A DNA stretch of 55,763 nucleotides, filler included, from Sphacelaria rigidula (taxonomy: Eukaryota), in NCBI GenBank assembly GCA_964200075.2. It is 5 parts of 5 records of this genome, joined end to end, with 100 filler letters (N's around TTAATTAATTAA, not from the genome) between each part and the next. Parts side by side here need not be neighbours in the genome. Positions count along the whole stretch, not along the records: positions 33,520 to 44,591 come from CAXNAA020005433.1; 4 more parts are not named here. One strand, written 5' to 3'. Below are positions 1 through 55,763 of the stretch, one piece after another. Position 1 is the first letter of the stretch. Every line of letters starts with the position of its first letter. The position numbers and the translations under genes were made by a program. The notes under the pieces are model-generated. The model had not been told where the DNA came from and ran no database searches. It was given only the letters and a program-made list of their open reading frames with translations.

Positions 1-934
1 CCAGCCATTTTTCGTACCTTTCTTAGGCAAAAAACGAGAAGGTATACCTTTTCTAGGCCATTGCCCTACATTTTATCACTAGTGGCGCGCGAAGAAAAGC
101 TCCAAAATAACTACAAAACAATAGAGCCAAATTTTTTCGACCAAAAACATGCGGTCGAAAGACACGGAGCGGCACTTGACTCTCATCTTACAGATCACCA
201 CGCCAGATAACACCAGTTCACAGAACCATGCATACTCCATCCGAGTCATTCTCAGCTACCACCGTAACCCTGCAGCATGGAGCACGAGTTGAGCACAAGG
301 ATAGATACACTACAGTACTTGGGTGTGCTTTGTTTTTGTTGTTGGGGAGAACTTGCGTATCTTCTTGCATGGCAGGGATCAGCGAAGAAACTGGGTGGTA
401 CGGTGGGCAACCGTGTTGCGAACACGCTCATGGACAATTCAGGCAGCACAAAGCTGTATGTTCTTGAAATCCTTTTCACGGCGCAATGTAAGCGGAGAGA
501 ACTAGTAGTCCTGGGCTGTCTGCACTGCACGTTGCCCGCTTCTATTTTTAAATCGTCCTGTACGAAATACGCACACAGGCACTCAAGACACACTGGTTGC
601 AAGCAGTGCAGACAATGCAGACTGTACTGTACGCGAATGATCATGTACCGCTTCACAATTTTCACTTTCTTTTTCCGACCGAAAGCTCGAAAATTCGCTT
701 GGACCCACTCGAGAAAAAGGCGAGATTCGCGCTCAAATCAATTCCGCTGTCCCATTTTTTCGATCGACAAAAAAATATCAAGATACACCCGGAGAGCTCA
801 CACCCAAAATAATGTGACTGGAAAGATGATCCTTAATTTGTTGCCAGTCTTTCGTTCTTTTTCCTGACTGGGTATGAATGCTTGTGCTATGGCGCGAAAG
901 AAGTTCTTCCGCCGGAAGCCGTGTTGAAGTAAAA

Positions 935-1344
935 ACGGTATCTTATAAATTGGGGATGGATCTTCTGTTGGGGATGGGAAACCCGGAGAATCAAAATCTT
1001 CGTATCCACACCAAAACTTCGAAATATGCTTCAATGTTTTCACCTACTGATGACCATTGACAACTGCTACACGCCATAGAAATTTGGATTCCCACCACCG
1101 AACTATTGGGATCCTACGTGAAAAAATATTTATGGGAAATTTGGGATGTCCGTTATGACTCCAAAACTGGTTCTTCACGTAAGACCCCCAACATTTCGGT
1201 GATGGAAATCCAAATTTTCATGTCGTGTAGTAGTTGCCAATAGTTATCAGTAGGTAAATAAATGGAACCATGTTTCGAAGATTTGGTGCGGATACAAAGA
1301 TTTTGAATCTCCGGGTTTTTCATCCTCAATTTCTAAAATCCCGT
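935..1344. mobile_element. Foldback/MITE-like element (~410 bp imperfect palindrome)
   Basis: The left arm (acggtatcttataaattggggatg...aacccggagaatcaaaatcttcgtatccacaccaaa) is the imperfect reverse complement of the right arm (tttggtgcggatacaaagattttgaatctccgggttt...catcctcaatttctaaaatcccgt). No clear TSD. Confidence 0.7.
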
Positions 1345-2384
1345 GTACGTGACCGGCTTTTTTTTTTTGTCCTTGTTTCGTTTGTTTGATATTTTTTCTG
1401 TGTTCATGTCTGTTCCACCTTCAACAAGGTTTTCGTGAGATGAAGAGTGGAGGATACGTTTGAGGGTGAAAAGCGGTCAATTAGTGAATGAATCGTTTCA
1501 GTTCCGAAATGCCCCACCACCAGGCCCAATATGCTTTCTGTAGTAGCTTGTCACTGAGGCCCTTGGTATCCATGAGTAGGATATCGATGTAGCTGTAAGC
1601 ACACGCCAGTGGTGGAGGCAAGGAAATGTACACACAAAATGAAGAAATGGCGAAGTTCGAGCGAACGATCGAAGCCACTCTCAACCAGCGCTTCACTCTC
1701 AAACTCACGAAGCGTTGTTCTTCCTGTTTTTTTCACATCCCTTCAGCGAGTGTTTCTGTCTCGTTGTATCTCGGGTTCGACCGCCATGTGATCACGGCTG
1801 GATCTCTGGGGGATCAGTAAATGTGTGACAACCAATCAAACGAGATAAATCAGTCAATCCACATTTAGCGCAGTTTTCATAGACGGAGGGGACGAAATCG
1901 TACATGCATGTTTGTGAAAAAATCCCGAGGTCTTGAGTGTTTGATTATGTGGAATCCCCCTGGATTAACCCGTTCATAAGGTTCCCCGTTCCCCCATATC
2001 CGCCGGGGGCCTAAAACAACCAATGGAGCCAATCGAAGTTAAATGCTATCGATCGATAAAAACCGCGAGCTTTCCGCGAGGAACGTGCATGTTTAGCTTC
2101 GTTACTCTACTTCAGACACCCACTGTGAGAAATAGCTGTCGACTACTGTACTCGGGGTTTCTTCCCCAGATTGGCTCGTACGCACTTCGGGGGCACATCT
2201 TTGCCTGGGTACCACCCCCCAAGAATACTGAACGTCACCTTTGTGAGCCTGGGTGCGTTGTTTTCAATGAACGGGTATTCTTACTCGTACTGCTCACTAC
2301 ACCCGTAGAGCTAGCTGGAAGAACATGAAGTTCTTGTAGTCACGTCCGACATTCCCTCCTCTCATGTAAATCTTCTTCACATGA

Positions 2385-4085
2385 TCACGACCCCTTGGCA
2401 AGGCGCACGAAAACGCGGCCGCCAAACTCCGATTGTTTTCGTAAGCCACGCCAAACCGCTTCATCTAGAGGCTGTTTGAAGGAAGCACCAACCGTTAGTT
2501 TCTGCAGAGAGGCAGGCCACTCCACCTTGTCAACAGGCTGGTTGAACAAGTCACCGAATGTCAGTTCCTGCAGCGACGAGGGCCATTCCACATCCTCAAT
2601 GGGCTGGTTGAAACAAAGACCAAACGTGAGCCGCCGCAGCGAGGCAGGCCACTTCACCCCTTCAATACACCGATCAAAAATATTCCCGAAAGTCAGATGC
2701 TGCAACGAGGTAGGCCATTGCACACCCTCAATGGGCTGGTAAAAATAACTCCCGAATGTCAGCTGCTGCAACGATGCAGGCCACAACACGTTATCAATGG
2801 GCTGGTTGAACAGAGTGTCAAAGGTCAGGTCCCGCAATGAGGCAGGCCATAACACCCTGTTAACAGGTTGGTCGAAATAATGCCCGAATGTTAGCTGTTG
2901 CAGCGACGCCGGCCACTCCACATCTACAACAGGCTGGTTGAAACAACTACCGAAAGTCAGCTGCTGTAACAGTGCCGGCCACACCACCGCCGCCACGAGC
3001 TGGTTAAACCCATCTCCAAACTTGAGCACCTTCAGCGAAGCAGGCCACATCACGCGGTCAATGGGCTGGTTGAAAAGAGTGCCGAATGCAAGTTGCGACA
3101 GCGAGGCGGGCCACGTCACTCCATCAATGGGTTGGTTGAAGGAACCGCCGAACGTCAACTCGCGCAACAACGCAGGCCATATCACTGCGTCAACGGGCCG
3201 GTTAAAGCTATATCCGAGCGTAAGCTGCTGTACCGAAACAGGCCAGTTCACACCCTCAATGGGCTGCTCGAAGTAAAGACCGAATGCCAACCGCTGCAGC
3301 GACACGGGCCACTCCACCCCCTCAATTCGCTGGTCGAAATAACTTCCGAAAGTCAGCTGCTGCAGCAACGACGGCCACATCGCCGTCTCCACACGCTGGT
3401 TGAACCCATCCCCGAACTTGAGCAACTTCAGCGAGGCCGGCCACATGACGCCGTCAATGGGCTGGTTGAACAATTTCCCGAAAGAAAGCTGCGTCAGCGA
3501 GGCAGGCCACATCACCCACTTGATGGGCTGGTTGAAGGAATCCCCAAATGCCAGCTCTTGCAACGACGCGGGCCACTTCACCATGCGTATGCTCTGGTTA
3601 AAACGGAAACCGAGCGTAAGCTGCTGGAGCGAGGTAGGCCATGCTACCCTGACTAAGGGCTTGTTGAACTTTGACATATTGCTTTTACCTCCATCAAATT
3701 TGATCCTCCTGACCCCCGCCGGCCATACCACATTTTCCAGACCGCGCTTGAACTTGTGCTCAAATTTTATATCCTTCACGTTTGCCAAAAAGTTCACCTC
3801 GTGAGACATGAATTCTGCATCCGCACACGCCATCCAAGTCACGCTGCGTGGTCTCAACAACGGAATGCGGCTCACAGCCGTACCATACTCCTTATCGGCG
3901 CCGTTCATACGAGTCGAGGGCTGCTCGGCACAAGTGGTCCATAGCCGTGGTGGTGTATCTCGGCCTACCCTCACCTGCAGGGTGCTGACGCTACGACAAA
4001 CCTGGCACAACTGTATCGACGTGAGCTGCAGATTCTTCGTGGGCAAGTACGAGCCTTTTTCGGTGCCAGCTTCGAAGAGCGCCAC
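2385..4085 (-). CDS. FNIP-repeat protein (about 19 tandem 22-aa FNQPIxxVxWPxSLxxLxFG repeats)
   Basis: A 566-codon uninterrupted ORF with clear FNIP repeats. The ORF-track start is GTG; the true start may be the ATG of MNGADKEYG (~3908) or an upstream exon. Confidence 0.9.
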   Translation of the reverse strand: MALFEAGTEKGSYLPTKNLQLTSIQLCQVCRSVSTLQVRVGRDTPPRLWTTCAEQPSTRMNGADKEYGTAVSRIPLLRPRSVTWMACADAEFMSHEVNFLANVKDIKFEHKFKRGLENVVWPAGVRRIKFDGGKSNMSKFNKPLVRVAWPTSLQQLTLGFRFNQSIRMVKWPASLQELAFGDSFNQPIKWVMWPASLTQLSFGKLFNQPIDGVMWPASLKLLKFGDGFNQRVETAMWPSLLQQLTFGSYFDQRIEGVEWPVSLQRLAFGLYFEQPIEGVNWPVSVQQLTLGYSFNRPVDAVIWPALLRELTFGGSFNQPIDGVTWPASLSQLAFGTLFNQPIDRVMWPASLKVLKFGDGFNQLVAAVVWPALLQQLTFGSCFNQPVVDVEWPASLQQLTFGHYFDQPVNRVLWPASLRDLTFDTLFNQPIDNVLWPASLQQLTFGSYFYQPIEGVQWPTSLQHLTFGNIFDRCIEGVKWPASLRRLTFGLCFNQPIEDVEWPSSLQELTFGDLFNQPVDKVEWPASLQKLTVGASFKQPLDEAVWRGLRKQSEFGGRVFVRLAKGS

Positions 4086-7036
4086 GGTGAAGGCATCGAG
4101 ACATAGACTGTGGCCTGGGACAACGGTAAATCAAGAGCACTCGCGGGGTTGAAAGAGCCATGGATGTACTGACATCTCCAGAGTGTCACAAAATGGCCGC
4201 GTCACTCAATTCCAAGGGTTGAGCACACAGACAAATGCCATATGACTTCCATATGTAGCAAGCTCAGTATCATGTAAGACCCAGCGGGAACCGCGGGTGT
4301 AGCTGATGGCACCTGGACAGGCAGCCAAAGAAGGCATAGCTGCCCATTACATCCATTCCCTACATCATGCCCACAGATGAAGGGATTGTCGCCTGATCTT
4401 GTCATCATACACAGCGCGAATTTCAAGCCATTTGGTTTGTGGTAGGCTTCATGTGGCGTGTAATATTCGGCCGGTAGGTGAATGCCATTTGGGGTGTCCA
4501 CGTGAGTTCAAAACAGCCTGGCACCAAAATCACTGCGATTTGTAGCGCAAACATTGGTTCGAACTCTATGGCACAGCCCTGTTACCTGCTTCCATGTCTC
4601 TTTCGCCTTCACAGACGCCAGCTTCTGTCTTTCCGAACCCATCAGCAGGCATTGTACCGCAAAAGCGCTCTGCACTTGTGGTAAAGCGATGACCGTCGGT
4701 AGTGTGATACTGCACAATGTATATCTTCTTCTGTACCTGAGACATCAGTGCAATGGGTACTGATGAGTTAGGGTACCCTAGTCATGTATGGAGCTCGAGG
4801 CTCATGGCAAAAATACAAGCTCAGCTGTCGTGAGGCATCGAGAAATGTCTTAAAGCCTAGACAGGACAGCGGTTGGGTGGACTGATATCTCATGCTTTTG
4901 CAGTACGACGTTTAGTGTATCCCAGTATTCGAGACCCAGGAGAGCGGCCGTTTGTCCTAATTATTGAGAATTACGTCGCACGTTCGAGGGTCAACGCTTG
5001 AGACGTGCGTTGGGCAGCGGCGTGCCCATGTCAGGGAGCCACATATCGGGTGCCCTTACGGACAAAAGGGTAGGACAAGAACACACCCGACAGGAGAGAA
5101 CAGGAAAATTTCCTGTAGGCTTCCCCAGAAACGAATGGCGGCAGTCAAATGTTGATGATAGCGATGCAGCAGGGGACGCCTGGAATGGCGCTTCTGTTGT
5201 TGTCCAGAGCACGGTGCTTATCACGTTAATTTTTTGGTGTTCATTTGCAAAAACGCGGTTCGTTTCTGTTCAACAATTGATGTGCTGTTCTTTAATTATC
5301 CGCTTCTTCCAGTATTATTCTTGAACGCAGCCCACCAAAGGTTACTTCTTGTGATGCGGGAACATCCTTCCGGGAAAAAAGTCTCCAGCATGGAGAGTGT
5401 TTCGCCTGAGAGGTGTATTTCCCGTCCATCTCGTCGAGGAGAACAAATTAGTGTAGGGGGGGGGCAAAGTTCGTGGGAGATAGGGTTCATAAAAAACGCC
5501 CCCGATCAAGCACCCCGCACGTCGTTGTACAGAGAGTACACGGCTGCCAACAGCACGGTACAGGCAGCACACACAGTGTACGCGCAGCAGCAGTATAATA
5601 CAGCCTATGCCGCCGTCCAGCAGTACAGGCAGTTTATACAGCCGCATACTCCGTGAATGCACGCACAATCAACAGCAGCACACTGTATTGTACGGTAAAT
5701 GGAATACAGTCACACAGACAGACACTGTACAGTATATTCAAGCGCGGAAATATGCAGTACAGGCATTGCACAACGGCAAAGAAAGCACAGCGGCCGCTGC
5801 TCCCTGGGCCGAATGAATGATTATGAATGGCGACAAGAATCACGCGTGCGGGTGTTCCATCAGAAACTGTCAAACGTTTTCAACGTCGAAAGGAACGGGT
5901 TCGGGAACTGGTTTGTAGCGAAGGATGTCAGGAAAAGACGTGACCCAAACTCTCTCCGGAGCCTTTCTCGAATAATAGGAAACAGCCCGTTTCCTGTCGC
6001 CCAACGACATGTTTCTCCAACACAGCACATAAGTCACACGGCAATGCTCGTTGAAGCATCGATTTGTGTATATTTTTCGGCAAGCTTGTAACCGTTTTTT
6101 CCAATTCGCCGGGCGCGATATCTGGCCTCACGTTATATATAACTTATTCTAGCAAATTCCCCCCACAATATATTGACCATAACTGCTGCAAACCCCGCGT
6201 GCCCCGTTTTCCACGTTTTGGATCGCTTCCTAACGATTCACGTTCCGTCTGTTTTGTCATTGTCGACAACACGAAGCTCACAAGAAAATGACTGCGGCTG
6301 CCGCAGCAATGTAAGCAGCCAATAATACTCTCTAGAGTCCTCGGGGCAGTGCGGGTGTCTTCAGCGTAGTGCTGCCTGGCAAACGTCGACCACATTTCTG
6401 CAAAGTGCTTCCGTAACACTCAACCGCAACAGTCAACGGTACCGTCAGCACAGCAGAGCATTCGGCATCGCTCGATCACTTTGCAGTTCACCCTTCAAGA
6501 TTTTCACGCGTCCGATACAGCGGCGAGAAGCTATTTACTCTTCAGGCACTGTTTGGTTTCATTTACATGATTTCTTCCATGGTTGTGCGGCGATTCTGAC
6601 GTGGAAACGTATATCTAGTGAAAGCTCTCGGCAAGGGCTTTCCAACGTGGAAATATCTGGTTGTGAATTCGAGAGCTAATCCTTCGAAAGTCAGGGTAGG
6701 TCATCTGGGTGTTACACTATTCTTCAAGCGTAAATGATACAGGGTCGCCAGATGACCCACCCTGGTAGGCAAAAAGAGTCGCTAACAAGAGTCATTTCAA
6801 TCATGTGGATGTAGTTGGGAAAATCGAATTGTTTTATTTTTACAGCTGTTGCGAAATTCTGTACATGTTACGGCGGGTGACCTCTGTGCAGACGCCAGTC
6901 AATACAGCAGAGCGACGAAAGCTAGCCTCAAGACCTTCGCGGTCGGCGGTTAATGGCGTGGCTGTCAAATGCAACGACAAGGGGTTGATCATAGAGCAAC
7001 TCTTGTTCCTCGTGTGGTCATATCTCGCCCCAGGTT

Positions 7037-7705
7037 GTGATGCATGACTTACTCACATCGGATTTGATTCTTGAAAGCTGCTGTACCAAGATGTTCAAGC
7101 AGCCAGTGTGTGCTCCAGATCGCATGGACGCACCCCTCTGCACCACGCTAGCAACGGTTACGTCGCCACCATAGGTATCGTTCATCACTCCGCAGGTCAA
7201 CAAGGTCGCCACAAGTGTTTGATCTCTCATACATCCCCCCCTCAACTGGTGTGTGACACGCTCTCGTGGTCGGGCACCCAGAGGGTCACATGTCGGGAAA
7301 AATCCCCCCAAGTTCAAATTAGATCTGTTATTATTGCCGCAGGGCACCGTCCTTGCTGGCATGTGTGTGGTAGAGAACGGTAGCGATGACGGTAACACTG
7401 CCCTGTTTTTCAACGACACGTTTATAAGCGCACAGAGGCACATCCTGTCCAAAAAGAGAGGCAGAGAGAAATTGATATTTGCATTGGTGAGCTCCGACAA
7501 GAAGTGACGAGATCCCCCCGCACCTCGATGTTCTTTGGGGGACTGTGCGCAGCAATATAATAACATGCCCACCGGTACATGAGAAATTGGGTACATCTGG
7601 TAACATCGATGATGCCAGATTCTCGAGCGATTGGTAATCGCCGAGCGAGGACACATAAAGGACACGGGCGAGGAGGCTCCTCTCTGTCGTTGCTTCTCTC
7701 TCTGG
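7037..7705 (+). repeat. Dispersed repeat, copy 1 (~670 bp; TE/LTR-like, unclassified)
   Basis: Alignable by eye to the reverse complement of 24261-25385 once the MITE in that copy is removed. Confidence 0.8.
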
Positions 7706-8183
7706 GTAACTTTCAACGCAAACCCATGATGTTCATGCTACTGCGGATGCTGCCCTTGCTCGGGTCTCAAAGCGCCTAGTCACCCTTCGGGATCTGACGA
7801 CGCATTCGCTCTCGGATGTGTTGCAGTCCACGCAAGGTCACCGCTTACTATCTTGGTGAGCACAGTATCCACGCTCAGACGCCTCGGTTTGCCACCCAGG
7901 CTGAATGACACACCAAGGCGGGTTGGGAGATAGCTATTGCAGAGTATACCCTGAAGTCCCGCTACTCTCTGGACGACAGCCTGCTGGCTCCCATATTAGC
8001 GTTCAGATACCGACTAAATCGGTCCCTCAGCGCCAGCCCCGATGACCAAGGTCGTATGCAACGAAACCAGACGTCAAACTACCAACCCTGGGTTGGTTAC
8101 GACATGGACGGTAACGTGGCAGACCTCACTCCCCGCTAGCGTGGGTCTTGACAGTCTGGGCCTGGTAATGCAGAAATATCACC

Positions 8184-10990
8184 ATGAGTGCCGCAGGGCA
8201 GCAGGTGGAGAGTGGTTCGGGTGCGGGGGAGGAATCCCGCGTTGATATGGAGTTGATACCTGTGCAGGAGTATGAAGATTATCAGCGATTGAAGGCTGAT
8301 CCGACAGCGATATCTTCGGGTACAGCAGCAGCTGCTCGCCAGGGTCAACGATCTGCTCCTGGACTTCCGAGGAAATTACCGTTGGATTTCGGTACACAGG
8401 GAACTCCACTCGGTGGGTTGATCAGCGCTGGGCGCGATCACCCAGGAGAAGAGGCGGGGGCGTGACGCGCTTCGGCGCTGCGGGTATCGACGCCTCTGGT
8501 GCTTTTGGGTTAGCAGGTACTGGTATGGATATCTCTAGTCCTAATAGGGTTGGCAACCGTTTGCTGACGGAGTCCGGTAGTTTTAGCTTAGCGTTGCTGA
8601 ACTCAGTAGACAACAGGACGCTTGGAGCGAGAAGTGTTCGTCGTTTCCAGAACGACAACAGGGATGCATGGGTGTCGTTTAAACGTGTTGTTGAGCGATA
8701 TGCGCTCATATACGGGTTTTGATATGCTTTGCACAGAGACGCCCCGTTGAGTATGGAACCTTTCAACGAGCCCGAGTTTCAGAGGCTGGGTATAGTAGTC
8801 ATCGACATTAAGAGGGCACGATTTACGTATATTCTGTTGGATAATACTGTAAAGGATCCTGTGCTAGACATATCATCACAAAGGTTAGATTGCCGTCCGG
8901 GGCTTGGCGTGCATGGGATAGTCACCACTCGCGGAGTACCACTGGTGCCAACATGGATGTCATGGTTGAATTCAGGGACCTTAGGTACAGTAGGGGGCAG
9001 GGCCTCGAGGAAGTCTGGATGAATATCGAGGTCATACAGTCGTGTGCTAGAACATTAGGTGTGGACATTGCGGACGAAATTGCAGTCAATAAATTTTCTG
9101 TCTTTCCTTCCCCCCGACGTCACTTTTGTACGAGGCAATTTCGGTATGGAACGGAGACTGATGCAAAACAGACAGTAGGTTGGAAAGGAGCTGATCACAA
9201 ACGCGCCCTGTTTGCAGGGAGCGGCAAGTTCTTCGCCGAGAAACCCAATGGTGAAGGGCGTGGGAGCAAGTCGACAAAAACAGCGACAGGGGCGGACAGT
9301 GGTGAGGGACAGAGTGAGGGGAATAGTGCTGGTAACTCTACTGCTCATGGCGTGTCGACTGTGGGGACGAAAGATGATACAGTATGTTACGGATGCGGCA
9401 AACCTGGACACACCAGGTTGCGATGTCCAGAGCGTGTCTGCCAGGAATGTGGAGGAAACGATCAGGGTCCAGGTTTGTATAAGGTGTCAGCAATGTGCAC
9501 ATATGATGGCTTCAATGCATCAGTTGATTATGGTTTAATCGCTAGGGCAGCTGGTGATGTACAGTTTGCGTCTGTGACCGATGTACTTGAGGACGGCCAA
9601 CCCGTGATGAATGTGATTAACAAGGAGTTTTGGATTGCGAAAACTGCTGCGAATTGCCACATGTCTCTATCGAGTGCGTCAACGTTTGACTACGAGCAAT
9701 GTAAGAGCAGAACGGTGACAGTCACCAAAAGTCAGACAGTACCGATCGTAGGCCATGGCAGAATGTCAGCCGCAATGCGAAGCCGTGATGAAAATTTCAC
9801 CTGCATTAACAGCAATGTAGCTTACGTTCCTGACTTATTTGTTCACGAACTCATTATCCCTCCAGAGTGTGGTGGCTGATCAGTGTTTAGCTGTGAACTT
9901 GAAAGAGTGAGTGCGCAATAATCACAATTCCTGATGGCAGGTAAACTGTTTGTCATCAAGTAGAGAGCATGATACTATGACTGTGACTCGACTTCCACCG
10001 CCGCCTGGTGCATCTGGTATCGTGAAAGTTCACCCAGATGAAACCGCGAAGGCTGTGCTTACTCCCGGAAAGATGCCTGTTAATCTCGATGCAGTTGACA
10101 TGAGTATTTTTTCATCAGTCCCACGGTCACTTGCGCGAGGTTTTGCTACGCGAGACGGCGAAGTAGCGAGGGGTGACCTTGGTGGGCGAGTTCGTCGGAG
10201 TGCAGCGGGTGCACACTGGTGAAAGGGTTGCGAATACCCATTCCTACATCGATAGACACACGTGCGGTTGAGCCGTTAGACAGAGTTTTCACGGATGCAT
10301 CTGGTCCGAAGTCGGCAGAGTGTTGGAGGAATGAGGTATTTGTCTCTGATTCGGCATGAGTTTCAGCGGAAAATCTGGATGTACTTTGGAAAACACAAGT
10401 CTTGACACCACGAGAGCTTTTGAGCACTTCCTTGCGGATGTTGGGTCTAAGTGTATTCCCTCGGTGGTGAAAACCGTGAGATCTGATGGTGGCGCGTTTA
10501 CGGGGTTTTTTAGTGATCTCTGAAGGACACGAGGAATCAGACAGGGATAGACGCCGGCAGATAGTCCAGAGGACAATGGTGTAGCTGAGCGCGCAAGAGC
10601 AATCGTAAAACAGATGTTATGGCAGGTCGCATTCAAGCCAAAGATCTATACGGTGTAGATGTCCCAGATAGATTGCGGGAAGAGTTGTTTCGCTAGGCAA
10701 CAGATGCTTCAAACCGATCTGCCACTACCGCCAACCTCGAAAAGAAGTTGCCAGATGGGACTTTTTACCGTCAAGGGCCTGAGATCAAACTCCTTCCTTT
10801 CTTGAAACCACGATACTGTAAGGACAAGAGGAGGTCCAAGTCTATGCCTGAAGCACAGGGATGTTTCATTGAGGGCCCGCGAAAAACTACCCTCACGACG
10901 CAACGCGGATGCAGACGAAAGGCAGGTTCGTCATCATGACTCATAACGTCATCTGGCGTTGTTTAACTCCTACGCTCTCCCAGTGTGCGG
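8184..10990 (+). mobile_element. Degenerate Ty1/copia LTR retrotransposon (gag, protease and integrase remnant)
   Basis: Zinc knuckle CYGCGKPGHTRLRC, decayed protease WIAKTAANCHM, CSGC pre-integrase, and integrase motifs RVFTDASGP, VRSDGG and PADSPEDNGVAERA in copia order. Multiple stops and frameshifts; the element runs to the contig end. Confidence 0.85.
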
Positions 10991-11074
10991 TTTTGGCTTC
11001 CATGGGGGGGGGGGGGCGTACTCATTTGTTGCTTGCCTTAGTCGTTTGACCATTGACCACGCATCTCTTTCGAG

Positions 11075-11174
11075 NNNNNNNNNNNNNNNNNNNNNNNNNN
11101 NNNNNNNNNNNNNNNNNNTTAATTAATTAANNNNNNNNNNNNNNNNNNNNNNNNNNNNNNNNNNNNNNNNNNNN
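11075..11174. other. Artificial 100-nt contig linker
   Basis: N44 + TTAATTAATTAA (stops in all six frames) + N44. Confidence 0.98.
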
Positions 11175-11280
11175 CCCCCCTCCCTCCTCGCCCACCCCGT
11201 TACCATTCTTAGGATCACCGCTACAGGGAATGCTCTACACGCGCTACAACCCACAATACGCTATCCCTTGCAGCAAGTAC

Positions 11281-14200
11281 CTTTTGAAGGCCACGCCTTC
11301 CAGGAGCGCCATCCTGTGGTTACGCATCTCGTCGTTGGTTACCACACTCAACCGTGTCGCCCTGGCTCGTTCGCTACCATCATCGCCCTGTCCCGCTCGA
11401 CCCTTCGGCTCTTGTCCCGCTCTCCGGCCGCCGTCGCCAAAAACATCACCGCCCACCCTGGCAATCTCGTCGGACGTGCCGGCATCATCTGCACAGGGTT
11501 CACCACTTGTGACACCCCTAACAATTATGCCGTCGACACCAAGGGGGCTGTTACCAACGGTCGCATCGCCGTTGGCGGAATGCTTCTCGACGGCGCTATC
11601 CGCAGCCACGGTGAAATACATCCAGAATAGGTCATCTTCCGTCCCGGCGGCGCACCTGCGACACGTGTGAGGGAGATCGGAGCGAGGAACGAAAACAAAA
11701 ACAAGAGAAGGCGGTTCAGCAAACTAGGTCAAGCATACGCAGCAGGGTCTATTGATGCGGCGGGATCTTACAAGCAAGTGCTTGCTTGCTGAGCTTCGCG
11801 GCTTGAATTGGCAGCGGTAATCGATGCAGGCCACGACAATTTCCTTGCGTCCACCTCATACCGAGCTCCATGGGCGGAATTTTTCGAAACACATTCCCAA
11901 AGCGGAATGTCAAACGTTTCGAACCCGGGACAAACTAATACCGTACCAGTCGTACTTGCATGGCCCGAATTAGAACAGTTTTGTTATTCTACGCAGGTTC
12001 GCTAGATGTTAAGCCACAGTAAAGATATGCAAGCCCGGCTGGATTCCCGAGGCGCTTAATTCACCGCGTACTCCGTGGCGACCTGGCCGGCCGAAATACG
12101 TAGAGAAGAACCGTGATCCGCTACTACCCCGACGCCGCGTTGGTGACCGACACACGACCCGACGCCTTTCGGCACTTTCCTACACGGCATCCTTCGACGC
12201 GCCACATCGTACCTGTAGAGGATTCCCCGTTCCGCCCATGTTTCAATGACTCGCAGGGCCTGTGGACTCAATTTAGTCGGCGGGTTCTGCAGCCGGGCGC
12301 GGATGTACGGGTGGAAAAAAGGTGGGACCAGGCGGCAAAGGGCATGTATGAGTCATCGAACAGAGCACATCGCCTCCGCGCTCTTCCTGCGTTTCGTACC
12401 CTTTGACGGCGACGGCGCGGCCATGATTGACAACAGATTTGAGAATGCAAAAGTGCACCCCCTTGGATGCAGTTCGTTTGTTGCCCAAGGGTCCGAGCGG
12501 GATATTTTTCTTCACTCATCAGACTTCATGTGTCCGAACACCGTCACCACGTTGTCAACTGGTTTGGCTACGTAGCTACAGGTATCAGTTGAAAATGGAT
12601 AACTGGCGGCGAAGCCTTCCCGCGACTCCGCCAGCGTTGCCTGGCAAGGCAACGCGGCGGAGTCGCGTAAACGCCCCCCCTCCTCCCCCGGCTGATGAGG
12701 GGGCCTCGCCGGAGGCAAAATCATCAAGCAATTTGACTTCACATCAAGTCAAATCGCGGTAAATTCTAGCCGCCTAGCGCCAGCAATTCGAGCACGTAAT
12801 CGGTGCACAATACATATACACATATACAAATGTATAGGAAAAAAGGAGAAATCACCGAACTTTGCGTGAATTAAAAAACGAAGTGGTTAGACGGTAGTGC
12901 AGCATATATAGTGCTCCGGGTGTACCACCCAAGCGCCAGGAACTTCTTAAAGTAACCTTCCCTCCACAGAATATGTGTACTTCTGGAGGGCTTTGACACC
13001 TGCCATATTTTCAGGCGGTGCTCGCGCTCTTCGTCCTTTGTACTCTCTGCGGACGTTGTGTTGCTGAGATCGACGGGGACGGCACCGCTGCCTGATGTTC
13101 TGGGCCCTTCGATCTCTGACATGTCGTCATCGCTTCCTTCATCGCAGCTGCTGCTCATATTAGAACATCTTGTCTGCAATATTCGTGTCCACGTCCAGGT
13201 GTGTGCACTGTGTGGTCATGTGCTCGCCTCTGTACCAGGAGATGCACGGTCATCTTAGTACGACAATACTTCAGAAATATTGACGTGGGTATGACAAATA
13301 TGTACACAGAACGCTTTGGAGTATGACACATATGTCGGGCGAATTATCTGATTCTAAGTGATTACAAAACCTATCAGTTAACCAGTTGTGCCAGTCAACT
13401 GTAATTGGTCAGTCAAACTGGCAGCCAGGTCACAACACTAGCAAAGTGAGAGGTGTTTGGAGCGTGGTAGCACTAGTGTCTCGCAGTAGTACCTACCGAT
13501 TCGTGAGACGCAGGCATTGACATGGACGGCCGCAACAAACGCGTACGGTGGGCTGTATTTCAAGCACATGATAAATTGGTTGACCGATTGATTGATGGTT
13601 GATTGGTTTCGCTATAATTAACTGGCGCCCTGCGGATTCAGCCGCTGTCACAGGGTAGACATACCCGAGATAAATGGACGGAAAAACTCGCTCAAGTAAA
13701 CCCGAAAACGGGAAAGATGGGAGGGAACGAAAGAGGGAACGAGAGAGTAAAACGAAACATGAGAATGGGAGGGGGGCGGGGGGGCGGGGGGGGGCGTACT
13801 CATTTGTTGCTTGCCTTAGTCGGGAGGCGGGGGGATGAAAAAGAAAGGAAGAGAGGGAAAGAAGAAAACGCTAGGGGCAGATTTTAGTGTCGGTCCCGAG
13901 AGAAAATCCCCTCGACAGATCCCTGCCGCACGGCTCAGGTGAGGAAACCGACCAGAACCAAAACATCACCAAACGAAGCGAACAAGGAGAGGAAAGAAAA
14001 GAAACAACGCGAGGGCGAAAAAAACGGAGTAACAAAGAAAGGGAATAAGAGAGGGAGAGGGCAGGAGGAAGGAAGTGGAAGATATGGGCAGTATAAGTAG
14101 GAAGATACCAACCGTTGTTACGGTAGTAGACAGAAAGTGGGGTTCGCGTCGCCGTCGAGAGAGGGGCCTGCCGAGCATGAAAAAAGTACATGTTTCGAAC

Positions 14201-17200
14201 ACATGTCGCGTGTACACTATTTTGGTCTTGGTATGGACTCCCCCGGCTGGAACGGTACGCTTCGCTGTGGATGGTGACAATAATTCACACCTTGGACAAT
14301 ATATGGTCGATAGATGCAATAGACAAGAAACTTACTGCATGAAGTATAGGCCTATTGCGACTATTGTCGACCGGCAATAGTTGCAATAGGCCTATACTTC
14401 ATGCAGTACACTTCTCCTCTATTGCATCTATTGGCCATATATTGTCCAGAGTGTGCAATAATTTCATAAACGATACATCAAGATGCGGATCGCTGTTCCG
14501 ATATGCAAAAGGCGTGGGCCGCGCCGCCTCGAGAAGGCTCACTTTTGGAGACGACAAAATGCATACCTCAACATGCTGTCACCCTTTGTACGCTATTTTG
14601 ATGTGAAGAATGGATGCACAATGCTATGCGTACTCTAAGCCATGCTTCATGACCACACGCAAGCGACGGAACGTCGGGATGGGTCATTGAATCAGAGACA
14701 ACAATTGGACTCGACGTACACTTTCCGCTGCGTGCTTCCCCCCCCCCCCCCATGCATGATCATGAGTACACGCCAAACTATCGGTAGCACGGCATCAATG
14801 TAGACCTCACGAGAAGGAAGAACACAGCAAAACGCTCGGGGTTAGAGTCAGCAGCGAAGCCGCGGCGTTTGCTCAAAGTGGCATTCGATCGGTATGCGCG
14901 GCGCTGGGTGAGAGAGTACGAAGAAGACGGACACGTTCACATAGCAAGAGGAGAAAAACTCGATCCCATCAAATCGCCCTTCGAGAGATCTACCTGCTGC
15001 TGGACAGCCTTCGAGCTGAGCTCACCTTAACCCCCTTGCAGCGGGAGGTATTGACCAAAACCTCCCTTAGATAATGAGAGGGCAATACAACGAGCACGCG
15101 CTCGCCCTCGGCCTCCAAATTCTTCACTACTCCATCCACCTATATATAGCAAAACCAGGAAATGCAAGGTGGTTCAGAATCGGAGTGGGGTCGCCAGGGA
15201 CGCGGGGGGAGCGGAAAGGGGGTTATGGCGCTCTCCCCTACAGTATTGAAGGAGTGCCCGTAGTAGCCCTTGTTCTTCGCGGTGTAGGGTTTTGGCAAGC
15301 GCGCACGGTGAGCGTGTTGGCCAGGTCGGATGGCTTGGGGATGCCTTGGTGTGTGGTATCCTCAACATCAAAATAAGGGCACTCTGTTCACGGGTGAGGG
15401 CGACCATCACGGTGTGGATTTGTGTACTTGACGACATACACAGTGGGGTCAGGTGCCCTACCGTAAAGTTTGAACAGGAACAGTTCATATCATTTTCCCC
15501 GTCACGCCGGTCTCCTCTCTCGCCTCACCTGCAGGACCTGGAAATGCCCCGCCTTGACGTTCTGCCCGAAGTAAGCCACGTTACACGCGTCTACGACCGT
15601 CGTGAACCCTCCAGATGGCTGAGAAGGCGACAAGCACGACACAGCGACTCGTTAGAGGCGGAGCAGACGGCCATAGGAACCTAGATCGGGCGGCATTGAC
15701 GTTACCTGCACAGCGGCCATGCACCCACCAACCAGCGCAAGCGACCACACACACACTCGACTACGCACACGCAAGAATATACGGCGTATGGCGAAAATCA
15801 ACACCTGCGATGCATGAACTCGCGCGGGGATCATGCCGCATCAAAATAGACATCAGCCTCGACAGTCTACCAAGGCGCAGACAGTCGAAGGGTGTGGCGA
15901 CGCTGCATATTTGAACGGTTTCGAGACCAAAGCGGGGGAGACCCCGTTCAGGAATAGGTTGACCCGCACAGGATTTGCCCCTTCAGTGACCCATGTCCGC
16001 TTACAACACACTCTAGGGGAGTACGGGGAACTTGAGCATGCCTGTTCGGGTCGATGGTTCACCAATTACCGATAGAGGACGTACCCATCGAGCTCCAAGG
16101 GGCCTCCCTGACTGGGATCATACCAACTAGTCAGTGCAAAATCAGTGTCGCCGACCGCTCGAGCACACAAGTTAGGATATACATCTGTTCGAAATTATAG
16201 GCGTTGAATACCTAGATCCTGGGTAGTCTTTTATGGTGCCAGCACCGACAAGCGCTCTTCCCCTCTGCGAACTCTGAAGCAGATGCGACACTCAGCCTAG
16301 CCTGACGATATTTTCACAATTGTACCGCACTCTAGTCTACTGTGGAAAGAAGCAAAAACATCACGGAAGTCAGACCGCACGGTAGCAACCAGTGCAACAC
16401 AGGGCAGCTATCTACCTACCACAGAGCAGCAAAATACTTGAATATGATGGCCTTTGGTGATTGTGTGCTGCATCTATCAGACGTCTTGGGCGTGGAATAT
16501 CTTGGAGGGGATTGTTCTACAATGTGAAACAAAGTATCATCGCACAGCATATGAGTCGAGAACGGCCTGGGGATTAGTTGCCAAGCTCTACACTAAATCC
16601 AAGGCAAACACATCCCAAAACGTGGCGGGATAGAGTCTCAAGCCTCGCTAAGTAGTAGTAGTAGTGGCATCAGTTATTATTACATATGTATACGCGGCCT
16701 TTGGCTGATGGTGGTTCCGAGGTACTAGTGCTTAAAGAGTTCGCGTCGACAGTCGCCATCATCCTCTAACGGCCACCTGCCAGCAAGCCCGCTGAACGCT
16801 GGACAACCGTTGTTCCCAAAACATCAAATCTACGTCGTTCAGTCGACTAACAACAGCCTACAGGAACGAATACGACATAGGTCTTGCGATGTCTCAACAG
16901 AGCGCAATGCGGTTCTCGAAATGTTTTCACCTCTCGTCGTCGTTCTTCGAGCCACCTTGCAAAGTGCTCCAGGTCTCCACTAGGCGCCGACGGTACCACT
17001 AGCCGCCCCAATGATTTTGATAGTCTACTACTCTCCTTCGCTTTCCCCAGGTTGCTCCCTCCCCCTTCCTGCGCGTCTGCGTTACCTCGATCGTCCACCT
17101 TCTCGACCAAATCAGCCGCAGCAGGCATTCGGCCATTCATACCCTCGTTAGCTAGATTCTTCAGCGCAGAGCACACACGCAGGCGCTCATCGGTCGACAG

Positions 17201-20200
17201 TCCCACAGCCTTTAGCTGGCCTCCGCAGCAATCGCAAGAGGCGCCAGGGGCTCCAACACGAGGAATTGCGGATGCTATACGTGCGACCGCCGCATCCGGG
17301 GTGACGCCGGGGTTCGAGTTGTTGTTGAAGGCCTGCAGAAGGATATCTAGATATGGAATGGTGGTGCTGGTGCTGTCGAGGACTTATTTCCATTGGAATG
17401 CGAGCGTAGGATCGTTTTTAGAGGGAGCAGAGGGTTAACGGGAAGGTTGGTTGGACCGGGGGTTGTTTTTTTTTCGACTCGGCGAAGTGGGTGGGTTGTG
17501 GCAGCAGAAGCAAATACCGTACGGGCGCGTGAAATGTGAAACATGCGGCCAACATCAACGTCTGAAGAAATAGTAGGGGGGAGAAGTAATTTAAGCTACT
17601 GTATGCCCTTGTTTTCCACGGCATGTATCATGCCGGTGCCTGGTCCGCTGGGAAAATGTCAACAGGAAATGCGAAGGCTCCACTCGAACGACGTTGTGCT
17701 GTAGGCCGTGAAAGGTCCTTATGAAGGAAAACGATTTACGTCAGAGTATACTTGTGTGTGTGTGCATGTAGTCGGCGAAACTGTCGATATCAATCAGCAT
17801 CGCACATCAGAGACGTCAAGCACTTAATATAGCCGGTCTTGTGAGTTGATGATACCCGCAGTGAGACGCAATTGGATGTGGACTCACCAAAATACCGTAT
17901 CACTACAATCGAAAATGATGACAGTCCAGCGGTTGGTGCTATACCGACTACAGATACATCTAACGAACCCTCTTTGGCGTCAACAAGGACGCTAAAAAAC
18001 TGTACCAGGAGTGTCGCTGTTGCGCCGTGTGGCAACGCGCCCGGACGGAGCCAACAGCTCCGACAAAATTGTAAGTGTCTGTCCTCGAAGCGTCAACTAC
18101 ACACACCGTACCTGGCTCGACAGCATCGACGGGGCACAGTTCGAAGCCGGAGTCGCATAGCTCCTGCAAAAACCGTTCCACAGAGCCGTCTCTCACGCGG
18201 TCCCATAGCTCCCCCGACTGAGCCCAGCCCTGTATCATCAGCAGGTATTCTTCCTCTAGTGGCTGCACGCCCTGCTCTCTCATATGTGACCAAACTTTCA
18301 CCGCCATCGACATGTCCGCCTGCGGTAACACGAAGCAGCCTCGTTATCGTGACATCGATCCATGACACGATGCACGTCTATTATTGCGCAAAGCTGGTTG
18401 CACAAACATGAGGATGGGAATTCCAGAATCGCCCGAGTTACTGTAAGTCAGGGTACCGACGAATACCGAAAGGGTCGTTTTCAAGTGGGGCAATTGTAAG
18501 TCAAGCCACATCGGAGCGAAAGTGCCCGCTCGATATTTTAGTCAAACTTTGAACAAAGCAGTTTCGCTTGGGAGCGATCTTTCCAGGTTTTTCGGGTACC
18601 ACGACTCATGGCGTTTTATGTTCGATCCCAAACTTCGGGAATCGAGAGACATGAGTATCCCACACAAGTTGGGAGAAAAAATATGAATACGACCAATTTT
18701 GAGCGAGCTACGGATTCAAAGGTCTTCGGGGGTCCTACGAGTGTACAGCTTCCGGTCCTCGCTCTTTGATATTTTTGCTAGACCAAACCGATCCGGATCG
18801 TTATTATGAACAGTTCTATGCCTTCAGTTTTTCTATACGTTACAACCGGAAAGCCGTATATTTGAGCCATATGCGGTCCATAACCCTCCCTCGACAAACG
18901 GGGTTTTACTCCGTATCATTCCGACAACACAAAATCATAAATGTTTCCGGAGCATGACCTACTTCTGTTTCCAACGCCTACTGGCCGTCAAATTCTCGAG
19001 TGAAGGTGGCGAATCGTTTATGCAAAAATCCCGAATGAGAGAATACCACATTTCAAGTTTGAATACTGTACTACTGATGGTGCTCCAGCGAATAGGAAGG
19101 GGCCTTTGCCCGACGCAAGGTACCCGCATTCTTGTGTCACGAACCTACCGCCGACAGTTTTGAATTCATGTCAAAACAGCAGCACTCGCCTTATCACACA
19201 GGCCGTGCAGGAGAGGTGTGTAGGACCTCAATCGCGGTGTCACCCCTCTGCGAACCATGTCATGCAATATAGAAAACGCTTCGTCGAAGGCATCCCTTCC
19301 GGCAGCCTCGTGCAGGAGAAAAACATAATTGTTTTCTTTAGGTGTGAATCCCGCCTTCTCCATATCGGAGAGCACGCGTTTGCCGTCGGACACCTGCGCA
19401 CGGCATCACGCAAGCGGCATGTATAGCATAGGCACACCAAACGCTGGAAGTTACCATGATCCCAAGGCTTGACTCGCAACGCTCATTTCTGGAGAGAAGA
19501 GATGATAGCCCTTAACTTGCGACAGGCATAGTGTGCTTGCTGAATAACTACGCGTACCGTCCGGATAACCTAATTGGTACCGTCACAACAAGCACCGTGA
19601 ACCCCCTGGCCGCGAGACCCCCGTAAAATGCCTGATGTGATATTGTCTACTTGGAAATGCCTATATGCACAAGCAGAAGGATACTCGAGTACCGTACGGA
19701 TTTCAGTGAACGAAAACCCAAGTCACTCTGTGGCCGTTAGCAGCCGAAATCAACGCGCATACCCTCTTGTGTCACCATTTCATCAGATTCATGTGCTGCA
19801 AGTGGGGTACGGTAGCTGTCACATTTGTTCGGATATATGCGATCAGCATGCTCTCTGGCTATATTCGGGCAATCCTGGTTATCAACGGGCGGTGCCGGCA
19901 CACGACGTGCATGTTTCGGTGTTGAAGCGGATGTCTCGTCGTTTCAACTGTGCTGCGTTGTACTATCTCGTGCAATAGACAGTTGCTGTTTTACAACATG
20001 AACTACAGGTTATACACTCTCCACTGATACAGTCCACACTGGTTCTGCTGCCAAGCTGCACTCGTGGATATACCGACTGTAGTCTCTTCGCAAGGACTAG
20101 GTGAAAGGTGGCGACAACTGCGCAACAGCAGTGTTCATTGGACGCGTGAATAGCCTACTGTTCGTTAGAAAACGGCGGAAAACGGCCTCGCGGCGAGATA

Positions 20201-21407
20201 CTCGTACACAAGTGACAGCATAGTGGTACCCACCCTGGCGGCACCTTGGCAAGCATAGCGGCAATGTCCTCCGCAAGGTCTTACTTGGTCGCTGAACCGG
20301 AAACACGAGCGGGGACATTTTTGACAATGCCACCTGGTTTCGCGAACCGCACCCACTTTCGCGGGAAAGCACGGTTGAAAAAGCACACACATTCAGTGTA
20401 CCTTGTCAGGCTTCAACGGATCTCGGGACATCAAGTAGGGTTCTCTCGACACGGGTTCGGGGCACGTCCGGCAAATTGCACAGGGAAAAAGGCAAAAGTT
20501 CAGCCCATTTTCGATTTTTTACGGGGATCACTCCCACTGCTTTCAAGGCCGTTTCATGGGCCTCCGAACATGAACTGCTCCCTCGAGAGGGCTTTGTGCC
20601 GCCCAATCATTTCCTCACAGGGCTGGCAGCGGAACTACTGTTCCGAGAAAGGGACTAGGAACCAGAGGGCCAATTTTGAATTTCAGGTGTTGAGGTACGG
20701 CGAGTCGAAGGACACATGATCAACCGATCCTCGAGAAAACGCCTGCAACGTGAATGCCACCCAATGGGACGCGTAAACAGCGACCTCTGCCTGCAGAGGT
20801 ACAACGCGATTTTCAGCAGGCTTGTCGCAGTCACGTGGCAACAGCAGAGCTGGTGTCCTTGACAGGAAGATACTACAGTATTCAGTATTGCGGATCTACC
20901 CACCGTTGCCCCATCCGCGCACAAGCTCAATACCGCGCTGTACACGTGCTCACTGAGCGGACAGCCCAATTCCTCCGCCGCATCATACAGCAGCAGGGCT
21001 CCAGCTGTATCCCTGGCTTTGATAAATTTCACCATGCGATGCATGAAAGCTCTGTGCCGAGCCTTCGGTGCATCCGGGAGACCCTCAACCCATGGTCTGT
21101 CTGGATACTGTGCTCGCGCTCGGCCGACGTTAGGATCATGGTGATCATCAGAGCACGATGCCATCGGCCATTCAGAAGACGGTTTCAAACGCCGTTTCGT
21201 GGATCGAACTACTGAAGATAATGCAAGAGTATGGCTTCTGAAGTGTGGGCGATGGCTGACACTGCCAGGTAGTCTGTGTGGACGTTGCGGTAGAGCAGCA
21301 CTGCCTTGGCATTCGCTGAGCAACAGCAGGGCTGTCAGACAGGCCGCTTTCGTACTTACTGTTGTGCTGACGCAACAACGTACTTGCTGTCGAGATCGCC
21401 GTGGCAT
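11281..21407 (-). CDS. PRORP: Proteinaceous RNase P (PPR + Zn-binding + NYN metallonuclease), multi-exon, 3' end missing
   Basis: Exons: ~21407-20904 (signal-like N-terminus, PPR); 19393-19190 (PPR, PRLRSYTPLL); 18319-18112 (PPR); 17332-16931 (CDCCGGQL...FARWLE); 15618-15529 (VVDACNVAYFGQN); 15139-15026 (VLVVLP); 12286-12213 (WAERGILYR); 11655-11281 (EDDLFWMY...VVTNDEMRNH). These are the ordered PRORP motifs. Additional small exons near 20.3, 19.8 and 17.9 kb are uncertain. Confidence 0.9.
14286..14455. mobile_element. 170-bp hairpin MITE with 8-bp TSD, in a PRORP intron
   Basis: Near-perfect palindrome CACAC...GTGTG flanked by the direct repeat CAATAATT at 14278-14285 and 14456-14463. Confidence 0.88.
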
Positions 21408-22247
21408 TTGCTGTCAGACACTCTTGCTTTCCCAGGTTCGGGTATGCACGGCACCCTTTCCTAGTTCATTAAGCGTGCATGTGGAGCACGAGACGGCACA
21501 GAGGTGCGGTGTCGCGGGAACGCCCCTTCCGTTGTTTAAATATGCGAGTTTTGACCAGCTCGATTATTTGGACCCGCGATCATAAGCACGAAGAGGGGAA
21601 CGAACAAAAAATATGCACACACAAAACCGCTGTGACGGCAGAGAATTACCTGCTCAATCAGAACTTCACCATGTTGCGGGAGAACAGAGGTCTACTCATC
21701 AAATGGTCCGAAACAATGGTTGGTACTACAAATTGGGTGCCGGCAATCCTCACCCTAACCCCGACCAAGGAAAGAAAAAAGAACTGGCGGGCACTTGGGG
21801 CGCAGAGGGTGTCCGGTGTCTGGGGTAAAGTGTGCGTTGGCCGACCTCCAATCGGCGCCGAGCCAGGAGAATGCACCTGGGATTGCCGGCTCCTCTAAAG
21901 ATCCGAACATTGGTGTTGTCACTAAAATCAAGTTACAACTATACTACTGTTGTTTCCGACCATTTGGCAATATCCATTGAGGGTTGAGGGAACACATACA
22001 TGATGTTGAAATGTATTAATCTGAGGAAGTGTCATTTATTTGACATTTTGTTGGCGAGATCCACACAGGCAACAGAAGAAATTAGTAATACCCGTTTCAA
22101 TGAGGGTGCACGAAGAGATAATACTGCTAATGACGGGATCCCAACTGTCTGTCCCATGAAGTTCTAAAAACACTGTTGGGCTTCTGTCATTACACTTTTA
22201 TTTAGAACAGTATTTTCGTGAGATTGAGAGTAGATGATACGATTGAG

Positions 22248-22347
22248 NNNNNNNNNNNNNNNNNNNNNNNNNNNNNNNNNNNNNNNNNNNNTTAATTAAT
22301 TAANNNNNNNNNNNNNNNNNNNNNNNNNNNNNNNNNNNNNNNNNNNN
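22248..22347. other. Artificial 100-nt contig linker
   Basis: Same N44-TTAATTAATTAA-N44 structure. Confidence 0.98.
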
Positions 22348-22489
22348 CCCGTCGAAAAGACCCTCCCCACGCCGTACCGACAAGACCGGTCATGGCCTTC
22401 GTCGGAGGACGGGGAACGGCGTAAGGCCCATAATATAAACCTATAGTATAGAGATATATAACATAGACCTGTATTACATGACATAAAAT

Positions 22490-22875
22490 ATTTTTAAAAA
22501 GTATATGACATATACTATATGAAATATCATGTATGAAATATCATATATGAAATATATTATATGAAATATATTATATGAAATATAATATTTGGAATATAAC
22601 ATATGAAATGTAATATATAAAATATATTATATGAGATATAAAATATGAAAAATAACATATGAAATATCATATATGAAATATATTATATGAAATATCATAT
22701 GTAAAAATACATTATATGATATGAAATATAGGACATATAATCAATTATACGTAACATATGATATATAATGTATGAAATATAGAAAATGAAATACAACATA
22801 TGAAATGCAACATATGAAATATAGTATATGAAATATACTATAAGAAATATCATATATTGAGTACAATATATATAG
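22490..22875. repeat. AT-rich degenerate tandem repeat (ATATGAAATAT-type)
   Basis: Repeated atatgaaatat/atatcat units. Confidence 0.85.
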
Positions 22876-23049
22876 GGATCTTTACTATCTACGGCAGCTG
22901 ACCGTATCCGCCAACGCTTCGGCACGAAACCAGGGGACACATCGCTGGGCGTCCCCTCCCCCTCTAACCCTCCCCTCCCCCCCCCTCCCCTCAAAAACTC
23001 GAATTTTCGATCTTGGGGCCTATGTGTCCTGATTTGTTTTCACTGCCCC

Positions 23050-24065
23050 CTGGAACTACGCATGTTTTTCCTGGGTGAGCTACGAGAGCTACATGAGCTA
23101 CGCACTTTTGCCCTACGTGAGCTACCAACCCGTAGTAGCTCATCAGCTCATATTCGCCCTGGGTGAGCTATGGGAGCTCCATGAGCTACGCATGTTCGCT
23201 CTGGATGAGCTACCAACCCGTAGCCCATCAGCTTATATTGGTCCTGGGTTAGCTATGAGAGCTGATGAGCTACGCATGTTTGCCCCGGATGAGTTACCAT
23301 CTTGTAGCTCATCAGCTCATGTTCGCCACAGGTGAGCTATAAGAGCTGCAGGAGCTACGCACGTTTGTCCTCGATGGGCTACGCGAGATGCATGAGCTAC
23401 ATACACATGTTTGCTCAGGATGAGCTATGAAAGATACATGAGCTACACATGTTTGCCCCGGGTGAGCTACCGGACGTGGCTCATCCGCACATGTTTCCCC
23501 TGGATGAGCTATGAGAGCTACATGAGCAACGCATGATTGCCCTGGCTGAGCTAAAGAGCTGCGGGAGCTACGCCGATCTTGGGCTTGTTTCTGTTCCGAT
23601 GCTCATGCACGTTGATTTTGTACGTATGTGACGACCGTTAGATGTGGACACACCTGTGTTCCGTTTCGTGTAGCGATGGATTTTGCTTCTTGTAAACATC
23701 AACATGGTTGTATCAGAAGTCATCCACACCATAGCCACTACACACGCACAAACCCAATGCGCCCTGCGTGGCTTTCGCGGGGGGCAGCAGCTCTAGCGGC
23801 GCTTCAGTCGAAGATGAACGAGGATTTGTGTTGACTTATTTTCTTCCTATCGCGAAGAGTGAGATAAAACACCACAAGCCCATGATATGTGACACCGTCC
23901 GTTCGAACAAGAATGTAACATCAGAAGCGACACCGGGTTGGCCAGCGGCGAGCTAGGCACATGATATGAGTGAGCTACGAGCATGTGTCCCTGGGGTGTG
24001 CTACCGGGCTTAGCTCATCCTCTCATGTTTTGCCCGGGTGAGCTATAAGAGCTGCGTGAGCTATA
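23050..24065. repeat. Degenerate minisatellite of GAGCTAC / catgtttgccc.ggatgagcta units, interrupted at ~23575-23950
   Basis: Many tgagcta(c/t) and agctcat motifs in both orientations. Confidence 0.75.
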
Positions 24066-24260
24066 CATAACAGTGGATGCTGGAATATGGGATCGATCTA
24101 AACAAATGAGGTTCAAGTGGCAAATGTTCTTTGCAGGAATGACGCGAAACAGTTACACAGAGCAAAACGATCTTCCCCCCCATAACTCTGCAGCAGTGGA
24201 GTAGTTGTGGCCAGGTGTCCCGAACGAATGCAGTGTAATCGTGTGTCGATGACGATATCG

Positions 24261-25385
24261 CCAGAGAGAGAGAAGCAACGACAGAGAGGAAGCTCCTCGC
24301 TCATGTTCTTTGTGTGTCCTCGCTCGGCGATTACGAATCGCTCGAGAGACTGGCATCATGGATGTTACCAGCATGTACCGAATTTCTCATGTGCCGGTAG
24401 GGATGTTATTATGTTGCTGCGCACAGCCGCCCAAAGAACATCCAACAGACAATTCTATAAAATGAGGTTCATCAATTAAATCAGGTTCGAGCCCAAAACA
24501 GCACTTTCTCCACACTTTCAGCGATGGTGCCCGATGGCTTTCTTGTCGGCCTCATGCCCTTCGATCGCGTAAATACTTATTCAGCTCATTTGATCGACTC
24601 TGTGAGCTTGCAGAGCTGTCCGAAACCGCCATTTCTACTTATGTGTTTGGGTGGGGGGTCATATCAGGGAAAACAGCGGTTTTGGTCAGCGCTCTGAGCT
24701 CACAGAGTCGGTAAAATTCGCTCAAGAAGTATCTACGCGATCGAGGGGCATTAAGCCAACAAGAAAGCCATTGGGCACCATGGCTGAAAGTGTCGAGAAA
24801 GTACTGTTTTGGGCTCGAACCTCATTTCATTGATGAACCTTATTTTATAGAATTGTCTGTTATCCAGCTGCGGAGAGATTTCGTCTCTTCTTCTCTATGG
24901 AGCTCACCAATGCGAAGATCGTTTTCTCTTTGCCTCTCTTTTTGGACAGGACGCGCCTCTGTGCGCTGAAAACATGTCGTTGGAAAACAAGGTAATGTTC
25001 CCGTCACCGCTAGTACTGTTCTCTGTCACACACATGCCAGCAAGGGCGGTGCTACAGCAGAAAACAACAGGTATATCCAATTTGAACTTGAGGGGTGTTA
25101 TTCATCGTTTATTTTACCCGACATTTATGTGACCCTCTGTGTGCCCGACGACAAGAGCGTGCGAGACGCCAGTTGGGGGGGGGGGTGTATGAGACATCAA
25201 ACACTTGTGGAGACCTTCTTGACATGCGGAGCGAGAAACGATACCTATGGTGGTGACCTAACCGTGGCTAGCGTGGTGCAGAGGGGTGCGTCCATGCTTC
25301 AATCTGGAGCACGCGCTGGCTGCGTGAACACCTCGGCACAGTAGCTTTCAAGAATTAATTGCGATGTGGGGAAGTCACGCATTAC
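24261..25385 (-). repeat. Dispersed repeat, copy 2 (homolog of 7037-7705), interrupted by a MITE
   Basis: Reverse-complement similarity to 7037-7705 on both sides of 24444-24861. Confidence 0.8.
24444..24861. mobile_element. 418-bp foldback MITE with 4-bp TSD (ATCC)
   Basis: Termini AACAGACAATTCTATAAAAT...ATTTTATAGAATTGTCTGTT, with arms pairing over about 190 bp. ATCC at 24440-24443 and 24862-24865. The empty site is visible in the 7.5-kb copy of the host repeat. Confidence 0.92.
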
Positions 25386-27846
25386 TGTTACAAACAGACG
25401 GTATAGTGGGGGTGTTCTCAGCATTAGGCATCGCCACTGACTTATAGGAAGACGATATGTCTCGTGGTCTCGAACAAGTATCCACTTGAGTCATTTCATG
25501 CGCATACAAATACGTGATGACTAATATATACCATGTTGTTTGTGCATTGAAGTTCATTTTTATACTATCATGACGACATATATCACATACTGACGTACCG
25601 AGTATGGTCCAGGGATCCGTACTGTATGGTCTCACCGTGTTCAGCAATCAACCAGCAAAAGCATAGCAAGAGGGAATGCGTCCAACGCAGTACAGTTCAC
25701 ATGGAACGGCAAGGACCTTGATCACAGCTCCAGAAGCGATTCAGCTTCTCTTTCGTGGTGGTGTGGTTTCGATAGCCTCATAAATAGATTCACGTAAGCT
25801 CTTAGCTCCTTCTTGTGCCCATAAAGAGAGTAAAACCAAGGGTCGTGCCGGGTAATGAAACCACGGCGCGAACGGAGGCGTGTCTGTAATCGTTACAACG
25901 GACACCACTCCCTCTCCTCTAGTTAGAATACCCGTAGGTCACATCAACTAGCCCTCCGAGCCCGTCACTCGAATAGCTGGGCTCATCCTCGTATTACCCC
26001 TCCCACCATTACGCTGCGATCCGTAACACCCCCCCTCAGGCCTAGGATCGAGAAACCCTGGGACTAAACGTGGTTCGACGATGGATCTCCGCGTCACCAT
26101 GTTCCCCTTCCCAGAGTAATCGGCGTTGCTTCGTATAGCCGTCCATCTTGGCAACCGTTCTGCCGGGTTAGACCACGTAGGGAATTCAAACGCCGTGCAG
26201 AAGGATCTCGAACAGTCTCAACAACTTCCGCTCTTGTAGACCTCTCTGCCGGGTTAGACCACGTAGGGAATTGAAATACCGTATAGAAACGATCCTATCC
26301 AATCCGGCGAAGTCCTTGATCTTGTTGACCTCTCTGCCGGGTTAGACCACGTGGAGAATTTACACACCGTGCAGAAACGATCTCACCCCGTCCGGAGAAG
26401 TTCTTGATCTTGTTGACCGCTCCGCCGGGTAAGACCACGTAGGGAATTTAAACACCGTAGAGAAACGACCCCATCCAGTCCGGAGAAGTCCTTGATCTTG
26501 TTGACCGCTCCGCCGGTTTAGACCACGAGGGGAATTTAAAAACCGTACAGGAACGATCTCAACCCGTCCGGAGATCCTGTTGACCTCTCTGGGCTGTCCG
26601 TAAATCGTTTACGGATCCTGGTACCTCGGGGAATCTGCCGCGCAATCGAGTCCCTTTCTGCTCGAGATGGTGTATCAGATGGACGTGGCTGCGGGTGATA
26701 TAATTCCCACAAGGCATGAAACATGTGGAACTGTAACCCAGTGAAACTGTCCAAAGCCTGTTCTCTGAAAGCCATGTGGCTCAGCTCCGTCGTGGAAAAC
26801 AATCGATGTTCCCACTCACGACGATCGTGGACCGAGCACTGCTTTCCTATCCGTTAGAGTATATAGTAAAGGTGTGGACATGATGTCCTCAGCCAATCCT
26901 AAATCTGCCCCCCCCAGCTAGCTAAAAGATCTCGCCTGGAAGTGATTGCTGCAGCTGTTCCGGACGCACATGAAATTTCCTCAAGTTGGCCGCGAACACG
27001 GTTCGCTCTTGTACTTCACGCAGCTGCATTTTGACCTCAAGATTAAGACCTGGTATCACCACCTGCTCCACCGTCCCGGCCCAGTCCACAAGTCGTGTGA
27101 AAATTTGGCCGGTACATCTAGGTTCAGAAGGGAGCTTTCAGACTCTGTGACTAGCATCATACCTTATACCTTAGCTACCTAGCGATTCTGCCGACTGACG
27201 AATCATTGCGGCATTTTTAGCTAATCTCACCTCTTCCCGACGCCGGTGGCGTTGGGTAAATAGCTCATGAACGTCCTTCAATTTTGTCACTGTTGCTCTA
27301 CCGTGTTTTTTCACGGTAGGGATTCTACTTCAGGCGACACAGAGCCTACCAGGGTGTGAGGCTCGCGCTCAAAAGCAGCATTAGTCGTGTTGGGTTATGC
27401 GGCAGTAACTGGTGGGAAGTAGTTTGATGAATCCATGCAACAGGATCCACATACTCGTCACACCATTTCAGCCACTGCTTACATAGCTCGGCTAAAACGC
27501 CATGCAACCACTTTCCGTATCTTTCCACCGCGCCCTGATCGCGAGGGTGATCTGCGGGACCATGGTCCAGTTTCACCTCCATCCACATGGCATACATGGT
27601 TCCCCACTTCCGAAGCGAACTTCCCCCCAACGTCACTTCAGAGAAAATAGGGCGTTTCGAGCGTCAAAAACAGTTTCAGCAGACCCTTGACTACGTGCTC
27701 AGTAACCTTGGCTGCTAGTGGAAGTGCAAAGAGAGCTTGGTCGCTCGATCCATAACAACCAACAAGTACCTATCACCAGAAGTAGAAATCTGCTTCATGT
27801 CCGATGTGTCCATCTACATCATCTCGCAGAACTGCAAGAAGTGGGC
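25386..27846 (-). mobile_element. Older degenerate Ty3/gypsy element: putative 3' LTR 25386-25897, PPT and integrase remnant (continues at 33235-33419)
   Basis: On the minus strand the LTR reads TGTAAC...TGTAACA and is preceded by the purine tract AGAGGAGAGGGAG. Integrase fragments SGDRYLLVVMDRAT and HPRDQGAVERYGKWLHGVLAELC are present. Confidence 0.7.
26152..26592. repeat. Tandem array of about 5 x 88-bp units
   Basis: The core (t/c)gccgg(g/t)t(t/a)agaccacg recurs at 26161, 26247, 26335, 26423 and 26511. Confidence 0.92.
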
Positions 27847-28115
27847 TGTAGACTTGTCTGGAATCAGAACAAGATCTAAGTGCTTGCTCCGAAGGCTTCC
27901 TCCCCAGCAGGGCTTCAGATACTTTAAGACAGAGCAGTTATACAAACAGTTGTCTTCATTAAACCGGAAGTACGCTTCAAGAGCTTTCCTCATGAACACG
28001 ATATGTACGCATATGAACACGATATGTTACGCATCCAATAGTCATCCTCCAACGAAATCAAGGATCCCCCGCATATCTACATGTGGCACGTATACTGTAG
28101 GTGGACTACTCTACA
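27847..28115 (-). repeat. 3' LTR of the chromodomain gypsy element
   Basis: Direct repeat of 32985-33230 carrying an extra ~21-bp internal duplication. Confidence 0.95.
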
Positions 28116-31100
28116 GCACCCTACAAAAATTCGCACTACCCGAAATAGAAAGTGAATTTGACAAACAGTAGACACCGACAGTACCCTACGATGTTAACCA
28201 CAGACAAGCATTCAATACCAGACCGCATCAGGTCAAATCACGATGCCCCCCCCAGTATCATCCTAAAACACCAGCACGAGCTACTCCAACATGCTAGGCA
28301 AACGATAACCAAGCGGTATACTCAACGAACACCAAATTGTATCGTAGAATCCATGAACTGCCAACAACCAATCACAGCTTGAAACAACCAATCGGAGCCT
28401 GATACCATACTTAGCCAGCCAACGCGTCCGTACCTGCTTTGTTAACCGCAACTTATGCAATTCAGAACGTACACACTGCGGGGCTCCTTCCAAAACAGTT
28501 TCCAGTGGCTTCCACGAGCTCTCGTCCTTGCCGAAACCTACCCATTCCACGTGTACAACGAACCCATCACCGTCTTGAGCCTCGGGCAAGTCAACGATCG
28601 CCTCCATTTCGAACTCCCCTTGAGCAAGCGCATACTGGAACATTTCCTTCAGATCCGCAGTGACCTCCAGCTCCGTATCCGCGTAGTACCATAGACGGGC
28701 GACAGGCGCGTCCTTAACCTCTCCGTTGACGATATTCTGAATCTCGTACACGTGCTGATGCTCCGCTGCCACGATTCTCCACGGTCCTGTCCACGTACTG
28801 ACGAGTTTCGGCAATGTGCCGGAACGCCTAACTCTCGCCGCCAACACATAATCACCAACCATAAAATTAGGCAACTGTTCCCTACTGGCAACACGTCGCT
28901 GTAACCCACGGGTCTTTTCCACGCGCTGCGCCACCTCCTTATGAAGCTCTTGTTGCGCCTCAACAACTGACGCCACCTTCTGCCGCAGCCTGTCTTCATC
29001 CAGCACATCATGTCGCCATTCGCCGCCGGTCGACGGGGCCAGTGTCGAAAACCTCGTGCGTGGCGCGCGTCCAAACATTACATGGTGGTGGGTACTGGCA
29101 TATCGCTCGCGGAATATCGTATTCAACGCCCACTGCACCGCAGGCACCAGCCCCACCCAGTCACGAACATCGCGCCGCTCCTCTTGAAGCATTGCGTTCA
29201 GAGTACGGACAACTCCTCGCATCATCTGTTCACACGTCCCGTTGGACCACGGCGAGTTGGCGACCGTGAACCTCCTGTCCAGTTTCAGCGCCTTTTCTAG
29301 CGCTTGCATCACACGGTTTTTAAAATGCGACGCGGTATTACTAAGCCAAACCTCCGGTGGGCCCAAAGTTTTGCACCACGTCAACAAATGCAGCACCGTC
29401 AAGGCAGCAGTGCAAGATTCCGGGGGTTCCAACTACACGAAATTGCATAGATCTCCCATCATCACTAAAATGTACGTGTATCCATCGCCTTCATCAAATC
29501 CTCTCTTGCCCAAGGGACCACTTTCATCAACGTGGAGATAATCAAAGTGCATCACCTCACCGGGCCGTGTACCTTGGCGGTCTTCCCTAGTGGTCGCGGG
29601 ACCATCTCCCCAGCTTTCGAATTCATGCAATGTAAGCATGTTTTCACGAAATCGATAACGTGAGCTTCCATCTAGTACCAACAGCAGTATTCCCGTCGTC
29701 GTTGCAATGTGGCCACAACCCCGCGATGGCCTGCCCCCTTCATCTGGGCACACACCATCAAACGTGTTTGCAATTCTTTTTGTTGAGGTGGGATCCACAA
29801 CACATGCTTATCTGCGACGTGCACGCGAAACAAGCCCTCATCGTCTTTCAAAACGCGCCCAATAGCGGCAGTAAACGAGGTAGCTCCATCAACAAAACTG
29901 CCCAAATGTAGATCCGATACATCTGGGAACATCTGCACCTCATACCCCTCCTTCGGATACGACACAGCGACAGCATGCGGCACCAAACCTTGAGCAGCAT
30001 GCCACGCCTGACCCCGCTGAAATATCCACGCTGAATCTTCGATTATGCGGTTGGACGCCACTCGCTTAGTGCGGCGGACGTTTCCCCGCAGATGTTCCTT
30101 CAACAGCTCACCCAGCGGCTCCACCGTTTCCGCCAAACGCGGTAGAGATGTTTGTAGCCAATTGACAGCCTGCACAAACTGCGTCAGCTCCCCGCCGTAC
30201 GTGGGCGACGCATGTTGGCTAATCCGGTCAGTCGGTCGCGATCATGAGCAACCTGTCCACCTGAAACCCTTCCCACACCACGTGATCTGCGTATCATAAA
30301 ACATGCACTTATGCGCAGCAGCAAACAGACCAACGTCCTCCAATCGGCCCAAAATTGCATCCAGCGTGCGCAGCAAGTCATCCTCATTTTTCCCCGACCA
30401 CAAAATACCATCAACACATACCTTGCAGTCGAGTCCAGTCAACAATACCATCATTATCGTCTGTTGAAAATATCCGGTAGCGTTGAGCACGCCTTGCGGC
30501 ATCCTCGTGGAGGTGAAAAGTCCGTCGGGAGTCGCAGTGGTGAACATTTCCTGGGCTTCAGCCGCTAGCGGTATCTACCAGTACCCCTGTAGCATGTCAA
30601 GCTTCCCAAGACACGATGCACCCAACAAATCGGCCATTTCTCTCCCATGATTTGGCCTTGCACTGGGAACCTTTTCGAGCTGCCGGTTGACTGCTCTGTA
30701 ATCACTCACCAGGCGATAGCTGCCCTTCTTGGGCGCAGCCATAGCTGCGCTTGCTCACACCGCCTGGATATTGCGGAATACCAACCCCAGCACCACCAGC
30801 GTAGCCATATGCACCCTGCCAACCAGCTCTTCTTCACTGGACAGTATGTTTCGGGCTCGCCTTAACTGCTCTAGCTCCCGGTTTGAAGCGTACCTGCAAA
30901 GGCTCCAGGCGAGCAGGCGAGTCACCTCGCAAGGCTCGTCGAAATGCATTGATCCAGCGGTCGACAATGTCGCGGAGCTTGCTTACCCCGTTCTCCGACA
31001 TGCCATTATCCGCCGCAGCTTGCACCGCGTCCTCAAGCGCCACTTTGCGCTCAACAAGTTCTTGCACTGGTGGCATAAACATATCCGGCCCCCGTGACAC

Positions 31101-32984
31101 CAATCGCTCGACAGATAAATCCACCGGTTCCTCGTGAGCGGTCGTTTCCTGGAGCTCCTCCACCGCGAGACTCACACGCCTGCACTCGCGGAACTCAGGC
31201 GTCTCGATACCCCGCAAAGAAGGGTGTTCTGCTTGCGCGCATGCGCCCAGATCATTGTAGATATTGATGCCGATTTCGCTAGTGTTTTCCTCCCGACAGT
31301 ACCCACATCATCAGCGCCGGGCATAATCGCATACCAGCAGGGCTCAAGCACCACCGGCCCCCAGCTCGTGTGGAGTGCCGTACGAACCAGACACGTTTTG
31401 GAGTGCAAGGTTTTTACGTTACCGTCAGCCAGCCTTACCGGGTGTCCACGTGCCATTGATGTGACAATTGATACTCCAGAAAACGCGTTTTCCAACTGGG
31501 TCGCCACCTGTTCAGATATAATGGTTACTCCAGCTCCAGAGTCCAACACAGCCTTGACTGGACAGACTGTCTGTACGGCGGAACCTGGGGAAGACAGATC
31601 AGCTCGGCAGCATTGCTGTCTATTTTTCACGTCCAAACCCTCGACCTCCAGCTCTGCCACCTCGGAAGCAGTGTGTAAGCCCCACCACGCCGGCACTGCC
31701 GCCGATGTCCATTGCTGAACTGCTTTTATCGACGGCGAAGGCTGTACTGTAGAAGCCGGAACAGTCGGCACGGGCTGCAACGTACTATCAGCACCGTTGG
31801 TGCCCCCTTTACGACCATCCCCTGGAAAAACAGCCCGGGTAGGGGTAGGACCCTGGCTCCCGCCCCGCGGAGCTTGCGCCCTTTGTTGTTGTTGTTGCTG
31901 CGGCTTTACGTGTCCGCGATCCCCACCTCCGGTAGCTTCAGGCTTGTGTTTCTTCTCACAGTCTTTCCTAAAATGACCCTTGTCCCTACACTCGAAACAT
32001 CCTGCGTAGTCAGGGCCGGGTCTGCGAGATTTTCTGTTTTTCGATCCGCCATCACCGGATACAACAGTCGCGGCTGCGGCGCTAGCTGCCGTCAACTGCT
32101 TTTTCTGTCCTTGCGAACCCACCTCCTTGTTCTGTGGAGTGGATCTGCGCTGCTTATCAACCTCCTCGACAGTTCGCCACAGTTCCGCCACCTCACGAGC
32201 GACATCGTATGCGAGTTTCGGTTGTTCTTTCCACCCCCCCGCCATTTGCAGTTTGTTTCGGACTTTATCTTTGAATTCCGGAGGGGTCAGGCCAGCAATC
32301 ATGGCTCTAGTGATGATGTGTGCCGGGTCTGGTTTATAAGTACGGTCCATTTCGCGGAAAACATGCTCTGTACCCTCATGTTCCTTAAACATTTCTTGCA
32401 AGGCACTCCATTGTCCTTCCACTCGACGTATAGCAGTTGAATCGGGTCGTGCAGCAAATGCACTTTTCACACTGGCTGCGGCCTCAGTTGGATCTATTTC
32501 CATTCCTACCAAGCAATTTGCATGCCGTGCGATCCCTTCCCTAATCCGGGCGTTAGAAAGCTCAGTGCCATCAAAACTAGTGTCCAACAAACAATCTTGT
32601 ACATACCGAGGCACTAGCTCCTCCATGATCAACAGTGCGCTCTTTACAGTTCGAGTCTTGTTTCGTCGCAGAACGGCTTGTTCTTACTCCTGGTATTTCT
32701 GCAGAAACCGTCGCGATGCTTGCTCACTGAACAAGCGCCCATACTCAGGTGCCTTGAGCGATCCCCCCCGCAATCAAATCCGTTACATTGAACTTCACCT
32801 CTTCGTCGTCCCCCTCTTTGTCAGAATTAGACTCCTTGCTCACTTTCGTTCACGCCATCTTTCAAACGCTTCCTGCACTCCGTGCTCCGTCGCACTACCC
32901 CCGTGTTATAACGAGCGTCCTCGCTTTTTTTTAGGGTTCAGCGACGCCGCTCAGAAACCACAAGTTTCTTGAGTGAACGTTTAC

Positions 32985-33230
32985 TGTAGACTTGTCTGGA
33001 ATCAGAACAAGATCTAAGTGCTTGCTCCAAAGGCTTCCTCCCCAGCAGGGCTTCAGAGACCTCAAGACAGAGCAGTTATACAAACAGTTGTCTTCATTAA
33101 ACCGGAAGTAAGCTTCATGGGAGTTCGTCACGAACACGATATGTTACGCATCCAATAGTCATCCTCCAACAAAATCAAGGATCCCCCGCATATCTACATG
33201 TTGCATATACTGAAGGTGGACTACTCTACA
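32985..33230 (-). repeat. 5' LTR of the chromodomain gypsy element
   Basis: Direct repeat of 27847-28115, upstream of gag. Confidence 0.95.
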
Positions 33231-33419
33231 GGGCGGGTCGCATCGTTATCGTGTGACTATTAGTAACAGCCTGGACTTGTTCTTAAGGTTGAAGATTTAG
33301 TTGCGGTTCAACGGATCATCGGAATCTTATTTACTTTGTTCAAAAGACTCGGGATTCGCAAGCGGTTTCGACCATGTGCCCCTAACCCAGAAGTTTCTGC
33401 ACGGCAGCGAAAGCATGAT

Positions 33420-33519
33420 NNNNNNNNNNNNNNNNNNNNNNNNNNNNNNNNNNNNNNNNNNNNTTAATTAATTAANNNNNNNNNNNNNNNNNNNNNNNNN
33501 NNNNNNNNNNNNNNNNNNN
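33420..33519. other. Artificial 100-nt contig linker
   Basis: Same linker structure. Confidence 0.98.
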
Positions 33520-33669
33520 CGCAACTTTTGCGCCATTCCACGTGTCTGGGCTGCGTGTACTTGGGTTGCAACGCTGGAAACAAAGACTAGGGATTGATTC
33601 GTACGATTCGAATCAATAACACTGAATCCAAGTAATTTCTAGACGAATCATTCATTTGTCCGGCCCTTG

Positions 33670-33718
33670 TATTGTTAGTATTGTTGATATTGTTGGTATT
33701 GTTAGTATTGTTGGTATC
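33670..33718. repeat. 9-bp minisatellite (tattgttrg-type)
   Basis: tattgttagtattgttgatattgttggtattgttagtattgttggtat. Confidence 0.8.
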
Positions 33719-34963
33719 GGGATCTCAGGGAGTCTTGAGGAAAGCTCAATCGTGCGTACCTAAAGAGTGTTTTCAGCCGTCCGCATGCCATCATATCTGA
33801 GACGAGCTTTGTTCTTATTTCCGACCTTTACTCAGGTCAACGTTCATTTTAGACGCTGCACACAGCGCTGTGTGCTGTATGGTGTGTGCTGTGTGCTGTG
33901 TCGTGTACTGTACCCAACCCTCACTGTACGCTTCTCCTGTGAACTTTTGGACCCATGCTGTCTGCTCTCTGCTATGTGCTGTACATGCACTAAATTGTCT
34001 CGTAGAGTTTTGTCCAATCTCGTTGGTGTTTTGACTGTTGAACTGAAGACACGTGAAAACGATACATTTTCCGTGCTTCACCTTTATTCTCGACCTACGG
34101 CCACTTGACGCTTCACGCTTCACGCTTGATTGTTGCGCTGTGTAATACTGCACTCAGAGTGGGCTCCATCTTGTCTGTGACTGTGCTCAGCTTTATCCAT
34201 ACGCCCCTGCAAAGCTCGGCTCTCACCCTGCTTGCATGCGGTAATAAATCATGCCAATGTTTTCGGTACCTATGGCGCTGTCGCTTTATTTTCTAATATC
34301 GTCGTTCCTCGTGTTTGAACGGTTGATTTTTGTTTGGTTTTCTGCTTCCCGTGAAAAATGTATTGAAAGCAGACCATAGCGGGATTATATAATAAGATTA
34401 CAAAGCTTATCCACAACTTAGACAACGTAGCTGAAAAAGGCGTTCACATGAGTCACGGGATCAACGAGGGTTAGGATTATTAAGGTTGACGAAAATCAGA
34501 ACATGGAACATTGCAAACAGAGGTGCATATCCACACTTCCAACAACACATGAGTACGATTTCATACAGATATCAACCGTCAACCCAAAGTACAGAAAGGA
34601 GAAAACAACTGCATGTCCTGAAGTGCGTATTGCTCAGTTCACAAAATCCAGACATATCGTGCTGACTTGACCGCCAGCCCACAACCTCTTGGGCCTTTTC
34701 TGCGCACATGCAGGCCACAAACAACCGTTATGTAGGAATCAGTCATCCCCCACAATAAATCTCAAACATGTGCATCTTGCACCGTCATTTTTCCGTTGAT
34801 TTCGGAAAACTGACATGTTCACGGTATGTACCATCAATCACTAGTCCACTCAAAAGGCAGAAACTAACTCCCCGAAAATAACGAAAAATGGCAACACGCC
34901 CGGTCCTGAACTATCTCTTGACCGGTTCTGAATCTTGGAATGCCACTGCTACCGGCAGCATAC

Positions 34964-37900
34964 CTGGAGATCATGGAGCGAGATTCCTCGGGGTTGAAGG
35001 GCGCCAAGAACCCCAAAGATCCCAGACCGAACGCTAAGGTCGGTGGAATAGGTGCGGAATCGTCGAAGTATTGCGCTGCCTTCAGCACCGTACCTAGTTC
35101 AGCAAGCGGCCGTGAAGCAAGATTGACGATACGGCAAATGCGATGCGTGCGTGCCATTCGAAAGCCAAATATCACTCTCAACTGAGCTATGCCTACGATA
35201 GTTCATTTCGAATCGTTCAAGTTTTGCACCACCTTCACCAGACTGCCTGGCTGTCAGCCGGAACACACGTGCTACAGTGTGAGTGCTCAAGTGAAGATAC
35301 CGTCGTCCTTCTCGTTGAACTGCCAGTCAATTGTTGCATCCTTATACGCCACGCTACACCTGATTTCTGCAAAATTCAAGGTAGCAATGGCGTCTCCCGT
35401 GTATTCTCCCCTGACCAAGTTCGACATCTAAGCGCACCTACCGACGATTTCTAGTAAATTTCAGTGTGCCCACCGCTACTGCGATCACCATCCCGAGAAG
35501 GCTACCAGTATCTTGCCCAACAGGAAAATAATTGCAACCGACAATTCGCGCAACATGACGGATGGGTCGCTTGGATACGAGGACACAAAAATATCCCGAC
35601 AAATCAAATGCTACGGCCTCGAGTTGACCGTGGACGATGGAGTCGTATCAAAAAAAACTCCAGGGACAACTCTCGACAAGTCTCAGACAAGGCCCCACAG
35701 AGGAGGGCGCCTGGAAGGCAAGGCCGTTGGAGCAGGTTGCGACTCAGCTACTCGAGGAGCACACAAGGCAAAAAATCGTAACGACTGAACCTGAACAAAG
35801 GAGACGCCAACACCAACTCATTAAACCGGAGAAGATCAAAGTTGACAGAAAACAAAGGAGGTCTGAACCTGGAAGCCAGAGGCAGAAGCAACAACAACCG
35901 ACAGGGCAGCACAGTTGTAGCAGTCCCGCCCCCCTCGCCTCCGACGATCCCCAATGAGGGACAAGGTGCTTCAAGCCATCGTCGGTCTTTAGCCGTAATG
36001 GAGGGAAAGTGCAAACAAGTGTGTTGGTGTCACACGTTTCGAGCAAACCCCGGTGCACGGTAGCCGTATGACCACAAGCGTGGGAACCTCAAGCAGGTAA
36101 CTCAAAAGGGAACAGCTGGCCTCGAGTGGTGCCCAACAATGTTACATTTCAGCGTCATCCAGCCAAACTCCCTCGTTTTCGAGCTTTGAGCTTCGATATC
36201 TCGCCAACCGCGACCAATGTCGAAATTTTAGACAGACGAAAAATTGCGCCATTTTTTAGAATTCCCGTTTGAACGTGGTTCCAAAACTTGTTTTATACGT
36301 GGCTATTTTTTAACATGTACGCATTGTAATTCACTCGTCCTTGCCACACCACGAACTCGGGGACGGAAAGCGGGCTCCTGTCTGGGAGTTCAACTTACCG
36401 CCGGTTCAAAGACAAACATTACTTGATTCGTGTGTATTTGTGTGTATCTCCAGACACAATGAGAGAGTAATCGTTGGTGTTCTTCGATTGCGGTGCCATC
36501 AAAGACGGAACAACGAAAATCACCAAGGTACGAGAACGAAGAAATAAACGCGAACGTGAAACGCACACACACGCACGAACTAGCGACACCTGGAGAATGA
36601 CATTTGCTTACTGCAGTACAGGCGGGACGTAACGGCAACATCGATACACATCCGACAACGTCAACATCACACCGATTGCATTCGTGCCTTGAAAATCCCT
36701 CACCGTCTCCTCCCAGACAGATAACGAAGTCTGTTTCGCTCGCCAAATTTTGCGGGTTAAATCTCGGGACATCCGGCATGAACACCGGGTTGCCCTCCTC
36801 ATCGACCACATCGTCCTCAGAGGGGTCCACCATGATCGTCAAGCCTTCCTGACTTTGCAGCCAGTTCACCAGTTCCTCTGCCGCCCAAGAAAAAATAGCA
36901 CGAACAACAAGTTCTGACTTGAAACGACAGAAACTCATCAAGTTTCTCTATCGGAAAAATCACGAGCGCTGTCTTCGCAAGATATGTCAACACAGCTAGG
37001 TCTTTCTGGCCTTGAAGGGACTGACTTCCCCAGATCACCACATCACCAGTCGCTCCGTTGCTGGGGGGGGGGGGATAAGAAAACATGGCGATTGAGCAAT
37101 CACGTTCGGCGAAAGGCTGCTCTTCTTATAAACAAACACTCCGCACCGCGTCGAGATTGGATTGCAGTACCATGCCGGCCAAGCTCTCCTGACTTCGTAC
37201 CACCAGTTTGGCTTGGGAAACCAACGGAGTACTGAACTGAATTCCACATGCATCTTGCCGGCGTGTTCCGATGGTGTAAATTAAAATGGTCCGATTGCCG
37301 TCATTAGGGTGGAAAGAACGAGGGTTCGATTCTCCATGTGTTGGGTTTTGTCGTGGTGAATATCTGATTTCCACGGTGGAAAGCTTGAGAACGTGAGTAA
37401 ATAACGTAGTCGACTGAAGTTGTTAGACGTGAGTTGACGCGGTGCGGGAGTGGTGATAGTCATGACCCGATCCACGAGACCAAAATGCAAGGCGTGTACC
37501 GGGAAGAGATAGGTTAATTCCTTGAGACCATGGACTGGTCCCGAGGAAGAGGAGGGGTTCAAAGTGCGACAAGGAAACACACACATACACACATATATAC
37601 ACACCACACATAATTCGGTCGTTGGGACAACTACAAAGTTCCGTCATCAGATGACCAGCGGCCACGATAATATTCTCGGCCATGTCATTCAAAGCCACCA
37701 GTTGCGCCAACGAAGCCGTGACCAAGACGAACACAAAGCTAGAAAAACAAGCGAGAACGCAGCATGCCATTCCCGTCAAAAAATACAAAAAAAAAAAACG
37801 AAATCATGGGATACGAGTGGACACCTCCAAGACCGAGAAAGTGTTCGAAACAGCCGGATGCTTGACCCCATAACCAAGGCAAAGCCACACCCGGGAAGCA

Positions 37901-40765
37901 GCAGAAAGAGCTCAAAACCTGAAACGCATCCAATGCGTTACCTGGTATCTTTGATAACATTTCGCCACCACAACAGCACACCGGAAACGTCCAAAACGCC
38001 GCTCACTATCCAACACGACGTCAACCTCTGTGGCATACGCACAAATACCAAGCACGAAATCCCATGGCCACACTCTCGTCAAACATTCACCTGTTTTAGC
38101 GGCCACCTCAGCATCCTTCCACTTTTTGATAACGGCCACCCGTCGCGGGGGACCATCCCAGAACAGACGGGCACTCCTGCCTGACCTGATTGATCAGACC
38201 AGCATGTTCGCATTGCCCGACACGTTTCACTGGTTCACGTTTGATCGGTCTCTGATTGCTCCGCGCTGTCAGCCGGTCAGCGCCCGGCTCGGCCATCGCA
38301 ATTCATTCATGAGATGCCTTTGTCAGGCAGCAAGCACTCTGTATATCTCTTCAATTCCAACGTGAGTAATTTCAGCACGATGGACGCAGTGCAAGCCGGT
38401 TTTGAGCGTTTTGTTTATTGGTAAACACGACAGTAGCAAAGCTTTCAACAGGTTGTAACATCTCTGCGTCCGACATGAACGTAAAAAGTGGTGGGATGAT
38501 CTAGTTGTTGGTGGTGGTGTTGCCGTTGTTATTGTTTTTGTTGTTGGTGGTTGTTGGTGGTGAGTTTGACATGTGTATTTAGGATCATTTTCTGGAATGT
38601 GGTACAGAAGTGACTGCATCTGTTTTCATTAACCTGACAATGTTGGTCCCTGTGCTGAGCCCTATGAGACTGTTCGCTTTCTTGTCTGTCAACACCCTGG
38701 CCATGCCAGCAAACCCCATGACGTACTCCTTGAAGTCGATCGTGCCGCTGTACAGAGAGAGAAAAAAGATGGTGGTAGAGCAACGATATGGGGTAGGCCT
38801 GGGGTTAAGGTGAAGGTTTCGAGTTTGGGTTCTGGATTAGACCAAAGCTATAACAGGTGCACTGCTTAATAACGATCATACGTATCAAGTTTTTTTTTTC
38901 CCTTGACGGAAGGAGGGAACCTGACCCAACTCTTACCCCGCGAGCGGGTTCATGTACCGATTACCCGGAGGCTTGGTCACACTGCCTCGTGACAGTCATG
39001 GGGGCTAGGCGCCTCGGGAGTTCGCATGCTTTGCTTGTGAGACGTTGTGACACTGAGCCATTAGACACTTGGGTCATCATACATTGTATCATTACACACT
39101 CAACTAAAGCCATAAAGTACAGATATGGCACTAGGCCATTGGACACGAAGTCATTGGGCATTGAAGTCATCAGACACTCGTCAACAGACGAGAAGTAAGG
39201 CTATGATTCACGAAGTCACTACAAACCAGGTAATCAGACACCATGACACACGCCGACCGTTCATATTCGCGCAATCCAGTAGCGTTTCTGAATGTCCCAC
39301 CACAGCTAAACGCAAAACAAACTTCATGACCAAATGTTGAATAACACGAGCGAGCAAATAACTACAGGCACGAACACAGAACATTGACTGAGAACTCATG
39401 CATAGTGCGCCGACATATTTCCCCCCACCTGTGGTTCCTGTCGAATGCCTGGAAGTACCTCTGCACCCACTCCTCCTTCATGATGCCGAAGTTGCGACGG
39501 ACGGTCCGGCGGAATTCGGTGGCCGTCAAATACTCCTTTTCTCCTGTAAGTTCGTGATGATCCAACAAAATAAGTACTTAGCGCGAAGTATTCCCGAAAT
39601 AAGTGAACCCTGATGAAGGTGCATACAAGCGGTGAAGCCATTAAAAAAAACGACCGAGCATACACATGAGAAGGATTTGCGTTCGTTGTAACACGAAAAT
39701 GAAAATATCCCAACCCCGACCCCAGCCCCAACCTCAAGCCTGAGAGTGAAGAAGAATAGCCACCGGACTCACAACTAGCCCCAATCACGAGAAAACCTCG
39801 ACAGGTCTCTTCCGGGGCCTCAGGAAAGGAGGTCGTGCAACGAGCATCATCATAGAGGTGGGTTACCACTCAGACAGCTCTGGGGAGACCAACATCACCA
39901 GGCGGGATGTCTCAGCCACTAATGCTGCAGGAAGACGAGCTATATAGTAGCACGGTGAAGGTGTAAAAATCACGCCCACGGCAGACAGCGAGCCAGAGAC
40001 CTCCACCGCGAGCCATCAAAAAATGACTGGCGAGATAGAACCAACTCTGTGTACCCGTACGATGTAGTGCACTGTCGCGCAGCGCGACGGGATGACAAAA
40101 ATTCTAGAGTAGCCGACACAACAACCGCCGGACAGGTCACCCGCCAGTTTCCTAAATAATTGATACGATACATAATCTGTGTATGCTAATGCAGTGAAAT
40201 GCGGCGATACGAGAGAGTCACAAGAGCAACATTGAACACCAACAGCCAAACGCAACAAAGGGAGTATCCCGTGACAGCGACGCGAACGAACAAGAGCCAA
40301 CTGTCGCCCTACGCGAGGTCTCACCAGCCAATTGCCGAAAGGTCTGAAACAGATCAGCCAGCTCCGCCGGCTCGAAGTTCGTCCGCAGACACAAGTTAGA
40401 CACCGTGTTCTTCCAGTCACTCGGGAGGTCGTATCGCTGCACTTCTTGGCTCTTGCCAAACGCCCCATATCCTATATTTTTAGCCATCCCCTTCCCTACC
40501 ATCACCGCCCTATCCCTAGCTCCTTTGACCCCGATCCCTCCGTCCATACTATTTACAGACCCCCCGACCCTCGCCCTCATCCCTTGCAGCCCAGGCCGCC
40601 CTGTTTCGCCCTTTGGCGAGGAACCTAATGTCGGGGTTCGTGCGGATTCGGCGGGATCTTGAGTCGTTGTTGGTGGTGTTGGTGGTGTTGCTGATTTTTG
40701 TCCTGGTTGTGGCGGAGTCTTTGATGTCCCAGGCTGTTCCTCCTTTTTGCCCTTGTGATCGTACC
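34964..40765 (-). CDS. EF-hand-containing NAD(+) kinase, multi-exon, partial (start uncertain, C-terminal exons missing)
   Basis: Phase-compatible GT-AG exons: ~40765-40325 (TNFEPAELADLFQTF); 39543-39429 (YFQAFDRNH); 38747-38634 (SGTIDFKEY); 38185-38091 (WDGPPRRVAVIKKW); 36877-36704 (DFVICLGGD); 35093-34964 (GTVL...GLGSLGFL). GGDGT and GxLGFL are NAD kinase signatures. Confidence 0.88.
37425..37505. repeat. Short dispersed repeat (SINE-like), second copy at ~42927-43005
   Basis: gagttgacgcggtgcgggagtggtgatagtcatgacccgatcc...tgcaaggcgtgta matches gagttgactcggtgcgggagtgcagatagttatgacccaatcc...tgcaaggcgtgta. Confidence 0.7.
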
Positions 40766-42501
40766 CTGGAGGGTGATAGCTTCGCCTAATTTGATTCGTC
40801 ATGCATGTCCACGAACAAGGTATGTATACCCACGTACAAGGGTACAGGCAGGGAAGAAGGTGTTTGTATGGCATGCTACACTAAATCAGTCAAGAGACCC
40901 TCGCCAGTGGAAAAAAAAAAGAGAGAGAGAAAAGAGGACAACAACAAAATCATTCGAGACCGGTTGCGATCAACTTTGAAGCCGAACATATCTACTAGAC
41001 AGTCCAGCTGGAAAGCCTTGACCTCGAAGCCTCTTCTCGGAACAATTATTTTTACTCGCAGTTGTCGGGCGAGTTCCCAGATGCATCGATCGAATTGGTC
41101 CGTCGAGAAGCAGGATAACCAAATGGTCGATGTAAACAAGAAATCATTTTGTCATTTCCGCTACACGTCAACACCTCGCCTTCCTAGGGACGAGCCCAAA
41201 GTATTACAATAATTTGAATGGAGTGATCCATCTCTCCTCCCGGTACGAGCCTTCCATTCTGATATCACGGAATGGATTATGACTCCCGCAGCGCGTCGGA
41301 TGCCGTTAAAGTTTGTTTGATACTGGCGTCTTCACGCTCTCAACGAACGAAAATCAGACACTTCTCGTGAACAAGTCGCATCAAGCGGGATTCATCCCTC
41401 CATCCTCCACCGTGACATATTTCACTTGCTCCCGACACCGACCGACCACCGGGGTGAGGCGGCATCATATTCCTCGAAAAAATAACTGAAATAGCGTGAA
41501 ACATGTCTCCAAGTTAGGGCGCAATTCCATTTTATTGGAGCACACACAAGAGAGGGGCTGTTATTGCGCGGTTGTGCCCCCTGCCTCCTTACCTCATGGC
41601 TTGTCGAGACAAGACCTAACACGGTGAGACATTGACTACTCAAGACAGTGATCGTAAGCAGACAAAGAAGAAGCGTGGACTATGGAGAGGAGAGCGACGG
41701 AATAGTCACCACTCTGTTGTATGAAGCCGTTGGAGTGAAGGCAAGGGAAATTTGGGTGCGCTGTACAGCACAGTACAGCGCGGTTGGAACGGCATAGCGC
41801 GTAGCACAACATCAAACCATGCTCGACCCTTGCCAGCCCCTTCTGGAAAAATACGATGACTCAATACTGTCCAAACAAGACGAGGATGAGTTTTGGATAT
41901 CGCAGCAGCAGCGGCAGCCTACGCGCACCACCATAATGCTAGTAGAAGTGAATGAGCCCTGACCCTGATAGAATGGTCAACAGCGGAATTGTACGTTTAG
42001 CCTGGCTCAAAATTGTTCAAGGGTTCTTGTACTCTCAACTCCATGACATGATGCCCAAACACCATAAAGCCGACATGTTTTTGTTTTCATTCTACTCTAT
42101 ATTTCTCCTCCGAGCACGTTTTTCGGTTAATTATCCAGGGTACGTTCATGTTGACACCCAGGCCGAATGCTTAGTGGTTCAGATTATGTTGAAAAATCAA
42201 TCAAATCAATCAATTGATCTATATTTATGGTAAGGCTCAGGCTTACGGTTAACCCCTCCCGATAATACCAGCTGCTTGCGCCGCATTCCCCAGGCGAGCT
42301 CACAGCGCAACAAAAAGGCCAGCTGCGGCTGTTGAGGACCGCCGCCGCGCACTCGAGGGCAGAAAGGACGGTGTGATCTGACATCATCTATTTTAGAAGT
42401 CAGGCCTAGCATATTTGCGCACTACACGTGCAACAAATGGGCATGCATACTCTATTCACTGCCTTTCAGCCAGTGTTTCAGTTTTGCTTTTTCACGGATA
42501 C

Positions 42502-42580
42502 GAGCATCATGTGAGCATCATGTGAGCATGCCTGCATCGTGTGAGCATGCCTGCATCATGTGAGCATGCCTGCATCATGA
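42502..42580. repeat. Short tandem repeat (11-bp and 19-bp gagcatgcctgcatcatgt units)
   Basis: Directly visible tandem units. Confidence 0.8.
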
Positions 42581-43420
42581 CCCCTGGGGAATCCGTCCAT
42601 GTGCGACAACCGAACAAGCAGAAATAATAACCAACGAAATCAATCCACCAGCGCATCAACTGAAAGGATGCATAACAACATCGAGCGATTGATGCTTGAT
42701 AACATCGAGCGTCATGTCACTTTTCTCGTCTTCTGCCACACTTTTATATCCCTCACCGTCCTCCAGACGAGCCCGTGGTCTACTAGTCTCAAGAGATCAA
42801 GCCAGAGGGTGGAGAGAACGTGGGCTCGCATCCCGATGCATTACGATTGTTCCTGAGAGAATTTGACCTCCACCGTCGAAACCGTGAGTACGTGAGTAAG
42901 CCAAAAAGAGTTTACTTCGTTTTTTCGACGAGAGTTGACTCGGTGCGGGAGTGCAGATAGTTATGACCCAATCCGAGAAACCACAATGCAAGGCGTGTAT
43001 CTGAGAGATCACCGAGTCGTTCCGACGAAAAACAAATGTCGTCGCTGACAATAGCCCTAAGCAGCGAAGCTATGGCGTGAGACGTGCCATTGTAAGTGAG
43101 AGGGAGTCTTGATTTTGTATGAGCCGTTTTTTAATCACGCGATACGGCACCAAGTACCGTGCCGTACCGTATGGAGAGTGTTGTTGCATGGCAGGATGGG
43201 GCGGGCATGGCGGGTCACTGATGACTCAGCATGTCCGGAAGATGTTGGAGAAAAAACGCTCTTCTTCGTTCTTTACAGTCTTTTTTTCCATTCGTGGTGG
43301 AGAGCCTGGATGAAAAAATAAAACTCACTGCAGTGGAGCTTACGTATTTATCGAAAAAGTGGGTGGTTTCTTGGTGCGAAAGTGGACACCGATACTCGAA
43401 TCTTCAAAGGGGCTGACAGT

Positions 43421-44535
43421 CTCACGAAAACCCGAGAACGTTCCGTCAACATGTTCACGACCAAGGGCTTGTCTTAGGCCCTGTGATAGCACGTGGGTTT
43501 TCGATCGAAAAAGTGCGGTGGGAAACAAAAATCCTAATCTGATAGGTCGTAATTTCAACCATCGTCGTTTATTTTGAAGATGGTTGAAATCATGACCCAT
43601 CAGATCAGGATTCTTGTTTTCCACCGCACTTTTTCGATCGCAAACTGATGTGCTAAGACATGCACTTCGCAAATTATTTTTCGATCGAAAATGTGCGGTG
43701 GGAAAGGAGAACTCCGATCTGATTGGTCGTGATTTCAACTATCGTAGTTTATTTTGAAGATGGCTAAAATCACGACCTATCACATCGGAGCTTCCCTTTT
43801 CCACCGCACATTTTCGCCTTTAGGCCGTGTCTTTTCAAATTGTTTTGGTGTCGAAAACGTGCGGTTGAATCGAATTCGCTGGTTTCTGATTCTGGCACAC
43901 TATTTATTTTCTCAGATGGTTGAGAGCATGAATGCCGTGGACGTATCAGGTACGACAAAATTCAATTCCACCGTACGTTTTCGAGTCGAAAACAATCTGA
44001 TAAGACACGGCCTTAGCGGTACAAATGTTGACCGAACGTTCTCGGGAATTTGCGAGTTTGAGCTAACACTAACGGTCGTGATTTCAAATATCGTAGTTTA
44101 TTGTTCAAGATGATTAAAATTATGACCTATAAGATCGGAAGTTCTGTGTTCCACCGCACTTTTTCGATCGGAAAATGATATACCAAGGCCGCGTCTTATC
44201 AAATTGTTTTCGACTCGAAAACGTACGGTGGAATCGAATTTGCTCTTACCTGATGCGTCCACGGCATGTTCTCAACCATCTGAGAAAATAAAGAGCGCGG
44301 GCGAATCAGAAACGCGGGAATTCGATTCGACCGCACGTTTTCGACACCCAGATAATTTGATAATACACGGCCTAAGGCCCTGTCTTCGCACATTAATTTT
44401 CGATCGAAATTGTGCGGTGGAAAACAAAAATCCTGATCTGATAAGTCGTAATTTCAACCATCGTTGAAATATGTGAAGATGGTTGAAATCACGACCTATC
44501 AGATCGGGATTTTCGTTTTCCACCGCACGTTTTCC
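43421..44535. mobile_element. Composite TIR element built from tandem hairpin modules (43421-44056) plus a partial inverted second copy
   Basis: Outer inverted repeats ctcacgaaaacccgagaacgttccgtcaacat and atgttgaccgaacgttctcgggaatttgcgag enclose ~140-160-bp palindromic modules. Related modules recur at 44074-44535. Confidence 0.75.
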
Positions 44536-44591
44536 TAGGGCCGAAGCTTTCAGGAGCAGGGCGGCGCGTGTACTGCGCCAAGTTGATAGGG

Positions 44592-44691
44592 NNNNNNNNN
44601 NNNNNNNNNNNNNNNNNNNNNNNNNNNNNNNNNNNTTAATTAATTAANNNNNNNNNNNNNNNNNNNNNNNNNNNNNNNNNNNNNNNNNNNN
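44592..44691. other. Artificial 100-nt contig linker
   Basis: Same linker structure. Confidence 0.98.
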
Positions 44692-45342
44692 AGGGAGAGA
44701 GGGGGGGGGGGGGGGAGTCGTATAGGAACGGAAATGATGTGTAGGCAGGACACACCAGCAGCGGGGTCATGGTAAGCTCGCATCACCTCTCAATACTTCA
44801 GGTGTCCACTCATGCCATCTGAAGTAAACGTCTCTCCGTAGACCACCAACAGAAACAGAGCACCGATTCTGAAGGCTTCCCGGGAATCCGATGACGCGGC
44901 GTAAGCGTCGTTCGAGCAATTTCAGATTCACTTGGCTCTATCTTCGTGTTTCATTTCCCGGGAAAAAGGACCCATCGAACGCGGCAAACGTTGGATATTA
45001 CGTGACCCATCGTGGGAAATCATTCATCTCTCCTCAGGCACCTTTCCGACAGCTTGTCATCGACCATCTTATCCCCACTACCGCACCCCGTCGACTTTTG
45101 GCTCTTGTCGATTTATGCAAGCCCACGTCCCCGCACTTCCAACGCAGGGTTAGCGCCCAACAATACCTCATTTTGTCAAGAGCGGGGAGTACAAAGCCAT
45201 GGAATATTTTCTTTCGAATTTACTCGGAGTAGCAGCGCTAGTGCGAAAAATACCCCAATGTTTTGGCGAGCCCGTTCGCCCATTTTGCGCTCCTTCTCCG
45301 TCGTTTTTGCCAACTTAGGCCGTTTCTTATGGGCTGAGAAAA

Positions 45343-45748
45343 TCTCTCTTAGAACTGCATTTTTCAACCATTCATCACGGATGATGGGCGGAATACGAGC
45401 CTTGGCGGATTTGGCCTCCTCGGAAAGATTGGCGATGTTTTTCACGGGGATTCTCGCGCACTTTTCCGATTGTTTGACTGGATTCTGAATGTTTTCAATC
45501 GCCCCCCCCAAATCGTCCAGTTGTCGGGGAAAAGACGTACTTTTTCCCCACAACTCAAAGTTTTTGGGGGCGACTGAAAACCCCAGAATCCGGCCAAAAG
45601 TAAAACTGGGCGTACGAAAGATCGGACAAGCGCCTGTGATCCTCGTGAAAAATATAGCAAACCTTTCCGAGGAGGCCCAATCCGCCAAGGCACGTATTCC
45701 GCCAATACTCCGTGATGAAAGGTTTAAAAGGGCAGTTTTCAGAGAGAA
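45343..45748. mobile_element. Foldback/MITE-like palindrome (~400 bp)
   Basis: ccttggcggatttggcctcctcggaaagatt pairs with aacctttccgaggaggcccaatccgccaagg. Opposite-strand ORFs encode near-identical peptides (VKNIANLSEEA). Confidence 0.8.
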
Positions 45749-46525
45749 CACTTTTCAGTCCATTACAAGCGGCCTCAAGTTCACAAGAAGAAAACCAATG
45801 GGCGTAGACGGGCTACGGGAGTGCTGATCCAACGCTCCGTAACAGCCGGCCAGACGGGTATCGTGAGGTGAGACGACTCGATACATACCGTGGTCGGAGG
45901 GGGAGGGGAAGGGTTAAAATTCACATGAGCAAAAATACGTACAGTTCTGTATGGGAAGGTGGTTTCGCAGGTGTCCACTTCACAGCTTCCTCCAAAACAC
46001 TTGGTAGCATATGAGTACTTCTCGGGGACGTTCTTCGTCAGGGATAGATTCACGGCGACGCTAGCGTGCTGCCGACGTTTTACGTAGTAACGAGTACCTG
46101 AGAGTCAGATGAAGTGCTGCTTGGCAATATTTTTCATTGATATCGCACCCTTTATGTGACAAACAAAGGTAAACAGATGCCGACGTTTCGTCGCAACGTA
46201 CACGAAAGTCTTTTGAACGATGACGCCCCTTCTTCACGTGTTTTAGTGACGACAGTATCCGACCTTAATGCCCTCTAGAAAATGACAAAGAAAACTGTAG
46301 AGTTCTTGTTTTTTTCAAACGTGAGATGATGTTGACTTTCTCCTTCTATAGATGTTATGACGAGGCGAGGACCGTCCAAATATTCGAAAGTTAGACACAT
46401 ATATTATGTTTCACCATCGGGAAAACAGTTTTGTTCATACAACACATACGAGCCCCGTACATCGTAGCCTACGGTTTCCTTCTAGTCCCCGCGGAAAACG
46501 TTTCCGATCGGCGATCAGTTTTTAC

Positions 46526-49500
46526 CTTCAACACTGTCGCAAACGCGCCGTTCTGTACGGCATGTCCTGCGGGATAAGAGGGATGAGCCGGTGAGCCTTC
46601 CTTTACCGCCTATGCCGGGTAGACGACCATTTCATTCCATCCAGCCCCCAAAGGTCAAGCCATAATACCCATCCGTGTAGCCGATACATCGTGCGGCGGT
46701 GCGGGGCGAGGGAGAAACGGAAAGGTCAAACGGGAAAAGGTTAGCAAATAATGATGAATGGGAAGCGACCTAGGTTCATGTTTTGACGCGAGTGAATAGT
46801 GCTTGACGTTCGACGTCCGAAGTTCGACGTTCGACACCCGTTGAGACATGTGTGAACGTGTACATAATTGAAAGTACACCGCCTCAGCGACGAAGATCAC
46901 AGCGTTCGTGTCGCTGTGCCTTCATCCTTGTCTTCATTCCAACCTCTTTTGAAAACCAAGATACTCGGATAAGACTCGGCGTTGCTTCGGGGAGACACGG
47001 TCTTGCATGACACGCGGTGAACACGAACAACACAGAAACAGATACACCACCACTAGTGATGCAAACCCCGTCTTTGAGGCCTAGTTTGGCGAGACACATA
47101 TTGGTGAACATCATCTGGGACTCGGGAACACAATCCACTTCACCACAAATTACACACCCCGCCCGCGTGAGAGTCAATTATTTTGAAGAAATATGAGATA
47201 TTTGGCATAGGGGATAGGGATTTGCGACAGGCCGTATGCTAGTTGTTGCACAACGTGAGGACTAGAAAACAGAACGGTCGGCATCTCCAGAACGGAGTTT
47301 TGATCCAACTCCCTTTTCCATAGTGGGCCAGGTCCCAATAAATCGTCTTTGCCGGGAAAACAAGAGGAGCAGTAACAACGGCAACAACAATACGAGGTAC
47401 CCTTGATAAATAGAACAAATAAGACCCATACAGGCAGAAGAGAGAGAGAGAGAGAGTGTAGGGGGGGGAAGGGGGGGCGTCAATCACCATGGGGAGAAGG
47501 TAGGTTGCTTCGCCGTCCTCGTTCTGCATTGAATTGGAGTAGGCCACCCTGCTCAATAGCTCATGGTTATCGAGGAGGGACGCGTGTAGCGTGGATGTCA
47601 TGTTCCCGACGAGAGTGTTGTGGAGCACTCCCCCCAGGGCTTCCGGCCTTGCGTACAGGTGGACTCTCCATTTCTGGTACCAAGACACCCTGGCGCGCGA
47701 ACATACATACATACACACGTACACGTACATCTTCAATCGGCTTGTTGGTCAGCTGATCGATATATTAATCGTTGTCATACATTTACTCATCCGCCACGAA
47801 GCCAAAGGTCGTCACAATATGGACGGTTCGTATGCAACCAACACGAAACGCTTGCGGAAGGGAACTCGAGAAGAGGGGTGTACGAGGGAGAGAGAACACA
47901 TGGAAAATAAAAAAATGAGGGGGGAAAGATGCGGAGAACACTTCACAACTTCCTGTTGTTGTAGAAGAACACCTACCGGGTTACACATTGTCGTCACCAG
48001 AACGTGACACTAGCGTGTCATTCATGACACCTGAAATTTAGTCCTGAACCGATCGATCACCAAACGGTATTTTACCTGACACTTGACATCACAAACATGG
48101 ACATCATGTTCTCTTCCTGGCGCTTGAACCACCTCCAAAGTTTTGGAAAGTTGACCGGAGGACCCTCAATGCCCTTACATCAACTCACAAACGTTCACTG
48201 TGTCAGGGATATATCTATACGAGACGCAAGAAGGACTGCAATAATTGCACATTCCGCACTTTAAAGCGGTACACGAAAATCACGAGGCCGCAGGTGAAGA
48301 GAGATAGACCAGGGTTTCGAGATTTTCTTTCCGTTCCGATAATTATCCGGCGGCCTGTCTAATTTGGGTTTGGATGGAAACCAAAAGAGTGCACATACAC
48401 GCACCTTTGAGCACCCTCGGCCGCGCCCAGGCTGCGGATGAGGGCCGATCTGCCGTGCTGCACGAAACCTTGCTGACGACTGCTGGTATTGTAGGGGCCG
48501 TTAAATCCGTTGTCGTCGATAGCACCGTGCTCCAGCAGGATGAGAGCTGCCCGAAACGCCTCGCTGTTTTTGGGCGACATATTTGTGTGAAGGCGCGACG
48601 TCGGTCGTTTGTGGGATGGCACTTGGGTGGGGGAAAGGGGATGGGGAGGGGGATCGCGGACCGAACGTACTTTCATATACAGTGCCGGTTACGCCACGAG
48701 CGTAGGACTGCCGGATAGAATGCTGGAAGTAGTGCCGTACACTCCAACCCCTCTCCTTTCTGGGCACGAGTCCGTCGTCTCAAGGAATCAGTCACGTGTC
48801 CTCTCCCCAATACCTGTCTGATATGTTGGTATCGCAGCGCGGATAGTCGAATCCCGCAGTTTGTGCTTACGCTCGAGTCTTCACGTCTTTATTGATGGAC
48901 AGAAGGCCGCATTCTGCTTTAAAAAGTCCGTAATCTACAGCATCGTGACTTGAACCCGTAATCTTCCTTCCGACGACGTAACTGCCCACCATTGCACCAG
49001 CTAGACCACCGAGGCGTGGCGGCCAATACCGAGACAAAACGCCTCCCGCACTTCGAAAAACAAGTGAACATATAAAAACAAATATCGATGATATGGCGTC
49101 AGTCAAACTCATCTGTTGAAAGCTCAGTCACGTAACACCCTTTGTGCACATGCGCGTTTTCTGTCAACCGGTATCTACAACATTCTACGTTTGCCCGAAA
49201 ATGACAGCACGGAAACGATATAATACAATCTCGGGCCCTTTTGTTCATGCAGGTACTTTTTATAGGCTCGGTGTCATCCGGCTTTCATGAGATGGAATTG
49301 TTGCGGTTGGCATTGTCTATCCATGCGATGAATATGAGGCGGGCTGATTTGGAATCATCACCGTGCCGCCCTTGTCGCGGATACAGTGCTATAGTCAACG
49401 GGCAATGAGCAAACGAGAGTGAGAACGCACGCCCCCCCCCCCTCCCAAAACATTCGATGCGAGCACCAAAAACGCCATCTAGATCTTCTCCAATCCGACA

Positions 49501-52500
49501 TCAAACGCACAGACGCACAGACGCACACCGACACATCTTTTCTTGTACAAAAGTCTGCTGTCGTTGGGTATCAGCTCGTGTGTGTATCCTGTCGATGTGT
49601 ACGACCACGATGAGTGGCCGGCTCATGCATTGCAATATGTGTTCATGTATCATTTCACATTTTCACCACTTTTGCCGAGTTTTCTCTTGCGGCAAGGCAT
49701 TTTCCCCCCCGCTTTTTTTTGCAGCGCACTGAGAAGGCTCAGCGGTACAATATCGTTCAGGTTTGGGTGTCATCTGATACCTGTGGCGCGTGTTCTGGCC
49801 ACCGAAAGTCGCTCAAACTGGCCCTGTTTCGCAGTGTGTCAATCCCGAACCACAAAAGCCTCTTCAAGATCATGGAAAACTTGAAGCAAGAACCTGGACC
49901 ATGAAAAAGCCCGTTGAAGATCATGCAAACCTTGAAGCATGGTTACTTTTGGCGGGGTATTTTTCCCCCGTGTTTCTCTTTGTCGCGTTCTCGTTTATTT
50001 GGGAGCACGAACACACCGGTGATGCCGGGAGTATCACGAGAAAATGAGAGCAAAGCAGTTGGAAACAATTGAGTATTGCCTTGGCCTAAGTCAGCAACAA
50101 ACACAAGATCGTGCAATGGGCCGTTGGCGAGTTGAACAAGGCACAGCAGCACGGCAGCACAGGAGTGTTTTGCCGCAAAAAACAATCACCCCCGTTTGAA
50201 AAAGGGTCCGGTGATGTGGAAGCCACAGTCATGTACAAAGAACATGCCAATAATGTTCCAACGCGTTCCAATTTTTCGGGACGTGCCTCCCGCTGTCATG
50301 TCTTAGCGGCATAATAGCTACTTCGCACTCTGACACCTCGGGTGTCCTACGCCGGCGGTTGCGCCGTCGGCCTCCGTCCGAATTCTCATATTTCCGAACG
50401 ACATCCGATAACACGTGCGATGTTTTGTACAGCCACGATCATTGCTGTACATTTGAGATACAACAGTAGCTTCTCTCAACCATACTTTTCGACTTGCATC
50501 ATGCCCGGGAGGCCCGTACCAACATCCCTAAGTGGAACCTTGCATATGTATATATATATATATATTGATGGGACGCGTGTTCATGTCGCGAAACTTGAGA
50601 TGAGTACTCCCCTTAGCAAGGTCGAAAACTCACGTCACGATCGTGTCGGTGAACACAAGTCTCGACAAGTCACGGGCCGTCCGGATGTAACGCTCAGTCC
50701 CGTCTACTTCTTCCGGCCCGTCTGGCGCGCCTCCGTTCTAGGAAGCGAAGAACAAGATTGGCCATGAAAACCACATCCCGGATGTGGTCCGCGGCCGTAT
50801 TGGGTGAGGGGAAGGGCGCGCGCGGGGAGGAAGGAAGGGGGAATGCTATGATTGGGGTGGGGATACTTCGAGTCACGTCGTACATCAAAGATCCACTTTG
50901 TAGCGTCGCTGCAAGCTTCGAGTGTAAATTTCGGGTGATTTTGGTTTCATGAAGGATTTACACAGTCACAACCATCTCACCGATTTGTGACCGACTGGCG
51001 ATACCACCCTCCCCTTCTCTTGTCTTTTCTCCTTGCTTCATGTCTATTTCGTTCTTGGTTTGTCGTGTTTAGTTTTGTTCTCCACTGTCCTGTTCTAGCT
51101 TGCTTGGTTCTTCACCTTCTCATATTTGTAGGCTCATTTCGTGGGCTCCATTTTGGTTCTGTCATCCTTCGACCCTTGTCGCCTCGCATTACCGCACCTT
51201 GCCTTACCCCTTCCTGACTTGTTCGGTATCCCGCCTTATACGGTTTTCCTAAATTGGTTTTTGGCGTCCCAAGCCCCACATACCGCGTATCTTATTTCGA
51301 GACGTGCGTATACGTCAATTCTCGTGTATTGTTTTCTTTTCATGACGTGTGTGGAGGACCCCGCTCTCCGGGGCGCCGTGCGTTTTTGTTCGTGGGTGTA
51401 TGGCTCATGTTTCCTTGTATCATTGTCTTTCTTGTGTCATTACTCGTGAACACGGGCGCTAGATTCATGGAAAACGACTCAATGTGAGAAGCAACAACAA
51501 CGACCACTCCACAGCGATTGTATTCACATACACGTACAAGGCCATAAGGCCTTGTGTAAGGTTGTGCTGTCACATTGAACCCTTTGCTTCGTGCTGAGTT
51601 ACGTCTCAAGTGACGAGAAAGGTCACTCGAACACGCGAAGATATACTAGCACACGCACAAAGAGTCCAATCGCGTATAACTTCGTCAAATATACACTCAG
51701 GAAACCGATAATTTCGAGTGGTGCTGCCATAGCTCCCGGCGGAAATGTAGTTGATGTTGAGACGGCACAATCTATTGTACATGCAAATCAAAATGACAGA
51801 AGCCAAGCACACCGAGAAACTCGGAACTCTCGCGCTTGGGATACTTGTCGCCAAGGTCGCCCACATGAGGCGCTCCATGCAGTCTGAAACCAGACGCATG
51901 CGCTATATGGCCCAGTTTCTCCGCGACAGTCAACGGGAAGAGATTCTGCGAATCAAGTCTTGATTGAAAACACCCGTCGGGAGGTGCTTGTCGGATGTTG
52001 TTGGATAGCATGAAAAACAGGGCAGGTGACAGATGGGTTCAGGCGCGCTGTTTGTTCCACGGCAACACTACACTGGGCACCTGCTGTAGCGGAGCGGTTG
52101 AGATGGGGGCGGTGGTGATATGGAGATACAAATGATCCAAACGAGCTTCCTTTTTTCTCTGAGTACCTCATACGTGTAGCCGAGTATACACTATGCTGAA
52201 TGAGTACATTGCTTGCGTGCGGGCTTCCGTACTTTACACGATAGACAACCACCTTCATGATTCTTCGACGAACGATCAAAAAGTGAACCGCAGCAGTATT
52301 TTCCTGTTGTTCAGCTTCCACCGAACGCTTAGTATCATGGCCTATGAGATTGGGGAACGGGGAGATAAGGGCTGAAACAGTGGGAGAGTTTCATCGGTTT
52401 TCGGATTGATAACCCCTTAGCAACGATTTTCACCCACATACAAACGAGATCAACAACCAACACCTGAATGTGCAGCCAGCTCTCGTAGTCCGTCATGTAA

Positions 52501-53573
52501 TCCACGCCGGGCGCAAAGGTGGTCGCCTTGGGGCTGATGGTGATGGAGTCCATAGTGTAGTTTTTCACCAGCAGCTGCTCACACGTGTGATGCATGGGGC
52601 AGGAGTGAGGGATCGGGACAATATTTCCCGGGTGGTTTTGAAATATCATCAAGGGTAAACCCGGCTCTTTATCGACAATCGCCGTGCCCCTCTGTTCAGC
52701 ATCGAGTGCTGGATCAAGACTGACTCATGCAACGCGTCCATTTTCATCGCATTGTTTGTTTTTCATTCACCAACTCACGTACGTCCCTTCACGTTTTCGG
52801 ACGATGGAAGCTAGCAAAGATCGACTCTCCTGCCAAGCTGTTGCTCATGTACCTCTTCGACCACCGGGGCCGGGGCGGTGCATTTTGCATGTGCACATAC
52901 TCTCGTTCAGAAGGTCCAGGGTGGCCTACCTCGCCGCCCCGACCTTGACAGATCAAGCGCAGAACAATGTTGTGTGTGCGCGCGCGCACTCGATTGGTTG
53001 AGTGACCCAAGTGTCGCGGATTAAGAAATGACCGAAGGGGATCCAACGGTGGTCGAACGATAGACGTACCCAGCTTTTATAAAACAGATACACATGCTGA
53101 AAAATGATTACAACGAGAAAAACATATAAAAGAAACAAAAGAAAGGAAACACAATAGAGCAAAAACAAATATACGAAAGAAACTGCTTATTGAAAAAGCA
53201 ATTTTGCAGCAATTATTTCGAGTCTCGAAACCGGTCGTTTGTTGCAAAACATTTTCTTCCTCGTTGTGGCCGACACCAGCAGCACCGCCAATCGCACCGT
53301 GCTGCCGCCATTCTGCACCCATCACTTTATCGAGACACTCAAGTCATTTGTTGCTTGCCTTAGTCGTTTGACCATCGTGCGGCGACGACAGAGCCACGCC
53401 AGCAACATCACCACACCACCTAGCTTTTACACCCACCTGCGTGATCATAGGACCCTTGTCCACCCCGACGAAGCTGGCTCGGAAGAGGTGCTTGAGGGGG
53501 TCGATATAGCCGTGAGGGGTACTGGCTACGGCGTATTCCTTCGACAGGAATCCGGGCATGGCCGCCAGATTCA
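46526..53573 (-). CDS. Vanadium-dependent haloperoxidase, probably iodoperoxidase (vIPO-type); six internal exons, both ends outside the contig
   Basis: Phase-compatible exons: 53573-53437 (NLAAMPGF...LFRASFVGVDKGPMITQ); 52574-52464 (LLVKNYTMDSITISPK...WLHIQ); 50737-50634 (NGGAPDGPEE...YIRTARDL); 48563-48405 (EAFRAALILLE...RQQGFV...GAAEGAQR); 47689-47488 (WYQKWRVHLYARPEALGG...YLLPM); 46609-46526 (EGSPAHPSYPAGHAVQNGAFATVLK). The order is colinear with brown-algal vBPO/vIPO as I recall them. Confidence 0.93.
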
Positions 53574-54084
53574 CTGGAGCCCGCCGACGGTCCGGTCCGG
53601 GTAGGAGGGGGGGGAGGGGAGGGGGAGGGAATGAGTGGCGCTTACGGTGTACCTTCCTTAGGAAAGCATTAGGACCGGGATTACGGTAGATAGGCTCTTC
53701 TTCGGTGAAAAGATTCTTCTTGACACACGGCATTTATACGAGTACAAGCTTCATGCATTGAGTAATACTTGCAGACACGGCACTTTCTTCCTGCATACTG
53801 AATCTACTATTATAGTAGCTGGCCTGCCTCCACAAAATTGCAGACCCGAAGAGTGGATGAATATATTACACGGGAGTATTGGGTAGACAAATTCCAAATA
53901 CACGGGGCAGCCAACGTCGACTGACGTACTTCGTGAATGAATTTGAAGATGATTTTTCATACATTGTTTTCTATCGTCAGGTCATTTGATGGGCCAATAG
54001 GAAATCGTGCGAATGATGCAGAATAGCAGGGAATTACACGGGGAAACGTGAGGGTGACCAAGGGTCTGTCGACAAAAGATTTCC

Positions 54085-54192
54085 GAACACGTAGGCCCCG
54101 AGATCGAAAATTGAGTTTTTGAGGGAGGGGAACACCCAGCCCGCTGTCTCCCAGGTTTTTGCCCAGGCGTCGGCGGATGCGGTCAGCTGCCG
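54085..54192 (-). repeat. Dispersed element end, homologous to 22890-23030
   Basis: Reverse complement cacggcagctgaccgcatccgcc...ccctcaaaaactcaattttcgatctcggggccta matches acggcagctgaccgtatccgcc...cctcaaaaactcgaattttcgatcttggggccta. Confidence 0.75.
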
Positions 54193-55763
54193 TGTACAGA
54201 GATCGTTGGCATGGAGACCCATGAGATGGCGGACGCGCCGCCCCCCGAAGCTCGTCACTTACTATGATTACCTTCATGGGATAATGTTCCGTGTTGTGTG
54301 CCTCGAGTACACACTAGTAGCCCGGAAAAGTATGGCAAGGCGTGAGATAATGTTGCTATTCTGGCTACAGGCCGTCACTACTGTGCCCTGGTGTGCATAC
54401 ATGTGTGTGAGTGTGGCCGGCATCCGAGGTGATCGGGACAGAGCGAGCAAAGAGCAGAGGCAAATATACGAACCTCGCGAAGCCCACCAGAATTTCCGTT
54501 TTCGCCAGTGTTCCTTCGAGAGTGTACTCATGATCATGCATGCCATAGTCATAAGACCATTGACCTCGCAGGGGGGGGGGGGGGATCCGTGTCCGGAAAT
54601 CTTGACCCGACAGACCCTTGGGGTGACGTCACTATTCCATTGCCGTGTACACCGCAAGCGAGGCGAGAACAGGCGAGTATGCCCTGTCACTCAGAGACAG
54701 ACGTGACTGCTTACTACCAGAGCTCTCGCAACTGCGAACACACACATAGATGTGTATACAGTATGCTGATGTCCATATTAATATGTCCACGCCAACGAAT
54801 TTTGCCCCTCTCCCCTCGACCGTCGGGTGGGGGAGGGAATAGATGCACAGAATTGCCTCTATGGCAAAGCAACAGAGATTGGAAGCCATAGAGGGCAGAC
54901 TGAGGTATACTGGAGGAACGGGACGTGTCAGAGGCGGGAGTGTGGCAAGTGAACGAAGGTGGCGTAAATTTGTTTGATACATTAGACAGTATAGCGAGAA
55001 CACGAGCGCAACGGAAAGGGGATAAGATGTGTGAAACGTTTTGTGCAATGTATTGAAGAAACGTAATAGGCACCTTCATGTCGGAGGTGTCTCTATTAGG
55101 AGTAGGAACGGTGCTCCGTCCCGAAAGGAATGCGTGGTCAATGATCGTGAAACGAAAAAAACAACTCAAAGAAGGAAATGAGAGCGCAGGGAAAACGTAG
55201 TCGACATGTTGGCAATATTGGAGATGATGAATAAGTGAACCGGACATAGATGTGCCCCGTCTGATTACGGATTACGGATGCAAAAACACACGCGATCAGC
55301 TGGCTTCCTGAGAGGGCAACAAAAAGCCAGTGTAAGGCGGTTAGCTCATCGCGCCCGCGCAATGAAACGAGTTTTCAGCAAATATGCCCACCAGGACGCG
55401 GTATGTCGTCGATACCACTTTTCGGTTTTGTCCTTCCGTTTTTTCCCCAAGACAAGAGAAAGTGAATAAATTCAAGTGTCGTCGGAGACAAATGAACCAC
55501 TAGTGCCAAGCAAGCTAAAACCTGCGTGTTATGTCATACGTCATAATCCATAGATTCATGTGGACATACTTCATGCACCATAATGCTCTTAATCTCTACT
55601 TTTTCCTCCGGGGATCAACCCATCTCTCGTCCGGTACACGCTTTGCGCTTTGGTATGTATCGCGGAATTGAGTATAGTAGCACTTCGGTACCGCGTCGGA
55701 CACTTTCTACGATAGCCCCCCCCCAAAACCAGCTAAAAGTGTCACGAAAAAAATGGCCATAAA

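What the first reader, a model, noticed from the sequence alone, without database searches (positions are those of the whole stretch)
34964..40765. NAD kinase with a built-in EF-hand calcium-sensor module
Seen: six exons splice in continuous frame, from a calcineurin-B/NCS-like helix (TNFEPAELADLFQTF), through a degenerate EF-hand and a canonical 12-residue loop DRNHSGTIDFKE split across an intron, into an NAD kinase domain (W..PPRRVAVIKK, GGDGT, GSLGFL). Established: Ca2+ control of NAD kinases in plants and some animals acts in trans through calmodulin and feeds NADPH to the oxidative burst. Inference: a directly Ca2+-gated NAD kinase, an architecture I do not recognise as characterised. This is the best candidate for a new system in the window.
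Basis: partly seen in the sequence, partly recalled or inferred. Interest (0 to 1): 0.75.

Follow-up and report, generated by a model that had tools for sequence, protein, structure and literature searches.

The report
NAD kinase with built-in calcium sensor
This brown-algal gene joins a calcium-binding EF-hand module to the enzyme that makes NADP, a design also found in yellow-green algae and Euglena and probably aimed at mitochondria, which may let calcium tune NADP supply without calmodulin.

Summary
The fusion is real. All five GT-AG junctions occur in three RNA-like runs from two studies and not in a DNA run, although the EF-to-kinase junction has only 24 letters on its short side. The contig holds only the middle of the gene. 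Full-length proteins with the same layout occur in brown algae, Tribonema, Chrysoparadoxa, euglenids and two unnamed eukaryotes. The module resembles the N-lobe of neuronal calcium sensors: a disabled first hand and a second loop that is canonical in 14 of 19 members. The kinase motifs are intact and its closest solved structure is human NADK. Best reading: a mitochondrial NAD(H) kinase tuned directly by Ca2+ through a module that sits where human NADK has its autoinhibitory tail. Ca2+ binding and control are inferred, not shown. No searched paper describes the fusion; databases show it only as automatic annotation. The scan's notes held no earlier report of it.

The parts
40325..40785 (-). 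Exon A (second or later exon): YHPPGY motif shared with brown-algal orthologues just after the presumed presequence, low-complexity spacer, then the lead helix and first helix of the EF module
   Evidence: RNA contigs 40324-40786 with a loose end upstream; acceptor at 40785; tblastn to P0018
39429..39543 (-). Exon B: disabled EF1 loop (AGEKEYLT), second helix, entering helix of EF2 and first five residues of the canonical loop
   Evidence: junction 39542/40324 depth 186/216/129; weak EF-hand_6 hit E 0.18 on the exon alone
38634..38747 (-). Exon C: rest of the canonical loop (SGTIDFKE), exiting helix and conserved linker
   Evidence: junction 38747/39429 depth 183/174/83, short side 26 letters; 88-90% identity to orthologues
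38091..38185 (-). Exon D: start of the NAD kinase N-terminal domain (SARLFW..PPRRVAVIKK), matching human NADK from about residue 91
   Evidence: junction 38634/38185 depth 149/153/68, short side 24 letters, absent in DNA run; alignment of orthologue to human NADK
36704..36877 (-). Exon E: kinase N-terminal domain up to GGD of the catalytic GGDGT motif
   Evidence: RNA contig covering exons D, E and F
34964..35093 (-). Exon F: GT of GGDGT, GSLGFL motif; the transcript continues into exons that are not on this contig
   Evidence: Pfam PF01513 E 0.0011 on the exon alone; RNA loose end of 255+ letters
38186..38633 (-). 448-nt intron between EF module and kinase; partly retained in RNA runs; read-through would stop after an EF-only product
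   Evidence: retained-intron contigs at depth 20/17/12 against 149/153/68 spliced; stop 245 codons from the start of exon A

Best explanation
A nuclear-encoded, probably mitochondrial NAD(H) kinase of the classical PF01513/PF20143 family that carries its own Ca2+ sensor. Layout: presequence, flexible spacer, an NCS/recoverin-like N-lobe (one disabled and one canonical EF-hand), a short linker, then the kinase. Shown: one spliced gene, intact kinase motifs, a canonical loop, conservation in two eukaryotic supergroups. Inferred: import into mitochondria; Ca2+ binding at the single canonical loop; and a Ca2+-driven movement of the module that acts on the beta-hairpin and hinge at the start of the kinase, the place where the N-tail of human NADK folds back and inhibits the enzyme. 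Most likely Ca2+ relieves inhibition and raises organellar NADP(H) synthesis without calmodulin; the sign of the effect is not determined.
For: Junctions in RNA. Same layout in full-length proteins from Ectocarpus spp., Scytosiphon, Nemacystus, Tribonema, Chrysoparadoxa, Euglena gracilis, E. mutabilis, E. longa, Rhabdomonas and unnamed records, several on intron-free 1.4-2.5 kb contigs. EF module 85-87% identical to five brown-algal orthologues against 73-78% for the kinase part on the contig. Loop canonical at six positions in 14 of 19 aligned members, Asp1 in 19 of 19, Glu12 in 17 of 19. Recoverin and hippocalcin match across both hands. Model of the Ectocarpus orthologue: mean pLDDT 83.7, folded EF module, hairpin 128-137; best fold match human NADK, E 1.2e-32. 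Human N-tail is inhibitory and packs near the hinge (PMC11759006, section 8 and passages). Basic N-termini; E. gracilis EG_transcript_5140 and 13614 in the verified-mitoproteome file with 3 unique peptides each, TargetP 0.948 for 5140 (PMC7403612 supplement); Rhabdomonas RCo025298 predicted mitochondrial, TargetP 0.91 (PMC8219788 supplement).
Against: No Ca2+ binding or activity data exist here. Only one loop can bind Ca2+. One euglenid paralogue keeps the module with a degenerate loop (2 of 19 rows), and 3 of 19 deviate at one position. EF-less NADKs, some from green algae, lie in the same subfamily. This gene's own first exon was not seen, so its presequence is inferred from orthologues; for 3 of 14 N-termini I chose an internal Met, and a cleavage-site pattern was found in only 6 of 14, none of them brown algal. 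The Euglena proteomic support is thin: LFQ values in 1 of 9 samples each, t-tests not significant, and the largest raw intensity of 13614 is in sample 13, not in samples 31-33, which I take to be mitochondrial. The higher conservation of the EF part is helped by a variable acidic loop in the kinase part.
Confidence: 0.5

Rival explanations
1. The EF module is structural: it is constantly filled with Mg2+ or Ca2+, or helps folding or oligomerisation, and does not switch activity.
For: Single usable loop; a euglenid paralogue keeps the fold with a degenerate loop; the EF1 region and packing residues are as conserved as the loop ligands; EF-less relatives exist in the same subfamily.
Against: Ca2+ ligands are kept in 14 of 19 members across ochrophytes, euglenids and an unnamed lineage at about 40% overall identity; most NADKs fold and work without such a module.
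Confidence: 0.2
2. The module binds Ca2+ but controls docking, not catalysis: as in NCS proteins (recalled), Ca2+ exposes a hydrophobic surface that recruits the kinase to a partner enzyme or membrane.
For: NCS-type N-lobe similarity; low-confidence, probably flexible linker at 114-119 in the model.
Against: Only half of an NCS protein is present; in mature form it follows a presequence and spacer, so there is no N-terminal glycine for a myristoyl switch; the linker is nearly invariant in ochrophytes, which suggests a fixed contact.
Confidence: 0.15
3. One reading: a cytosolic Ca2+-gated NADK that feeds NADPH to the elicitor-induced oxidative burst.
For: Ca2+/calmodulin control of NADP supply for the burst is published for plants (10.1101/521658). 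An internal Met at 40547 could start a form without presequence, and several database entries start near the EF module, though these may be truncated models.
Against: Presequence-like N-termini in 11 of 14 orthologues; Euglena mitoproteome listing; RNA shows an upstream exon spliced in frame; the plant burst enzyme is from another family.
Confidence: 0.1
4. EF exons and kinase exons are separate transcripts and the fusion is a modelling artefact.
For: No listed contig spans both parts; the joining contig has a 24-letter short side; the intron between them is partly retained. Some database models start inside the EF module or hold the kinase alone (P0014, P0019).
Against: The junction is present at full depth in 3 of 3 RNA-like runs and absent in DNA; contiguous EF-plus-kinase ORFs exist on intron-free contigs of other organisms.
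Confidence: 0.02

Closest known systems
Human cytosolic NADK (PDB 8KGC, 9CR3, 3PFN) and yeast mitochondrial Pos5 (3AFO)
   Same: Same catalytic family; E 7e-65 and 5.5e-46 by sequence, TM-score 0.88 on the target; GGDG, NE and Gly-rich motifs; a regulatory region directly upstream of the kinase in human NADK (PMC11759006).
   Different: Human N-tail is disordered and controlled by phosphorylation, Ca2+ acting through CaMKII (PMC11233901 passages); neither has an EF-hand module.
Calmodulin-dependent NAD kinases: Arabidopsis NADKc (10.1101/521658) and animal NADKs (Love et al. 2015, seen only as a citation)
   Same: Couple Ca2+ to NADP synthesis; NADKc is associated with mitochondria (outer membrane).
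   Different: The sensor acts in trans; NADKc has a zeta-toxin P-loop domain, not PF01513.
Neuronal calcium sensor N-lobe (recoverin, hippocalcin, neurocalcin, KChIP)
   Same: Continuous match over the lead helix, disabled EF1 and canonical EF2 (hippocalcin-like 1: query 14-98 to 16-100, E 3.7e-7).
   Different: Only two hands; EF1 lacks the CPxG sequence; other EF proteins (S100P, centrin, troponin C) score alike by summed hits, so the NCS label is a best fit, not a proof of descent.
PfPIP5K/NCS of Plasmodium (PMC10543664 passages) and type I diacylglycerol kinases (recoverin-homology plus EF-hands; recalled)
   Same: An NCS-like EF module fused in front of a small-molecule kinase; DAG kinases share the GGDG superfamily with NADKs.
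   Different: Lipid kinases with other substrates; here the catalytic domain is a NAD kinase (DAGK_cat hits only E 0.001-0.02, below cut-off).
UniRef D7FLZ1 / CBJ29816.1, Ectocarpus siliculosus
   Same: Direct orthologue, 87% identical in the EF module.
   Different: Named only 'conserved unknown protein' or 'EF-hand domain-containing protein'; starts without the presequence; no study found.

Membership tests
Classical NAD kinase (PF01513 + PF20143) | GGDG motif | tested here: met
   GGDGT at 36713-35089 across an RNA-supported junction; invariant in 19 of 19 members
Classical NAD kinase (PF01513 + PF20143) | [quoted passage not shown] | tested here: inconclusive
   Those exons are not in this assembly. 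Present in orthologues: NE and DGLIxAxPSGSTAY; PF20143 93 bits over a cut-off of 23.7 in P0009. Defining motifs from PMC5890153 and PMC11233901 passages
Classical NAD kinase (PF01513 + PF20143) | Two-domain NADK fold | tested here: met
   Model of orthologue P0009 matches human NADK, E 1.2e-32, TM-score 0.88 on the target
Classical NAD kinase (PF01513 + PF20143) | NAD(H) phosphorylation activity | not testable with these tools
   Needs an enzyme assay
Ca2+-binding EF-hand | 12-residue loop with ligands at 1, 3, 5, 12, Gly6 and hydrophobic 8 (consensus recalled), flanked by helices | tested here: met
   DRNHSGTIDFKE in the window; 14 of 19 members canonical; PF00036 25.9 bits over a cut-off of 25.4 in P0009; helices 77-87 and 97-112
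Ca2+-binding EF-hand | Measured Ca2+ binding and conformational change | not testable with these tools
   Needs ITC or spectroscopy
Neuronal calcium sensor family | Four EF-hands and N-terminal myristoylation site (recalled) | tested here: not met
   Two hands only, internal to a larger protein; it resembles an NCS N-lobe but is not an NCS protein
NADKc (zeta-toxin-type, calmodulin-dependent) | P-loop zeta-toxin kinase domain | tested here: not met
   Pfam and structure searches give classical NADK domains only
Mitochondrial matrix protein | Basic, acid-poor N-terminal presequence; organellar detection | tested here: inconclusive
   Orthologues: net charge +4 or more in 11 of 14 against 15 of 96; Euglena paralogues in a mitoproteome list on 3 peptides each; this gene's first exon not seen

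The most novel reading that the evidence does not exclude
An old eukaryotic subfamily of mitochondrial NAD(H) kinases is switched directly by organellar Ca2+ through a built-in half-NCS module, a calmodulin-free route from Ca2+ to NADP(H). It arose once, survives in brown and yellow-green algae, euglenids and other protists, lost the module in green algae, and may be the enzyme behind the Ca2+-linked NAD kinase proposed as a clock gear in Euglena (Goto et al. 1985, seen only as cited in PMC6593290).
Probability: 0.35. Interest if true: 0.8.

Novelty: new variant of a known kind. Interest (0 to 1): 0.62.

Why it matters
Every Ca2+ input to NAD kinases described in the reviews I searched acts in trans, through calmodulin or a calmodulin kinase. 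A NADK with its own EF-hand would be a direct Ca2+-to-NADP(H) link, probably inside mitochondria, in kelps and Euglena. It is easy to test: one recombinant protein and one loop mutant. Euglena offers a natural control pair, one paralogue with a canonical and one with a degenerate loop.

Tried and rejected
Pfam family searches of the own genome for PF01513 and PF20143 found nothing, as the gene matches exon by exon. Patterns for the exons before and after the contig: 0 matches; a full orthologue matched only the six known exons; the assembly is fragmentary, so this is not absence. No run is on record as RNA; I treat X1, X2 and X8 as RNA because they skip GT-AG introns. A homologue search with exon E found only a self-like hit. 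ESM Atlas: no usable hit. Complex prediction of EF module against a kinase dimer: no verdict, score 0.00, alignments not used; no evidence either way. Metagenome scan: 1 of 80 kept loci (of 343 relatives) carried the EF module, and it was the sequence already held as P0031/P0177. Acceptor 38180 for exon D breaks the frame with donor 38634 and RNA supports 38185. Single origin of the EF module: neither shown nor rejected (AU p 0.544; that group included P0186, which lacks its N-terminus, and the partial P0014). The scan's earlier notes held nothing by sequence.
Full report
Setting. The window is several contigs of about 11 kb joined by N-flanked linkers. The finding lies on the segment 33520-44591, contig C5433 of a 244-Mb, 27,214-contig eukaryotic assembly. 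Its closest named relatives are brown-algal proteins.

Observation. Six minus-strand exons (40785-40325, 39543-39429, 38747-38634, 38185-38091, 36877-36704, 35093-34964) join through five GT-AG introns into 362 codons without a stop. I laid 4 of the 8 listed runs on the segment. All five junctions appear in X1, X2 (one study) and X8 (another study) and none in X5, which covers the segment evenly like DNA. No run is on record as RNA; the intron skipping is why I read three as RNA. The junction between EF module and kinase (38634/38185) has depth 149, 153 and 68, like its neighbours, but its contig has only 24 letters on the short side and no listed contig spans both parts. Contigs that retain this intron (depth 20, 17, 12) and the one before it (11, 12, 5) probably break the assembly graph there (inference). 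The gene is cut at both ends: RNA runs on upstream (by hand...VLVSNV into RRSYHPPGY, like FRHNYHPPGY in Ectocarpus) and downstream (by hand, RVLNAYRKPIS, like RVLEAYRRPIS in orthologues), and these exons were not found in the assembly.

Relatives. A search with exon F gave 13 proteins among 20 candidates, three annotated with both EF-hand and NAD kinase domains. Cluster look-ups named Ectocarpus siliculosus CBJ29816.1/D7FLZ1, other Ectocarpus species, Scytosiphon promiscuus, Nemacystus decipiens and a partial Phaeothamnion protein. An unfiltered search of 1.84 billion representatives with the Ectocarpus protein gave 14,156 hits, of which the best 150 were listed; among them only P0026 (Chrysoparadoxa), P0015, P0029 (cluster with Euglena mutabilis), P0030 and P0031 (unnamed JGI records) held the whole EF module, and P0014 its end. 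A profile search (8000 candidates scored, 3526 hits, 120 listed) added Tribonema minus, Euglena gracilis EG_transcript_5140, E. longa, a second E. mutabilis paralogue, Rhabdomonas costata and two Logan records. No diatom, oomycete, plant, fungal or animal protein with the module was named in these lists, but many rows are unnamed and both lists are cut, so absence is not shown.

Anatomy. In P0009 Pfam finds EF-hand_1 (25.9 bits, cut-off 25.4), NAD_kinase (46.9) and NAD_kinase_C (93). The kinase is closest to human NADK (E 7e-65) and yeast Pos5 (5.5e-46); the predicted structure (mean pLDDT 83.7, pTM 0.75) matches human NADK best. The module before it has five helices and matches hippocalcin-like 1 and recoverin continuously over lead helix, disabled EF1 and canonical EF2; other EF proteins score alike by summed hits. 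The EF2 loop is canonical at six positions in 14 of 19 aligned members, off at one position in 3, and degenerate in the 2 rows of one euglenid paralogue. The window's module is 85-87% identical to five brown-algal orthologues, its kinase part 73-78%. The linker is almost invariant in ochrophytes, yet residues 114-119 have low confidence in the model.

Location. The first 30 residues have net charge +4 or more in 11 of 14 orthologues, against 15 of 96 mostly animal NADKs; three starts were internal Mets chosen by me, some rows are near-copies, and a cleavage pattern was found in 6 of 14. In PMC7403612 (section 5, passages and supplement rows read) both E. gracilis paralogues, EG_transcript_5140 and 13614, are in Supplementary File 1, the verified mitoproteome, each with 3 unique peptides and a chloroplast/mitochondrion ratio of 0; 5140 has TargetP 0.948. 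The support is thin: one non-zero LFQ value in nine samples each, no significant test, the strongest raw signal of 13614 in sample 13, and the supplement was cut so Tables 4-6, which give the reason for inclusion, were not seen. PMC8219788 (supplement rows only) lists Rhabdomonas RCo025298 as predicted mitochondrial, TargetP 0.91, named simply NAD+ kinase. This gene's own first exon was not seen.

History. In a kinase-only tree of 150 rows (ten near-duplicate or partial rows and low-coverage rows such as P0015 left out) all 10 EF rows fall in a 33-row group with SH-aLRT 97 that also holds EF-less proteins, among them Tetraselmis and Volvox NADKs. A second quick tree of 69 chosen rows keeps that split at 97, shows three EF groups (ochrophytes, euglenids, the unnamed pair), and an AU test does not reject one clade (p 0.544). 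One origin is thus possible, not shown. The non-photosynthetic Rhabdomonas has the gene, so it is not tied to photosynthesis.

Mechanism. Human NADK has an inhibitory N-tail whose short strands fold against the N-terminal domain near the hinge, and deleting it raises activity (PMC11759006, section 8 and passages). The algal EF module ends just before the matching stretch (P0009 130-139 aligns with the human QDPASQRLTW). The most likely working is that Ca2+ at the one canonical loop moves the module and changes this restraint, tuning mitochondrial NADP(H) synthesis without calmodulin (0.5). Ca2+ binding, the sign of any effect and contact between the parts are inferred.

Literature. Searches: NAD kinase + EF-hand (43 papers, 30 listed), + Ectocarpus (2), + Euglena + calmodulin (5), NAD+ kinase + EF-hand (6), NADK + EF-hand + algae (6), brown alga/EF-hand/Ectocarpus/NAD (24, 20 listed), NAD kinase + EF hand (16). 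No listed title or abstract start describes an EF-hand-fused NADK. I read term passages of PMC5890153, PMC6593290, PMC4072752, PMC11233901 and 10.1101/521658; their EF-hand mentions concern calmodulin and NADPH oxidases. Subscription journals, including the older Euglena NADK biochemistry, were not searchable, and bioRxiv supplements were closed. The fusion has been visible as automatic annotation of D7FLZ1. The design has precedents with other kinases: PfPIP5K/NCS (lead from scan note e1-609912, checked in PMC10543664 passages) and type I DAG kinases (recalled).

Verdict. Observation confirmed, interpretation partly supported. A new variant of a known kind: a classical NAD kinase with a built-in, conserved EF-hand module, shared by ochrophytes and euglenids and probably mitochondrial. 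Interest 0.62.

Noticed in passing
window 11075-11174, 22248-22347, 33420-33519, 44592-44691: N44-TTAATTAATTAA-N44 linkers: the window is a string of separate contigs, so neighbours across these points are not genomic neighbours.
   Followed up: yes
window about 27850-33250, minus strand: Read by eye: a decayed Ty3/Gypsy-like LTR retrotransposon (zinc knuckle CFECRDKGHFRKDC near 32010, protease-like LDSGAG near 31545, then RT/integrase-like coding) between two similar ~280-nt repeats near 33230-32970 and 28115-27845.
   Followed up: no
window about 26160-26600: Several head-to-tail copies of a roughly 120-nt unit.
   Followed up: no
window 38186-38633 and 38748-39428: Both introns flanking exon C are partly retained in all three RNA-like runs (about 6-18% of spliced depth); retention of the 448-nt intron would give an EF-only protein, retention of the other would break the Ca2+ loop. 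May be unspliced pre-mRNA.
   Followed up: partly
window 40663: In runs X1 and X8 a contig matches the CAA-rich part of exon A and then continues in unrelated sequence; probably another transcript with a similar repeat, not explained.
   Followed up: no
window 42770-44591 and near 33520-33630, 37300-37560: High-copy repeats by DNA depth.
   Followed up: no
proteins P0174/P0181 versus P0182/P0183/P0184: Euglenids have two EF-NADK paralogues, one with a canonical loop (DRNGNGQINFEE) and one degenerate (DRSGSRIITFED): a natural control pair.
   Followed up: partly
protein P0028 (Didymoeca costata): An 832-residue protein with two NAD kinase domains in tandem.
   Followed up: no
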